Shown here one piece after another: positions 1-64,000 of a stretch of DNA of 64,000 nucleotides. The translations under genes and the position numbers were made by a program. Source of the DNA: Pseudomonadota bacterium. Its GTDB lineage: Bacteria; Desulfobacterota; Desulfobacteria; Desulfobacterales; RPRI01. The notes under the pieces were generated by a model. The model was not told where the DNA came from and searched no databases. It saw only the letters and a list, made by a program, of their open reading frames with translations. The first letter of the stretch is position 1; each line of letters begins with the position of its first letter. The DNA lies in assembly GCA_043825875.1 (NCBI GenBank), contig JBDRRF010000079.1, positions 96,001 through 160,000 on the forward strand. The letters run 5' to 3'.

Positions 1-1
1 A

Positions 2-148
2 GCTCACGGTTTAAAGCCATTGATGACGGTGGACGTATGGGAACATGCTTATTATCTTGATTATCAAAACAAACGTAATGAATACCTTGACGCATTCATC
101 GAAAACTTTATCAACTGGGATTTTGTCAACTCTAATCTCGATAGTTAG
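2..148 (+). CDS. sod: Fe/Mn superoxide dismutase, C-terminal fragment (runs off the window start)
   Basis: Manual translation from nt 2: [48 protein letters not shown]; contains the DxWEHAYY signature. Confidence 0.95.
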
Positions 149-293
149 TGTCCGGCCAGAAATGGTAGATTGCGGTTCAGATCAAGGCCGCAGTGTTTTT
201 GAAAACTCAGGCGTAACGGGGGCTTACGTCGAGTATTTCAAAAACGCGAGAACGCAGATATGTGTCGCAAGATGCCGTTTATGGATGGATACT
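147..293 (+). mobile_element. MITE family A, copy 1
   Basis: Imperfect TIRs AGTGTCCGGCCA...TGGATGGATACT; TSD AGTT at 143-146 and 294-297; homologous to 4048-4192 and 61269-61413. Confidence 0.9.
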
Positions 294-338
294 AGTTAGT
301 TACAAGATTTATAGCAACATTGAGGAGGCCTGCTGCTA

Positions 339-800
339 ATGAATGACAGTATAATATGTTTTACCCTTGGATTAACACAAACGGATATACAGGCCGGAAT
401 GGCGGCCTTTTCTGAAATGACACAGGGATCAAACGTACTGGAAGTAATCCCTGTCACAGAAGATTTGTTTGCCAAAACCGTAGGCGATGTGATTGAAGAA
501 AAGGTTAAGATATTATCTGAAAACAAAGCAGCAAAGCCTTCTGCCGATTGCAACCGCAAAACTCCAGCATCCGGCAATTACCGTATGGTACTGATAAATT
601 CGGAAGATAAAGAGCAGGTAATACAGATCCTAAGAAGTTATAAACAGGTGTTGCCTGATCCGCAGGATGTGATTATTGCTATGATCACAGAAACAGCCCG
701 AACATGGAAATTTATAGATTATCTTATGCACCTTGATAAAGAACACGAATACAGAATAACCCATCCTCCACAAAATGACCCGGATATGAAACGGATGTAA
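339..800 (+). CDS. DUF3783-like hypothetical protein
   Basis: 153-aa ORF with GAGGAGG RBS; C-terminal AMITETARTWKFIDYLMHLDKEH resembles the DUF3783 pattern. Confidence 0.6.
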   Translation: MNDSIICFTLGLTQTDIQAGMAAFSEMTQGSNVLEVIPVTEDLFAKTVGDVIEEKVKILSENKAAKPSADCNRKTPASGNYRMVLINSEDKEQVIQILRSYKQVLPDPQDVIIAMITETARTWKFIDYLMHLDKEHEYRITHPPQNDPDMKRM

Positions 801-834
801 AATCCACGCAAAAGACAGAAAAGGATATTACGCT

Positions 835-1833
835 CTATTCGAAATAAATAACAAATTCCATATCCGGTGTTTTGTTATATGAAGCAGGTTTGTCTTTCCA
901 GAACCAGACCACAGCCTTGGCCGGCCAGCCTGTGATACTGATATCATCTGTTGGCGGAGTGCTTGGGCTAACATTATTGCATCCTCCGGGATACCCACAA
1001 CTACCTCCTCTGTGTATAAAATGCTTTATAGCAACAGGCTCATTGGGCTTATTCTCTTTTGAGATATTAGTTGAATTATCATACGAAACATAAACATAGT
1101 TGAGGTTAAAGTCCCTGGCATTGTAAAATAAAAAGCTGAATTGTTGTTTATAGCTAAGTTGAGCGCATTCTTTATTATAGTATACTTCCGCTTTCTTAAG
1201 CGCAGGATACCATCGCAGATCATGAGGTTCACAGTAAACAGGGAATTTATCGCTTCCCAGTTCTTCTTCGGGAACAACCGCCATATTCCATGAATGCAAA
1301 AGATCAGGTACTGCCAGAAGATATGGATTAAGTATGGAAAGTGACTGCGCTGATGGGCCTTCAATACTTCTATCGCCCTTGCCATATGAAAATCCATTAA
1401 ATCCCCACCATGGTCTTCCGTCTTCAATCTGACCAAAAACTGTCCGTGAAGGAATATAGTCGCCTTCAATGAGTTCCGGATATTGATCAACAGCATCTGT
1501 CCTCAGGTTATATACTTCCGATTTGGACATAAAATCCAGATCCATAACAGGATTCAGATTTATATATATTTCTTCTTCTGATGCAAAGTCGCCAATGGCA
1601 AGCTGATTTGTGGTTTTCTGAATTTTAGCAAGAGCATTTTTACTTGCAGCAGGTGTTTTTTGAATTACAGCAGAAACAGATTCTTGTTCGGCCGGATGCT
1701 TCCGTAGTAATGGGTAAGCAATTACCGCCAATACAACAAGAGCGATAAATAATATTAAAGTAACAATGCTCATACCGCTTTGGCCAGACGATTCAACTCG
1801 CTTTGCATTCGTTTTTACAGGATATATATCCAT
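835..1833 (-). CDS. Membrane-anchored exported hypothetical protein
   Basis: Long ORF; likely start MDIYPV after AGGGAGAG; one N-terminal TM helix; conserved-looking HRGGSCGYPGGCNNVSP motif. Confidence 0.7.
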   Translation of the reverse strand: MDIYPVKTNAKRVESSGQSGMSIVTLILFIALVVLAVIAYPLLRKHPAEQESVSAVIQKTPAASKNALAKIQKTTNQLAIGDFASEEEIYINLNPVMDLDFMSKSEVYNLRTDAVDQYPELIEGDYIPSRTVFGQIEDGRPWWGFNGFSYGKGDRSIEGPSAQSLSILNPYLLAVPDLLHSWNMAVVPEEELGSDKFPVYCEPHDLRWYPALKKAEVYYNKECAQLSYKQQFSFLFYNARDFNLNYVYVSYDNSTNISKENKPNEPVAIKHFIHRGGSCGYPGGCNNVSPSTPPTDDISITGWPAKAVVWFWKDKPASYNKTPDMEFVIYFE

Positions 1834-1888
1834 ATTGTCATCTCTCCCTACAAGGCAAACCACATAAATTAATGAAGTCAAAAATGCT

Positions 1889-2520
1889 CTACTTGGCATC
1901 CCAGCAATAACCCAGAATCAACCCAACATGAAAACCTCCCGCATTACGATTTTCATCGTATAAATTTATTTTTGCATCAGAGGCAAATCCATTCCCACAT
2001 TGAAATGACGGCCAAAGGTTTTGTATATTCCCAAAGCCCCCCAGTATCCAAATCCCGCGTCATCTTCATCATCTGTATCCCGATAATAACCACTAAGATT
2101 ATCTTCTCTTGTTATCTCAACGCCGCCATAGATTACAGCGCCACCCCCGGCCACATAAATATTCCAGTTTTTGGGAAGAAGCCATATTTTTTTCAGCCCA
2201 AGATTTAATTCGGCAGTATAACCTTCTTCAGCATAATAAGTGTATCTATAGCGGTCGTCTCTCCAGGAGTCATCATAATCTGAAGTACTGTCACTTGAAT
2301 AAAACAGGTTGGCAACCAGGCTGACAGGCCAATCTTTTTGCCTGGCATCAGCCATAATTCCTATCTCAAATTGTTCATCAAACTTGCCCCAGTCATTTTC
2401 TTCCAGAAATTTCCCACCTAATACGGCATTTACATTAAACGACCATTGCTGTGCCATCAGGCTATGCGGAACCAATAATAAAGATAAAACTAAAAAACCT
2501 GCATATAATATTTTTTTCAT
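1889..2520 (-). pseudogene. Outer-membrane beta-barrel protein, frameshifted near the 3' end
   Basis: Signal peptide MKKILYAG...; frame breaks after MDL (about nt 1982); another frame continues SDAKINLYDENRNAGGFHVGLILGYCWDAK*, a typical last beta-strand. Confidence 0.75.
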
Positions 2521-2539
2521 GTTTATATCTCCCGATGTT

Positions 2540-2740
2540 TTATTCTTTTCTTTGTACCAAGGCATCTTTAATATCTTGCAACTCTTTTAATAACGTTTTT
2601 GTGGTTATGTTATTTTTATACGCCATTATAATCAGTTTTACAGAAACAAGAAACACACCAGCTTCCAAAAGCAAATCGTGAGTAAGGCCTTTGGTAAACA
2701 ATGCCAATACAAAAAGCACAAAAGTAATCGCTATAATCAC
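2540..2740 (-). CDS. Small two-TM membrane protein
   Basis: 66-aa hydrophobic ORF (KGLTHDLLLEAGVFLVSVKLI); start uncertain. Confidence 0.6.
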   Translation of the reverse strand: MIIAITFVLFVLALFTKGLTHDLLLEAGVFLVSVKLIIMAYKNNITTKTLLKELQDIKDALVQRKE

Positions 2741-2812
2741 TGAAGATCCGGTAATCAGAATTATATTTTGACAAAAGCTCTAAAGGCCAGAAACAAAGAG
2801 TACAATTTATTA

Positions 2813-3051
2813 CTATTGCATTGTATCTTTCTCATTTGTTTTTAATAATTCCTGCCTTTCCTTTTTATACTGATCATACGTGGGAAGCTCTTTGCCAGGT
2901 GGTGGCGCTGCATTGACGCGCTTTGTTTCTTGTAATTTATTTGCCCCTTCATAGACACCTCTGTAAACTCCTTCACGAACCTTTGTATTTTTTGTACAAG
3001 AAATAAAGAAGCAAATTAAATGGTAATTAAAAATATCAATACTCTTTTCAT
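2813..3051 (-). pseudogene. Small lipoprotein, frameshifted in the signal peptide
   Basis: MKRVLIFLITI* then, in a shifted frame, LICFFISCTKNTKVREGVYRGVYEGANKLQ...PTYDQYKKERQELL...*; ATG overlaps the GNAT TGA stop. Confidence 0.65.
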
Positions 3052-3518
3052 AATAGATATCCTTTTTTATAAATCTTTTCCATATATAGAATTTCTATAT
3101 GGTCGCAATCATAACCACCCGTTTTATAGATAGTATAACCTAATTTTTGATAAAGATGTATATTATTATCGCTTTTAGAACCTACAAAAAGCTCAAATCT
3201 TTTTGGGGTAAAATGCTTTTCAATTTCTTTCATTAAAGTTGCTCCGATACCTTGGTTTTGCATATCAGGAAGCACTGCTAACTTGCCGACATAACACGTT
3301 CCATCTTCTTCATACGCTCTTACAGTTCCGATAATTTGTTGTTCAGAAACAGCTTTTAAAATTATATGTGTATTAAATTGTTCTTTTATTTCAGCAACTG
3401 TCTGTTTAAGGGGAGGTATATTATAATCGTTATAGCGTTTGGCCTCAATTTGATAAGCCAATTTCTGCAATTTCAATACTTCTTCTGCATCAGTAATTTT
3501 TGCTTGTAAGATTTCCAT
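3048..3518 (-). CDS. GNAT family N-acetyltransferase
   Basis: Motif A (LAVLPDMQNQGIGATLM) and LYQKLGY; start moved to MEILQAK because the upstream MPNKTVEL codons are attC sequence. Confidence 0.9.
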   Translation of the reverse strand: MEILQAKITDAEEVLKLQKLAYQIEAKRYNDYNIPPLKQTVAEIKEQFNTHIILKAVSEQQIIGTVRAYEEDGTCYVGKLAVLPDMQNQGIGATLMKEIEKHFTPKRFELFVGSKSDNNIHLYQKLGYTIYKTGGYDCDHIEILYMEKIYKKGYLL

Positions 3519-3530
3519 ATAAATAGCCCG

Positions 3531-3555
3531 GACTAACTCAACCGTTTTGTTCGGC
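3531..3555 (-). other. Collapsed attC-like site
   Basis: Minus strand GCCGAAC-AAAACG-GTTGA-GTTAGTC: R'' and the start of L'' joined directly to a GTT core; central arms missing. Confidence 0.45.
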
Positions 3556-3777
3556 ATTTTCAGTTTGCCATTTCATTTGCAGTTTTCTTTGATTAACAGA
3601 GCAATCTCGAAGATAAAGGTTTATTAAGTTTTGGTAAGGAATGCCCAAATCTTCCGACATAGACTTGAAATATGAGATGGTATCACGATCAAGCCGAATA
3701 GTTACCGGTTGTTTTAAATGTTTTATATAGGGATTTTTACGGCCCTTCATTTTGGAAAAATCATAATGGTCTCTCAT
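3538..3777 (-). CDS. brnA: BrnA-family antitoxin
   Basis: MRDHYDFS...KQPVTIRLDRDTISYFK...GIPYQNLINLYLRDC; ATG overlaps the toxin-remnant stop (ATGA). Confidence 0.85.
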   Translation of the reverse strand: MRDHYDFSKMKGRKNPYIKHLKQPVTIRLDRDTISYFKSMSEDLGIPYQNLINLYLRDCSVNQRKLQMKWQTENAEQNG

Positions 3778-3899
3778 TTTCTGTATCTCCAATAATCTTT
3801 TTCTTCATCGCCATCCGCTTTTCTGGCAGATATAATTCTAAACTTTTTAATTTTAGCCTTTTCTTTCTGTTTATTCCATTAAAAACGTAGCTCAGCTAT
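3774..3899 (-). pseudogene. brnT: BrnT-family toxin remnant
   Basis: IAELRF*WNKQKEKAKIKK joined to FRIISARKADGDEEKDYWRYRK*: internal stop, no ATG, central part deleted; RIISARKA is the BrnT signature. Confidence 0.8.
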
Positions 3900-4047
3900 A
3901 TGTACATTGTACTTATAATTATGAAAATGTAAAGATTGAAGATTCCCAGTTGAAGCAACGGGATTAGGACTCGTTTTTGCGGTACAAGTTTAATCCGAAC
4001 ATGCCGGTTTTCTTTTCCCATTATCTTCCAAAATTCACTTTATAACT

Positions 4048-4192
4048 AGTGCCCACCCATAAACGGCATCTTGCGACCCATATCTGCGTTCTCGCATTTT
4101 TGAAATACTCGACGTAAGCCCATTACGCCTGCGTTTTCAAAAATGCTGCGGCCTTGATCTGAACCGCAATCTACCCTTTCCGGATGGACACT
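4048..4192 (-). mobile_element. MITE family A, copy 2 (opposite orientation to copy 1)
   Basis: Reverse-complement homolog of 147-293; flanks AACT/AACG (3 of 4 TSD match). Confidence 0.9.
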
Positions 4193-4359
4193 AACGATCA
4201 GATTCATTAAAAGTATCATTATGGAATCACATATAGAGAAAAATTAATATTTGATAAAACAGGACAATATGAGTTATAGTTTTATGAAAGTGATTTTTGA
4301 GCAACATTTTTTAAATGTCTTTGAATCCAAACAAATGCAATAGAAAGGGGAAGGTAACT

Positions 4360-5412
4360 ATGCAAAGAGAAGCTATGAGCGATGTGCAGTTGTCTGAGGA
4401 CTTAAACCATGATGTTGACATGCCACAAGGTGACTATATGGAAGATTTTGCTCAACTTGTTATAGCAGAGTCAGAAGATTATGACCTTTGCTTCATACCT
4501 AATTTATGGCATGTCGGCGGAGGAAAGAGCGGCTATTGGCAAGTTGATAAGGCATTGATGATCCAGACAACTTTTATGATGATCCCCAAAAACAAACGTG
4601 GCAAAATACATAACAACGAATTTATAGGCAACCGCTTAGATCCCAAAGATTGGGCCGACACAGATTTTTCAATCAAGCAGGTCGGAGATTCAATAGTCTG
4701 GAACACAAAAAAAATGGAATTTATTTCCCGACCTCCCTATTGGGAAATTAAGGGCGATCACATGGGCATTCAGTACAATATGCTTTTTGGAGGTATTGGC
4801 AAAGCAATCAGAAGTGGCGGCCTTTGGGAAGACTTGCCTAAGACGCTTCGCGCCGGTTATGATCATTTCTGTTGGGTTGAAGGTGATATAACCGTCGGAG
4901 GCAAGAAACATGTTCTAAAAAATGCTTATGGGCTTCATGAAAGATTAACATTCGGAAAAACATATGACCCGGTTACATCAATGCGTAAACCATACAACTG
5001 GGTTTTGGGTATGAATGACAAATATCGTATATACTTCTTCGTTTTACCGGGAGAGGAAAAAATAGGGCAAGGTCAAATCTCTATCAATGATGAAAAGCTT
5101 ACATTCGGCCTGGGAGATATTTCGGTAAAGGATTTGGAATTGTGGATAGATCCGCTTACAGGGATGCAGGTTCCTTGCAGATGGGAATTCAAGCTGAACT
5201 CTAAAGATGGCAAAGTAAACCTGGAAATTGCAGCAGGAGGAAGAAGCATATTTACTGTAACATCACACACAGGAACTACTGTTCGCTATGCATATTCATG
5301 TATAATCAACGGCCAGGCAATTTTTGCAGATGGCCGCAAAGCTGATATCAATGATGTCATGGCATATATGGAATGGGGGAAATCGTCTTTCCCACTTCAG
5401 GCCGGTATTTAA
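4360..5412 (+). CDS. Hypothetical beta-rich protein, possibly AttH/CrtC lipocalin-like fold
   Basis: Long ORF; likely start MQREAMS after a purine-rich RBS; WIDPLTGMQVPCRWEF and final YMEW resemble the AttH-like family. Confidence 0.55.
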   Translation: MQREAMSDVQLSEDLNHDVDMPQGDYMEDFAQLVIAESEDYDLCFIPNLWHVGGGKSGYWQVDKALMIQTTFMMIPKNKRGKIHNNEFIGNRLDPKDWADTDFSIKQVGDSIVWNTKKMEFISRPPYWEIKGDHMGIQYNMLFGGIGKAIRSGGLWEDLPKTLRAGYDHFCWVEGDITVGGKKHVLKNAYGLHERLTFGKTYDPVTSMRKPYNWVLGMNDKYRIYFFVLPGEEKIGQGQISINDEKLTFGLGDISVKDLELWIDPLTGMQVPCRWEFKLNSKDGKVNLEIAAGGRSIFTVTSHTGTTVRYAYSCIINGQAIFADGRKADINDVMAYMEWGKSSFPLQAGI

Positions 5413-5470
5413 TGAGCACATAGATGTTGCGTATGAGAATATAGTTTATAACGGTATTATAAATTTTCAA

Positions 5471-5803
5471 TTACTTCGCTTTATAGCGATCAGACTCATT
5501 AAAAAAAGTAATGTCCGCATATCCGGCATAGATTTTTCCCGAATGTTTTGTATTTTCGGGAATGAAGTAAATATCACCCTTACTATACTCTCTTTTGACT
5601 CCATCTATTGTTAATTCAATTTTTCCGCTAAGAACGAATCCTACCTGGGCAGCATGAGAGTGCTCAGGTAGATTTGCATCTTTTTCAAACTGCATAAATA
5701 TCAACTGATGATTAGAAGCCTGCGATAAATACGCCTTGATACCATCGATTGGTATATCAGCTTCCGGTAAATTTATTATTGGTTCTGGAAATATGTTTTT
5801 CAT
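5471..5803 (-). CDS. Cupin-domain protein (gene cassette)
   Basis: LPEHSHAAQVGFVLSG...GDIYFIPENTKHSG cupin motifs. Confidence 0.9.
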   Translation of the reverse strand: MKNIFPEPIINLPEADIPIDGIKAYLSQASNHQLIFMQFEKDANLPEHSHAAQVGFVLSGKIELTIDGVKREYSKGDIYFIPENTKHSGKIYAGYADITFFNESDRYKAK

Positions 5804-5815
5804 TTTAACCCTCTT

Positions 5816-5885
5816 TCACAACTTACCCTTCGCCTTTGCAAAGGAATGAAGTACGGGCTCCAATAGATGGAGTAGTTGGTTATCT
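5816..5885 (-). other. Degenerate attC site
   Basis: Minus strand R'' AGATAAC just after the upstream stop, and R' GTTGTGA before the cupin RBS; arms poorly paired. Confidence 0.45.
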
Positions 5886-5894
5886 GACTTTTTA

Positions 5895-6499
5895 TTAGAA
5901 CCCGGACCGTTTGCCGGTCATACTTGTGACTTCAATTTTAATCACAGATGTTTTATCGATAGTACTATCTGTGAATTGGAATAAGTTTTCCGAATATTGG
6001 CTCATAATAATGTTTAATGCTTTTCTTTTCTGCTCGTGATTATCAATAATAAATGCTTTACCAAAGCCAATTACACTCTGATATTTCATGCCCCACTCGC
6101 AGGTATTTTTGCCTTTTACAACCTCAACATCTATATCAAATTCAAAACAAATATTATTATTTTTCCGAGCCAGTTTCAAAACGCCCCATTTTGGCCGATC
6201 TCTGCGTTGGGCTTAAATTTCAATCCTCGAAATACTCAATGTATTCCTGTGGTTGAAATTTTCTCCCGCCTTGAGCTTGACCAAACTGAAACGTTTTGAA
6301 AGTGGCTCTTCCGTAAAATATTTATTTTCTTTCCTTTCAAAGAACCATGGACATAAATCGTATTGTCCCGGTATCCAAAGCATAAGGGCACAATATACGG
6401 AATGTTATCATCGGCCAATCCAACACGACAAACAATCAATCTATGAATAACAGCTTCGATTTCCGATTTATCAGTAATTTCTTTTTCTTTTCTTCTCAT
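5895..6499 (-). pseudogene. Pyridoxamine 5'-phosphate oxidase-like / NimA-family protein interrupted by a MITE
   Basis: MRRKEKEITD...PYIVPLCFGY...; removing 6167-6308 plus one TTCC restores KKINILRKNNNICFEFD in frame. Confidence 0.9.
6167..6308 (-). mobile_element. MITE family B, copy 1
   Basis: TIRs GAGCCAGTTTCAAAACG / CGTTTTGAAAGTGGCTC; TSD TTCC at 6163-6166 and 6309-6312. Confidence 0.95.
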
Positions 6500-6520
6500 G
6501 GTTTTTTGTTCTCATTTGGC

Positions 6521-6619
6521 AGATAATATGCGGCCTCCTTCAAAGGCACGTTAACTCCACATTGTGCTTGAGACATAGCGGCCCCGACCCTGCAAATCCG
6601 GTGGTTGGTGTGGTTATAG
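6521..6619 (-). other. Partial attC site
   Basis: Minus strand R'' CTATAAC plus AACCACCGGA L''-like box right after the lepB stop; mutated R' ATTATCT before the next gene; right arm degenerate. Confidence 0.5.
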
Positions 6620-6622
6620 ATA

Positions 6623-7150
6623 TTATTCAATACTTCCGATTCTATTTATAGGCCAATACCTTTTTGTAACTTTAGCAATAATATTTTCTTTAGGTAAAAA
6701 ACCCCAATAACGACTATCTAATGATCTTGTGCTATTATCTCCCAAAACAAAATAATTGTTCTCTGGAACTAATATAGTCTTTCCGATAGCACCATATTCA
6801 CCTGCATTAGTATATGAAATATTTTTAATGTTATCTTGTTCAATTGCCTTTCCATCAATGAACACCGATCCATTCTTAATTTCAATGGTTTCACCACCTA
6901 AAGCTAAAATTCTTTTCACCCAATGCTTTTCAGGATCTTTGGGATAACGGAATACTATTATATCGCCTCTTTTGGGAATATTATCTTTATAATACATAAA
7001 ATCAGCTATTATGCGATCACCCTTATTTATTGTAGGTTGCATCGATGATGCGGCCATTTTATATGGCTTTACATTCAATGGATTATTGCATCCAATAATT
7101 GCCATTAAAACGATTGGTAATAAAACTAATTTAGCTGCTTTAAGATTCAT
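6623..7150 (-). CDS. lepB: Signal peptidase I (gene cassette)
   Basis: SSMQPT (catalytic Ser), RGDIIVF, WVKRI (catalytic Lys), YFVLGDNSTRSLDSRYWG. Confidence 0.92.
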   Translation of the reverse strand: MNLKAAKLVLLPIVLMAIIGCNNPLNVKPYKMAASSMQPTINKGDRIIADFMYYKDNIPKRGDIIVFRYPKDPEKHWVKRILALGGETIEIKNGSVFIDGKAIEQDNIKNISYTNAGEYGAIGKTILVPENNYFVLGDNSTRSLDSRYWGFLPKENIIAKVTKRYWPINRIGSIE

Positions 7151-7273
7151 AAGTAACGCTCAAAATCACCAGTGGCAAGGTTGAAACTGAATTTCGTGGT
7201 GCCAAACTCCGATAAAGGTGATGTACATGAAGGAAACCGGCTTATTGCCATCTGTTGCATTGTGTTGTTATCT
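7151..7273 (-). other. attC site, canonical structure
   Basis: Minus strand AGATAAC-acac-AATGCAACAGATGGCAA...TTGCCACTGGTGATT-ttgagc-GTTACTT; arms pair with two extrahelical bases. Confidence 0.85.
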
Positions 7274-7287
7274 GCCGTTTGGCAGTA

Positions 7288-7629
7288 TCATTCATTATTA
7301 ATTATACATGTCGAGCAGTGCGGACACTGTCTACTATTTATTACTTCAAGACCATATTTATATGACAATATTTTATTACATTTTGGACATTTTAATGTAC
7401 TAATCTTTTCATGAAATTTTGTAATAATTAGATAAACAGCAATTTCAGTACCAATGAAAATGCCCGTTTGATAACCTTGGAATATTTCACCTATAGAAGT
7501 TACAAAAAATAATATTGCTTGAAAAGCTAATATAGCAAGAAAAACTATTGTAATTAAAGTATGCCTTTTTTGAAATGAAACATATTTTTCTTTGAAAGAT
7601 TCAATGCTTTCGAATTTCAAAATTTCCAT
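7288..7629 (-). CDS. Hypothetical two-TM protein with a C-terminal zinc ribbon (gene cassette)
   Basis: Two hydrophobic helices, then CPKC...CPHC. Confidence 0.7.
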   Translation of the reverse strand: MEILKFESIESFKEKYVSFQKRHTLITIVFLAILAFQAILFFVTSIGEIFQGYQTGIFIGTEIAVYLIITKFHEKISTLKCPKCNKILSYKYGLEVINSRQCPHCSTCIINNE

Positions 7630-7641
7630 TCCTTATTTAGT

Positions 7642-7696
7642 TGATAATCAAGCTGTGGGGCGGCATGCTGTTTGCCGTCCACACGACATGTTCGGC
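7642..7696 (-). other. Short degenerate attC site
   Basis: Minus strand R'' GCCGAAC; arms TGTGGACGGCA / TGCCGCCCCACA; mutated R' ATTATCA. Confidence 0.65.
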
Positions 7697-7739
7697 GGTT
7701 CATAATCACCTTAATGTATCTGAGCTATTACACTTTGAA

Positions 7740-8597
7740 TCACTCAATATTGGTAAAGCCCGATGTTTGAACAACTATTGGGTTTAACCAAAGAGGGACT
7801 ACAGCTCTATTCTTTGCAAGTTTTTTCAGTGGAGACCAATCCCCATCAGATGGAACGGGTGCCAATGTTAGCGTGTCCCGATCAGGAATAAGAGCAACTA
7901 TACTCTCTTCCGGCTTCAAAAAACTGGGTAGAATAAGAATTCTTGATGCGTCATATGTATCCATGGTCTTGACTACGTTAATTGTATCATTAGATATCAT
8001 CTGGTGTATTGATTCTTCTGGAATAGTTTTTCTAAGATTATCTTTGGCAATTTCAAAGGCTTCTTCTTTAGTAAGCCCCATTTTTGTAAGTGACTCATCA
8101 TCAACATATGCGACACTATTTTCTCTATCAATTACGAGTACTGCATATAGCCCAGAAATACCGAATGAAATTGATGGGATTTTTGTTTTGTTTTGAGACA
8201 CGATATTATCGAGATCAGCCTCTTGCAATAACCGTGGACGCAATCGCTCAACAACCTGTTCTGGATCCAGTTCAATATCGATATTTTTTTCCTTATAAGT
8301 ATTTAGCAATATTTCATATTGTTTCTTCCGTTCTTCTTTATTATCTTCTTTTATTGTAGAAACTTGTTGTAAAAGGTTGTGAAGGAATAAGGTTGATTCA
8401 TCTCCAGTGGCATTATCTCGAATAAGTAACTCTCGTTCGCCCTGAACATCAATAGTTAATTCAGGTTCGTGTTCTTTGAAGAAATCGATAAGTTCCTGTC
8501 GGATCATCTTTCGATATGACTTTGCAGCTCTTGATAGAATGTAAATAATACCTGAGACAGCTAAAAGAATCCAACTCCACCATGGAAAATTCATCAC
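7740..8597 (-). CDS. Hypothetical protein, possibly DUF1444-like (gene cassette)
   Basis: 285 aa; N-terminal TM; EAFEIAKDNL, DTYDASRILIL and ALIPDRDTL motifs. Confidence 0.6.
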   Translation of the reverse strand: MMNFPWWSWILLAVSGIIYILSRAAKSYRKMIRQELIDFFKEHEPELTIDVQGERELLIRDNATGDESTLFLHNLLQQVSTIKEDNKEERKKQYEILLNTYKEKNIDIELDPEQVVERLRPRLLQEADLDNIVSQNKTKIPSISFGISGLYAVLVIDRENSVAYVDDESLTKMGLTKEEAFEIAKDNLRKTIPEESIHQMISNDTINVVKTMDTYDASRILILPSFLKPEESIVALIPDRDTLTLAPVPSDGDWSPLKKLAKNRAVVPLWLNPIVVQTSGFTNIE

Positions 8598-8629
8598 GAG
8601 TTCCTATTTTTATCTAAATCTGTTCATAT

Positions 8630-8756
8630 GCCGAACGCCTAAACTGTGCTGACATGAAGGGTAACAAGATGCTCTAAAGAAAAGAAATAACGCAAATCAA
8701 GGAATAGCTTGTAAAGTCGCACGCCCCTTCATGTCAGCACAGTTTCTTTGTTAGGT
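8630..8756 (-). other. attC site
   Basis: Minus strand R'' ACCTAAC and R' GTTCGGC; perfect 21-bp arms at 8641-8661 and 8725-8745; overlaps the 3' end of the upstream ORF (…KPNKETVLT*). Confidence 0.85.
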
Positions 8757-9358
8757 TTCCTTTTTACGTTTAATAGCAATATAATAAAAAAAATAATGGA
8801 TACGAAATTGATAGCGCAAGTTGATTCGCTGAACTTTATTCCTGCTGTAAAATTAATCAGATTACCAAAATAATACGTGAAATCCGGAGTGGAAATATTT
8901 ATAACACTTGCAGCTTGAGAGAGCATAGATAGATACACTCCAATCTTGAAATTCCTTACTAAAAGATAGCCTGAGCTAAAAATGATAAATGAGAGGATAA
9001 ATATGATTGCATTTAAAAATGTGAATTCATATGCAATCAGAATCCATGAAGTTATGCAGGCATAGACTACACCACTTACCACTTCAACATATCCTATAAA
9101 CCCAACTATTTTTTCATATCTTTCAAATTTTACGGTTAATAAAGAAACACTTTCAGACGGTTTTATATATTTTTTTAATAGATTCTCAGAAAAGTATAAA
9201 AACAGTGCAAATAATAAAATTACAATCGGTAAGAGGAAAAAAAATATCGCTACAATACCCTCCCACTTGGTTGGCCCAGCAATCAATCGCACGCTTGTTG
9301 CACAAACGATCGTTGTGAGAAATGCTGAAATACAGACTGACATAATATATCTACTCAA
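8729..9358 (-). CDS. Hypothetical polytopic membrane protein (first cassette)
   Basis: 209-aa hydrophobic ORF with an AGGAG RBS. Confidence 0.7.
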   Translation of the reverse strand: MSRYIMSVCISAFLTTIVCATSVRLIAGPTKWEGIVAIFFFLLPIVILLFALFLYFSENLLKKYIKPSESVSLLTVKFERYEKIVGFIGYVEVVSGVVYACITSWILIAYEFTFLNAIIFILSFIIFSSGYLLVRNFKIGVYLSMLSQAASVINISTPDFTYYFGNLINFTAGIKFSESTCAINFVSIIFFIILLLNVKRKPNKETVLT

Positions 9359-9381
9359 CCTATTCTCCTGATTTTACGCAA

Positions 9382-9400
9382 ACCTAACCATTGATTACCA
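9382..9400 (-). other. Array-head recombination core (attI-like)
   Basis: Minus strand TAATCAATG-GTTAGGTTT; GTTAGGTTT is complementary to AAACCTAAC at the end of the first cassette; no attC arms upstream. Confidence 0.55.
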
Positions 9401-9690
9401 GGTCAATTTGCCCTGACATTAAGATATTGACGGGGTTTTCGGGCTCTTTCTCCCTATGCTAATATAAATCTTTGTTTTAAAATAATTTGCAAATAAATAC
9501 TTAAAAACACGAAACAGAAATAAGATACTAAAATCATTGAATAGGCTTGAAATAAAACATTTTATTGTGAATATGTCAATACGAAAAGGATACAAGGTTA
9601 ATGGATAAAAATCAGGATATTAATCACTTATTGCGACCTGAAAGAATCTGGCAGATAGGAAACACGAGATTGAGTTGTTTAGATATGTTT

Positions 9691-10005
9691 CTATCTACTT
9701 GCATTCAATGATTGAGTAGGAACCGGTTTTACTAGTTGCCAGGAACCGGAGGTATTTTCTGCCTGCCATAAGTCATAATTTTTTTGCAGGTTCATCCACA
9801 AGACGGGTGAAGTATCAAAAGCACGCGATAGACGAAGAGCCATGTCAGGAGTTATCGCCCCTCTCTCATTTATGATTTTAGATAATGTCTTTCTTGATAC
9901 ACCAAGAATCGAAGCCAATTCAGTAACAGTGATGGAAAGCGTAACTAAATAGTCTTCTTTAATAATTTTGCCTGGGTGTGTTGGCTGTCTGGTCATTTTT
10001 TTCAT
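9691..10005 (-). CDS. higA: HigA-family antitoxin
   Basis: PTHPGKIIKEDYL...HTH...ITPDMALRLSRAF...WMNLQKNYDLW; start at MKKMTRQ after AAGGTGAG. Confidence 0.92.
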   Translation of the reverse strand: MKKMTRQPTHPGKIIKEDYLVTLSITVTELASILGVSRKTLSKIINERGAITPDMALRLSRAFDTSPVLWMNLQKNYDLWQAENTSGSWQLVKPVPTQSLNASR

Positions 10006-10018
10006 GTTACTCACCTTA

Positions 10019-10297
10019 TTAATGGTAATCCCCATAATCTACTATGTAAGCATCGCCGTCAACAAATTCAAAGAATATTCTCCAGTTGCCGGACACCTTC
10101 ACAGCATATTGCCCTTTTTTCTCTCCTGTTAATTTGTGAAGGTTTGATCCCGGATAATTCATATCTCGTATTTCGTTAGACGCATTCAGACGGTCAAGAA
10201 TTATCTCCAGCCTGGTAGCTTGTTCAGGCTTTATGCCTTTCTTATTTCCGGAATAGAAAAAATCTTCAAGGCCTTTGTGTTTGAATGATTTAATCAT
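10019..10297 (-). CDS. higB: HigB/RelE-family toxin
   Basis: MIKSFKHKGLE...LHKLTG...VSGNWRIFFEF...DYH; toxin-first gene order. Confidence 0.92.
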   Translation of the reverse strand: MIKSFKHKGLEDFFYSGNKKGIKPEQATRLEIILDRLNASNEIRDMNYPGSNLHKLTGEKKGQYAVKVSGNWRIFFEFVDGDAYIVDYGDYH

Positions 10298-10332
10298 GCG
10301 CTGACCGTAACCTCAAGGGTTCCATTTGTCAA
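10298..10332 (-). promoter_or_regulatory. higBA sigma70 promoter with a palindromic operator
   Basis: TTGACA-17 bp-TACGGT-6 bp-ATG; near-palindrome GTAAC-N7-GTTCC at 10307-10323. Confidence 0.6.
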
Positions 10333-10422
10333 GCTATTTTTTGGCTCCATTGGTTGTATTATTGCCTTCTTGATAATCAGTGCTTATTATAAAAATATAA
10401 TACAAAAAAGGGGGTTTCGACT

Positions 10423-11532
10423 ATGAAAATCTTCATGGTAATTATTTTTTCTTTTTTAGCTATTACCGGATACATTTTATTTAACGGCGACCAAAGCAAG
10501 GCTGGTGACAAAATGACAAAAGAAAATAAAAATATCGAAATGGCTACTTTTGCAGGCGGATGTTTCTGGTGTTCGGAAGCAGACTTTGAAAAAGTTAAAG
10601 GCGTAACAAAAGTTATCTCCGGTTACACAGGGGGTAAAGAAGAAAATCCGACTTATGAACAAGTATGCAGCGGGACAACAGGGCATCTGGAAGCAGCACA
10701 GGTTTTTTATGACCCTTCGGTAGTTACTTACAAAGAACTTTTACAGGTTTTCTGGCGACATATCAATCCAACTGATGCAGGCGGCCAGTTTGCCGACCGC
10801 GGAAGACAATATAAGTCTGCAATTTTTTATCATAATGAAAAACAAAAAGAACTGGCTCAGGTTTCCAAAGAAGAACTGGATAAATCCGGAAAGTATGCAA
10901 AACCTGTTGTAACAAAGATTATACCCTTTACAAAGTTTTATAATGCAGAAGATTATCATCAGGAGTATTACAAGAAAAACCCTTCTCATTATAAAGCTTA
11001 CCGGAAAGGATCGGGCAGAGACTGGTTTATAAACGAAGTATGGGGGGAAAATGAGGGCGGCAAATTTTGTCCTTTGCCGGCATTGAAAAAAGCTAAATCT
11101 GATTTTGAAGCCAATAAAAAAAAGCTTACTCCTTTGCAATATAAAGTAACACAGGAAGAAGGCACGGAACCTCCTTTTAAAAATGAATACTGGGACAATA
11201 AAAAAGAAGGAATATATGTTGATATAGTATCGGGAGAACCATTGTTTAGCTCAAAGGATAAGTATAAATCGGGAACCGGATGGCCAAGCTTTACAAAGCC
11301 TCTTGAGCCGAATAATATTGTTGAAAAAGAAGATGTAAGCTTTTTTTCCTTACGTACCGAAGTAAGAAGTAAAGAGGGCAATTCCCATCTGGGACATGTA
11401 TTTCCTGACGGGCCACAGCCAACCGGCAACAGATACTGCATGAACTCAGCAGCATTAAGATTTATTCCTAAAGAAGATCTTGAAAAGGAAGGTTATTGTG
11501 AATATATGAAGTTATTTGAAGATACAAAATAA
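10423..11532 (+). CDS. msrAB: Bifunctional methionine sulfoxide reductase MsrA-MsrB with an N-terminal signal/anchor
   Basis: FAGGCFWC and AEDYHQEYY (MsrA); [18 protein letters not shown] and RYCMNSAAL (MsrB). Confidence 0.97.
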
Positions 11533-11558
11533 TAAGCCGGAAGCCTTTGAGATAGAAC

Positions 11559-13754
11559 TTAATTTGTTAAACTTTCCTTGATTGTCGATCCTAGCTTTTC
11601 AAGCATATAGGGCTTCTGTATATAAGCGCTTACACCCAGTTTTTTAGCCTTGCAAACTCGATCAGTCTCTGATAAACCACTGACTATTATAGCTTTTTGT
11701 TTTGTACGGATGTTAAGAATATTCTTGTATGTATCCAGTCCGTCCATGCCTGGATTCATGATCATATCAAGTAATATCAGGTCTGCTTTTTCTCCTCTTT
11801 TCAGATATCCTACCGCTTCTTCGCCGCTTGGAAAAGTCATTACATTATAATTAAGGCTGGCAAGCATGCTGGCGGCCATCTCACGCTGTTCCTTAATGTC
11901 ATCAACTACTATTATTGACTCCCCATGACCCATATATTCGGATACAGATATGGATGTAGTCTCGCTGCTTATCTCCTTTTGTGTTGACGGGAAATAAAGG
12001 TTAAAAGTTGTACCTTTATTTAAATCGCTTTTAATATCAATATGCCCGTTGTAATCCTTTATAGTCCCCCAGACAACGGAAAGCCCTAATCCGGTTCCGC
12101 TTTTCCCCATAATTTTTTTCGTATAAAAAGGTTCGAAAATATGTTTTAAATCCCCATTCGATATACCTTCGCCAGTATCTGAAATAGAAACAATCACATA
12201 ATCCCCCACACTAATTTCCTCATATCCTTGTATCGAGCTTTCTACACATTTATAGTCCGTTTTGATAGTCAAAGTTCCACCCTTTGGCATGGCTTCGGCG
12301 GCATTGGAAACAAGATTCATAATCGTCTTACCAAAATGAACGGGAGACCCTAAAACATTTGGCAAATCCGGTTTGAGTTGAGTATTTACCAGGATGTTGG
12401 GGTTAAAGGACAACAATTTCTGGTATTCAGGTGTGCTCTGATATTCCATTATTGCAGTATTGAGATTTAATACTTTTTCAGTATGAACTCCCCTTCTTGC
12501 CAAAGTTAGCATATCATAAACAATAGCAGCAGCCCTTTCACCGCTTTTAATAATAGTCATAAGCCGGGATTTTATATCGTCTGATGCATCTATCTCTTTA
12601 TATGTAAGAAGCAATTCCGCATATCCTATCACAACTCCGATAACATTATTAAGATCATGAGCAACTCCGCCTGCCAATATGCCTATAGCTTCCATTTTTT
12701 CCGCACGCTGCAGCTTTGTTTCCAATTCCCGGCGCTTTTCTTCTAACCGCCTGCGTACTGTCATATCCCTCACTATATATGTTACTATCAAGGAGCCTTC
12801 TCTTTTATATGCAGATACTGTAAGTTCAAGAGGCACAAATATACCTTCTTTGGTCCGTCCTTCAAGGGAAACGGTATTTCCTGTATATTTTGATAAATCA
12901 GATAAAACAGAATCTATATCCTGGTTAAAAATACTTATATGTTCATCAAAATATTTCTCAGGAACAATAATATTAGAAGACTTGCCTATAATTTCTTCTT
13001 GTTTATAACCAAATATTCTTGAAGCGGCACTGTTCCATTGAATTATTTCCGTTTTACCATTTGTTGTTATTATAGCATCCGTAGATGTCTCAACCAGCGC
13101 ACGATATTGTTCTTCACTTCTTCGCAACGCTTCATGCGTCAATTTATGCTTTTTCACTTCCGCCAGCAGAGTTTTATTAGTTTTTCTTAGTTCAGCAGTA
13201 CGTTCTTCTACTGTTTTTTCCATTTTAATATAGGATTGTTTAAGCGCCTTTTCTATACGGGATATTGCCCGTATCGGCATAATTCGCAATGCTATAAATG
13301 CCCCAAGGCCAAAGGGTATTATCAACAAAGCTATTAAACCGGCATTGTTTATAACAGGTCGCAGTGATCGATAAACCTTTATTTTGCCCGCAACAAGACC
13401 TGAGTCCATGATATCATATGACCTCATAATAACAGGAGAAACTAAATCACCAACACTCTCTGCAACAATCTCATTTTTATTATTTGTTATTTTTCGTATT
13501 TCCTGAATTCCATTTTTTGGACGTATAGACAGGCATTCATACAATCTGGCTTTTTCGAATTGCCAGTATTCCGGATTTGCATTTATTATTTTTTGGGCTA
13601 TGTTTGCATTAAGCTCTGCATCGATTTTAAGAGCAGATGACATGTCAAGATAAGAAATATAAAAATATCCAAGGGGAAATATAATTACAAGTAATGAGGT
13701 AACAATTACTGTCAAACAGGTAATAACTAAGGTTACATTCTTTTTGGGTAGCAT
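11559..13754 (-). CDS. PAS-domain hybrid sensor histidine kinase / receiver
   Basis: Two TMs, PAS, AGGVAHDLNN H-box, DTGEG and GTGLGL ATPase boxes, C-terminal receiver (VVDD...LLDM...KP). Confidence 0.95.
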   Translation of the reverse strand: MLPKKNVTLVITCLTVIVTSLLVIIFPLGYFYISYLDMSSALKIDAELNANIAQKIINANPEYWQFEKARLYECLSIRPKNGIQEIRKITNNKNEIVAESVGDLVSPVIMRSYDIMDSGLVAGKIKVYRSLRPVINNAGLIALLIIPFGLGAFIALRIMPIRAISRIEKALKQSYIKMEKTVEERTAELRKTNKTLLAEVKKHKLTHEALRRSEEQYRALVETSTDAIITTNGKTEIIQWNSAASRIFGYKQEEIIGKSSNIIVPEKYFDEHISIFNQDIDSVLSDLSKYTGNTVSLEGRTKEGIFVPLELTVSAYKREGSLIVTYIVRDMTVRRRLEEKRRELETKLQRAEKMEAIGILAGGVAHDLNNVIGVVIGYAELLLTYKEIDASDDIKSRLMTIIKSGERAAAIVYDMLTLARRGVHTEKVLNLNTAIMEYQSTPEYQKLLSFNPNILVNTQLKPDLPNVLGSPVHFGKTIMNLVSNAAEAMPKGGTLTIKTDYKCVESSIQGYEEISVGDYVIVSISDTGEGISNGDLKHIFEPFYTKKIMGKSGTGLGLSVVWGTIKDYNGHIDIKSDLNKGTTFNLYFPSTQKEISSETTSISVSEYMGHGESIIVVDDIKEQREMAASMLASLNYNVMTFPSGEEAVGYLKRGEKADLILLDMIMNPGMDGLDTYKNILNIRTKQKAIIVSGLSETDRVCKAKKLGVSAYIQKPYMLEKLGSTIKESLTN

Positions 13755-13770
13755 ATACCACCTCTTTATT

Positions 13771-14607
13771 TTATTTTAGAATAACCAAATTCCCCGTATC
13801 TTCCAGTATATCCTTGCCTTGCTGTGTTTTCATAAAATTTATAAATTTATGTACAGAAACAGAGCTGTCTTTATTTATTACAATCGAAAGCTGTTTTGAT
13901 AAATTATAGGACCCATTTGTGAGGTTTTCAGTATTAGGCGTTACATCATTAAAGGAGAGTATTTTGATTCCCGAACGTTTTTCGGCTATAAACTGAGTTA
14001 AAGTAAACGTTCCGAATGCTCCTGGAATACTTTCGATTTTATCAGCGTTTTCCTGGTCGGTAAGAGCTACCTGCATTCCTAAGCTGGATTTAGAAATATC
14101 AACGGCATTATTTACTTCGGAAGATATTTTGCGTAATATAAGCGTGTCGGCCTCTTCGTTTGGGCGAAGTATAAGGCGGATACGTCTTCCATCAAACCAA
14201 TGTTGTTTTTCACCTTTGTATATTTTTATAATTTCGCTGGTATCAGTATCCGATATACTTACATCTTTATTTGCAACAAAAATAAAAGGTGTTTTTGCAT
14301 ATTCAATAACCGTTAAACCAAGATTTTTTTCATTTTCTTTTAAGGGCCTGCCACAAAGCCCGATATCTATTGCGCGGCTTGATATGGCTCTTATGGCTCC
14401 ATCGCTTCCTATACTCGGCAATACGATAACTTTTATATCAGGATATGCTTTCTCAAAATCTTTCGATATTATTTTTATTGCTCCAAGAGCACAGCCGGTA
14501 CCTCCGATTTTTATAGTATGCTGTGCGAAAGCAGGTGATGGTAAAATGAAACTATATATTGCAATTATAAGCAGAATCTTTGAGAGTATCTTTTGATATT
14601 TCTTCAA
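13771..14607 (-). CDS. PstS-like substrate-binding protein
   Basis: Signal peptide; IKIGGTG, SIGSDGAI, DIGLCGRPLK. Confidence 0.8.
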   Translation of the reverse strand: MKKYQKILSKILLIIAIYSFILPSPAFAQHTIKIGGTGCALGAIKIISKDFEKAYPDIKVIVLPSIGSDGAIRAISSRAIDIGLCGRPLKENEKNLGLTVIEYAKTPFIFVANKDVSISDTDTSEIIKIYKGEKQHWFDGRRIRLILRPNEEADTLILRKISSEVNNAVDISKSSLGMQVALTDQENADKIESIPGAFGTFTLTQFIAEKRSGIKILSFNDVTPNTENLTNGSYNLSKQLSIVINKDSSVSVHKFINFMKTQQGKDILEDTGNLVILK

Positions 14608-14759
14608 ACCCGCAACAGTCCCCTTTTTATCCTAATCAAAATACAGGTCATGAAAGATAAACAGGCAGAAAATCCCTATCAGTTACTTGATGGAAACGCT
14701 TATTACTATATCGGCACAAAAAAGTAAAGTATTAACTTTCTTTTTAAAAACTTTTTTTT

Positions 14760-16607
14760 CTATCCCCAAAGAGCATCATTTAGCCCGGATGTTCTTTGAG
14801 TTTTTCTTAAGATTGCAGTTCTTAGTATGCTCTCGGTTCCGACTATAGTCAATTTTCCCGTGGTTCTTGTAATGCCTGTATATATCAGTTCCCTTGTCAA
14901 CACTGGGTAATCTTTTTCCGGAAGGACTACTACAACATTGTCAAATTCGGAGCCCTGGCTTTTATGAACGGTCATTGCATAAGCTGTTTCATGTTTGGGG
15001 AGAATACCGGGTTTGAACTTTCTTTTTGCTTCCATATTACTGTCAAAATATGCATACAGGTTATCATCTTCATCTCGTGCCGGCATAATTAAACCCATAT
15101 CACCGTTAAACAGCCCAAGGTTATAGCTGTTTTCCTTTATAAGAACCGGCCTTCCCCTGTACCATTGACTTGAAATATCAATAAGCCTTTTTTTTCTCAG
15201 CACTGATTCAGCAAGAGAGTTTATACCATCAATGCCAAAAGGCCCACTGTTTACGGCACACAGAATTTTAAAGCAACCAAGCAAATTAAGGGCGGATATA
15301 GGATCATCAATATTAAGATAGGAAGAATATCCTTCAATTATCTTTTCTTCAAGAACGCGATAAAGTTCTTTTTGATTATTAGCCTCTTCCCAGCATATTC
15401 CATCATCATTTTTCTCTTTTAAAATTTCGATAGCATATTCTGCTTCACCTTTATTTACAGCCACACTCAACCGGCCTATCCTGCTGTCTTCCGAAAAACG
15501 GTAATTTTTTTTAAGAACCACGATACAGTCATTTAAGCTGTTTTTATCAGATATAACATCCATGTTATCTTGAATTTCTGCATATAATTTTTTATATGAC
15601 TTAATCGGATATCCGGTTATATCACTTCTGTTGCAAATATCTCCCAGTACCGACCCGGCTTGAACAGAAGCAAGCTGGTCTTTATCTCCTGCAAGGATGA
15701 GCCTGGCATCATCCGGCAAAGCTTCAACAAGTTTTGCAAGCAACGCAAGATCAACCATGGATGCCTCATCAATAACAACTATATCTGCGGGAAGTTTATT
15801 GTCGGCATTATAATGAAAACCGGAAGAACGGGAAATAGTTTTTAACATCCTGTGAATCGTATAGGCGTCCTGGGGTATCAAATTCTTTATTTCATCCGAA
15901 CAATCAATATTTTTCTTTGTATTTCTGATGGATTCGGAAAGCTTTGCAGCAGCTTTTCCTGTTGGAGCACACAAATAAATCTTTTGTTTATCACCGGATT
16001 CAACTTCTATCAAAACAGCAAGAATTTTTCCTATTGCTGTTGTTTTTCCCGTGCCGGGGCCACCTGACATAATGCATAATCTTTTATATACACATACAAG
16101 AGAGGCAAGCTTCTGGAGGTTTATCCTTTCACCGGCAACATCGGGGAAATATTTATCAAGAAGCTTTCTTACATGATTTTCATCAAGTTTTGTATCAGGC
16201 CAGGTTATATCATCGTCTGCTTTATTCTTTATGGCTTTTGAAAGAGTATTTTCGTAATACCAAAATTTGTGCAAATAAAGCCTGTTCTTATCATCAAGTA
16301 TCAGAGGCCTGTAATCACCGGGTTTACCAACAACATTTGTTATTTTCAACTTTTCTATCCAGATATCAAGCAAAGGGCATGCAAGCCTTTTATAGTCTTC
16401 CCCTTTTTCAAGAATTACTTTTCCTGCAAAAGCCTTAAGATCAAGGCATACATCACCATTTCCGGCAGCATTACTTACAAGAGCTGCGGCAAGAAAAAGA
16501 TCGGAATCATCAGCATTTTCGAGTTCATTGATAAACTTAGCAAAATGCAAATCAATATTTGTAAATATATTTTTGTTATATAATGATTTTATATAGCTTT
16601 TATTCAT
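14760..16607 (-). CDS. recD: Exodeoxyribonuclease V alpha subunit
   Basis: GGPGTGKTT, APTGKAAAKL, TIHRML, IDEASMVD, GDKDQL, AYAMTVHKSQGSEF. Confidence 0.97.
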   Translation of the reverse strand: MNKSYIKSLYNKNIFTNIDLHFAKFINELENADDSDLFLAAALVSNAAGNGDVCLDLKAFAGKVILEKGEDYKRLACPLLDIWIEKLKITNVVGKPGDYRPLILDDKNRLYLHKFWYYENTLSKAIKNKADDDITWPDTKLDENHVRKLLDKYFPDVAGERINLQKLASLVCVYKRLCIMSGGPGTGKTTAIGKILAVLIEVESGDKQKIYLCAPTGKAAAKLSESIRNTKKNIDCSDEIKNLIPQDAYTIHRMLKTISRSSGFHYNADNKLPADIVVIDEASMVDLALLAKLVEALPDDARLILAGDKDQLASVQAGSVLGDICNRSDITGYPIKSYKKLYAEIQDNMDVISDKNSLNDCIVVLKKNYRFSEDSRIGRLSVAVNKGEAEYAIEILKEKNDDGICWEEANNQKELYRVLEEKIIEGYSSYLNIDDPISALNLLGCFKILCAVNSGPFGIDGINSLAESVLRKKRLIDISSQWYRGRPVLIKENSYNLGLFNGDMGLIMPARDEDDNLYAYFDSNMEAKRKFKPGILPKHETAYAMTVHKSQGSEFDNVVVVLPEKDYPVLTRELIYTGITRTTGKLTIVGTESILRTAILRKTQRTSGLNDALWG

Positions 16608-16616
16608 AGTTGATAA

Positions 16617-19600
16617 TCAATAATCCGGTATCATCGCTTTTCCAAGTGCATCAATTAAAGATATATCCGGCAAATCGTAAAATATCCCCGAACCAGGGGC
16701 TATAGAGTCGTTTACTCCGCGTAAGAAAATATAAAATACTCCACCAAACGAATCACTATAATTATAATCTTTGTATTTAATTCTCAAATACTGGTGGAGA
16801 GCAAGCGAATATAAATGGTACTGGAGTATATATGATTCTTTGTCCATTACTTTGGCAAGATTTGATTTTTGATAATTAAGAAGACTGCCGCCAAGATAAT
16901 TTGATTTCCAGTCAACAATATAAATTTTATCATTGGAGTAAAAGACCATGTCTATATAGCCTTTCATAAAACCTTTTGACGGAGAAAAAGAAAGATTTTC
17001 TATCCAGCCGGGATATTCATCATTTATTTTAATGTTTCCGTGGTCATGAAAGATTTTTCTGATTATTTGAGGACTAATCATTTTTAAGGGAAAATAAAAT
17101 TCCATTTCATTAATTCTTTGTTTAATATCTACTTCCGACAATTTAACTGATTTCTCATTATCATCATAAGGAAAATAAGCATTCAAACCGGCTCCAAGTA
17201 CTTTCTTTATCATGTCGCATACAGTGTTTTTCCATTTTGTCTCAAATCCATATTCTATAAGCTTATCGTCAACAAGTTTTTCTCTATCCTTATAATCTGA
17301 ATCAAGAAAACTCATATTCTCAAAAAGATCATGAAAAAAAGTACCGGGGCTTGCTCCTCTTGGAAATGAAAATATATCCGTTTGATCGGTATTTGCTTGC
17401 TTTTCTAAAAACTCTTCAACAAAGCTTCTTGCATCAGAATCTATATCTCTGCCATCATGAACAGTATAACTGCTTACTACAAGAGATGAATAGCTTGAGA
17501 TTCTATGGATATCATCAATTTTTCCGGTAAATACTCTGGCAAAACACTGCTCAACATTTTTTTCACAAGGAAAGTATTTGCCGGTGTCTGAAGGAGGAAT
17601 AACAGAAACATCAATTGCCCCACCTGCTTTTTTTGAAATTTCTTCCAGATCATAAAGAAGTTTTGCAGTATCCTGACTTTTGAAATAATCCTTTACAGCT
17701 AAAGTAATTTCTTTATCACCATTATATTCATTGCTGCGGGCATAATGAAGAAGATAAGCCAGTGCGGATGATTCTGCTTTATTTATTCGCCCCCATACAA
17801 GATAGCATTTTTCTTTTGCTCTCGTTAAGGCGACATATAAAAGTCTTAAGTTTTCAGAAAGCAGCTCTTTTCCCGCAAGAAATATGCTGTTATCATTTCT
17901 TTCAAGATCAAGCACCAGATTCCTGTCACTGCTTTGCTCATGAAACAGTATTTCCTCATCCCGAACTTCGGACCCATGCCAGTTAAAAGGACAAAAAACA
18001 ATGCGAAATTCAAGTCCTTTGCTTTTATGTATTGTAACAATCTTTACAGCATCATCATCTGTTTCAAGGCGCAGCAAATGTTCTTCCTGAGTTTGCCTTA
18101 AAATATCCCTTTGTTCTGCAAACCATCTTATAAGTCCGGCAATGCCCGGTTTTTTTTCTATCGATACCTTATGCAAAATATCCGAAAGGTGAAGTATGTT
18201 TGTTATTCGCCTATCCCCGTCATAAAATAAAGCAAGGTGCTCTTTAATTCTTTCTTTCTTCATCAAATAACCAAACATCTTAATAAAGCTGTATTTATTC
18301 CATAAACGTTGACATTCAATGAATAAAGATTGCCATTTCTCCAGTAACACAGGGTTATATTCATAAGAATTTATCTCTTCGCCTGTAACACCAAAGATAT
18401 CGGTTATGATGGCTGATTTAACTTTACTTTCATTAGATGGATCAGAAACAGCAGCCAAAACTCTTCCAAGTTCCATAGCTTCATCGGAGTCAAAGACATT
18501 ATCAATACTGTATATTACAGAATGAATCCTTCTTTTGGAAAGTGAATTTTTCACCATCCTGGCCTGTGTGTTTGTTCTTACAAGTATGGCGATATCACTT
18601 TGCTTAACAGTTTCCGCTTTTTCGCTATACGCTGATTTCAGAAGGCGTAAAATCTCTGATGCTACAGATTCCGAAATTATTTTTTCAGCATTATTCTTCG
18701 TGATAGCCTTGTTGTTTTGAGTATAGTCATCGGAGAAAAGATGCCACAGAGTTAAAGGCGCACCGGATAAGCAGAACTTGTTTTCGCTGATGCATTTTTC
18801 CCTATGCCCTGGTATGCCTTTTATAAAGGAGATCTCTTCAAATACAAACGGGTGTTTTACACCTGAAAATATCGCATTTACAGCCTCAATCAAACCCGGA
18901 GAAGATCTCCAGTTTTCTATAAGAGTATTTTTTTTATCCGATTTTTTAGCTGCTTTGATGTATGAGAATATATCTGCTCCGCGAAAGCTGTATATAGACT
19001 GTTTAGGATCTCCGATAATAAAAAGAACACTTTCTTTAGAATCAAAAAGATTGTAAAAAATTTCATACTGTATAATATCGGTATCCTGAAACTCGTCAAT
19101 TAGCGCTGCCTTGTATTTTTTACGGATCGATGCAGCAAGGTTATTGCTGTCATGACTTAAAATGGCATCTTTTACTTTGGTTAAAAGATCATCATAATAT
19201 TGGATGTTCTTGCTTTGTTTCTTTTTTTCAAGCTCTTTATCTGCAAACGTTATAAATGCCTTCTTAAGATAAATGATGTATCTGTCAAACTCAGCTTTTA
19301 CTTCATTACTTGTTTCTAATAGTTTTTCGCAAAGATCAAAAAATTTATGGGAAGGGCTTGTCTGTTTTGCCTTTGTTGATTTTTTGATTTTTTCCGAACA
19401 AAAGTATTCAAATTTATCATATAGAGGAAAGCTAACATGCCTGTCATCTAAAAATCTTTCCATCCCGGAAAGCATAGACTGTATTTTAATCTCTCTTTTA
19501 GACAATCCGTTTCCTGCAGGCTCTATGGTTCCATATATATTTCCTTTTAAAACAGGATCAGAAAGCAAAACCAAAATTTCATCTTTAGAAGCTACCCATA

Positions 19601-20300
19601 TTCTTTTTACCTCTTTAATAATACTTCGAAATTCGGAAAGCTTTTCAAATACAGGCTTTTTAATTTCGGGTATTATCCTTATCCGATGAAATATCTGTTT
19701 TGAAGCAAGTCTTGAAAAATAATGCGGCCCGGATATCTGCTTTAAACTGTAGTTTATAAATTCAGGCTCTGACCTGTAGAAATTAATTCTCCAGAAATCT
19801 TCTGCAATTTCTAATATCAAATCGGTCTGGTCGGTAACAAGTTCGGTATCAAACAAATTTCCTGTTTCAAAAGAATAATCGGAAAGGATTCTTGCGCAAA
19901 AGCCATGAATGGTAAATATTGCAGCCTCGTTGAAATTAATAAGTGCGTTACTTAACAAATCAGAGACAAGAGCGTGATTTTCATATTTTTCACAAAGAGC
20001 TTCAATTAATGCATCATCTGACTTCTTATCTTTTGTCTCGGCAGAAAAAGCTTCTTTCGCCTTTGTGAGTTTGCTTCTGATTCTTTCTTTTAAATTTTCA
20101 GTAGCTGCTTTCGTAAATGTTACAACTAAAATTTGATCTATTGTAAGCTTATTTTCAATAATAAGCCTTACAAAAAGACTTTCTATCGTATAAGTTTTAC
20201 CTGTTCCTGCACCTGCCTCTATAAGGTTAGTTCCGTTTAGCTGTGCATTAATTAGATCAAACTGTTTCATAGGTTTGCTGGCTCTTATGTTTTTATTCAA
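16617..20300 (-). CDS. recB: Exodeoxyribonuclease V beta subunit (start may be 20270)
   Basis: IEAGAGTGKT, IDEFQDTD, GDPKQSIYSFRGAD, TIHKSKGLE, LYVALTRA; nuclease GYIDMVF...VDWKSN...QYHLY. Confidence 0.97.
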   Translation of the reverse strand: MNKNIRASKPMKQFDLINAQLNGTNLIEAGAGTGKTYTIESLFVRLIIENKLTIDQILVVTFTKAATENLKERIRSKLTKAKEAFSAETKDKKSDDALIEALCEKYENHALVSDLLSNALINFNEAAIFTIHGFCARILSDYSFETGNLFDTELVTDQTDLILEIAEDFWRINFYRSEPEFINYSLKQISGPHYFSRLASKQIFHRIRIIPEIKKPVFEKLSEFRSIIKEVKRIWVASKDEILVLLSDPVLKGNIYGTIEPAGNGLSKREIKIQSMLSGMERFLDDRHVSFPLYDKFEYFCSEKIKKSTKAKQTSPSHKFFDLCEKLLETSNEVKAEFDRYIIYLKKAFITFADKELEKKKQSKNIQYYDDLLTKVKDAILSHDSNNLAASIRKKYKAALIDEFQDTDIIQYEIFYNLFDSKESVLFIIGDPKQSIYSFRGADIFSYIKAAKKSDKKNTLIENWRSSPGLIEAVNAIFSGVKHPFVFEEISFIKGIPGHREKCISENKFCLSGAPLTLWHLFSDDYTQNNKAITKNNAEKIISESVASEILRLLKSAYSEKAETVKQSDIAILVRTNTQARMVKNSLSKRRIHSVIYSIDNVFDSDEAMELGRVLAAVSDPSNESKVKSAIITDIFGVTGEEINSYEYNPVLLEKWQSLFIECQRLWNKYSFIKMFGYLMKKERIKEHLALFYDGDRRITNILHLSDILHKVSIEKKPGIAGLIRWFAEQRDILRQTQEEHLLRLETDDDAVKIVTIHKSKGLEFRIVFCPFNWHGSEVRDEEILFHEQSSDRNLVLDLERNDNSIFLAGKELLSENLRLLYVALTRAKEKCYLVWGRINKAESSALAYLLHYARSNEYNGDKEITLAVKDYFKSQDTAKLLYDLEEISKKAGGAIDVSVIPPSDTGKYFPCEKNVEQCFARVFTGKIDDIHRISSYSSLVVSSYTVHDGRDIDSDARSFVEEFLEKQANTDQTDIFSFPRGASPGTFFHDLFENMSFLDSDYKDREKLVDDKLIEYGFETKWKNTVCDMIKKVLGAGLNAYFPYDDNEKSVKLSEVDIKQRINEMEFYFPLKMISPQIIRKIFHDHGNIKINDEYPGWIENLSFSPSKGFMKGYIDMVFYSNDKIYIVDWKSNYLGGSLLNYQKSNLAKVMDKESYILQYHLYSLALHQYLRIKYKDYNYSDSFGGVFYIFLRGVNDSIAPGSGIFYDLPDISLIDALGKAMIPDY

Positions 20301-20886
20301 CAGGATCTTTGTAATAGCAGTTTAAAATCGAAACCATTTCTTCTTTTCCGTTTGCAATCCGGCAACATTTATCCCATAAATCTACACTTATAAATTCAAA
20401 CAATGGCTGATCGACATTTTTAATTTTCTTAAAAGCGGAAAGTAATTTCTTATCCCATGATTGGTAGTATTTAGCCAAATCATCAGGATAAACTATCTTT
20501 CTCCGTTTACCTTCATCATTTGGCCTGAAAGATCTGATTATATTAAAACACCCATAGTCATTTGTTATTTGCTCGCCTGCTTTAATATCTCTTATGGATA
20601 TTTCAAAATCAAAGGCAGTAATCATACAATTAGGATCGAAGCTATGATTTACGAATTTGGTATTGTCCCAGCACAGAACATAGCGTCCGGAATTATTTCT
20701 AAAGCAGTATTTGCTCACAGCATCTAAAAACTCCTTCGGGAATTCTTCTATTTCCGAAGGAGAGAAAACGCGATCCAGTTTATCAAGAACCCAGGTTACC
20801 GTACCTTCAGGAATAAATCTGGTGGCTACTACTCCGTAACCAAGCTCATCGTTTATAAAATGTAATTTGGTATCGGGATGAATCAA
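20293..20886 (-). CDS. SET-domain protein (putative lysine methyltransferase)
   Basis: GYGVVATRFIPEG, FVNHSFDPN, RDIKAGEQITNDY; TTG start with a GAGGAG RBS. Confidence 0.9.
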   Translation of the reverse strand: MIHPDTKLHFINDELGYGVVATRFIPEGTVTWVLDKLDRVFSPSEIEEFPKEFLDAVSKYCFRNNSGRYVLCWDNTKFVNHSFDPNCMITAFDFEISIRDIKAGEQITNDYGCFNIIRSFRPNDEGKRRKIVYPDDLAKYYQSWDKKLLSAFKKIKNVDQPLFEFISVDLWDKCCRIANGKEEMVSILNCYYKDPVE

Positions 20887-20897
20887 TGCTTATCTCC

Positions 20898-22301
20898 TCA
20901 ATCGGATTTATTGAATATTTTTAATATCTCCGATATATCAGCGATTTCTTCCAAATCATTAATATCTGCTATGACTTTTTGAGTCTCTTGCTCATCTAAA
21001 AGCAAACGTGTATTACTTTTAAACTTATCAATAATATCATCATCTGCCATTTCATATTTTGCAGAAATGCCTGACTTGGCATAAGTCTTTTTGCCTGTCC
21101 CATTATGCACCATAACTTCAATTTCCGGCCTTAAACCGGCATTATCATCAAGATCGGTAATCAATTTTATTTTTTTCATAAACTCATGAATACGCCTATC
21201 CTCAAGAGTTTCATTTAACTGCCAGGCAGGGCCTGTCTCTATACTGTGTGCTGCAACCGAGAAAACAAAAGGTACGCTGAATTGCGCTTGCACATTAGTT
21301 TTAACATCTCTTGTTTTCCATAAAGGGAAATCAGCCAGGCTGCTAAGTTTAACGGTAATTTCCATTATATCTTCGGGCAATATATTATTTGCCGTGATAA
21401 TTTCTTCCAAATGGCATAGCGCATTCTGCATCACACCGCAACAGGGATATCTTTTATAAAACAGCCTTTCCGGAAATACCCATTTATTTCCCAATCCCTG
21501 AGTAATGTATTCGGGCATCCACTGGTCACAACCAAAAGCCCTCCAAAAACCATGATCACCATCCAATACTTCAACATCTCCAGTCGATCCCATTTCGGCG
21601 GACATCACAGCAACTACTTGTGCCAGAGATAAAAACCCGGAAGACATATACTTAGGATCGGAAACGCAAGCAGAACTTACAAATTTACCTACCATAGGAA
21701 CTGGTGCATGATAACCGGCTATCCCCATTGCATGGGCTATTTTATCTGCATCAAGCCCCAAAAGCCTGCCTGCGGCTGCAGCTCCGCCAAAAGCACACAA
21801 ACCATATCCGGGTGTAGGTAAAGGCATTGCAATTTTTCTATCGGGAAGCTCCACAGAAAACCTTCGCCCAAAAACCATTGCAGATGCAATTCTTGTTGCA
21901 AGTTCATGAGCAATTGCGGAAGCAACAATCAATTGCTTTCCGGATACTTTTTTTATTTCACCTATTGTAAGAGGAGCGGCAAGTATATAGGGTGTGGCAT
22001 GTGCGGGCGGAGAAAGCAATGCTTCATAATCTAAGGCATTCATCAACTCGCCTATGGCGTATGCAGCCTGTGCCGCACCCACTCTCTCACTTGTACCCCA
22101 AAGACAGCTTTCTGCCTGTCCTCCCAGCATACGCGCCAGACGAATTGCAGCATCGCCTTTTTGTGTTTTTATTCCACCTATAGCACATCCAATAGTATCA
22201 AGAAGAAGTTTTTTGGTTTCAGAAACAACAAAAGACGGTAAATTTTCGTATTTTATTTCCGCTGCAAAGCGGGCTATTTCTGCTGTTACACCCATATACA
22301 T
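20898..22301 (-). CDS. MmgE/PrpD family protein
   Basis: LLDTIGCAIGG, NALDYE, FYKRYPCCG, QAQFSVPF. Confidence 0.88.
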   Translation of the reverse strand: MYMGVTAEIARFAAEIKYENLPSFVVSETKKLLLDTIGCAIGGIKTQKGDAAIRLARMLGGQAESCLWGTSERVGAAQAAYAIGELMNALDYEALLSPPAHATPYILAAPLTIGEIKKVSGKQLIVASAIAHELATRIASAMVFGRRFSVELPDRKIAMPLPTPGYGLCAFGGAAAAGRLLGLDADKIAHAMGIAGYHAPVPMVGKFVSSACVSDPKYMSSGFLSLAQVVAVMSAEMGSTGDVEVLDGDHGFWRAFGCDQWMPEYITQGLGNKWVFPERLFYKRYPCCGVMQNALCHLEEIITANNILPEDIMEITVKLSSLADFPLWKTRDVKTNVQAQFSVPFVFSVAAHSIETGPAWQLNETLEDRRIHEFMKKIKLITDLDDNAGLRPEIEVMVHNGTGKKTYAKSGISAKYEMADDDIIDKFKSNTRLLLDEQETQKVIADINDLEEIADISEILKIFNKSD

Positions 22302-22313
22302 ACCATAAAAATA

Positions 22314-23318
22314 TCAAGTTTTGGAAAAATGAACTTCATCACCGTCCTTATAACGATATATTTTTGATTCATTTTCAAGTTTTTCAATATGTGTAAGTAC
22401 TATTCCAAGACATCTTGCAAGCACAATAACACTGTCTAACGAGGGATAAACAACTTTCATTAAATCCATCAGTGTGTGGTCTTTATCAGATATAGCTTTA
22501 AATATCTTATCTTCTCTGCTTTTTACAATAGAAAGCACAGGATCTGTAAGCCCAGAGCAGGATTTTATTGAAGGCCCGTGAGAAGGAAATACTTCTTTTG
22601 TCTTATCAAGATATTGATTTATCTTTTTTAAAGACGATTCATACGATATCAGGTCAGAGCCAAAATTATTCAAACCTCCTGTTAGTGTAGAGCTTTTGCC
22701 AAGAAGAAAATCACCTGAAAAAAGTAAAGATTTTGTTTCTTCCCATAAACTTATATCCCAGGGGCTATGACCGGGCGTTAAAACAATTCTGAACTTAAGC
22801 TTTCCTGTACTGATTAAATCACCATCATCCAGTTCTTCATCTATCCCTATTTCACCATATGTGGGATTCCAGAAATGATCTATTACATCAAAATAGATAT
22901 CTTTTACTTCAGGATGCAAAAATAATTGCTCTGAAAAAATGTTTTTTGCAATTGTTTTTACCAAACTTACATATTCACCATATTTTTCTGCCCATTGTTT
23001 TGCTTTGTGGTATGCACAATGTCTGATTTTTGTATATTCGCCAAGGCCTATTCCTCCACCCATATGATCGGGATGCGCATGTGTATATACAATTCTTGAT
23101 ATATCTTTTATATCAAAACCTACCTGATTAAGGGCATATAAAAGTTTTTCACTTTTGCTGTCTGTAAAAGGACCAGTATCAATTAGCATCAACTCATCAT
23201 CAATAATCAGAAAAACATTGGCAAAAGCCTTTTCATTGCCGGAAGAAAAATAAGGGATTCTGAATACGGCAAGATACGGATATAATCTTTCTACATGTAC
23301 ATCATCAAATTTATTCAT
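22314..23318 (-). CDS. MBL-fold metallo-hydrolase
   Basis: LIDTG, THAHPDHMGG, TPGHSP, FSGD, PSHG; the ORF-track start lies inside a MITE, so the start was moved. Confidence 0.9.
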   Translation of the reverse strand: MNKFDDVHVERLYPYLAVFRIPYFSSGNEKAFANVFLIIDDELMLIDTGPFTDSKSEKLLYALNQVGFDIKDISRIVYTHAHPDHMGGGIGLGEYTKIRHCAYHKAKQWAEKYGEYVSLVKTIAKNIFSEQLFLHPEVKDIYFDVIDHFWNPTYGEIGIDEELDDGDLISTGKLKFRIVLTPGHSPWDISLWEETKSLLFSGDFLLGKSSTLTGGLNNFGSDLISYESSLKKINQYLDKTKEVFPSHGPSIKSCSGLTDPVLSIVKSREDKIFKAISDKDHTLMDLMKVVYPSLDSVIVLARCLGIVLTHIEKLENESKIYRYKDGDEVHFSKT

Positions 23319-23362
23319 AAAATTCCAAAAAAGGGCAGGCACCATAAAAAGCTTATATAGTT

Positions 23363-23505
23363 GAGCCACTTTCAAAACGTTTCAGTTTGGTCAAGCTCAA
23401 GGCGGGAGAAAATTTCAACCGCAGGAATACATTGAGTATTTCGAGGATTGAAATTTGAGCCCAACGCTTAAGATCGGCCAAAATGGGGCGTTTTGAAACT
23501 GGCTC
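23363..23505 (+). mobile_element. MITE family B, copy 2
   Basis: Same sequence and TIRs as the other B copies; flanks AGTT/AGCT (3 of 4 TSD match). Confidence 0.92.
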
Positions 23506-23641
23506 AGCTTTATAATACCGCCACTTCATACTCCATTTATTTGTTTTGGTTCCATATAAAAACGATATTAATATTTCATCTAAATTTCTAAAGGTAAAGA
23601 GTTTTTTTAGGCTTTATGTGCTTTGTGATTTTATTAGAATT

Positions 23642-24670
23642 TTAATACCAGACAACAGACGAGATGGGATAAGTGATATAAATACTCTGACCGGGATAAT
23701 AATTATTTTCTTTGGCTTTCTCCAAAGGAATTCGAAGAGTAAATACCTGGCTGCCTATACGTATGGAAACCATAACTGTATGTTTTGCAGGTTCAAATGA
23801 AAGCTGGGATAGAACACCTTTTAGCAAATGTTCATCCGGCCCAAGACCCGGCAGCTTTGAGCTTATGGCAATATTGGTATGCGGAATAATAGCCGCACAA
23901 GTCGGTAAAGGAGAGTCCCCTTTCACAAGAATACGCTGCCCATCATCAAGGAGCTTTTCAAACAACCCTGTTGAAACCTGATTCCATGGGCCAAAAATTA
24001 TGTTTTCAAGACCTTTTCCAACAATCTTTCCTTTAAACATCTGTATGACATTATCACAGATTTCATGAAGCCATTTCCAATCATGGCCGGCAATAATAAG
24101 AGTCGTGCCCCATTCCTTAGAAGCCATAAACGCACTGTCCATAATCTGCTGAGCACTGGCAGCATCCACACCGGCTGTAGGTTCATCCAAAATAAGAACT
24201 TCCGGTTTTAATGCAAGCCTGGCCGCCAGAGCAACCCTATGTGCCTCTCCCCCCGAAAGCTGATACCATTTGCGGCCGGAAAATTCTGTTGGAGAAAGCC
24301 CTACCAGCATTAAAGCATCATTCACCTTTTTCAAATACTGCGATTTATTAAAGCCTCTTAAGTTTAATCCATATACAATATTTTCAAAAACCGTTCGTTT
24401 AAGCAAAAAAGGTTCCTGGGGCAACAGACTTACACGGAAACGGACTGCTTCGGAAAAGGGATGGGCTTTTTGGCCTTTATATAATATTGTACCTTCTGAC
24501 GGGCTGTTCACAAAAGCAAGCATGCTTAAAAGAGTGCTCTTGCCGCTCCCGTTAGGACCAACAACCCCGGTTATAGAACCGGCAACAAGCGTTAATTCTT
24601 TGATATCAACCGCCGTATGCCGGTTATAATACTTTTTAATATTCGATAGCTGATAAGCAGGTGTTTGCAT
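23642..24670 (-). CDS. tupC: Tungstate ABC transporter ATPase
   Basis: GPNGSGKST, LSGGE, LDEPT, C-terminal TOBE-like extension; in an operon with tupA and tupB. Confidence 0.85.
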   Translation of the reverse strand: MQTPAYQLSNIKKYYNRHTAVDIKELTLVAGSITGVVGPNGSGKSTLLSMLAFVNSPSEGTILYKGQKAHPFSEAVRFRVSLLPQEPFLLKRTVFENIVYGLNLRGFNKSQYLKKVNDALMLVGLSPTEFSGRKWYQLSGGEAHRVALAARLALKPEVLILDEPTAGVDAASAQQIMDSAFMASKEWGTTLIIAGHDWKWLHEICDNVIQMFKGKIVGKGLENIIFGPWNQVSTGLFEKLLDDGQRILVKGDSPLPTCAAIIPHTNIAISSKLPGLGPDEHLLKGVLSQLSFEPAKHTVMVSIRIGSQVFTLRIPLEKAKENNYYPGQSIYITYPISSVVWY

Positions 24671-24675
24671 GATTA

Positions 24676-25362
24676 TTAACGATTTCTTAGAAATGAAAGA
24701 GAATAATTAACAATAACTGCTATAGCCATCAGGACAAGTCCCAGCGCGACTCCCATGACAAACTCACCCTTGTTTGTTTCAAGCGCAATGGCAGTGGTAA
24801 TGGTTCGGGTATTCCATTTTATATTTCCGCCTACAATCATGGCAATTCCAACCTCTGTAAGCACTCTGCCATAGGCATTCATACAGGCAGACAATATACT
24901 GTAACGCGCTTCCCAAAGAGTTGAAAAAAGGATTTGCCTGGGATTGGCTCCAAGAGATATAAACGTTACCCGCAACTTATCATCTATGCTTTCAACAGCC
25001 GCTGCTGTGAGCGCAACTACAATAGGCAGGGCAAGAACCGTTTGGCCTATGGCTACACCTTCCAAAGTAAAGAGAAGCCCATATTGCCCAAGCGGCCCTC
25101 TATAAGTTAAAAGCGCATAAACCAAAAGCCCTATCAGCACTGTGGGCAAAGACATCAGGGTATCCACAAAGGTTCTTACATGCTTTTTCCATAAAAAATC
25201 ATGATGGCCAAGCAAAAAACCAAGCGGCATGCCTATCAGCAGACTGGCCACCATAGAATATGTGGATACTTTCAGTGTAGCAAATACGGCTGAATAAGTT
25301 TCTCCGTCTCCGCTGGCTAATAATCGAATAGCCTGGAGCAGAGCTTCAATAAGAAAATTCAT
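24676..25362 (-). CDS. tupB: Tungstate ABC transporter permease
   Basis: LPTVLIGL, EVGIAMIVGGNIKWNTRTITTAIALET. Confidence 0.9.
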   Translation of the reverse strand: MNFLIEALLQAIRLLASGDGETYSAVFATLKVSTYSMVASLLIGMPLGFLLGHHDFLWKKHVRTFVDTLMSLPTVLIGLLVYALLTYRGPLGQYGLLFTLEGVAIGQTVLALPIVVALTAAAVESIDDKLRVTFISLGANPRQILFSTLWEARYSILSACMNAYGRVLTEVGIAMIVGGNIKWNTRTITTAIALETNKGEFVMGVALGLVLMAIAVIVNYSLSFLRNR

Positions 25363-25379
25363 TTTTGACCTTAATTAAC

Positions 25380-25521
25380 GAGCCACTTTCAAAACGTTTC
25401 AGTTTGGTCAAGCTCAAGGCGGGAGAAAATTTCAACCGCAGGAATACATTGAGTATTTCGAGGATTGAAATTTGAGCCCAACGCTGAGATCGGCCAAAAT
25501 GGGACGTTTTGAAACTGGCTC
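25380..25521 (+). mobile_element. MITE family B, copy 3 (between tupA and tupB)
   Basis: Perfect TSD TAAC at 25376-25379 and 25522-25525. Confidence 0.95.
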
Positions 25522-25544
25522 TAACGAATAACAAAAAGCCTATC

Positions 25545-26384
25545 TTACTTTGAAAACCCATAAAAAAGTTGTTTTCCTGAAAGCTTGAAATCATTAATCA
25601 GCTTTTGAGTAGACGGCTTTGACATCCAGTTTGAGAATTTTGCGGCCAGATCCGATTTAACATTACTGCATCTTTGTGGATTCACCTCGATAACGCTGTA
25701 AATATTTTTAAGCAACTCATCGCCTTCAACAAGAATTTTTAACGGAGGATTTCCCTTCATTGTGTCTTCGTATTTTATATAGGTTCCACGATCCGTAAGA
25801 GTATATCCGTTTAATTCCGCCGCCATATTTATAGAAGAAAGCATCCCCTGGCCCGACTGTACATACCAGCTTTCTTTATCAGGAACTACAAGCTTGCTTT
25901 CTTTCCATAATTTCTTTTCAGCCTTATGTGTTCCCGATTGATCACCTCGGCTCACAAACTTTTGCGTTTTTTCTAAAATCGCATTCAAAGCTTCCTTAAC
26001 ACTTTTACCCGTGATGCCTGCCGGATCCGATGCAGGACCAATTATTACAAAGTCATTATACATAACAACATTGCGATTTATGCCAAAACCATCGGCTACA
26101 TATTTTTTTTCAGCATCAGGCGCATGAACAAGAAGTACATCCGCATCGCAGTTTTCACCAAGCTTGAGCGCTTTGCCGGTCCCGGTTGCAACCCACTCAA
26201 TATCAATTCCTGTCTCTTTCTCAAAATATGGTTTCAGGTAGTCTAACAAACCCGTATTATCGGTGCTTGTGGTTGTGGCCAAGCGCAGCATGCTGGCATC
26301 TTTTCCCATAACAGGACTGCAAAATACAAGAGAAAAAACAGCAATTGTTGCGATCAAAAAAACTCCAAAATTACGTTTCATCAA
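25545..26384 (-). CDS. tupA: Tungstate-binding periplasmic protein
   Basis: LATTTSTDNTGLL (TTTS motif), FVSRGDQSGTH, YTLTDRGT. Confidence 0.93.
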   Translation of the reverse strand: MMKRNFGVFLIATIAVFSLVFCSPVMGKDASMLRLATTTSTDNTGLLDYLKPYFEKETGIDIEWVATGTGKALKLGENCDADVLLVHAPDAEKKYVADGFGINRNVVMYNDFVIIGPASDPAGITGKSVKEALNAILEKTQKFVSRGDQSGTHKAEKKLWKESKLVVPDKESWYVQSGQGMLSSINMAAELNGYTLTDRGTYIKYEDTMKGNPPLKILVEGDELLKNIYSVIEVNPQRCSNVKSDLAAKFSNWMSKPSTQKLINDFKLSGKQLFYGFSK

Positions 26385-26430
26385 AATCCTCCTTAATAGT
26401 GTTTTTATTGTTCAAACTAAAAATCTATGC

Positions 26431-27342
26431 CTAACTTTCTATAGGAAATACCATTTTCCCACTTAAGCTTGTATCGTAACCTTCAAACTGATTTGCAGCC
26501 TCCCGGAATGAATCTTCATGCAATAAACCTAAAAACAGTTGTACCCCCTTATCAAAAAATCTTTCCTTTCGAATAAGAAGATCATAGCGTTCCCACCGAA
26601 GTGGAATAAAATCAAGTCCCAAAAGAGAAGCCACAGATCGGATGCAGGCAGCAGCATCAGCCCGCCCCGTCAATACTTCAATGCCAGCATCAATATGTCT
26701 CGATACCTCATTATCGTACCCTTTAATTTTCCCACAATCTATACCGGCTTTGCTTAACTCCCGATCAAAAAGCAGTCTTGTACCGGTTCCAAGAGGCCGG
26801 TTTACAATACAAACTTTAGGCATTGCAAGATCAGCTATTTTTGAGATTCCTTTAGGATTTCCCTTTTGAATTACAAGCCCCTGCTCACGCCTGCAAAAAT
26901 TACAAACAGCAGGCATATCACCAAGTTCCTTGGATGCAAAATTAAAATTATAGTCATTTTCATTTTCTTCAAGCAGATGACTTGAAGCAATGTGGCACAT
27001 ATTTTGCCGAAGGGCTCTAAGCCCCCCCATGCTGCCAAGGTTTCCAAAAACGGCCACATTATCAGGATAAAATTTATTGAAAAGCACTAAAGATTTATCC
27101 AAAAGCAGGTCATTACTCCCTGATACTATTAGCAGTCCATGGTAAGGAGGAAGGGTATTGGCAGGCTCCGGATAGTTAATTGTACTGTTTTCTACCCACT
27201 GTTCTACAAGATGCTTGGGAAAGAGCCATTTGCCTGTTATTTTTGTAGCCGGAAGCCCTTTTTCAGTAATGAGAGCATAAACCATCTTCTCATTAATTCC
27301 AAGAAATTTGGCTATTTCTTTTGTTGATATCAGTTCTTTCAT
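26431..27342 (-). CDS. Excisionase-type HTH plus PBP-domain W/Mo-responsive regulator (TaoR-like)
   Basis: N-terminal HTH_17 (LPATKITGKWLF); PBP domain GSNDL, GSMGGL, NRPLGTGTR; heads the tup operon. Confidence 0.8.
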   Translation of the reverse strand: MKELISTKEIAKFLGINEKMVYALITEKGLPATKITGKWLFPKHLVEQWVENSTINYPEPANTLPPYHGLLIVSGSNDLLLDKSLVLFNKFYPDNVAVFGNLGSMGGLRALRQNMCHIASSHLLEENENDYNFNFASKELGDMPAVCNFCRREQGLVIQKGNPKGISKIADLAMPKVCIVNRPLGTGTRLLFDRELSKAGIDCGKIKGYDNEVSRHIDAGIEVLTGRADAAACIRSVASLLGLDFIPLRWERYDLLIRKERFFDKGVQLFLGLLHEDSFREAANQFEGYDTSLSGKMVFPIES

Positions 27343-27365
27343 ACAAGATGCCCTCCTTATAGTAA

Positions 27366-27396
27366 CTATAAATTACCCAAAATGGCTATAAATTAC
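27366..27396 (-). promoter_or_regulatory. Direct-repeat operator candidate
   Basis: CTATAAATTAC twice, at 27366-27376 and 27386-27396, just upstream of the regulator RBS. Confidence 0.5.
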
Positions 27397-27506
27397 ATCT
27401 ATTGCCTTAGCTGTTATAAGTCAATATTTTTGATACATTGTTTGACTTTTTTCCGGTCTGCTATTATTCTAATATGAAAATAAATTATGGGGAATAATGG
27501 TGAATA

Positions 27507-28019
27507 ATGATAAGTAAAAATACGATATTGGCTGTTGACGATGAATACTTCATGCTTGATTTGATTACACGCTGCCTTGCCAATGAAAAATATAAAATAC
27601 TAACAGCACAAAGCGCTGATGAAGGATTGCGCTTATTAAAAGATAATAACATCCATCTTGTAATAAGCGATCAAAGAATGCCCGGAATGTCCGGATTGAC
27701 TTTTTTAACTAAAATCAAAGCACACTATCCTGATATTATAACTATAATACTAACCGGATATGCTGATATCGAAACAGTACTTGAAGCAATTAATTCAGCC
27801 GGAGTCTATAAGTTTATGGTAAAGCCTATGAATATGCTTGACCTGAAAATAACCGTTCAACGCGCTTTAGAATTAAGACAAATGATTATAGATAAAAATA
27901 TTCTTTCAAATAAAATTATAGCTTACGAAGCAAGGCTAAAAGAGTTAGAAAGGATGCACCCCGGCATAACAAATTACGAAAAAGATCTGGATGGAAATAT
28001 AATTCTTGATTTGGAATAA
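27507..28019 (+). CDS. Response regulator (receiver plus short tail)
   Basis: AVDDE, ISDQRMPGMSG, LTGY, KP. Confidence 0.92.
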   Translation: MISKNTILAVDDEYFMLDLITRCLANEKYKILTAQSADEGLRLLKDNNIHLVISDQRMPGMSGLTFLTKIKAHYPDIITIILTGYADIETVLEAINSAGVYKFMVKPMNMLDLKITVQRALELRQMIIDKNILSNKIIAYEARLKELERMHPGITNYEKDLDGNIILDLE

Positions 28020-28032
28020 ATCATTAGATATA

Positions 28033-29139
28033 TCAGTTAATTAATAGCTTTCTTATCATCTTGCCGGGCAAAGTTTCAACTGCCTTTAAAGCTCCTTCAG
28101 GACAAACCTCAACACAGCAGTAACATCTGATGCATTTTTCATAATCAAAAGATATTTTCTCTTTGTCATGCAAAATAGATGCAGCCGGACAGTATTTCCA
28201 GCATTCGCCGCATAACTTGCACAAACTGTTATCAGCTAATGGCCTTTGGATAAAATGCCTTCTCATCGTTTTTTGAACAAATCCGGGCCCAATGATCAGC
28301 GGATTGCGGGACGGAAAAACAAAATTGTTTATCGGCTTAAACTCACCTGTAATACTAATATCATTTTCGACCAGTCCCATATCTTTTGCAACTTTATTTG
28401 TAGGAAGAATATCAGGCTCAATGCCAAGCATTTTGCATATTGAAATATCCACGCTAAATGCGCTTTTGCCGCCGGTAAGCATACCTAAATAGCGCGGAGT
28501 ACCGCCTTTTCCAGGCCCCTGCCCTTCCATTCCCAGTATGCCATCAACAATTGTTGCCTGCGGGCCGACCGCTTTGTGTATACGCACAAGAAGAGTTGCA
28601 AACATATCCCTGTCGATCCCACTTCTTAAATGCCATTCCGATTTTTTCATCCCCACTATACATCCGAATAGATTTTTAACACCAAGTGTAAGCAACATCT
28701 GGGCGTGGGCTTTAAGTTTTGCAATATTAATAATATATTCGGCTTCCATTGCATCTTTTGAAATATCTATAAAGCCGAAAGGCTCTCCGATATCAACCTT
28801 TACCGATGTTTTAAAAGCCTTAAACTCTATATCAAGTCCTTCAAAAGCTCTTTTATACCCACCGTCTTTCAATATTTTATCAAACAGGCCCACAGCAGGG
28901 CTGTCCGATATCTGCACCATTGCTCCTTTTTCAAGAATGTACTCTGCTGCAGCTTTTACTACTAAAGGATGAGTGATAATTGCCGTTTCAGGTTTTGCAG
29001 GAGAAAGCATATTTGGTTTTATAAGAACTTTCATGCCTTTTACTATTGATACACCGCATATCGAATCAAGCATATCAAAAACAACAGGCTTTAATATATC
29101 GTAATCATATTCAGCTTTCCTGAAAATGACTTTGTTCAT
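28033..29139 (-). CDS. DUF362-domain protein with a C-terminal 2x[4Fe-4S] ferredoxin domain
   Basis: VLIKPN, KLKAH, LGVKNLFG, MEGQGP; CKLCGECWKYCP and CIRCYCCVEVCP. Confidence 0.9.
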   Translation of the reverse strand: MNKVIFRKAEYDYDILKPVVFDMLDSICGVSIVKGMKVLIKPNMLSPAKPETAIITHPLVVKAAAEYILEKGAMVQISDSPAVGLFDKILKDGGYKRAFEGLDIEFKAFKTSVKVDIGEPFGFIDISKDAMEAEYIINIAKLKAHAQMLLTLGVKNLFGCIVGMKKSEWHLRSGIDRDMFATLLVRIHKAVGPQATIVDGILGMEGQGPGKGGTPRYLGMLTGGKSAFSVDISICKMLGIEPDILPTNKVAKDMGLVENDISITGEFKPINNFVFPSRNPLIIGPGFVQKTMRRHFIQRPLADNSLCKLCGECWKYCPAASILHDKEKISFDYEKCIRCYCCVEVCPEGALKAVETLPGKMIRKLLIN

Positions 29140-29248
29140 AGTACAATCCTTCCAAAGAAAAATAACTTCTATTCTTGCTAAATATATCTTTATTTAATAT
29201 AGTTTATACAAACCTTATAGCGCAAACTTTTTTAATCAATTTATTATA

Positions 29249-30187
29249 ATGAAAAAGACTACCCCCCATAAAATTTCAACTCGCGGATATTATTATGTTG
29301 TTATAGCAGCAATTTTATGGGCAATTTCAGGCTCATCATCCAAATATTTGTTCATTTCGGGAATATCTCCTTTTCAGCTTGTTCAGCTTCGCATAACAAT
29401 CTCAACAGGATTTCTTTTTATTGTACTTTTCATCTGGCGTCGCAACCTTTTGCGAATAGCATCAAAAGATTTTTTCTACTTTTTATTCTTAGGCGCTGCT
29501 GCAATGGCTTTAGTCCAGTTTACATATCTTTATACAATAAGTAAAATCAATGTAGCCGCAGCCATACTCATGCAGTATCTTGCGCCTGCTTTTATAACTC
29601 TATATTTAGTTATCTTTGAAAAAGAAAAACTTCACAAAGCAACAGTTATAGCTGTTTTTGGGGCTATAATAGGATGTTATTTTGTAGTCGGAGCTTATAA
29701 CCTTAATCTTTTTGCTTTAAACAAAGCCGGAGTAATATCCGGCATATTGTCTGCCGTTTGTTATGCATGGTATTCGATCTCCGGAGAATACGGAATGCGA
29801 AAATACGACCCGCTAACGGTAGTATTCTATTCGCTTTTTTTTGCCGCAATTACCTGGAATATATTGCATCCGCCTTTTAAAGCTCTTTTCAATGCATATT
29901 CTCCTGGTCAATGGGGATTAATTATTTATATAGGAATCTTTGGTACCGTTATTCCTTTCAGTCTGTATCTTGAAGGAATAAATTTAATCCGATCCACTCG
30001 TGCCGCCATAACCGGTACACTCGAACCCATTACTGCTGCCGGCATTTCATATCTTTTATTAAATGAAACTCTTGATCTATTGCAGATTGCCGGAGGAATA
30101 CTGGTATTAGCTTCTATAGTACTGATGCAATTTAAGGTGCAATATGATGACAAGATTCCGGACCTTATCAGGACAAAGAAGAAGTGA
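29249..30187 (+). CDS. EamA/DMT family transporter
   Basis: About 10 TMs; AAILWAISG, QYLAP, TLEPITAA. Confidence 0.9.
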   Translation: MKKTTPHKISTRGYYYVVIAAILWAISGSSSKYLFISGISPFQLVQLRITISTGFLFIVLFIWRRNLLRIASKDFFYFLFLGAAAMALVQFTYLYTISKINVAAAILMQYLAPAFITLYLVIFEKEKLHKATVIAVFGAIIGCYFVVGAYNLNLFALNKAGVISGILSAVCYAWYSISGEYGMRKYDPLTVVFYSLFFAAITWNILHPPFKALFNAYSPGQWGLIIYIGIFGTVIPFSLYLEGINLIRSTRAAITGTLEPITAAGISYLLLNETLDLLQIAGGILVLASIVLMQFKVQYDDKIPDLIRTKKK

Positions 30188-31401
30188 ATACTATAGAAAG
30201 CACAAATTCTCTTTCAAAACGAATTAAACGGCATGTAACCGGCCGCAAAAAATCTTTTTTCGCATCCACAGCCCCAGGCATTGAATCCGTTTGCCACGCT
30301 GAACTACAAGATGAACTTAAAGATTTTTTATCTCAAAACCTGCCTACACAAAATACCTTTGTTGAAGATAAAGGAGGTATTCATTTTGAGGGTCGCATAC
30401 CGGACTGTTATATCGCAAATCTTTATCTTCGCACAGCAAACAGGATTCTTATGCGGATAGAAGAATTTAAAGCTACAAATTTTATGCAGCTCGAAAAAAA
30501 ACTTTCCCAATTACCATGGGAGCTTTATCTGCCTGCAAGCACAAATTTTCTACCTGAGATAAAAGTATCTGCAAAACAGTCCAGGCTCTATCATAAAGAT
30601 GCCATATCTCAGGTTTTTACAGACAGCATCAGTAAGCGTTTCACGCAAAATACTATATTGCTAAAGGATTCTTTATTAGCGCAAAAAGTTTTTGTACGTG
30701 CTGTAAATGACAGGTTTGAAATATCAATCGATAGCTCCGGAGAACTTCTTTACAAAAGAGGAATAAAAACCCACATGGCAATAGCTCCTTTACGGGAAAC
30801 AATTGCCGCTGCAATTTTAAAATTGTGCGGATATGATGGAAATGAACCCCTGATAGACCCCATGTGCGGCTCCGGCACTTTCTCAATTGAAGCAGCCATG
30901 ATAGCTCAAAACATTCCTGCAGGCATCTTCAGAAATTTTGCTTTCATGGAGTGGCCTTGTTTTACTCCTAAACGCTGGGCATATATAAAACGAGAGGCAG
31001 AATCGAAGATCAATAATATTTCTACCCCTTCTATCTTTGCATCGGATATAAATTCAGAAGCCTGCAATTTATTGTCTTCCTGTATAAAGCAGTATGACTT
31101 TCTTAAAATGGTTGAGGTTGTCCAAAAAGATTTTTTTGATCTTTCTTCTTCTGCTTTCAAAGGACATACAGGTCTTATAGTTATTAATCCGCCATACGGG
31201 AACAGAATAGGAAGCCAAACTGAAGGCATAAAACTATTTCAAAACATGTGCAATAAACTTAAAAAAGATTATTCAGGCTGGAAAACCGGTATCATAGCAT
31301 CAGACATTGATCTTATAAATAACCTCCCTTTCAAACTGAAATCTCAAACTCTACACCATGGCGGCCTTAAAATATACTTGCTTTATGGGAGAATAGTGTG
31401 A
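30184..31401 (+). CDS. THUMP-domain RNA methyltransferase (RlmL-like)
   Basis: LRTANRIL, DSSGELLYKRG, APLRETIAAA, DPMCGSGTF, INPPYG. Confidence 0.9.
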   Translation: MNTIESTNSLSKRIKRHVTGRKKSFFASTAPGIESVCHAELQDELKDFLSQNLPTQNTFVEDKGGIHFEGRIPDCYIANLYLRTANRILMRIEEFKATNFMQLEKKLSQLPWELYLPASTNFLPEIKVSAKQSRLYHKDAISQVFTDSISKRFTQNTILLKDSLLAQKVFVRAVNDRFEISIDSSGELLYKRGIKTHMAIAPLRETIAAAILKLCGYDGNEPLIDPMCGSGTFSIEAAMIAQNIPAGIFRNFAFMEWPCFTPKRWAYIKREAESKINNISTPSIFASDINSEACNLLSSCIKQYDFLKMVEVVQKDFFDLSSSAFKGHTGLIVINPPYGNRIGSQTEGIKLFQNMCNKLKKDYSGWKTGIIASDIDLINNLPFKLKSQTLHHGGLKIYLLYGRIV

Positions 31402-31567
31402 AGAGATGAATACGCACAAAATCCCAGATTTCAAGCATTCACTTGTATTGTTTTATGTTGACACGCTAATAAGAAAATGGTCTTATTTTATACCAAAACT
31501 TATTTTGACACAGTGCGAATCAATTTCATAATCAAAATAAATTGGGCTAAATACTTTTGGAAGCTAA

Positions 31568-32566
31568 GTGCAACTACGATTATTACAAATAACCTTACCG
31601 CATGAGGTTAACTGGGATATCTCGGGCCTTATCTCGGCTAATGATGTTGTTGCCTCCTGGCATGACAACAGCCCTCATAGTCACCTCGTACTCCACCTGA
31701 TTGTCCCTGCAGACCAAACCGAACCGATTATGGAAGAAATCGAAAAAAGGTACGGCTCACATCCTGACTTTCGAGGAATCATTATACCAATAGAAGGCAT
31801 ATGGCCGCGCATCGAACCTGATGCTCCTCCAACCATCAGCGCATTTCAACCAAAGCGCAACTTATTAGGTCAAAGGGTAAGTCGCGAAGAGCTCTATGCT
31901 AATGCCATCGATAGCTGTGATATTACTGCCGGCTTTTTGCTTTTGGTTGCTTTGTCATCCGTGGTTGCAGCAGTTGGCCTCACTCGAGACAACTTAGCCG
32001 TAATCATAGGCGCAATGTTAATCGCCCCGCTTTTTGGCCCTAACATGTCATTGGCTGTTGGGACAACCTTTGGTGACCTAAAACTTGTCGGAAAGGCTCT
32101 TCAAACGTCATTAGCAGGTATTGTTTTAGCTACCATAGTATCAGCTATTATTGGTATTGTAACAACAGTCGATCCGGGCATCAATGCTATTACAGAACGT
32201 ACAGTGGTGGGTTTTGCCGATATCACTATTGCATTAGCGGCCGGATGTGCCGGTTCACTCGCCTTTACATCAGGTTATTCAAGAGCAGTCATTGGAGTAA
32301 TGGTGTCTGTGGCGCTGTTGCCTCCGCTTGCAACTTTTGGACTTCTTCTCGGCTCCGGTAATTGGTCACTTGCTGCTAATGCATTACTGCTTACAGCAAC
32401 AAATATAATTTGCATCAATCTTGCCGGTGTTGTTACCTTTCTTTTGCAGGGTGTTCGGCCTACTAACTGGAGAGAAGCAAAAAAGGCCAAGCGTGCTATA
32501 TGGATTGCATCCTTATCATGGCTCACACTGCTGATTGCTTTAATAATCATCTTATCCAGCAGATAA
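31568..32566 (+). CDS. TIGR00341/DUF389 family membrane protein
   Basis: SREELY, VIIGAMLIAPL, GVMVSVALLPP, NIICINLAG. Confidence 0.85.
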   Translation: MQLRLLQITLPHEVNWDISGLISANDVVASWHDNSPHSHLVLHLIVPADQTEPIMEEIEKRYGSHPDFRGIIIPIEGIWPRIEPDAPPTISAFQPKRNLLGQRVSREELYANAIDSCDITAGFLLLVALSSVVAAVGLTRDNLAVIIGAMLIAPLFGPNMSLAVGTTFGDLKLVGKALQTSLAGIVLATIVSAIIGIVTTVDPGINAITERTVVGFADITIALAAGCAGSLAFTSGYSRAVIGVMVSVALLPPLATFGLLLGSGNWSLAANALLLTATNIICINLAGVVTFLLQGVRPTNWREAKKAKRAIWIASLSWLTLLIALIIILSSR

Positions 32567-32700
32567 CATGATAGCAAAGAACAATAAATATCCATTCCCT
32601 TGGCTATAAAACCACTTTTAAATTCATATTTAATCTGTTATTAGTATATATAAAGATATTTTATTTAATACAAACAATATAAATTTACGGGAGGAATAAA

Positions 32701-33195
32701 ATGCCAAGGATAATTTTTGCTGTTTTATTATCGATTTTATTTATTATCGGTTGCGGAGAAAAAGCTGAAGAAAAGATGATTGAAAAACAAATTAAGAAGG
32801 CAACCGGATCAGATGCAAATGTTGATATTTCGGATAATAAAATCAATATTGTTTCAAGTACAAAAGAAGGTAAGTTTAGCATGTCTATGGGTGAGTCGGT
32901 TGAGATTCCAAAAGATTTTCCAACAGACATCTTTATCTACAAGCCTTCAGAAACAGTCGCAGCCATAAAAATGCCGGAAGGGTTCTCTATTTCCCTAAAA
33001 ACCGGAAACGATATAACAAAGGTTACCGCATCTTATCAGAAAAAAATGAAGTCAGAAGGCTGGTCTGAAAAAGCCAGTATGAATTTTAGCGGCCAGCAAG
33101 TTTTAGTATATGAAAAAGAAAACCGTAATGCAAATATCTCCATTGCTTCCACGGAGGGTGAAACAAATATTACTCTTACTATCGTTAAAAACTAG
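32701..33195 (+). CDS. Hypothetical lipoprotein
   Basis: Lipobox-like IIGC; IPKDFPTDIFIY motif; GGAGG RBS. Confidence 0.75.
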   Translation: MPRIIFAVLLSILFIIGCGEKAEEKMIEKQIKKATGSDANVDISDNKINIVSSTKEGKFSMSMGESVEIPKDFPTDIFIYKPSETVAAIKMPEGFSISLKTGNDITKVTASYQKKMKSEGWSEKASMNFSGQQVLVYEKENRNANISIASTEGETNITLTIVKN

Positions 33196-33355
33196 ATCTG
33201 AAGCATTTTAATAACATTTATGCACAAAATATTTAGATACACATTAGACTTAGCCTGTTTATCATAAAACATATAATCAAGCAGGAGATAATCTTTTAAG
33301 CATTTTATCATCACCATAAAATTCATTCAAAAAATTACGGGGGTATGATTAACAA

Positions 33356-33727
33356 ATGAAAATACTTCTCATGGATGATGAAAAAATTATTATAGACGTT
33401 GTTAAAGCTATGCTTAATAAGATCGGCCATGATGTTGTTTTAGCTCAAAACGGGGAAGAAGCAATTCATTTGTTTAACAAAGCATTTGATTCAGCAGCCC
33501 CTATTGATTTAATGATAATGGATTTAACAATTCCTAAAGGCATGGGGGGCAAAGAAGCTGTTCATGAAATATTGAAAATAGATCCAAATGCTAAAGTAAT
33601 TATATCAAGTGGATACTCTCAAGATCCAGCAATTATTAACTTCAAAGATTATGGTTTTTCAGCGGCTATTGTAAAACCTTTTCAGCTAAAAACACTTATA
33701 AATATTATCAATCAACTTACGGATTAA
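33356..33727 (+). CDS. Single-domain response regulator
   Basis: LMDDE, MDLTIP, SSGY, KPF. Confidence 0.9.
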   Translation: MKILLMDDEKIIIDVVKAMLNKIGHDVVLAQNGEEAIHLFNKAFDSAAPIDLMIMDLTIPKGMGGKEAVHEILKIDPNAKVIISSGYSQDPAIINFKDYGFSAAIVKPFQLKTLINIINQLTD

Positions 33728-33833
33728 TAGCATCGCCTAAAAGATGTAGAATGTAATCATCCCGTATATCATTTTTATAAAATAGATTTCTTTTTCAAAC
33801 CAAATAAAGTGAATTTCAGGAGGTATTGTTGTT

Positions 33834-35255
33834 TTGAAAAGGCAGATATCGGCAATCATTTTATTTTTTTTCTTAATTACTGCTTTTCCCCTAACATCCT
33901 TTGCGAATAAAGCTTTACAACCTTTGCCGCTCAATGCACATATTGCAGACAAATATCATGACGATCTTAACGGACTTTTAGAAAAACGCTATATTCGAGT
34001 TCTGACCACACTAAATCAAACAAATTTCTTCATGTCCAAAGGGAAAGTATTCGGATACGAATACGCACTGATCAAAGGATATGAAAAATATCTTAACAAA
34101 AAAATTAAAAAAAAGGGATTGCAAATAGTAATAGAATGTATTCCGGTTACCAGAGACCAACTTGTTCCACGTCTTGTTGAAGGATACGGAGATATTGCTG
34201 CGGCTGGATTAACCATAACACCTGAGCGAAAAAAAAGTGTTGTTTTTACTGCCCCTTACCTATCAGATATAGATGAAGTTGTTGTCACCCACAAAGGCGG
34301 CTTTAGCCCTGTAAAAACTTCTGACCTTGCAGGCCAAAAGGTACTCGTACGCAAAAGCAGCAGCTATTATCAAAGCCTTCTGCTTCTTAATGAAAAACTC
34401 ATAAAACAGGGAAAAAACCCCGTTCGGATAATTACGGCTGATGAAGATCTTGAAACTGAAAACATCCTGGAAATGGTTAACTCCGGAGCTGTGGAAACAA
34501 CAGTAGCAGATAGTCACATTGCCTCGATCTGGTCCGATATTTTACAAAACATTGATATCCATAAGTCTGTAAAGCTGCGAACCGGTTCGAAAATAGCCTG
34601 GATGGTCAGAAAGGAAAATGACCAGTTGCTTGCCAGCCTTAACAATTATTTAAAAAACTATAAAAAAGGGACCTTGCTGGGGAACATATATTTCAAACGC
34701 TATTATGCCAACAATAAATGGCTGAAGAACCCCTCAGACCCGGCCGATCTCAAACAGCTAAAGCGATATGAGGCTTTAATCAAAAAATATGCTTTGCGCT
34801 ATGGCTATGACTGGAAGCTAATTATGGCTATCGCCTATCAGGAATCAGGCCTTGACCACAAAAAAAAGAGTTCAGCCGGCGCTGTAGGTCTCATGCAGAT
34901 ACTTCCAAAAACGGCCAAAGATAAGCGAATAAATATTAAAAATATTAACAAACTGGAAAATAATATCCATGCGGGTGTCAAATACTTATCTATACTTCAA
35001 AAACGCTATTCTACCAATAAATCGATTCACCCCAGAGATAAAATACGCTTTGCCCTGGCCTCATACAATGCCGGGCCGGCAAAAATCAGAAAAGCAAGAC
35101 AACTGGCAAAAAAGATGGGGCTTAATCCCAACCGTTGGTTTCAAAACGTTGAAGTAGCAACACTACGGTTGGTAGGGCAAGAAACCGTCCGTTATGTTAG
35201 CAATATCAACAAATACTACAACCTGTATCATATCCTTCTTGACAAGGATCAGTAA
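33834..35255 (+). CDS. MltF-like lytic transglycosylase
   Basis: SBP_bac_3-like N-terminus; SLT motifs AYQES, AVGLMQI, ASYNAG, ETVRYV. Confidence 0.88.
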   Translation: MKRQISAIILFFFLITAFPLTSFANKALQPLPLNAHIADKYHDDLNGLLEKRYIRVLTTLNQTNFFMSKGKVFGYEYALIKGYEKYLNKKIKKKGLQIVIECIPVTRDQLVPRLVEGYGDIAAAGLTITPERKKSVVFTAPYLSDIDEVVVTHKGGFSPVKTSDLAGQKVLVRKSSSYYQSLLLLNEKLIKQGKNPVRIITADEDLETENILEMVNSGAVETTVADSHIASIWSDILQNIDIHKSVKLRTGSKIAWMVRKENDQLLASLNNYLKNYKKGTLLGNIYFKRYYANNKWLKNPSDPADLKQLKRYEALIKKYALRYGYDWKLIMAIAYQESGLDHKKKSSAGAVGLMQILPKTAKDKRINIKNINKLENNIHAGVKYLSILQKRYSTNKSIHPRDKIRFALASYNAGPAKIRKARQLAKKMGLNPNRWFQNVEVATLRLVGQETVRYVSNINKYYNLYHILLDKDQ

Positions 35256-35311
35256 ATAACGCGACAGTAATAAATTTCACAAAAACCCAATTACAGATTT
35301 CTAAAAAAAAC

Positions 35312-35338
35312 TACCCCGCCAGCAAGGCTGACGGGGTA
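35312..35338. repeat. GC-rich hairpin repeat (REP/IS200-end-like), copy 1; may also act as a terminator
   Basis: TACCCCG-CCAGC-AAG-GCTGA-CGGGGTA between convergent genes; related copy at 35979-36004. Confidence 0.55.
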
Positions 35339-35392
35339 TCAAGAAAATATCTTCTTTATATTACAAAGCAAAATTTCAGAGTTAAATAATTA

Positions 35393-35860
35393 CTATTTGA
35401 CTACTATCTTACCGGAAGCAAGCGGTGCTTTTCTATTCTGTGTATATATCTCATACTTATAAGTACCCGGTTCCATGAATCTTAGGCTGGTTGTTTCTCC
35501 CTGTGCCAAAAAATCAGTTACAAAACAACCCATATTGGGAGTTAATCTAAAGCCAACCGGAGACTTGGTGGACACAGCACATAGTTTACCTTCTTTAAAG
35601 CTTGTACTGATTTCAGCTCCTCGTACCCAATTAACCCAGACCACACATGATCCAACCGGGACATCTAAATATTGAGGGGCTATGGTTATTATATCATCAC
35701 CTTCTGCGCCCTTCGTGGTTATATTTCCTTTTAAGGACACAATAAAACAATTCCCATCTCCTTCATCTCCTGCGTTAACAGTACTCGGAATTACAACAAA
35801 CGACGCAATGAGCAATAACATAATAACAAAACTAGCAACTAAAAACTTACCTTTTTTCAT
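35393..35860 (-). CDS. Exported cupredoxin-fold-like protein, paralog 1
   Basis: Signal peptide; PQYLDVPVGSCVVWVN and SLRFMEPGTYKY; no type-1 Cu ligand set. Confidence 0.7.
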   Translation of the reverse strand: MKKGKFLVASFVIMLLLIASFVVIPSTVNAGDEGDGNCFIVSLKGNITTKGAEGDDIITIAPQYLDVPVGSCVVWVNWVRGAEISTSFKEGKLCAVSTKSPVGFRLTPNMGCFVTDFLAQGETTSLRFMEPGTYKYEIYTQNRKAPLASGKIVVK

Positions 35861-35978
35861 GATGCTCCTCCTTGTTTAATTTTATGTTAATAATAACCAA
35901 CATGAATAATTCATTATGAAATTAGTGTAGATTACAAATTAATAATGTCAAGGTAAATATCATAAAAAAGTAATGAAC

Positions 35979-36069
35979 TACCCAACAGCAGAGCTGACGT
36001 GGTATCAAACAAGTTTCACTTTTATTTTATGAAGCAAAGCTTCGGTGAATTAAACCTCAAGTGATTAAA
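35979..36069. repeat. GC-rich hairpin repeat, copy 2 (degenerate)
   Basis: TACCCAACAGCAGAGCTGACGTGGTATC followed by a GAAGC-AAA-GCTTC hairpin. Confidence 0.5.
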
Positions 36070-36079
36070 GGTTTACTTG

Positions 36080-36565
36080 CTATTTAACAATAATTTGACC
36101 TGATGCCAGTGGGGCTGTCCTGCTTTGTGTATATATATCATACTTATAAGTGCCAGGTTCCATAAATCTTAGACTGGATGTTTCTCCTTGCACCAAAAAA
36201 TTAGTAACATAGCAACCTAAACCGGGAGTTAGCCTAAAACTCATAGAAGACTTGGTTTTGTCAGCACATACTTTTCCATCTTGAAAGCTTGTACTGATTT
36301 CAGCTCCTCGAATCCAATTAACCCAGACCACACATGATCCTGCCGAGACAGTTAAATCTTGAGGACTTATTTTTACTATCGGATCCATATCCTTGGAACT
36401 CTGTTGAGAAATATTTCCTCTCAGGCTTCCTCTCAGGCTTACAACATAGCATTTGTCACTGTCTTTTTCTGCTGCATTAATTGTTCCCGGATTTACAATA
36501 ATAAATGACATGATGAACAATAACATAACAACACTGGCAACTAAAAACTTAACATTTTTCATCAT
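36080..36565 (-). CDS. Exported cupredoxin-fold-like protein, paralog 2
   Basis: Close paralog of 35393-35860; has a 12-bp tandem duplication at 36415-36438 (SLRGSLRG). Confidence 0.7.
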   Translation of the reverse strand: MMKNVKFLVASVVMLLFIMSFIIVNPGTINAAEKDSDKCYVVSLRGSLRGNISQQSSKDMDPIVKISPQDLTVSAGSCVVWVNWIRGAEISTSFQDGKVCADKTKSSMSFRLTPGLGCYVTNFLVQGETSSLRFMEPGTYKYDIYTQSRTAPLASGQIIVK

Positions 36566-36801
36566 TCTCCTCCATATATAAATTTGTTTATGTATAATAA
36601 CTATTCATAATTACTATAAAAATAGTATAGATTGCAAATTAATAAAGTCAAGTTTAAAACAGAAAAATGTATATTAACAAATTTTTAATTAGAATATTAT
36701 TAATAGCAGATACAATAACTTAACAATAAGTAAATACATTTAAAATTTTATAGATTAATATTTTTAATACAAGAAGTTCTTTAAACAATTTCAACTAAAC
36801 T

Positions 36802-38103
36802 CTATAAACCCTTTCTTAAATTATTAATAAATTCTGATTCATTATCGGGAAGATTTGAACCCTTATAAATGATACTGCCCCTTCCATTAATACCGACTAT
36901 ATATGGCAAGCCTTTTACTCCAAATGTTTTGCTTGCAACTGTTCCCTCGGTATCCAGTAGTATTGTATAATTTATGTTTTGTGATCTCTTAAATCGTTGC
37001 ACAACTTCTGCAGGTTGTCCATAGTTAATCCCTAAAACAACAATATCCTGTTTTTGCGCCTTTTCGGCAAATTTTTTAATTACAGGCACTTCTTCCATAC
37101 AGTAAACACACCATGTTGCAAAAAAAACAATCACAACCCCTTTCTTGCCTTTTAACCGGCTTAAAGTAATTTTATCTCCTTTAAGTGAATTAAGGCTAAA
37201 GTCAAGAGCCGAATTTTCTAAGGATATTTCATTAATATTTTGCAACAGTTTCTCATTATTTGTTTCAGTAGTAGTGATTATTTTTTCGTTTGAATTATCA
37301 ATCCCGGCATCTATCGGTACTGGAAATTCTGCTTTTGAAAAAAACTGGATAAGATTTGGGAAATCCGTATTTTGGCCAATGAATACCAGAAACAGGCTTG
37401 CTGAAATAATAATTATAAAAGCAAAACCTTTTTTTATAGTTTCCATCCAGCGACCTGCTTTGGGCAGTTTTGAAATGAACCCGGTCATTACTCCTGCCAG
37501 AATAATTATGGTTCCCTGACCAAATCCAAACAAAAAAAGTTGAACTCCACTTTTTAAAACATGCAGAGTATAATCCACTCCTTGAGCTTTTTTGAGTGTA
37601 ATTGCGATCGCTCCCAAAGCAACAGCCAGAATAGGCCCAGTGCAAGGTCCGATAATCAAACCGCTAATGCAACCTACTATAAAAGCGCCCAATACGCCCT
37701 TAAGATTGGCCGATTTAAACTGTAGTCTTGAAATAAATTGGGGATTAGGAATATTAACCACATCCAACATAAAAAGGCTCATCATTATAAAAAAAATTGC
37801 GATTGAATACATAAGCAATCCATTTCCAAGGATAGAACCGTATGTACCTCCTATCACCGAAATGGTCACGCCAAATATAGAATATACAAAAGCCAAGCCT
37901 GTTACCATGGAAAGGCTTAGAATAAAGGCACGCATTCGGTTATCGCTTGCCTGGTTGCCAATATATCCGATCGTCAAGGGAAGAGCAGGATAAACGCATG
38001 GGGTAAAAGATGATAGAATACCACCTCCAAACATCAGGAAATAAATCATTATACTATCCTGACGAAAAGCTTCTTGTATGAAATGATGGATATACTCTAT
38101 CAT
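36802..38103 (-). CDS. CcdA/DsbD-beta plus TlpA-like thioredoxin fusion
   Basis: SSFTPCVYP and GPCTGP (CcdA cysteines); C-terminal FFATWCVYC. Confidence 0.9.
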   Translation of the reverse strand: MIEYIHHFIQEAFRQDSIMIYFLMFGGGILSSFTPCVYPALPLTIGYIGNQASDNRMRAFILSLSMVTGLAFVYSIFGVTISVIGGTYGSILGNGLLMYSIAIFFIMMSLFMLDVVNIPNPQFISRLQFKSANLKGVLGAFIVGCISGLIIGPCTGPILAVALGAIAITLKKAQGVDYTLHVLKSGVQLFLFGFGQGTIIILAGVMTGFISKLPKAGRWMETIKKGFAFIIIISASLFLVFIGQNTDFPNLIQFFSKAEFPVPIDAGIDNSNEKIITTTETNNEKLLQNINEISLENSALDFSLNSLKGDKITLSRLKGKKGVVIVFFATWCVYCMEEVPVIKKFAEKAQKQDIVVLGINYGQPAEVVQRFKRSQNINYTILLDTEGTVASKTFGVKGLPYIVGINGRGSIIYKGSNLPDNESEFINNLRKGL

Positions 38104-38158
38104 TTTATATCACCGGATTTGTTTTTTGATGTTTCAGGTTTATAAAATTATATTTATT

Positions 38159-38301
38159 GAGCCACTTTCAAGACGTTTCAGTTTGGTCAAGCTCAAGGCG
38201 GGAGAAAATTTCAACCACAGGAATACATTTAGTATTTCGAGGATTGAAATTTGAGCCCAACGCTTAAGATCGGCCAAAATGGGGCGTTTTGAAACTGGCT
38301 C
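38159..38301 (+). mobile_element. MITE family B, copy 4
   Basis: Perfect TSD TATT at 38155-38158 and 38302-38305; overlaps the peroxiredoxin stop codon. Confidence 0.95.
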
Positions 38302-38936
38302 TATTGCTTATTTACTTCTTCAAGAGCTTTGGCAAGATCTTCTAAAAACGGTCGCTTGTTTATATCATGAACATCTATATATGTTATAATTCCTTTTTTG
38401 TTGATTACGAACAAGGCTCTTTCGCTTACACCTTCTGATCGAAGTACACCATATTTGGCAGCTACCGCTCCATGAGGATAAAAATCGGAAAGAACAGGAA
38501 ACCAGATTTTTTCATTTGGATTAGTCATCTGTTTTGTCCAGGAATATAGTGTTGGGATATTGTCTACTGTTATACCGAGCAGGATGGCATCGTTTTTTTC
38601 AAACAGCTCTTTTGATATGTTATAACCTGGCCACTGATCAGAGCAAACCGGTGTCCATGCCGCAGGCACAAATGATATAACAACGTTATATTTTCCTGCA
38701 TACCGGCTAAGAGTTATTTTATCGTCGGATACTGATGGGAGAGTAAAATCGGGGGCATGATCTCCGACTTTCAAATTTATGACAGAATCTGTTGATTTGA
38801 GTTTTCCCACCGGATAAATTGATTCTGAAAATTTTTCCGATTGCCCATAAGCCATAGTCATTCCCGTTACTATCATAAAAATGATAAGGCATAATAAATA
38901 TTTATATTTATTGATCTGTTGGTTCATTTCCATCAC
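38301..38936 (-). CDS. Exported peroxiredoxin (AhpE-like)
   Basis: PAAWTPVC (PxxxTxxC), LSDFYPHG, SERALF; signal peptide. Confidence 0.9.
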   Translation of the reverse strand: MMEMNQQINKYKYLLCLIIFMIVTGMTMAYGQSEKFSESIYPVGKLKSTDSVINLKVGDHAPDFTLPSVSDDKITLSRYAGKYNVVISFVPAAWTPVCSDQWPGYNISKELFEKNDAILLGITVDNIPTLYSWTKQMTNPNEKIWFPVLSDFYPHGAVAAKYGVLRSEGVSERALFVINKKGIITYIDVHDINKRPFLEDLAKALEEVNKQ

Positions 38937-39546
38937 CCGATCCTATTTTTGAAAACTTTATAATTTCATCCAAAAATTTTTGACTATCCTCAAAACCTCC
39001 TTCTTTAAAATAAAATTGCTCGTTAGGTCCGTTTTTATTTAATTTAATCCCTATAAAGGTAGGAGTGGCTTTTGCGTGCAGCAAATTAAATATTTGCGTA
39101 CTTTTGTCGGAAAACAGAGGAAAAGGTACTTTATATTTTTCTTTGAAAGAATTTATCTCATAATTACTATTGGCCACACCTATACCTATTATTTTTATTT
39201 CTTCTTTTAAGGCGGTTTGTTGTTCAATCTTCTTATAAACCTCGTTTACCTTAGATGCCGCCCTCTGGCAATGCGGACAATAAAAACTGAAAAATTCTAT
39301 AATCAAAACCTTGGCTTTAATTTGTCCGATATTAAAATCCATGTTGTCAGAAAGGCCCAAATATTTTTTTTCTGCTTTACTCGAAGGTGCAGGAAGCTGG
39401 AATTCAGGGAAGCTATTGCTGTTAAGATGGGAGTCCTCGGAATTGGGAATAGGTTCAGCACCTTTCGCCAATTGCATATTATATTCAAAAAACAATCCCA
39501 ATAATAAACACAGTACAATATATTTCCATGATTTATTTTTTTTCAT
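38908..39546 (-). CDS. Exported TlpA-like thiol-disulfide oxidoreductase
   Basis: FSFYCPHC, VPFPLFSD, ATPTF; signal peptide. Confidence 0.88.
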   Translation of the reverse strand: MKKNKSWKYIVLCLLLGLFFEYNMQLAKGAEPIPNSEDSHLNSNSFPEFQLPAPSSKAEKKYLGLSDNMDFNIGQIKAKVLIIEFFSFYCPHCQRAASKVNEVYKKIEQQTALKEEIKIIGIGVANSNYEINSFKEKYKVPFPLFSDKSTQIFNLLHAKATPTFIGIKLNKNGPNEQFYFKEGGFEDSQKFLDEIIKFSKIGSGDGNEPTDQ

Positions 39547-39783
39547 AAATTATCCTTCAAACATTTAAAAATAAACAGTGATTATCCATAAATGTATACA
39601 AACTTCTCTATTATTTAAAAGATACAGAATAGATTATGATAATTTAATCTTAAATTTATGATCAGGAACAGAATATATATTTTTGCCGCAACACAGGCAT
39701 TTTAATCGAGAGAATAAGCAGTCATTTATATTGTAAGAATTAAATAAAATTTTACAAGTCATTTTATCAGCAAACTTGCATTA

Positions 39784-40758
39784 TTACAATAATATGAGAT
39801 CTATTCTTCCAAAAGCTATCATTATGCCACATAAAAACAAAAGAGCCAATATTGAAGACAAAACCATAAGCTTGCAGGATTTTTTAATGTGAATCCATTG
39901 AGCTTCTCCAAAGTCTACACCTATATATGGTTTTGATATGAGTTGCCCTCCGTAGTAATTCGGCCCTCCGAGTTTTACCAAAAGAGCGCCGGCAAATGCA
40001 GCTTCAGAATATCCAGAATTAGGACTTGAATGATTACGTCCTTCTTTTACGGCTGTTTTAAAAGATGAAATACCTTTTCCGCAAAGCATTTGAGCTGCAC
40101 AAGAAATTATAAAAATTGAGATGCGAGCCGGTATATAATTTGCCACATCATCTATTTTCGCCGATGCTTTCCCGAAATCGATATACTTTTCATTTTTATA
40201 TCCTACCATTGAATCAAGTGTGTTTATCATTTTATAAGAAATTGCAAAAGGCGCTCCTCCAATGGCTGCAAAAAATAACGGAGATATAACACCATCTACA
40301 AGATTTTCCGCAACCGTCTCAACTGTCGCCCTTACTACCCCTTCTTCGGAAAGTTTTTTGGTATCTCTTCCCACTATCATTGAAAGTTTTATTCTTGCTT
40401 CTTCAAGACCTGATTTACTGAAAGCATGCATTACATCTGATGCCGCATCTTTAAGGGAGCGAACCGAAATGCAGTAATATACAAGAATAATTTCTACAAT
40501 AATTCCAAAAACAGGATGAATCAGGTATGATATATACACTATAAGAAAAGTGAGCGAAAACGATGTAAAAATTAAAAAAAGGCAAAACAGCAAACCGCTT
40601 GTAAAAAGCTTTACAGGAAATTTTCTAAATACGGGTTCAAAAAACGAAATGGCTTTGCCAATTACTCTTATTGGATGTGGAAAAGAGGGCGGATCTCCCA
40701 ATATAAGATCTAAAACAAAAGCGCTGGGAAGAATATACCATAAAGGGATAAATTCCAT
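39784..40758 (-). CDS. cbiB: Adenosylcobinamide-phosphate synthase
   Basis: GDPP..PHP, VGRDT, ETVAEN..DG, INTLDSMVGY, SPNSG. Confidence 0.95.
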   Translation of the reverse strand: MEFIPLWYILPSAFVLDLILGDPPSFPHPIRVIGKAISFFEPVFRKFPVKLFTSGLLFCLFLIFTSFSLTFLIVYISYLIHPVFGIIVEIILVYYCISVRSLKDAASDVMHAFSKSGLEEARIKLSMIVGRDTKKLSEEGVVRATVETVAENLVDGVISPLFFAAIGGAPFAISYKMINTLDSMVGYKNEKYIDFGKASAKIDDVANYIPARISIFIISCAAQMLCGKGISSFKTAVKEGRNHSSPNSGYSEAAFAGALLVKLGGPNYYGGQLISKPYIGVDFGEAQWIHIKKSCKLMVLSSILALLFLCGIMIAFGRIDLILL

Positions 40759-40765
40759 TATCAGT

Positions 40766-41857
40766 TTATTTCCCGCCCAAATTTGAAATCATATCTACCA
40801 GCTTTTTTGCTATCAAACGATTTAAAAATGTAGTTTTCATTGAAATCCGTAGGTTTTGATCGGACAGGCCCTTAAAATTTGAACAGTTTCTTATAAGTAT
40901 TTTTTCAGATGACAGGCGCTTGCATATATCTTTAGCAGATAAATTTGTGTCCAGCTTAAATAGAATAAAAGACGTTGAACTCGGAAAAATTTTTACCTCG
41001 GAAATTTTCTCAAACTGTTTTGCAAATCGAATACGTTCTTTCTCAAGAAAATCAACCGTTTTTTCTATAAAATCCTGAGCATTATTTTCAGGACTCATTA
41101 AATAATAAACAGCAGCCTGGGCAATGCTGTTTACATTCCACGGAAGCACATAGGGTAAAAATTTATTTATATTTTCTTTTGAAGCAATCAAAAACCCTAT
41201 TCTCAAGCCCGGTATCTTAAATATTTTGGACATTGAATTTAGTACAATTAAATTATTAAAGTCTGAATTTAGAATACTCTTTTCTTTGCCGCCTCTCGCA
41301 AAAGGCATGTAAGATTCATCTACAATAAAATTTTTCTTGGGAAATGATCTGATAAGAGATTCAAGATCAAGTCGATTAATCAATACTCCAGTAGGATTAT
41401 TAGGATTGCATATAAAAATCGTATCAAAATTTACTATCGTTTTTTTTAACAGGTCTAAATCCGGATAATAATATAAAGATTCATTCAAAATGAAATATTC
41501 GTATTCAACTTTGTTCATTATACACGAATCTTCATAATCGGAATAAGTTGGACCGATAATAAGGACTTTTTTAGAACAAAGAGCTTTTGGAATGTTATAG
41601 ATAAACTGTGTAGTACCGTTTCCGGCAAGAACCCTATCTTTACTTATATTATAGTATTTTGAAAATGCCAGGATAGCCTCGTTTGAATCAACTTCCGGAA
41701 GGGAGGTTATGGAGTTGATATTCTTTTTTAAAAAAGAAACCAATCCGGCAGGTGGCCCCAAAGGATTCACATTGCTGCTCATGTCAATAATTTCAGAAGG
41801 ATTACAGTTAAGCTGTGCCGCAAGTTTATAAATATTTCCACCATGTCCTGTTATCAT
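40766..41857 (-). CDS. cobD: L-threonine-O-3-phosphate decarboxylase
   Basis: HGGN, DMSSNVNPLG, CNPNNPTG, VDESY, SMSK...PGLRIG; true ATG overlaps the cobS stop (ATGA). Confidence 0.92.
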   Translation of the reverse strand: MITGHGGNIYKLAAQLNCNPSEIIDMSSNVNPLGPPAGLVSFLKKNINSITSLPEVDSNEAILAFSKYYNISKDRVLAGNGTTQFIYNIPKALCSKKVLIIGPTYSDYEDSCIMNKVEYEYFILNESLYYYPDLDLLKKTIVNFDTIFICNPNNPTGVLINRLDLESLIRSFPKKNFIVDESYMPFARGGKEKSILNSDFNNLIVLNSMSKIFKIPGLRIGFLIASKENINKFLPYVLPWNVNSIAQAAVYYLMSPENNAQDFIEKTVDFLEKERIRFAKQFEKISEVKIFPSSTSFILFKLDTNLSAKDICKRLSSEKILIRNCSNFKGLSDQNLRISMKTTFLNRLIAKKLVDMISNLGGK

Positions 41858-42582
41858 AAATAGCCCTTTGCAGCAACAAGAAGAAAAAGAAAAGACTCTG
41901 TAATTTCTACCATAGCACCAAGCATATCTCCTGTTATACATCCCATTCGACGTTTATAGTAATACAAAATAACTCCTGTTATGATTATAAATCCGTAAAG
42001 CAATATTACACCTTTTACACCGAGAAAATAACTGAAAACTATAGGAATGATCAAAGTTATAAAATAACATGGTTTAACGGATTCTTTAAAAAAGTCAAAA
42101 GCGGTTCCTCCGTCCGGTCTTCCATAAGGTAAATATTTCATACCGAAAATCATTGTAGATCTTGAATAAATCGGAACAAGGAAAAGGATAAAATTACGGC
42201 TTTCGTTAAGAGATGCGATTGCACCACATTTAACAGCCAGAGCAAATATGATTGTAACAAGCCCCATAGCGCCCATTCTGCTGTCTTTCATAATTAAAAG
42301 TGCTTTCTCTTTGGGCCTGTGACCTAAAAGGCCGTCTGCCATATCTCCAAGGCCATCAATATGCAAAGCTCCTGTTAAAATGGCAAGAAGCATTACATCA
42401 AGAATAGAAACAAGCTGCCCCGGCCACAAATAAAAAGCTATCATGTCAAAGGCTGATACAATAATTCCAATTATAAGACCCACGACCGGGAAGTAGGGTA
42501 TGATTTTATTGGCATCAAATTCAGATGTTTTTCCGGCAGGTAGTATTGTCAGAAACTGTATAGCCGATTTTAAATGCAACAT
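41854..42582 (-). CDS. cobS: Adenosylcobinamide-GDP ribazoletransferase
   Basis: FLTILP, LTGALHIDGLGDMADG, IMKDSRMG, GCITGDMLGA. Confidence 0.95.
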   Translation of the reverse strand: MLHLKSAIQFLTILPAGKTSEFDANKIIPYFPVVGLIIGIIVSAFDMIAFYLWPGQLVSILDVMLLAILTGALHIDGLGDMADGLLGHRPKEKALLIMKDSRMGAMGLVTIIFALAVKCGAIASLNESRNFILFLVPIYSRSTMIFGMKYLPYGRPDGGTAFDFFKESVKPCYFITLIIPIVFSYFLGVKGVILLYGFIIITGVILYYYKRRMGCITGDMLGAMVEITESFLFLLVAAKGYL

Positions 42583-42583
42583 A

Positions 42584-43123
42584 TTATTTACACTTTGTAT
42601 CTTCTTTAATTACAACCGGTATACCTGCAACCATCCATATAACCCAGTTTGCTATTGATGCAATTTTCTGGTTTACAAGGCCTGCTGCATCCCTGAAAAA
42701 TCTTGATAATTCATTATCAGGCACAATACCGCTACCTACTTCATTTGAAACCAGAATAACCGGACAATTTGAATTCTTAAGTGAAGAAACAAGTTTTTGA
42801 ATACTCTCTGATACCTTATCAATATCGGTATGTTGGAGCATAATATTGTTTATCCATAAAGTAAGGCAATCTATAAGAATAATATCTGACTTTGCACTCC
42901 ATTGCGATATCGCTTCGGATAGTAAAACAGGCTCTTCAATCGTATGCCATTTTTTGGATCTTTCTTCTTTATGCCGTCTTATTCTCTCTTTCATTTCTTC
43001 ATCAAAGGGTGTGCATGTCGCAATAAAAATTTTTTTATCGCCTGTAATATTTTCGGCCAGATCAAGGGCATGACGGCTTTTTCCGCTTTTGCAGCCTCCT
43101 GTTAAAAATATAATGTCTTTCAC
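42584..43123 (-). CDS. cobU: Adenosylcobinamide kinase / guanylyltransferase
   Basis: GGCKSGKS, RIRRH, DCLTLW, VSNEVGSG, FRD. Confidence 0.95.
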   Translation of the reverse strand: MKDIIFLTGGCKSGKSRHALDLAENITGDKKIFIATCTPFDEEMKERIRRHKEERSKKWHTIEEPVLLSEAISQWSAKSDIILIDCLTLWINNIMLQHTDIDKVSESIQKLVSSLKNSNCPVILVSNEVGSGIVPDNELSRFFRDAAGLVNQKIASIANWVIWMVAGIPVVIKEDTKCK

Positions 43124-44652
43124 AGATAGTCTCCTTGGGCAATTTTAAATACTGCATCTAAATCTATGTGTTTTTCAAAATGGTCTGCCAGAAGGTCATA
43201 TTCTTTGTCTCTTTCGGCAAAGCCGGTTAAGTTCGAGATCGCAGGCTGGTCAATACCGATTGTTTCAAGCCATTTTTTCACAATCAAGGGAGTATCAAAA
43301 ACACCATGCATATATGTGCCCATTATCTTTTTATTGCTTGATATACATCCATCGAAATCCCGGCAGGCAATATTGTTACGATCCGTTACTTCAAACATAT
43401 ATTCATTGCTTTCATTTATAGTTTGCCCCATATGAATTTCATATCCGGTTCCACTGATTCCATCCCATGAAAACCTGGTAAGCGTTGTAACTTTTGGAGC
43501 TTTCAAGGTGGTTTCTGTCGGCAGAAGCAAAAGGCCTTTACTTGTACCCGGCATCCCTTCAAGGCCATAAGGATCATGTATAGCACGACCCAGCATTTGG
43601 TATCCGCCGCAAATCCCAAGCACGTGTCCGCCCATATCTGCATAAGCTAAAATTTTTTCCGACCAGCCTGTCTCTTCAAGCCATGTAAGATCATAGCGGG
43701 TATTTTTGGAACCTGGAATAATGACTGCTTTGAAATCAGACAAATCGCAAGCTGTTTGAATATAATCCAGCCTTATATTTTTTATACGTGAAAGAGGATC
43801 AAAATCAGTAAAATTGGAAATATGCGGAAGTCTGATTACTGCAACGGCAGGAAGGCCATTATTGTTAGAATTAACTTGTCTCGGACTCTCTATTACTACC
43901 GAATCTTCCGCATCTATCTTTATGTGGTTATACCAGGGAAGAACACCAAATATTTTTTTCCCCGTTTTATTTTCTATCCATTTCTTACCGTCTTCAAAAA
44001 GCCTTAAATCCCCCCTGAACCTGTTTATTATAAATCCTGCTATCTGCTTTCTTTGATCAGAATCAATACATTCAAGAGTTCCAACAAGCTGTGCAAATAT
44101 TCCGCCCCTATGAATGTCTCCTACAAGTATAACCGGCGCTTTGGCATATTTGGCCATACGCAAATTTACAATATCATTAGGCATAAGATTTACTTCCGCA
44201 CAGGAACCTGCACCTTCAATAACTATAAGCTCATAATTATCACGCAGACGATCAAGAGAATCACATGTTTTTTCAAACAGGCTCTCTTTTCTTGTATGGT
44301 ATTCAAATGCAGAAGAGTTTTCAAGTGCTTTACCAAGAAGTACTATCTGTGAGCCGGTTTCTCCGGTTGGTTTTAAAAGAACCGGATTCATATCTACATG
44401 CGGCGGGATTTTTGAAGCCTCAGCCTGAACAATCTGGGCACGACCCATTTCAAGGCCATCCGGGGTAATTCCGGAATTATTCGACATGTTTTGCGCCTTA
44501 AAGGGTGCAACCTTAACACCCTTATTAGCAAAAATACGGCAAAGAGCAGTTACAACAATGCTTTTACCAACATCAGAACCGGTACCTAAAACAGCTATAC
44601 AACGGGCTCTCTTTTGTTTGGGGGAGGAATTATTTATGCTATTATGATTCAC
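43120..44652 (-). CDS. cobQ: Cobyric acid synthase (CbiP/CobQ)
   Basis: GTGSDVGKS, PFKAQNMS, NPVLLKP, ISNFTDF, GICGGYQMLG, GYEIH, GTYMHG. Confidence 0.96.
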   Translation of the reverse strand: MNHNSINNSSPKQKRARCIAVLGTGSDVGKSIVVTALCRIFANKGVKVAPFKAQNMSNNSGITPDGLEMGRAQIVQAEASKIPPHVDMNPVLLKPTGETGSQIVLLGKALENSSAFEYHTRKESLFEKTCDSLDRLRDNYELIVIEGAGSCAEVNLMPNDIVNLRMAKYAKAPVILVGDIHRGGIFAQLVGTLECIDSDQRKQIAGFIINRFRGDLRLFEDGKKWIENKTGKKIFGVLPWYNHIKIDAEDSVVIESPRQVNSNNNGLPAVAVIRLPHISNFTDFDPLSRIKNIRLDYIQTACDLSDFKAVIIPGSKNTRYDLTWLEETGWSEKILAYADMGGHVLGICGGYQMLGRAIHDPYGLEGMPGTSKGLLLLPTETTLKAPKVTTLTRFSWDGISGTGYEIHMGQTINESNEYMFEVTDRNNIACRDFDGCISSNKKIMGTYMHGVFDTPLIVKKWLETIGIDQPAISNLTGFAERDKEYDLLADHFEKHIDLDAVFKIAQGDYL

Positions 44653-44665
44653 ATTTAACCAGCTT

Positions 44666-46072
44666 TTACTGTTTTACCATCCTTTCTTTTTGATATTGAA
44701 GGCAGGAATTAATAAATTCCTTGGCAGCCTCGGGAGTACCGCCTAAATGTAAATTAATGTAGCTTCCAATCGTATGGTTAATAAGAAAGCCCTCAGGAAC
44801 ATTTTTTTGTCCGAATAATCCCGATACACTGTAAATGTTTTCGATATTTACATCAATATCCGATAATTCCGAATAATGAAATTCATACCCTCTTACAGTC
44901 TGCCCACTTTTACCGACCACGGTGTCTCTCTTTAGTTTTATCTCTCTATAACCCACAGTTCTTAAATGGGATAACATCCGCGTACTGAAAGGAAAACAAC
45001 CTGTCATAGGATAAATATTGCCATCGGCATTATAAAGTTCACGGCAAAGATACATAAAACCTCCGCATTCACCGTAAATAGGCATTCCTTCAAGGCTTCT
45101 TTCCCGTACTGCCCGTCTTAATCCGGAATTATTTGAAAGTTGGGCAGCAAACAGCTCGGCATACCCGCCGCAAAAATAAATGCCATCTATGTTTTCAGGC
45201 AAACGGCCATCTTTTAGTGGTGAGAAATATACCAGCTCAGCGCCGGCAGCTTCCAAATTATCAAGATTATCTTTGTAGTAGAAACAAAAAGCATCATCTC
45301 TTGCCATGGCAATTCTTACAACAGGTTTTGTTTTTTCTACAGTTAATGGCATTTCATCGGACGTTGGGTTTCCCAATTTTTTATCAGGCAGGCTTTCCAG
45401 TAATTTATCAATATCGATATTTTTTTCTACTATATTGGCAAGCTTTTTTATATCTTTATCAGATAATCGATTGTCATGAAGTGTTGTTAAACCTAGATGC
45501 CGTTTAGGAATTGCAATTTCCCTGTCGTACAAAACACCCCCCAGACACGGCATTTTCACATTATCTTCCAAAGAGTCTTTCAAATATTGCAGTTGCTTAT
45601 TACTCCCAACCTTATTAAAAATAACACCTGCAAAAGACAAACTGTGATCAAAGTCTTCAAAACCTCGTATGAGCGCAGCAACGCTTCTTGCCATGTTTCC
45701 TGCATCAACAACAAGTATGACAGAAAGCTCCAGCCATTTTGCTATTTGAGCACTAGAACCTGACTCACTTTTTCCGTCATATCCATCGAAGAGGCCCATA
45801 AATCCTTCAACAACAGCAATATCCGCATTTTCGGAATATTTTCTAAAACATCCCAAATTATACGGTTTTGATAACATCCATCCGTCAAGGTTCACACTGT
45901 TCTTGCCTGTAACTCTGAAATGATGTCCCGGATCTACAAAATCAGGACCTACTTTAAAAGGGGCAACATCCAGTCCCCGTTTTTTAAGTGCAGCCAAAAG
46001 CCCAAGAATAACGGTTGTCTTTCCAACTCCACCCTTTGTTCCGGATATAAGTAATCTCTTGATAGCAAACAC
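44666..46072 (-). CDS. cbiA: Cobyrinate a,c-diamide synthase-like protein
   Basis: GVGKTT, PFKVGPDFVDP, EGFMGLFDG, RHLGL, DDAFCFYY, GECGGFMYL; several glutaminase-domain motifs are altered. Confidence 0.85.
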   Translation of the reverse strand: MFAIKRLLISGTKGGVGKTTVILGLLAALKKRGLDVAPFKVGPDFVDPGHHFRVTGKNSVNLDGWMLSKPYNLGCFRKYSENADIAVVEGFMGLFDGYDGKSESGSSAQIAKWLELSVILVVDAGNMARSVAALIRGFEDFDHSLSFAGVIFNKVGSNKQLQYLKDSLEDNVKMPCLGGVLYDREIAIPKRHLGLTTLHDNRLSDKDIKKLANIVEKNIDIDKLLESLPDKKLGNPTSDEMPLTVEKTKPVVRIAMARDDAFCFYYKDNLDNLEAAGAELVYFSPLKDGRLPENIDGIYFCGGYAELFAAQLSNNSGLRRAVRERSLEGMPIYGECGGFMYLCRELYNADGNIYPMTGCFPFSTRMLSHLRTVGYREIKLKRDTVVGKSGQTVRGYEFHYSELSDIDVNIENIYSVSGLFGQKNVPEGFLINHTIGSYINLHLGGTPEAAKEFINSCLQYQKERMVKQ

Positions 46073-46182
46073 CTCCTTAAAAAATAACTCCAGCTATGCA
46101 ACTAATTATTTTTTTAACTTATATAACTTTTTGTGATTAAACAATGTTATTGGTACAAATTCGGATTTATTTTTAATAACCT

Positions 46183-46325
46183 TAGCCGCTTTCAAAAAGT
46201 TTCAGTTTGGTCAAGCTCAAGGCGGGAGAAAATTTCAACCGCAGGAATACATTGAGTATTTCGAGGATTGAAATTTGAGCCCAACGCTTAAGATCGGCCA
46301 AAATGGGACGTTTTGAAACTGGCTC
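46183..46325 (+). mobile_element. MITE family B, copy 5
   Basis: Degenerate left TIR TAGCCGCTTTC; perfect TSD ACCT at 46179-46182 and 46326-46329. Confidence 0.92.
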
Positions 46326-46685
46326 ACCTATGTTGATTGTTACTTATATATTAAAGCCTTGCATAAAGTCCATTATATTTTAAACTTTAATCTTTATAAT
46401 ACCTTTATTCCGGCATAAAAGCAGCTACATTTAACCATCGCATGATAAACAACGAATATAAATTATTGCTTTTATTATATCAAAAAAAATCCCCTAACTT
46501 AAATTATTAGAATCGGGGATAAAATAATTTTTAAAACAACAACTCAAGTGCGCTAACGATGCACTTAAGTTTTTAATAAGATTTAAACATTGATAATCTC
46601 GTAAGAAGTCGGTAAACCCCTGCTTCGCCATACCGGACCCCATCCGGCGTCCAGTATTTTCAGTAGTTTCTGGATACCGGCTTTC

Positions 46686-48435
46686 GAGACTGTGTCATAA
46701 TTAAACATATAATTTGCTCTTTGACAATGAAATAATAGAAAAAACAAAAAAAGCGAAAAAAGTATTTTACATTGTCATATCAATATGATAGGGTCTTTTT
46801 TAAAGGAGAAGTGATATGGCATATAGATATGGCGACCGCTATCAGATGGATTTAATGCCACAGTGCATAGAAGATTATGTAGCCGAAAGCAATCCGGTCA
46901 GAGCATACGATGCTTTTATTGAAGTTTTGGATTTACATCAACTGGGAATTAATATTGACCCGGTTAAAGTAGGAAATTCCGAATACGATCCTAAAAGCAT
47001 GCTAAAGCTTTTGGTTTACGGTTATTCTTATGGAGTAAAGAGTTCTCGAAAGCTGGAGAGGGAATGTCATCACAATATAGCATTTATCTGGCTAATGGGT
47101 GGCTTGAAACCAGACCATAAGACAATAGCTGAATTTCGTCGCCGGAATAAGAAAATACTAAAGGGGGTATTGCGCCAATGCGCTCAGTTGTGCATTAAAC
47201 TGGATTTGATTGCAGGCAACGTTTTATTTGTTGATGGTACCAAGATTAGAGCGAATGCGGGTCGGGATCAGTTTCATGACCAAACCTATTATGAAAAGCT
47301 TTTGATTAGTATCAACGGTCGTATTGAACAATTATTAGCGGATTGTGAAAGTACCGATCAGGCTGAGTCTAACTCTTCCTCTTATATAGCTATGAAAGAG
47401 GAATTATCTAATAAAAGAAACCTGAAAGAAAGAGTCAGGGAAGCCCTTGTTTCATTCGAATCAGATACACGGAAGCGGATTAATAAGACCGATGCCGATT
47501 GTGCTTTGATGCATAGTATCCAAGGCAGTCATGCGAGCTACAATATTCAGAGTGTTGTAGATGACAAACACGGCCTTATTGTTCATGCAGAAGCTGTCCG
47601 CGATGCTAACGAAGCGAAGCAGTTTGCCAAACAGATCAATCAGGCTAATGAGCTGTTGGAGAAACCCTGCCAAGTAGCCTGTGCCGATGCCGGATATTCG
47701 GATGTAACTGAATTAGAAGAGATTGACCAAAAGGATATTAAGGTAATTGTTCCTTCCCAGCGGCAGGCGCTGCACAAGGCGGAAAATCCTTTCGGTAAGA
47801 ATCATTTTGTCTATGATCGAAGTCAGGATTGCTACATATGCCCTGAAGGGCACAGATTACTTTATAGCCACACCGATAAAAAAAAAGGGGGGAGGCTATA
47901 CCGGATGGAGGATAAAAAGTTTTGCCATAGCTGCCAACATAACGGTAAGTGTACTAAATCCGAAAGGGGGCGTAGTGTAATCCGGTTGCGTAATGAGGAA
48001 GTAAAGCTAAAGCTGGAGGCACAATACGAAGAGGAGGAATCTCAAAAGATTTACGCACGACGCAAAACAAGAGTTGAACATCCCTTCGGGCACATTAAAC
48101 GAAATCTCAAAACCGATGCTTTTCATTTACGAGGGATAGATGGAGTTCAGGCCGAAACTTCACTTTTAGGTACCTGTTTCAATCTTGCCAGGATGATTAC
48201 GATCTTTGGTGTTGGTAAGTTGATAGGTAAGCTGATCGGACTAAATATGTTAAAGGTTTGCTACTAAAGATGAACTTACATTGCTACGAGGGCAATTATT
48301 GTCGCAAAGCGTACTAAAAACAACTCAAGAACATCTGATATTTTCTTGGGTTTGAATTTTCGCTACTTTCTAATATTTTTTTGTCAAAGAACGATAGAAT
48401 TTGTATTGAAAAAAATACTATTATGACACAGTCTC
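46686..48435 (+). mobile_element. IS1182-family insertion sequence (1750 bp)
   Basis: Perfect 16-bp TIRs GAGACTGTGTCATAAT; TTC duplicated at 46683-46685 and 48436-48438; single transposase ORF. Confidence 0.93.
46816..48267 (+). CDS. IS1182-family DDE transposase
   Basis: YDP..MLKL..YGY, SSRKLE, PDHKTIAEFR, VDGTKIRANA, ADAGY, CPEG, VEHPFGHIK. Confidence 0.95.
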   Translation: MAYRYGDRYQMDLMPQCIEDYVAESNPVRAYDAFIEVLDLHQLGINIDPVKVGNSEYDPKSMLKLLVYGYSYGVKSSRKLERECHHNIAFIWLMGGLKPDHKTIAEFRRRNKKILKGVLRQCAQLCIKLDLIAGNVLFVDGTKIRANAGRDQFHDQTYYEKLLISINGRIEQLLADCESTDQAESNSSSYIAMKEELSNKRNLKERVREALVSFESDTRKRINKTDADCALMHSIQGSHASYNIQSVVDDKHGLIVHAEAVRDANEAKQFAKQINQANELLEKPCQVACADAGYSDVTELEEIDQKDIKVIVPSQRQALHKAENPFGKNHFVYDRSQDCYICPEGHRLLYSHTDKKKGGRLYRMEDKKFCHSCQHNGKCTKSERGRSVIRLRNEEVKLKLEAQYEEEESQKIYARRKTRVEHPFGHIKRNLKTDAFHLRGIDGVQAETSLLGTCFNLARMITIFGVGKLIGKLIGLNMLKVCY

Positions 48436-48680
48436 TTCGCCGGTATGAGGGTTTGGGAACTTTTTACAAATTAATCAAACATTGCTATAACATTTGATAT
48501 TTAAAGAGATGATAATAATAAATCAATACATATTTAGCAAAAATAAAGGATAGAGAATTTAAAAGCTTTTTTTGTTTGAAAATTAAAAATTGGTTTCCCC
48601 ATATCATACCAGTCATTTTATATTATCAACTTTAAAATTTATCAAAATAATATACTGATTCAAGTTGTAATTGTTCCAGG

Positions 48681-50630
48681 TTATTCCGGTTTTTTCATAG
48701 GAAAAAGTTTTGCTATTATAAAAAGCATTATCAAAGTCACAAGTCCAAGCACAGCATAAAGCCCCCATGGTCTGTTGCTAAACAATTGATCAATGGTTTT
48801 TTCCCAGCTTCTCGGTTTAAACTGTTCCATACCGGCCATCTGTATTTTATTGGGAAGGTGTCCAAGAAGATCCGACTGAACCATCGAAAGATCATAATCA
48901 GGAGCCTGTGTATCGGGATTGCCACCGTAAAGCAGATAAACCCCTTTTTCCTGCGCTATAAAATTGATGGAAGGTGCCTCATAACTTGCTGTAATCCGAT
49001 GTATTTTTATCGGCTGATTATCTCCATGGAAAATATTGACCCGAAGCCGGTTCCGGTCATCAGGGTATGCAGATAGATTTATTGTAAATACGCTATCACC
49101 GGTATCATAATTTTGCCATTTCAGTTTCTTCCAATGATTCCAGCCCATATTGCCCGGTTTTGGAATCTCAAGTAGTACTTCCCGTTTAAAAATTCCTGAA
49201 GAATGCAAACTAAGATTTGACCAGAGTGAAGAGGTCTGTGGAAGATGTATGGTTAGTGTGGTAAGGTTTTTTTCAGGATCATATTCTGATTGTGAAAAAG
49301 CAGAAAGATCCACTTTTTTATTTTCTTTTTTTGCGAAAAAAAACGGTGTCTGGATATCGTCTTTTACCAGCCGGATACCGGATCTGTTTTTTTCAAGGCT
49401 TGCCGCCATATCAAGAACAAGGCTGTAATAACCGGGTTTAAGAACATCGATTTTTGATTTCCATGCAAAACCATTGTCATCAAAAGGGCCTCCCTTGATT
49501 CCATATTTTTCAACAAGGTTTTCAGGGCGAAGATTTTTATTTATCTCAGGATTTGAAAATGAAATCGTATGATCAACGGGCCTTTTTCTTTCTCTTGGGA
49601 ATTGTGATATCTTCGCATGTTTCCCTGTGCCGCTTTTTAAAATATACATGCCTTTTGTGTCTGCCAAAAAAACAATGCGCGGCAATCTTACCTTTACTTT
49701 TAAATCCGAAACATCTCCTATATAAGCTCCATTCGGATCAAGCCTTACTATTAGACTCTTACCAGACCATGTTCTTTCAACATCAAAGGAAAGTCTTTGC
49801 CTGTCTTTTGTAACACTGGAAATTCTGCCATTTAAAATCCTTGAAAACTTTTGTTCTCCATTTTCAATTTTATCTGTTCCGATCTGCCACACGCCTTGAA
49901 ACTGGGCTTGTGTTGAAATATTAACAGAGCGAATAAAAATTCCCGAACCCGGAAGTACTGTTTTGACAAAGGTTATACCGTTGGTTTCGGATTTTTCATA
50001 AACGGGCGTAATTATATCTTCAATATAGTCTTTGCCGTACCTTTCTCCTGAAAGAAATACTTCCATAACAGGAGTAAATTTATTTTCATACTTTTTATCA
50101 AATCCTTTGAAATGGACTCTTATTTTCTGATACACATTTTTATCAATTTGCATTTCGGCACGTGATTGGTTGTTCGCTTTAAAAAGCACCTGATTTTTTT
50201 TCAATGACACCCATCCATTGTCACAAAACCCATCAACATCCACCCTGCTGACAAAACTATCATCTGCTATTTCAACATGAATGAGATCTGAGCTTACCTC
50301 CTGTTCCGTTTTTCCTTCCCAGATATAATCTCCATCTTTTCCAAAACTCATTTCCATCGGTGCCAGTTTAATACGGGTGGGTCCGACAGGCTCGCGCCAA
50401 TACAGTTCAAATGAACGCAAATGTCCGTCCGGCCCCGTTAATTCAAGATCAAGACCGCCTGCTAATGTTTTTACATAAAGTTCGGGCGGAAGAACCGCTT
50501 CCACAATACCGGGTTCTGCTATATTCAAATGTGCCTTTGCCAGCCACTCGTTGTTTCCTGCATAAAGAGATGTAACAAGAGATAACCACAAGATTAAGAA
50601 CAAATTGAATTGTAAAAGTTTATGTTTCAT
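48681..50630 (-). CDS. Exported protein with a C-terminal anchor, DUF3999-like
   Basis: Signal peptide; GDNQPI, YLLYGGNP..APDYDL; C-terminal TM; overlaps the DUF2339 gene. Confidence 0.6.
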   Translation of the reverse strand: MKHKLLQFNLFLILWLSLVTSLYAGNNEWLAKAHLNIAEPGIVEAVLPPELYVKTLAGGLDLELTGPDGHLRSFELYWREPVGPTRIKLAPMEMSFGKDGDYIWEGKTEQEVSSDLIHVEIADDSFVSRVDVDGFCDNGWVSLKKNQVLFKANNQSRAEMQIDKNVYQKIRVHFKGFDKKYENKFTPVMEVFLSGERYGKDYIEDIITPVYEKSETNGITFVKTVLPGSGIFIRSVNISTQAQFQGVWQIGTDKIENGEQKFSRILNGRISSVTKDRQRLSFDVERTWSGKSLIVRLDPNGAYIGDVSDLKVKVRLPRIVFLADTKGMYILKSGTGKHAKISQFPRERKRPVDHTISFSNPEINKNLRPENLVEKYGIKGGPFDDNGFAWKSKIDVLKPGYYSLVLDMAASLEKNRSGIRLVKDDIQTPFFFAKKENKKVDLSAFSQSEYDPEKNLTTLTIHLPQTSSLWSNLSLHSSGIFKREVLLEIPKPGNMGWNHWKKLKWQNYDTGDSVFTINLSAYPDDRNRLRVNIFHGDNQPIKIHRITASYEAPSINFIAQEKGVYLLYGGNPDTQAPDYDLSMVQSDLLGHLPNKIQMAGMEQFKPRSWEKTIDQLFSNRPWGLYAVLGLVTLIMLFIIAKLFPMKKPE

Positions 50631-53600
50631 TTTGTTTTTCCCCTGATAAAAATCGCTGATAAAGAAAAGAGACTAAAATCAATACAACGGCAAGGCCCAC
50701 AAATGCACCTACTCTGTATAGTTGGCCCAGTTTCCAGAGATCCAGTGTAAATATCTTAACGGATGTCCCAACAAGAAGTATAATAGCAGCCCAGCGGACT
50801 TTTATATTATCCCATTTGATGCCAACTATCATAAGACCTATTGAAAAAACCAGCCAGCCTATGCTGTATGCAAGCTGCATTGAAAGACTTCCATGTGTCA
50901 GCATGGAAAAGGGCCTTCCTTTTAACGCAAAGGCACTGGCTATTTCTATGTTTAATACGGTAAATGTGACAACCGCCAATATAACACCCAAAAAAGCTCT
51001 GGGTTGAAAATCCGTTATGGGCCAGAGCTGTTTCCAATTTCTTAATGTAAGATAGACAAGGCTTGAAATCACAAAAAGGAAAAGCAATGATGGGAGATTT
51101 AAAAGAGGCGTCATATCTCCGAATTCTGCCCTGAAGTAGTAAGGGAAAAACAGCGTTTTGATAATGCCCAACAGGATCAGGATTACTCCTGCAAATCTGA
51201 ACGGCCGGTCAAGCCGCTTCGGCCAGAGCAGAAGTCCAAGCCCGTATATGAACCAGCCTACAGCAGATGCCAAAGCTTTGGGCGCTGTGCTGGAATGAAA
51301 CAGCTCGAAGGAAAGACCAGGTTGTAAAATGGTGGCAGAAGATAATTTTAATAACATAAACCCGCTTACTAAAAAAATTGCCAGAAAAGTATTCTTCAAA
51401 CCGAACCCGGATTCTTTCAAAGGCTCTTTTATAAAAAGATAATACATTATTGCCATAAGCATAAGATATGAAATAAAGGACGGATTGAAAAACGGCCTCA
51501 TATGACCGATTGACTTCGGCAGTAATGCCGGAAGAATAATAATCACAAATGCTCCGGCAAATGACAGGCATAATCCCACAATGCACATAATCGTTGGCAA
51601 AGCACGCCTGCGCCACAATATAGCTCCAAATGCCGTCCAGGTGAGGGCATAGCATATCCAGTGCAAATAGTTTTTGCCGGGAAACACCATAAATTTTGTG
51701 CCGTGTGTTGCGAAAAGATCGGATATAATCAGGTTTACCAGATAAAAACCAGTACCGACTGCAAGCCACAGGAAATATTCGGGAAGATCCAGCTTTTTCC
51801 CTATTGTTCTATCAGGATATGATGACAGTTTGACTGCTGCACCCAGAGCAATAATGGATGCGGCTACCGATATCACAGCGCTGTTAATAACAGACATACT
51901 ATCTGTAACTTTTAACAAAGGAATGTTTATAAAAAGAATAATCAACCCTGCTGGTGCCAGGAAAGAAGCTGTCCATCTTAAGCCCGGATGTTCTATTCTC
52001 CTGTTAAGCCAGAGCAATGCAGCCGCTTCAAATACAAATGCTATTCCTATCCAGCCGTGATTCAAAACAATAACAGGAAGGGCGGAAATATAAAAAAGCA
52101 AAGCCCCGCCATGAAAAGCCAAAATAGTGTTTCGTTCTTCTTTGTCTTTCAATCTTTTTATCAAAATACTTACAACCGGAAGCTTGAACAATGCAAGTAC
52201 AAGAGGAGTCCATTTCATCAGAGGATCGTTCCAATACAAAGAAGTTGAATAAAGAACAAATACCCCCTGGAACACCTCAAACAAAGCCCAGGCATTAAAT
52301 ATCTGCTTCCATTTTTCTATTTCTTTAAAACCCAAAAACGGAACAATCAGTGCACAACAAAATAATCCCGAAGACCATGCAACAGCTGCAAACAAAAGGT
52401 TCATATCCTTGTTTGGGCTCATTACCCATATAGCCTGAGTAAAAACAGAAGCCAGAAGAGCCAATACGGCCGGTGGCTGAAACATGATTCTTTTGCTTAA
52501 AAATAAAGTCAGCACAAGAAAACATACCATTGTCAACATACCCGGATGGGGAAAATATGGATGTTTTACTATAAATGCAGCTCCCAGAAGAACAAATGCT
52601 CCAACCGCAGGTGTGGCAACAATCCATTGTTCGAGATTTTTTGCTTTTAAATCTATGGATTCTTTTTCAGGCAAAACCCTTTCAGGGAAAGAATCGGCTA
52701 AAATGTCGGGCAGTTTTTTTATAAAAACAAAAATTGCTACAGACAACAATATTCCTGAAAAAAGGATAAAGCCGAAAAAGCCGAAACCCAACACGCCTTG
52801 CGGAAAATTAAAAACCCAGTAAAGACCGCAGGCAATAAACAGTAATACAAGCAGGCATATCTGAATAAAAGCTTTTACCAAAAGACTTATGCCTATTCCA
52901 AGTAATTGCAGGCAAAGCAGCATGGGCCAGAACCAGAAGGATATAACCGGCGCCCTGAAAAAGCCGATCATACTTATAGCTACAATGGAAACCGGAAAAA
53001 GCCTGAACCAGTGTATTATCTTTTTATCAAACCCGTATTTTTTTATTAACAATATTGGGCCTAATCCTCCGGCAACACCATACAGAAGAAACAAAACTAA
53101 ATTAAAGGAAAAATATTGGGGGTTAAATCTCAATACTGCCCAGATGAAAGCAATGATAAATGTGACAACTGAAAACGGGATTACATCTGCATACCACCCG
53201 CGATTTCTATGCGCTAATATGATTGCCCCGGAGACTGATGCCGTTAATATAAAAAGCGCACCCCAGCCGGTTTTTACTATAAGCACAGCAGCCATGATCA
53301 GGGCAGAAATATACAAAAGTCTTCCCATCCATCGCGTTGTCTGATTTTCTTCCGGATCAATATTTGACCATCCCAGAAAGACAGAAAACAAGGCAAGATT
53401 TGCCACCCATACGCAAGCAATGGTATGGCCCGGCAGTTTATAATAATATGAAATTATGCCAAGAGACAATGTAATAAGGGTTCCGGCGCATGCAGTCAAA
53501 AGCAGCATCTGTGATTTCAGATATCTTACAACCTGATAAACCCCGATGTTTACTATTGCCAGATAGGCAAATAGCATCACGATATCACCACTTCCGGTGC

Positions 53601-54441
53601 TAACAATAATAGGGGTTATATTAGCACCGATTACACCCATAACCGATATGGCAACTCCCTTATAATACACCGCCAAAACAAAAGCAGTTGCCGAAACCAG
53701 TGTAAGAAAAGCAAATCCTATCGGTTTTGTAATAAATTGATAATAAATCGCAGCATATATAATTGCATAAAGTACACCTATGCCGCATGAAACCAGCGTA
53801 TACCGCATAACCGTATACTTTTCATTTTTGATCCAATGAGATACAATAATCATTGCGATACCGGCTAAAGCCCCGGCAGCAAGGCGCAAACTTAAAGGAA
53901 TCAGATTATTATCTATAGAGTATTTTACGAAAAAACCGGCAGCAATAAATAATGAAAGCCCGCCAAGCCATGCCGATATTTTCTTCCCTGTAAATTGCTC
54001 CCAATCAACATTTTCCTTAAATTTTTTCCAGCGGACCGCCCAGTCGGATTTGGTTTTTTCCGGTTTTTTTCCCGATTCCGCTTTTTGATCTTCTTCAACC
54101 GCAATCGATTCATCGGTTTGTTGCACAGGAAGTGAGGGAGGTAATTTTAAGACGTGTGTTTGCGTGATTGGTTCATATTTCTTCTCAGGCTTGATTTCAG
54201 GTGGTATGACTACCGAAGGTTTTTCTTGGGCTTCAGTCTTTTGTTTCTGTTCAACTTTTTCTTCCGGTTCTGCGTACTTTTCTTTTTGTCCTTCTGCTCT
54301 ATCGGTATCAGGATGACGCAATTCCAGAATCTTTTTTTCAAGCATATCAATACGAAAATTTAGCGTATCCCGAATTTTGTTAAGCTTTGAATAGAAAAAG
54401 ATAACTATTCCAACAAAAAGCAGAAAAATATAAAAATTCAT
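50620..54441 (-). CDS. DUF2339-family large membrane protein
   Basis: WEQFTG...AWLGG...FFVKYSIDN; many TMs; C-terminal KIFTLDL..L..LYRV..F..L...SFLYQR. Confidence 0.85.
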   Translation of the reverse strand: MNFYIFLLFVGIVIFFYSKLNKIRDTLNFRIDMLEKKILELRHPDTDRAEGQKEKYAEPEEKVEQKQKTEAQEKPSVVIPPEIKPEKKYEPITQTHVLKLPPSLPVQQTDESIAVEEDQKAESGKKPEKTKSDWAVRWKKFKENVDWEQFTGKKISAWLGGLSLFIAAGFFVKYSIDNNLIPLSLRLAAGALAGIAMIIVSHWIKNEKYTVMRYTLVSCGIGVLYAIIYAAIYYQFITKPIGFAFLTLVSATAFVLAVYYKGVAISVMGVIGANITPIIVSTGSGDIVMLFAYLAIVNIGVYQVVRYLKSQMLLLTACAGTLITLSLGIISYYYKLPGHTIACVWVANLALFSVFLGWSNIDPEENQTTRWMGRLLYISALIMAAVLIVKTGWGALFILTASVSGAIILAHRNRGWYADVIPFSVVTFIIAFIWAVLRFNPQYFSFNLVLFLLYGVAGGLGPILLIKKYGFDKKIIHWFRLFPVSIVAISMIGFFRAPVISFWFWPMLLCLQLLGIGISLLVKAFIQICLLVLLFIACGLYWVFNFPQGVLGFGFFGFILFSGILLSVAIFVFIKKLPDILADSFPERVLPEKESIDLKAKNLEQWIVATPAVGAFVLLGAAFIVKHPYFPHPGMLTMVCFLVLTLFLSKRIMFQPPAVLALLASVFTQAIWVMSPNKDMNLLFAAVAWSSGLFCCALIVPFLGFKEIEKWKQIFNAWALFEVFQGVFVLYSTSLYWNDPLMKWTPLVLALFKLPVVSILIKRLKDKEERNTILAFHGGALLFYISALPVIVLNHGWIGIAFVFEAAALLWLNRRIEHPGLRWTASFLAPAGLIILFINIPLLKVTDSMSVINSAVISVAASIIALGAAVKLSSYPDRTIGKKLDLPEYFLWLAVGTGFYLVNLIISDLFATHGTKFMVFPGKNYLHWICYALTWTAFGAILWRRRALPTIMCIVGLCLSFAGAFVIIILPALLPKSIGHMRPFFNPSFISYLMLMAIMYYLFIKEPLKESGFGLKNTFLAIFLVSGFMLLKLSSATILQPGLSFELFHSSTAPKALASAVGWFIYGLGLLLWPKRLDRPFRFAGVILILLGIIKTLFFPYYFRAEFGDMTPLLNLPSLLFLFVISSLVYLTLRNWKQLWPITDFQPRAFLGVILAVVTFTVLNIEIASAFALKGRPFSMLTHGSLSMQLAYSIGWLVFSIGLMIVGIKWDNIKVRWAAIILLVGTSVKIFTLDLWKLGQLYRVGAFVGLAVVLILVSFLYQRFLSGEKQNET

Positions 54442-54457
54442 ATATTATCCTTTCACT

Positions 54458-54727
54458 TCACAAGATATATGCCTGATTCTTTTCTACTTCGATATGATTA
54501 TAGTCGATAGCAGTTTCAAGAACTGTGGCACATCCGCCTTCGATATTAGAGATGTCAGGGCTTTGACCCAGCATTGAATTGAGTGTTTTACTTTCACCCA
54601 TACGTACAAATTGAATAAGCGCTGTTGCTGATGCTAAAGGGGTAAAAAGAAAGGAATAAATAAGACAAACAAAAATTGCAGTAATGAATATGAAAAGGTA
54701 CCGGCTTTTACAGATAAAGGTTTCCAT
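54458..54727 (-). CDS. Short exported protein, possibly a truncated ankyrin repeat
   Basis: Signal peptide followed by ATVLETAIDYNHIEV. Confidence 0.35.
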   Translation of the reverse strand: METFICKSRYLFIFITAIFVCLIYSFLFTPLASATALIQFVRMGESKTLNSMLGQSPDISNIEGGCATVLETAIDYNHIEVEKNQAYIL

Positions 54728-54949
54728 TTCAATTATGTCCTTTTACTTTATCTTGAAAATGTACTCTTGCTTACCGATAAAATGATAACGCGAATAAATG
54801 TTTTGATTCACAGAAAGTACCTAACCCGTCAATAAAAGAGCAATTCATAAAAAATGAATATTGTAGCTGATTTTCGGCATTTAAATATCAGATACTATCA
54901 ATATTGTCAACAACAAACCCATTTAAATAACAGAGAAATAAATACTACG

Positions 54950-55261
54950 TTAGACAAACCAGCATCCGTTAGTAAATTGGCAATCTAATGAATCCAAGGC
55001 CATATGAATTACCAGCCCAATGCCTATATATCGCAGTTTTGGGATGAAACAAAGAGCAGCATAAATTGCTATGGGCAAAAATCCATGTAAAGGATGGAAG
55101 CCGATACCGCAACGCCACGGATCATACACCGGACTTGCGATAAGATGATCAATGTCTACAAGTATTGTGGAAACCATTACAAAATAGGCTGTTTTCCAAT
55201 CCCGCCGGAAAAACAGGCCGACTATAATTGCCGGAACAAGAAAATGTAAAAAAATATGTAT
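54950..55261 (-). CDS. DUF6122-like membrane protein (start codon defective or non-canonical)
   Basis: Frame reads IHIFLHFLVP...MVSTILVDIDHL.A.PVYDP.RCGIGFHPLH...HMALD; the upstream ATG is out of frame. Confidence 0.65.
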   Translation of the reverse strand: MHIFLHFLVPAIIVGLFFRRDWKTAYFVMVSTILVDIDHLIASPVYDPWRCGIGFHPLHGFLPIAIYAALCFIPKLRYIGIGLVIHMALDSLDCQFTNGCWFV

Positions 55262-55368
55262 AACATACTCCTTCTGTTTATTGGACGACTATTCTTTTTA
55301 GAGCAACAATCTTTCAGCAAAATATTTTATTTATACTCATTTGTTTTATGAGAAGTTTTGGATTGATT

Positions 55369-57027
55369 TCATAGTGCCCTGTCTTCTATCCCCATATCTT
55401 TCAACAGGTTTGTTCTAACGGTCAATTTATCCGCTTTACCGCTGGGAAGTAAAGGTAATGGCAATGACTGAATTTTGATAATGTCTGGTTTTTTGTAATT
55501 CGCAAGGTTTTCACTAAACCTTAAGCGAACATCTTCTTCAGTCAAAAGCATTCCATCTTTTACAACAATATTTAGAAACGTTTTTTCACCCAGAACATTA
55601 TCCGGATAACTGACCAAAACTGCTGTATTTACTTCAGGCATATTCATAACAAAAGCCTCGATTTCACCCGGATAGATATTAAAGCCACCTCTCATGATTA
55701 TCTCTTTTTTACGGCTAACCAGTTGAATGTTTCCCTGTTCATCAATAAACTTGGCCATATCACCGGAATGCCAAAAGCCTTGACTATCTTTTTCTTTTTT
55801 TGTCAAATCCGGTTTGTTCCAGTAAAATTTAAAAATAGATGGCCCCTTAAACCATAATTCACCAACCCCCCCTCTTGGCAATTCATCACCTTTCTCATCA
55901 CAAATTTTTAATTCAACATTTGAAAGCGTTCTGCCTAGAGTATTATATGCAATTTCTTCCGGGTCATCTCTTCGGGTCATTAATACTCCACCGGCTTCTG
56001 AGCTTCCCATAAGCTGAAGAAGACATATGTCATATATTTTCTTAAAAAGTTTCATTTGTTCAGGAGGTGCATAATATCCAACAGTTATACCGAATTTAAA
56101 AGAGGAAAGGTCACAATTTGAAAGTTCCGGCATTTTTATAATCGGCAGCATATACATTGTAGGAACACCGGTAAACCATGTAACTTTTTCTTTTTCTATA
56201 AGGTCTATAAATAAGAAAGGGTCATAGGTTTCCATTAAAACAATTTTTTGTCCTAGTAAAAAAGCTACATTAAAAAATATCTCAATTCCTGTCATATGAG
56301 CCCAGGGCGCTGCAAGAAGTAGTATATCCTTTTGTGTTAAAAACCATACTTCTTTTATAAATGCCTTGGAGTTGCAAAGCAGAGAATCATGGGAATGCAC
56401 AACCCCTTTAGGAACACCTGTTGTACCCGAAGTATACAATATCAACAGTTCATCGGATGACTCAGGCCTGTTTGCCTCCATTTTTGATAAATCAGTGGTC
56501 GCAGTGTTGACAAGACTATCAAAAGAAAGAAAAGGCTCTTTAACAAAAGTATCTTTTCCATAAACAATTATATGTTCAAGAGTAGGAGTTTTTTCTTTTA
56601 TTTCTTTCGCAGCTTTTGAAAAGTTAAAATTGTCAAATTCATCAACCGTTACCAAAATCTTGCAACCGGAATCTTTTACAAAATATTCAAGCTCCATCTT
56701 ACGATAACGGGAATTGATTGGAACTGCTACTATCCCGACTCTTACAGCCGCAAACCAGGCAATCAATACTTCCGGATGGTTCGGGCCCCAAATTCCCAGC
56801 CGGTCTCCTTTTTTCATACCAAGGCTAAGAAGGTTCGGTGCCAGATTTTTGGTCAATAGATCCAGTTCCTTCCAGCTTATTCTTCTATCTCCGTATACAA
56901 TCACCGTTTCATCCGGTTTTTGTTTTACCCATTTATCAAGAATATCTCCGGCAGTCTCTCCCTCGGTTTTTGTCCAATATTTTGAATAATCGACATTACT
57001 ACTCATCTTATTAAATTCCTGTACCAT
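55369..57027 (-). CDS. AMP-forming acyl-CoA synthetase (class I adenylate-forming enzyme)
   Basis: LYTSGTTGVPKGV, GSSE, WHSGD, RKKEIIMRGG.NIYP.EIE, SGK. Confidence 0.93.
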   Translation of the reverse strand: MVQEFNKMSSNVDYSKYWTKTEGETAGDILDKWVKQKPDETVIVYGDRRISWKELDLLTKNLAPNLLSLGMKKGDRLGIWGPNHPEVLIAWFAAVRVGIVAVPINSRYRKMELEYFVKDSGCKILVTVDEFDNFNFSKAAKEIKEKTPTLEHIIVYGKDTFVKEPFLSFDSLVNTATTDLSKMEANRPESSDELLILYTSGTTGVPKGVVHSHDSLLCNSKAFIKEVWFLTQKDILLLAAPWAHMTGIEIFFNVAFLLGQKIVLMETYDPFLFIDLIEKEKVTWFTGVPTMYMLPIIKMPELSNCDLSSFKFGITVGYYAPPEQMKLFKKIYDICLLQLMGSSEAGGVLMTRRDDPEEIAYNTLGRTLSNVELKICDEKGDELPRGGVGELWFKGPSIFKFYWNKPDLTKKEKDSQGFWHSGDMAKFIDEQGNIQLVSRKKEIIMRGGFNIYPGEIEAFVMNMPEVNTAVLVSYPDNVLGEKTFLNIVVKDGMLLTEEDVRLRFSENLANYKKPDIIKIQSLPLPLLPSGKADKLTVRTNLLKDMGIEDRAL

Positions 57028-57048
57028 TTTATTACAAGCTACATTACT

Positions 57049-58182
57049 TCAGCTCAGGCTCAATTGGGAAAGCCATTTATGGGCAATCCTTATTTCAGCA
57101 CCATTTGGATAAGTTTTTTCTCTTTTCAGTTCCTTTGTCACCTGTATCATTTTTATTCGTGGAAAATATTTTTTAAATATTTCAAAATTTGAACTCAGAT
57201 TTTCATCATTCCATTTTACTTCTATCATTAATGAAGGAGAATTATCAGTTGTTATACAAAAATCAATTTCTTTACCATCTTTATTCATTAAATAGTAGAG
57301 TTGTTTTGTTTCTCCAAAACAATCTTCAAAAAAATGAATTTGTTTTTGTAAGGCGCATGCAACAGTATTTTCCAGCTTAATACCTAAATCTCCTACCACT
57401 TGCCCTGTATCGTAAAAATAGAATTTGGGCGTTTTTTGAATCGCCCGGGCAATGTTTTTATGGAATGGAGACACTTTAAAAATGACATACATGTTTTCAA
57501 GTATTGTCAGCCACCGTTTGACTGTTTTATCCGAGCATTGAAGATCCCGGGCCAGAGAACTGTATGATACAGGGCTGCCCACTCTATTTTTTAACAATTG
57601 GATAAGAGTTTCTATCTGTACGATCTGTTGAACATTTTCAAGATCAATCAGATCCTGTTTCAAGATGATATCAAGATGCGATTTTTTCCAGCGGTTATAA
57701 AATCTTGTTGTACCGGCAAGAAACGGTTCGGGAAAACCGCCCAAAGCCAATAGCTTATCAAGTTCATCCTCAAGGTTTTCCGGCGATAAAAAATCACGAA
57801 TTTCCTTTAAATCCAAAGGATGCATTCTGAACTGGAAAAATCTGCCTGCCAAAGAATCGCCCACTTTTTTACACGTATCAAGTTTAGCGCTTCCTGTAAC
57901 AACTATAGACGGAGAAATGCCTTCCGTATCATAAATGCCTTTAAGCCAAGATTTCCAGTTTTTTAACTTATGAAGCTCATCAAAAATGACAAGTTCTTTT
58001 GATCGATCCCAGGATTTCTTTTGCAGATTTAAACGGTCATCTATATTATCAAAGTTGAAATAATCAAATTCGGTTTTCAACATTTTAGACAATGTAGTTT
58101 TTCCGGTTTGTCTTGGTCCGCTCAGCAGTATAATTTTTTTATCTATATCTTCTTTAATATATTTTGCAAGGTATCTTTCCAT
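57049..58182 (-). CDS. AAA_14 ATPase with a DUF4143 (nuclease-like) C-terminus
   Basis: GPRQTGKTT, FDE, VTGS, SLAGR, GGFPE, KFYFYDTG, EIDF..IEVK. Confidence 0.9.
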   Translation of the reverse strand: MERYLAKYIKEDIDKKIILLSGPRQTGKTTLSKMLKTEFDYFNFDNIDDRLNLQKKSWDRSKELVIFDELHKLKNWKSWLKGIYDTEGISPSIVVTGSAKLDTCKKVGDSLAGRFFQFRMHPLDLKEIRDFLSPENLEDELDKLLALGGFPEPFLAGTTRFYNRWKKSHLDIILKQDLIDLENVQQIVQIETLIQLLKNRVGSPVSYSSLARDLQCSDKTVKRWLTILENMYVIFKVSPFHKNIARAIQKTPKFYFYDTGQVVGDLGIKLENTVACALQKQIHFFEDCFGETKQLYYLMNKDGKEIDFCITTDNSPSLMIEVKWNDENLSSNFEIFKKYFPRIKMIQVTKELKREKTYPNGAEIRIAHKWLSQLSLS

Positions 58183-58189
58183 AACGACT

Positions 58190-58229
58190 ATTATGGCATG
58201 CACTCCGAAATAGTCAAGACTTTTTCGGA
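58190..58229 (-). promoter_or_regulatory. Promoter with an inverted-repeat operator (leaderless)
   Basis: TTGACT-16 bp-CATAAT-7 bp-ATG; 12-bp inverted repeat at 58204-58229 (one mismatch) covering the -35 box. Confidence 0.55.
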
Positions 58230-58550
58230 ATGTATACCGAATTAACCGTATTTATTTAAGTGAATATTATGTAATATAATAAAGCAAATTAAATACATAT
58301 GCGATTTGTATCTTTGTGGTCTTAAACAAAATGCCAGGGATTTTCTTAAGCGGTTAGGATATCTTGACAGTATTGGGACTGATCATATCTCACCTTGCCT
58401 TAGGATTATCTTTATGCTAATGAAATTAAATATTAACAAAGATTAAAACTCCATGCAGCAAACAGAGTTATCCTCCTACTGTAAGACTTTTAATTTAATT
58501 GCTCTTGTTATATTCAAAAAACCCCGAGTGGGAAAATAAAGGAGGGAAGC

Positions 58551-58673
58551 ATGTCTAAATTTTTTTCGCAAGGGATGATAGGGAAGCTGGAACTAAATAA
58601 CAGGATGATTCGCACGGCATCCCATGAAGGACTGGCCGACTTGTATGGGGCACCAACGGAGTAACAATTCCAG
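58551..58673 (+). pseudogene. NADH:flavin oxidoreductase (OYE family), N-terminal fragment
   Basis: AAGGAGG RBS; MSKFFSQGMIGKLELNNRMIRTASHEGLADLYGAPTE*. Confidence 0.7.
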
Positions 58674-58985
58674 TGAACAGCGTGCAGACTTCCGGCCGGT
58701 GTCTCATTGCGAGAGAGCTTGGAGAACCTTTGTAGATGAGAAAGCAAAAGACAGCCATTAGAGCCGGTGCGCTCATCGACTTTGCCTTGAAATGGAAATC
58801 CATAAACTGGAAATATGCAATGAGTCAGGTCAGAAGGCTGCAAGTACCTATCGCAAAGGCTGTTAAGGAAAGCAGGTGGAATAAAACTAAATCACTACAA
58901 TATCTGTTAACCCGCTCTCTCTACGCCAAGTTACTGGCTGTGAAGCGAGTGACCTCCAACAAGGGGAAAAAGACTCCCGGCTACC
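58674..58985 (+). mobile_element. Group II intron fragment (RT N-terminal RVT_N region only)
   Basis: WKSINW...VRRLQ..IAKA....RW....LQ.LL..S..AKLLAVKRVTSNKGKKTPG, then an abrupt end; no YADD core. Confidence 0.85.
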
Positions 58986-58996
58986 AGGTGAATCTC

Positions 58997-59737
58997 ATGA
59001 ATCTTACAAGAACATTGATACTATTGTGCGCAATCAGTCTGCTAACTGCTTGCGCAACACGTGCTCCCCAAAAAACTCAATGGATTGAAGAAGCATTACT
59101 GCATGATGGTCGTATTATTCATGTAACTAGAGCAATAAAAACAGGTCTGAATTTTGCCATAATTAGATTACCCGACACAAACGGTGTGCCAAAATTTTAT
59201 TCCGTCGAAACACAGAACCCAAATACAGGTGAAGCTGTTTCGTGGGACAGTGAAGACAGTGAAGCACGTCCAATATTCATAGATTTTGATGGAACAATAA
59301 CATATTTAGTCGTTTATGTACCTGGGTTTGACAATACAGAGAAAAAATACGGATGTATTTTTCCACCGTATCTTTTTTTACGACATGACCGAGGTAATAA
59401 GTGGGTTAGAGTTAATCCAAAAGAGGCACCAGAATTCATCAAATATGCTAATTTGTCGTTTGCGTTAATGAAATATCAAATAACTTTAATGCCTAATATG
59501 GAAATTATGCAAGAGGATGAGCGTGAAAGAATTTTAAAAGTACCGGAAGAAAAAAGAGCTGGTTATCAAACAGTTGCAAAAATCAGGCATGAAAACTTGG
59601 AGAAAGAAAGAGAAGGGTACCTTTTTCAGATTGATATTCCACGTAGCATTTCGGATCTGAAGACAAAAAGAAAAATTTTCAGCGGAAATCGAAGATTTAT
59701 GCCTAATAGATGCAAGCAATTTCCTGATGATATGTAG
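58997..59737 (+). CDS. Hypothetical lipoprotein
   Basis: AGGTGA RBS; MNLTRTLILLCAISLLTAC lipobox; WIEEALLHDGRIIHVTR motif. Confidence 0.75.
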   Translation: MNLTRTLILLCAISLLTACATRAPQKTQWIEEALLHDGRIIHVTRAIKTGLNFAIIRLPDTNGVPKFYSVETQNPNTGEAVSWDSEDSEARPIFIDFDGTITYLVVYVPGFDNTEKKYGCIFPPYLFLRHDRGNKWVRVNPKEAPEFIKYANLSFALMKYQITLMPNMEIMQEDERERILKVPEEKRAGYQTVAKIRHENLEKEREGYLFQIDIPRSISDLKTKRKIFSGNRRFMPNRCKQFPDDM

Positions 59738-59750
59738 CAAATCAAAATAT

Positions 59751-59882
59751 TCCTACCGGCTCAATTAACTCGGGCTGCCTCACTGTGTGCTGAATTTCAC
59801 CAGTGTCCAAATCGGTAGGTAGCAAGTTAGTCAAGCAGCACCACTCCGGAGTAGCCAGCTGGTTATCTCATGCACATTAGGT
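59751..59882 (+). other. Highly degenerate attC-like palindrome
   Basis: TCCTACC...TAACTCGGGCTGC / GTAGCCAGCTGGTTA...ATTAGGT between the lipoprotein stop and a 43-aa ORF (59888-60019). Confidence 0.3.
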
Positions 59883-60175
59883 AAATTATGGAAATATTCA
59901 TACCAATCTTATTTGGCATTTGTGGCACTGTAATATGGAAATTATGGGAATGGCCAGGATTGATATCGCTATTTGCAATAATGACAGGGGAAAATTTATG
60001 GAAAGTATTTATCTATTAAACTTGCTGGAAATTATTTAAGCTCACAGCTTTATACCTCAGAATTTAGAAAAATTGTGTTAAGTTAATTAAACATTCACCG
60101 CTGCAAACAACGGGGAATATTCACGTACTTTTTCCGTAGATATAATTTAACCCATGATCAGGAGGTTTTGTCTTT

Positions 60176-61270
60176 ATGAAATGCTTTGTGTATTTGTCCA
60201 GAAAGCTATGTTTAGCTGTTGTGTTTTGTTTCGGGTTGAACTTGTCAGCCGGATTGGCGGCTGAGCAAGGAACAGGTGAAGGGGTTCCCAGCGAAGTGTC
60301 AATAAGCACGAATAATTCTCCAAAGATCCTGTTCGAGGAATTATTTTTTGATTTTGGAAAGGTTTCCCAAAATACGCTGCTTGAACATATATTTGTATTT
60401 AAGAATATCGGCACCGGAGTTTTGCACATTTATAATGTGAAAGCGGGCTGAGCCTGTACAGCAGGCCTGGTCTCTGCCAGAGAGATTCCCCCGGGAGGGG
60501 AAGGAAAAATAAAGCTTAACTTTAAAACAAGCAACAAGTCAGGTAAAAGGACCCAGACGGTTAGAGTCGCCACGGATGATCCTGAAAATGCAAGCATCCA
60601 GCTTAAGATAAGTGCAGAAGTCGAGATAAGGCTGGAGGTAAAACCGGACAGGATAAATTTCGGCCGGATAAAGAAAGGGACAGAACCTTCAGCCCAATAT
60701 ATATCACTTAATGGAGAGGACAAAAATACTACCGAAATCCTCTCTGTATCTTCCAGCAACAAAGATATAAAAGCAGAAATAACTCTTTCCGATCCCGCAG
60801 GCAGGCGTCAAATCCAGCGTGTTAAAGTTTCTGTACTGTCCGGTATAAAAGTCGGTAGATTCAGAGATAACATCACACTTAAAACCAATCATGAAAAAAT
60901 GGATGTTCTAAGCGTATATGTATATGGAGAAGTTATCGGTAATATATCTGTAATTCCGAATTATATCTCCTTTGGCATGTTCAAAAGGGAGGAGAAATAT
61001 GAAAGATCCATAAGACTGAAGTCTGCTCCGAATACGACTTTCAATATCCTGGATGTAAAAACTACGCCCTATGTTAAGGCCGAAGTGTCGACCATTAAGG
61101 AGGGTGAGGAATATATGGTTCAGGTTTCAATGGATGAAAATTTTAAGGGTGATTTTTTGAGGGGAAAAGTACTTATAATCACTGACGAACCGGATCAGGC
61201 CGAGATTGAGGTTAATATTTTCGGGAGGGTTTTTTCACAGCAACCCATAGATATGCAAAAAACTAAGTAG
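60176..61270 (+). CDS. DUF1573-like exported Ig-fold protein, probable selenoprotein (364 aa if the TGA is read through)
   Basis: Single in-frame TGA at 60449-60451 in VKAG-U-ACT, where the family has CxCT; frame stays open to TAG at 61270. Confidence 0.8.
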
Positions 61271-61413
61271 TGTCCGTCCATAAACGGCATCTTGTGACAC
61301 ATATCTGCGTTCTCGCGTTTTTGAAATACTCGACGTAAGCCCATTACGCCTGCGTTTTCAAAAACGCTGCGGCCGTGATCTGAGCCGCAATCTACCATTT
61401 CTGGACGGACACT
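61269..61413 (-). mobile_element. MITE family A, copy 3
   Basis: Perfect TIRs AGTGTCCGTCCA / TGGACGGACACT; TSD AAGT at 61265-61268 and 61414-61417. Confidence 0.93.
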
Positions 61414-61541
61414 AAGTAAATTTTTTCCGGAGCGTTTTACAGACGCAGATCGGATAGATTGCAGACGGTAAATATCGTAATTGAAATATCAGAGCACTTT
61501 GCGCCAAGACATTTATGCCTGGCGCAAAGTGAGCAGATTAT

Positions 61542-63290
61542 TTATCGACGGTTACTCGGTTTTCCCCAGGAGAAGTGCTGCCGTGTTTCCCTGCATTTCC
61601 AATTCGATGCATCGTTTACGTCTCCACCGCGGAATACTGCTTTGCTGGGATAGGGACAAAGTAAAAATGTTCGCGGCGGCGCTGTGGGGGCCGAATTTGT
61701 GATCAGCTCCTTGGGCGGCTTACCCTGCTCCACCCAGCGAACTATGGCCGCTATAGCCTGTTCAGGAGTATCTTGCGGGCCAGGTCCGCCAGCGCAATGG
61801 AACACGCCTGGTGCGATAAAAAGACGGGCAAAAGACTGAGTGTGTCCGAAACCGTGTTGAGATTGTGCCAGGTCTTGATAGTACCGGATCATGTTGAATG
61901 CCGAGATTCCGTTGTCGCTCACGCCATGCCAGAAAATGATCTTGCCGCCGGCTCTTCTGAAAGAGTCCAGACGTGTAGGATCTGCAGTTCCTGAGCCAGG
62001 AAAAACTGCCTCAAAGGTTTCGAACCAATTTGTTACGTCCGTTTTACTGGTAAAATCGAATGTCGTCCAATCGTAGTCCAGACCAAACAGCCCGCGTGAG
62101 TAAGTGTCAAACATGCCTAATCCGGCTGGGTTATAGGGATTGCCCGGTGTCCAATATTCGGGAGACTGCAATCCGATAAAGAATGGTGACCAGCCGCTTG
62201 GGTTTGAGAGGGTGTATCCCAGGTAACTGTATCCGAATAAATCCACACCTTTCAGTATGAGTTTAAGGGTATCGATCTGGGGCGGAGTGAAGAGTGGATG
62301 TGGATGTGAATGTGGAGGTTCTAAGGGCCATGGAGCGTCGACCATTATGCTTGCCCAATCCTCAAAATCTAATTCTATTACCGAAGGATCCCAGATAAGA
62401 CCGTCTATGGCCCCATCGGCTCCGTCATATTCATCCACAAGTATCTGCTCGAACGCTAACAACTGATTATAAGAGATCCATCTATCAGGCACGTCACGAA
62501 TATAAGCGGCGATCATGCCGAAGAAGAAGGGGTTCCCTGCGTTGATTCCGGGTGCGCTGGAAACGACCCCGTCAAAATCTTCAGGATACTCGATGGCAGC
62601 TACATTACCCATGCGACCGCCGCCTGAGCACCCTTCGATATACCGGTACAGGTCACGCTTTTTCGTTCCAAGACCGTAATAGGCCCGGGTGATGTGCTGT
62701 GTGGCGACTGCGGTAACATGGACGCCACGCTTGGCATAGTCCAGTGCCTGGGTCCGATCAACGGCGAAAGTCCAGTCGAGCATGGATTCCATCGTGTTTT
62801 CACCATGGTGACCATCATCAGTGCCGGCGACCGCAAAGCCTTCATCCAACCGAATGTCCGGCGGATCAGGAACGTATCCCGCCGCCCCACCCAAACCGAC
62901 GAAGAAGTACCGGTTTTTGAAATTATCCGGCAAGGCAACCATAAACTTGACCCCGTCATCGGGGTATACGCCATCCGGGTATTCCGGTGTAGCAAGATCG
63001 GGATTCGTAAATCCCTCTGTGTCAATCCAACCGTCGACACGACAGTAATTAGACCCTTCAGGTGTCGACAATGATACTGCGGTTTCAATGATTACGTTGC
63101 TTCCGGGCGGCATTACTGATTGGATATCCGCAACATTACATCCAAGAACATGTGTGGGCGGTCTTGGACAATTTTTCTTCGATGCCTTTCCGATTCCTTT
63201 GGCCAGTACAGAATCCGCAGACCAAAAAATGAATGCCAACAAAAGAAACCATCTGAAACACTTCAAAATGCTTATTTTATTTCCCATCAT
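61542..63290 (-). CDS. Tannase/feruloyl esterase family alpha/beta hydrolase, exported
   Basis: Signal peptide; GCSGGGR nucleophile motif, YPEDFDGV, WHGVSD, PGVFHCAGGPGP, LCPYP. Confidence 0.92.
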   Translation of the reverse strand: MMGNKISILKCFRWFLLLAFIFWSADSVLAKGIGKASKKNCPRPPTHVLGCNVADIQSVMPPGSNVIIETAVSLSTPEGSNYCRVDGWIDTEGFTNPDLATPEYPDGVYPDDGVKFMVALPDNFKNRYFFVGLGGAAGYVPDPPDIRLDEGFAVAGTDDGHHGENTMESMLDWTFAVDRTQALDYAKRGVHVTAVATQHITRAYYGLGTKKRDLYRYIEGCSGGGRMGNVAAIEYPEDFDGVVSSAPGINAGNPFFFGMIAAYIRDVPDRWISYNQLLAFEQILVDEYDGADGAIDGLIWDPSVIELDFEDWASIMVDAPWPLEPPHSHPHPLFTPPQIDTLKLILKGVDLFGYSYLGYTLSNPSGWSPFFIGLQSPEYWTPGNPYNPAGLGMFDTYSRGLFGLDYDWTTFDFTSKTDVTNWFETFEAVFPGSGTADPTRLDSFRRAGGKIIFWHGVSDNGISAFNMIRYYQDLAQSQHGFGHTQSFARLFIAPGVFHCAGGPGPQDTPEQAIAAIVRWVEQGKPPKELITNSAPTAPPRTFLLCPYPSKAVFRGGDVNDASNWKCRETRQHFSWGKPSNRR

Positions 63291-64000
63291 TTTTTACCCT
63301 CCTTAAATTATGTTTTCACAACTGTGGTTGTTGTGCTCTCGAATGCTTTTTCACACACAAAAGATGTTTCTCGGATCGGCAAAATACGGAACTGCATTTC
63401 TTCTTAGCTGATAATAACTAAAGCCATAAGCACTGGAATGAAAAGAACTGAAATGAGAAAGACTGATGATAAATCAACTTATATATCTGATACATGAGGG
63501 TCAACCTTGAGTCAAGGGGAAATAATATGGGGGAAAAATATGGGGGAAAAATATGCCTTTTATCGCATATTTTTTCCCCAATTTTGAACTGTATTGCCCG
63601 CTCTGAATGACACCTGCGCTGCCATAGCATAGCTTAGTGTTCCCATTATTTGAGCTGTAGGAGGATTTTTCCATGATATTTCAGGATATGTGCATGGGAT
63701 GCCGGGACTGCATTGAAGCCTGTCGCTCTGAATGCTGTTATTATTAAAAATGGTACTTGATAAATTATATCCATATAAGTGCATTCCCTTTAATGAAATT
63801 CTATTTCCAGACTTGAGAATAAACCACCTTCGGGCATATCGGAAAAGTAAAAGTGGTATGGGGTCGCATCTTAACGGGCTGTTGCCCAAACCGATATGGG
63901 TTTGTTAAATATTACTTTTATTGTGGCATATTTTTTTATAATAAAGTACTATTATTAATATTAGTGCTTGAATGTATAATATACTTCTGTTATAAAAGAT

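What the first reader, a model, noticed from the sequence alone, without database searches (positions are those of the whole stretch)
60176..61270. Hidden selenoprotein candidate: UxC motif in an exported DUF1573-like Ig-fold protein
The ORF track shows two pieces (60176-60451 and 60899-61270), but they are one frame interrupted only by TGA at 60449-60451. The context FDFGKV...HIFVFKNIG...LHIYNVKAG-[TGA]-ACT...IPPGGEGKI...V.TDDP matches DUF1573, which normally has CxCT there, so the TGA replaces a conserved Cys. GC-rich hairpin-forming sequence follows immediately (GCCTG-TACAG-CAGGC; TCTCT-GCC-AGAGA), as expected for a bacterial SECIS. Inference: Sec in a signal-peptide-bearing, non-thioredoxin fold implies a redox or metal-binding function for this domain of unknown function.
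Basis: partly seen in the sequence, partly recalled or inferred. Interest (0 to 1): 0.75.

Follow-up and report, generated by a model that had tools for sequence, protein, structure and literature searches.

The report
Known selenoprotein family, two-hairpin recoding signal
The stop codon inside this gene sits where relatives carry either the same stop or a cysteine, in a bacterium with the full selenium machinery, so it very likely encodes selenocysteine in a predicted exported, likely redox-active protein of an already catalogued family, whose recoding signal is predicted to be an unusual pair of RNA hairpins.

Summary
Confirmed: 60176-61270 is one 364-codon frame with a single in-frame TGA (codon 92, U-A-C-T). 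It is not a new family. It passes NCBIfam NF041425 'OS_HP2 (seleno)protein' (101.5 bits, cut-off 100), predicted in 2007 and listed as the DUF1573 selenoprotein. The genome has selA, selB, selD and tRNA-Sec. At this column 69 of 132 homologous genes have TGA and 63 have Cys codons; none has TAA or TAG. Related contigs from two other studies also keep the TGA. The model has three PapD/ASH-like Ig domains, and UxC is the only S/Se pair in the mature chain. Best guess: an exported thiol-disulfide exchange site, CsgC-like (untested). The conserved signal is two tandem hairpins (66 of 69 Sec genes, 16 expected; 11 of 63 Cys genes, 10 expected). The proximal loop lacks the consensus G. The GG loop lies 38-41 nt from UGA, beyond the 16-37 nt consensus, and subtracting the first hairpin gives about 19 nt. 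The scan noted this two-hairpin signal before on other DNA (e1-8273730).

The parts
60160..60165 (+). Shine-Dalgarno-like AGGAGG, 10 nt before the ATG
   Evidence: sequence
60176..61270 (+). Full gene, 364 codons with one in-frame TGA; OS_HP2/DUF1573 (seleno)protein, three-domain form
60176..60259 (+). Predicted cleavable signal peptide (basic N-region, hydrophobic core from residue 11, cleavage inferred after AGLA, about residue 28)
   Evidence: hydropathy peak 2.9 at residue 11; heuristic, no SignalP run
60320..60628 (+). Ig-like domain 1 (DUF1573 / NF041425, about residues 49-151) carrying the UxC loop
60449..60457 (+). TGA-GCC-TGT = U92-A93-C94, the only Sec/Cys pair of the mature chain
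60465..60482 (+). Proximal hairpin H1 in the family-conserved register (loop 60472-60475 CUCU, no G); only 5 of 7 pairs form in this copy
60469..60487 (+).
60486..60502 (+). Distal hairpin H2 (UUCCCC-CGGGA-GGGGAA) with the GG loop about 41 nt after UGA; candidate SelB-binding loop (inferred)
60629..61240 (+). Ig-like domains 2 and 3 (about residues 152-355), no cysteines
61257..61425 (.). MITE-like repeat with 49-nt imperfect inverted ends; its left arm contains the gene's TAG stop (61268-61270)
   Evidence: 9 genome hits of 120 nt or more, this copy included

Best explanation
The TGA at 60449 is very likely read as selenocysteine, giving a predicted exported protein of three Ig-like domains whose Sec-Ala-Cys loop likely works as a thiol-disulfide exchange site on envelope proteins. 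Shown: one frame with one TGA; TGA/Cys exchange at this column; the Sec machinery in the genome; membership of the catalogued OS_HP2/DUF1573 family; a tandem hairpin pair conserved specifically in TGA genes. Inferred, with my odds: (1) SelB/tRNA-Sec insert Sec (about 0.96). (2) The signal peptide takes the protein to the periplasm (about 0.9). (3) U92 and C94 cycle between selenolate/thiol and a selenenyl-sulfide, acting as an isomerase-like or electron-relay site in the manner of CsgC or nDsbD; domains 2-3 would act as a spacer or client-binding scaffold, and TlpA/DsbD- or MauE-type partners would recharge the site (about 0.55). (4) The distal GG-loop hairpin would bind SelB, with the proximal hairpin folding away about 20 nt so that the loop sits at the normal distance (about 0.55).
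For: Sec machinery: selA 602.8 bits, selB 378.3 bits and selD 381.4 bits (selD itself has a TGA), all over cut-off; a 98-nt tRNA-Sec(UCA) with G before CCA. Conservation: 69 TGA, 54 TGC and 9 TGT among 132 distinct genes, no TAA or TAG. The 72%-identical same-genus orthologue has TGA, and a paralogue on C80 has TGA. Co-occurrence: 100 of 108 homologue-bearing genomes have selA. The 5 with neither selA nor selB over cut-off carry only Cys forms (6 of 6 genes), and both selA-negative genomes with a TGA form have selB. Databases start 8 of 15 hits just after the motif. Fold: mean pLDDT 95, all-beta, with UxC in a loop between strands of domain 1; best matches are VesB Ig (Z 12.3, rmsd 2.0 over 97 residues) and HYDIN PapD-like (Z 11.0). 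The fold exists without the Cys pair (2QSV), so the pair is not needed for folding (inference). Fusions: 20 of the 150 best representatives fuse the three-Ig CxC module to a TlpA-like thioredoxin domain, and all 20 keep CxC. A rhodanese-MauE pair lies within 800 nt, co-oriented, in 3 of 120 loci. Precedent: CsgC is an Ig fold with a CxC at -139 mV and is related to nDsbD (PMC3173608 passages). MauE has an essential CGC active site (bioRxiv 10.64898/2026.03.05.709764, parts 1-2 of 4). SECIS.
Against: No experiment on any family member was found; Table 1 of PMC13188914 lists it under 'Predicted with high confidence'. No TlpA- or DsbD-like gene lies within about 5 kb in any of 120 loci from this phylum (small home-made HMMs), and the three MauE cases come from only two families. 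The TlpA fusions are 30-45% identical to each other and may be one event; only 9 of 20 keep a full CxxC in the fused domain. CsgC and nDsbD are not among the top 50 structural rows, so the analogy rests on motif and general fold only. This copy's H1 is weak (-5.9 kcal/mol; 35% of synonymous shuffles as good), and its motif is UAC rather than the listed UGC. The NF041425 score is only 1.5 bits over cut-off. On 8 phylogenetically independent pairs the distal hairpin alone is not significant (median p 0.125; 0.06).
Confidence: 0.55

Rival explanations
1. Sec is inserted, but UxC is a soft-metal site (Cu, Hg, Zn) and the protein is a periplasmic metal chaperone or buffer.
For: A CxC/UxC pair on an exposed loop can bind soft metals (established chemistry, recalled). 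Earlier scan notes place a related Cys-Sec (CU) branch in copper gene clusters (e1-1112333, e1-6596766; unchecked AI notes). A CU form also occurs in family f48 here.
Against: No copper oxidase, copper ATPase or mercury-resistance family appeared in Pfam scans of 110 of 221 ORFs around 20 three-domain loci or of 45 of 113 nearest ORFs around 20 further loci; one HlyD/CusB-type membrane-fusion gene lies divergent to the C80 paralogue. No His or Met is among the invariant columns near the motif. The recurring fusion partner is a thioredoxin fold.
Confidence: 0.2
2. Sec is inserted, but the protein is a non-catalytic Ig scaffold, chaperone or adhesin-like envelope protein whose Se-S bond is structural or regulatory.
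For: The closest folds are ASH/PapD-like scaffolds, pilus chaperones and protease appendages. 73 of the 150 best representatives lack CxC, mostly giant repeat proteins. The gene has no conserved operon.
Against: A vicinal UxC does not bridge strands. Sec and Cys exchange at least 8-10 times on the tree, which fits selection on reactivity (inference). 75 of 82 representatives of up to 1100 aa keep CxC.
Confidence: 0.2
3. This copy is poorly recoded or decaying: TGA mostly terminates, because the conserved hairpin has eroded here.
For: H1 is the weakest among the three-domain Sec genes scored, and an alternative hairpin competes with it. A MITE-like element touches the 3' end. No RNA run is available to show expression.
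Against: The 272 codons after TGA are open and 72% identical to the orthologue. Both H1 and H2 still form when +9 to +58 is scored (true/true), and the alternative hairpin itself meets the published numeric consensus (G first in the loop, 24 nt spacing, -10.6 kcal/mol).
Confidence: 0.03
4. UGA is read as cysteine (tRNA-ReC/SelC* type) or by an alternative genetic code rather than as Sec.
For: tRNA-ReC-like tRNAs were reported in 2 of 6 Desulfobacterota genomes with UXXU hydrogenases (PMC13582414 passage).
Against: ARAGORN finds one UCA tRNA, of Sec type with G at the discriminator, and one ordinary 75-nt tRNA-Cys. Only one selB is over cut-off. TGA is used as a normal stop in same-genus paralogues.
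Confidence: 0.02

Closest known systems
OS_HP2 / 'DUF1573 domain-containing' selenoprotein (Pfam PF07610; NCBIfam NF041425; Zhang & Gladyshev 2007 PMC1976440; motif UxC in PMC2398784, UGC in PMC9312934 and PMC13188914)
   Same: Same domain, same Sec position (first residue of CxC), score over the NCBIfam cut-off, and a host whose nearest named relatives are deltaproteobacterial (Desulfobacterium-type labels).
   Different: Three Ig domains (about 360 aa), whereas the best-scoring members here, such as the C80 paralogue, have two (about 235 aa). Motif is UAC, not UGC. The tandem-hairpin SECIS is not described in the passages I read.
E. coli CsgC and nDsbD (redox-active Ig folds; PMC3173608)
   Same: Periplasmic Ig sandwich with an exposed Cys pair (CxC in CsgC).
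   Different: Not among the top 50 structural rows. The CsgC CxC is described at the BC loop/strand C, and I could not test whether the positions are equivalent. No curli or dsb genes lie nearby. Sec replaces the first Cys.
Bacterial SECIS consensus (bSECISearch model, as summarised in PMC13188914 Fig. 2A legend)
   Same: Stem-loops downstream of UGA within the coding region; a short loop with G-G or G-U at its start (H2).
   Different: The hairpin whose loop lies at 14-26 nt has G in the first two loop positions in only 5 of 69 Sec genes. The G-loop hairpin lies 38-41 nt away, beyond the 16-37 nt window.
ASH/PapD-like Ig domains (VesB Ig, HYDIN, CEP192, P. gingivalis 2QSV)
   Same: Fold of domain 1 (Z 11-12, rmsd about 2 A over about 100 residues); PF22544 match.
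   Different: 2QSV has no CxC at this position; a shared fold shows no function.

Membership tests
OS_HP2/DUF1573 selenoprotein (NF041425) | NCBIfam NF041425 score at or above the curated cut-off of 100 bits | tested here: met
   101.5 bits with U given as C. This is marginal: 9 of 17 three-domain homologues pass, range 89-137 bits.
OS_HP2/DUF1573 selenoprotein (NF041425) | Pfam PF07610 domain | tested here: met
   97.5 bits against a cut-off of 26.1, residues 53-149
OS_HP2/DUF1573 selenoprotein (NF041425) | Sec at the first position of a UxC motif aligned to Cys in homologues | tested here: met
   UAC here (UxC as in PMC2398784; the reviews write UGC). TGA in 69 and Cys codons in 63 of 132 genes.
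Bacterial selenoprotein gene | Host encodes SelA, SelB, SelD and tRNA-Sec | tested here: met
Bacterial selenoprotein gene | Se actually incorporated at the UGA | not testable with these tools
   needs 75Se labelling or MS
Consensus bacterial SECIS (bSECISearch model) | Conserved hairpin with its loop 16-37 nt after UGA and G in the first two loop positions | tested here: not met
   The family-conserved proximal hairpin has that G in 5 of 69 Sec genes (12 of 69 by an exhaustive window scan, against 9 of 63 Cys genes). The conserved G-loop lies at 38-41 nt. This copy alone has a non-conserved hairpin meeting the numbers. bSECISearch itself was not run.
CsgC/nDsbD-type redox Ig proteins | Structural homology to CsgC/nDsbD with equivalent cysteine placement | tested here: inconclusive
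   not among the 50 rows shown; absence from that list does not exclude it
CsgC/nDsbD-type redox Ig proteins | Measured redox potential or thiol-disulfide exchange activity | not testable with these tools
   needs purified protein
Exported (Sec-pathway) protein | Cleavable N-terminal signal peptide | tested here: inconclusive
   basic N-region, hydrophobic core and AxA-type site by inspection and hydropathy; no predictor was available

The most novel reading that the evidence does not exclude
DUF1573 selenoprotein genes across this phylum use an undescribed class of bacterial SECIS. A sequence-variable 'spacer' hairpin folds away about 20 nt so that a distal GG-loop hairpin, 38-41 nt from UGA and written by the Pro-Pro-Gly-Gly codons, reaches SelB at the normal distance of about 19 nt. 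The product is a selenium version of a periplasmic Ig-fold disulfide isomerase or relay working with TlpA/MauE-type partners.
Probability: 0.4. Interest if true: 0.62.

Novelty: new variant of a known kind. Interest (0 to 1): 0.38.

Why it matters
The protein is a new member of a family predicted as a selenoprotein since 2007, so the gene call alone is ordinary, although databases still split these genes at the TGA. Two points go further. First, reviews state that some bacterial SECIS elements fail the consensus and that distinct classes must exist (PMC13188914 and PMC12013277 passages). This family supplies a concrete, covarying example with a built-in Cys control, and it makes a simple prediction: distance to the SelB loop is measured through folded RNA, not in nucleotides. 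That would matter for selenoprotein gene finders and for designing SECIS elements that spare the protein sequence next to Sec. Second, the TlpA fusions and the CsgC precedent give DUF1573, a very large family of unknown function, a testable role in envelope thiol chemistry of anaerobes.

Tried and rejected
Sequencing error: rejected. Operon-based function: no conserved neighbours beyond local synteny (HAD hydrolase in 14 of 120 loci). TlpA/DsbD adjacency: 0 of 120 loci. Complex prediction of domain 1 with the TlpA-like domain of a natural Cys fusion protein: no answer, score 0.00; this is not evidence either way. Word-index search for longer fused forms: none, a weak negative that the profile search overturned. 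Single-sequence PDB search: nothing under E 0.2; the profile found 2QSV. Rfam: only two weak matches far below gathering score. Promoter and terminator scan: chance level. No RNA holder listed, so expression is untested. The pattern search of genome contigs found one distant Cys homologue. ESM Atlas look-alikes were not obtained. Literature searches for a description of a tandem-hairpin bacterial SECIS and for DUF1573/PF07610 function listed none. The library lacks most subscription journals, including the 2005 bSECISearch paper, and I read no supplements, which may list SECIS structures for OS_HP2.

Full report
OBSERVATION. Positions 60176-61270 form one reading frame of 364 codons with a single internal stop, TGA at 60449-60451 (codon 92), in NVKAG-*-ACTAG. 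An AGGAGG lies 10 nt before the ATG. The TGA is not an assembly error. A contig of run X1 matches 59900-61325 without a difference (possibly the source). Related contigs from runs X2, X3 and X4 (two other studies) cover the codon with changes on both sides of it and none in it. Long open flanks around a stop are common (37 TGA, 109 TAA and 35 TAG cases in the genome), so the argument rests on homology.

WHAT THE PROTEIN IS. Read through, residues 53-149 match Pfam DUF1573 (E 4.8e-28). The protein scores 101.5 bits on NCBIfam NF041425 'OS_HP2 family (seleno)protein', cut-off 100; 9 of 17 three-domain homologues tested also pass. OS_HP2 was predicted in Olavius symbionts in 2007 (PMC1976440, passages and Table 2) and given pfam07610 and motif UxC in 2008 (PMC2398784, table passage). 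It is listed as 'DUF1573 domain-containing protein, UGC' in two reviews (PMC9312934 passages; PMC13188914 section 7 part 1, under 'Predicted with high confidence'). The AlphaFold model of residues 48-355 (44-row alignment, pLDDT 95.1, pTM 0.79) is all-beta with three Ig domains. U92/C94 sit in a loop between two strands of domain 1. Domain 1 matches ASH/PapD-like folds: VesB Ig Z 12.3, rmsd 2.0 over 97 residues; HYDIN Z 11.0; 2QSV Z 12.1. Apart from three Cys in the predicted signal peptide, U92 and C94 are the only S/Se side chains of the Cys type. The signal peptide is judged by inspection and hydropathy only. The nearest named database proteins are labelled Proteobacteria MAG or Desulfobacterium sp., so the host is probably a Desulfobacterota member (inference). 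Eight of 15 database hits begin just after the motif, i.e. they are mis-split genes.

IS TGA SEC? The genome (99.8% complete) has selA, selB and selD over cut-off, selD with its own TGA, and a 98-nt tRNA-Sec with G before the CCA end. A two-domain paralogue on C80 has TGA at the same place. In the phylum, 109 of 301 genomes match. I collected 132 distinct genes with the motif: 69 TGA, 54 TGC, 9 TGT, no TAA or TAG. Domain hits without a [C/stop]xC motif were dropped first: 8, two of them a Cys-TGA variant, plus two loci that did not align at the motif. selA is present in 100 of 108 homologue-bearing genomes. Of the 8 without it, three have selB over cut-off, and these include both genomes with a TGA form. 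The five with neither gene over cut-off carry only Cys forms, 6 of 6 genes; one of the five has a partial selB hit at a contig end, and these are draft genomes. On a 68-row tree Sec and Cys exchange about 10 times (at least 8 forced by supported branches). The window protein sits with its 72%-identical TGA orthologue inside a supported 13-row clade of 10 Sec and 3 Cys forms. I put Sec at about 0.96.

THE RECODING SIGNAL. The region 60449-60510 folds no better than shuffles (z -1.5). A different pair is conserved: H1 (window 60465-60482) and H2 (60486-60502). They pair in 91.9% of cells with 20 double changes (0 of 500 shuffles; slid controls 46-62%), against 41.5% in 15 Cys genes, the level of their slid controls. 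These alignments used 18 of 28 three-domain Sec genes and 15 of 17 Cys genes, those with this copy's codon spacing. The structure was derived from the Sec set, which favours it, but RNAalifold gives the same two hairpins. In 22 Sec genes that are one codon shorter, only the base of H2 keeps a shared register, although each gene has its own proximal hairpin. Over all genes, a proximal hairpin plus a distal G-G/G-U loop occurs in 66 of 69 Sec genes (16.1 expected from synonymous shuffles) and 11 of 63 Cys genes (10.0 expected). It occurs in 23 of 24 Sec genes not seen when the windows were chosen (6.5 expected). Among genes with P-[P/A]-G it occurs in 59 of 61 Sec against 6 of 33 Cys. Kin are not independent: 8 independent pairs give median p 0.03 for both hairpins, 0.016 for H1 alone, but only 0.06-0.125 for H2 alone.

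The published consensus needs G in the first two loop positions and 16-37 nt between UGA and loop (PMC13188914 passage). The proximal loop has that G in 5 of 69 genes, and the distal G lies 38-41 nt away. Subtracting the span of H1 gives a median of 19 nt (10-90%: 15.5-23.5). Eight of 9 other putative host selenoprotein genes, picked and labelled by recalled motifs, show a G-loop at 18-27 nt. Hence the inference that H2 binds SelB and H1 is a spacer; the alternative is that H1 is a SECIS without the G. This copy is atypical. I reached this reading. One search then showed an earlier scan note with the same idea on another genome (e1-8273730), which is not independent evidence. Searches listed no paper describing it. 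PMC12013277 (passages) only states that atypical SECIS elements exist.

HOW IT LIKELY WORKS. Neighbourhoods say little. Pfam scans of 110 of 221 and 45 of 113 flanking ORFs showed local synteny only. In 120 loci, a rhodanese-MauE pair lay within 800 nt in 3 (two families), a HAD gene in 14, and TlpA or DsbD in none. Fusions say more. Of the 150 best profile hits (79,515 hits at E up to 0.001), 20 join the three-Ig module to a TlpA-like thioredoxin domain, all keeping CxC. Among the 44 hits scanned with Pfam, 3 carry a C39 peptidase and 1 an N-terminal thioredoxin. The TlpA fusions may be one event, and only 9 of 20 have a full CxxC, 17 the first Cys. Precedent for CxC redox chemistry outside the thioredoxin fold: CsgC, an Ig fold with CxC at -139 mV, related to nDsbD (PMC3173608 passages), and the essential CGC of MauE from a Thermodesulfobacteriota species (bioRxiv 10.64898/2026.03.05.709764, parts 1-2 of 4). 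The host has 2 MauE and 8 redoxin-family matches. I therefore favour a periplasmic thiol-disulfide exchange site on an Ig scaffold (0.55) over a metal site (0.2) or a non-catalytic scaffold (0.2). None of this is shown.

VERDICT. The added value is the non-consensus tandem-hairpin signal and a redox lead from fusions. Interest 0.38; a new variant of a known kind on account of the SECIS, a new member on account of the protein. Other papers consulted: PMC13582414, PMC8318568, PMC13326102, PMC10434189 and bioRxiv 10.1101/2022.07.06.499078 (passages only). No supplements were read, and they may hold SECIS drawings or member lists for OS_HP2.

Noticed in passing
window 61257-61425: MITE-like repeat with 49-nt imperfect inverted ends; 9 genome hits of 120 nt or more, this copy included. 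Its left arm supplies the gene's TAG stop and last few codons.
   Followed up: partly
window 58736-59737 (+): Chimeric 333-codon ORF: an RVT_N fragment (residues 20-84; likely a group II intron remnant) in frame with a lipoprotein-like sequence that has its own Met and lipobox-like Cys.
   Followed up: no
window 36805-39546 (-): Three-gene thiol-redox cluster about 21 kb upstream: a DsbD/CcdA transmembrane-TlpA fusion and two AhpC/TSA-redoxin genes. Candidate partners, but not linked to the gene.
   Followed up: partly
G000:C80 7742 (L008/L103): Two-domain paralogue (233 aa, TD-U-GCT) followed by a HAD hydrolase gene. This is the form that scores highest on NF041425, and it has a strong two-hairpin signal.
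   Followed up: yes
L082, L122, L190 (family f48): DUF1573 variant with Cys-TGA adjacent (KPC-U-G) instead of UxC, like the Cys-Sec branch in earlier scan notes.
   Followed up: partly
L110, L160, L182: Rhodanese and MauE genes co-oriented within 800 nt of a TGA-type DUF1573 gene in two families.
   Followed up: partly
P0155 and 19 relatives (alignment A4): 820-907 aa proteins: three-Ig CxC module, TlpA-like domain (CxxC in 9 of 20), then a second Ig module without CxC.
   Followed up: partly
P0104, P0145, P0156: C39 peptidase domain fused N-terminal to the three-Ig CxC module.
   Followed up: no
window 61542-63290 (-): Tannase/feruloyl esterase gene converging on the selenoprotein gene; the same arrangement is seen at the same-genus orthologue L079.
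   Followed up: partly
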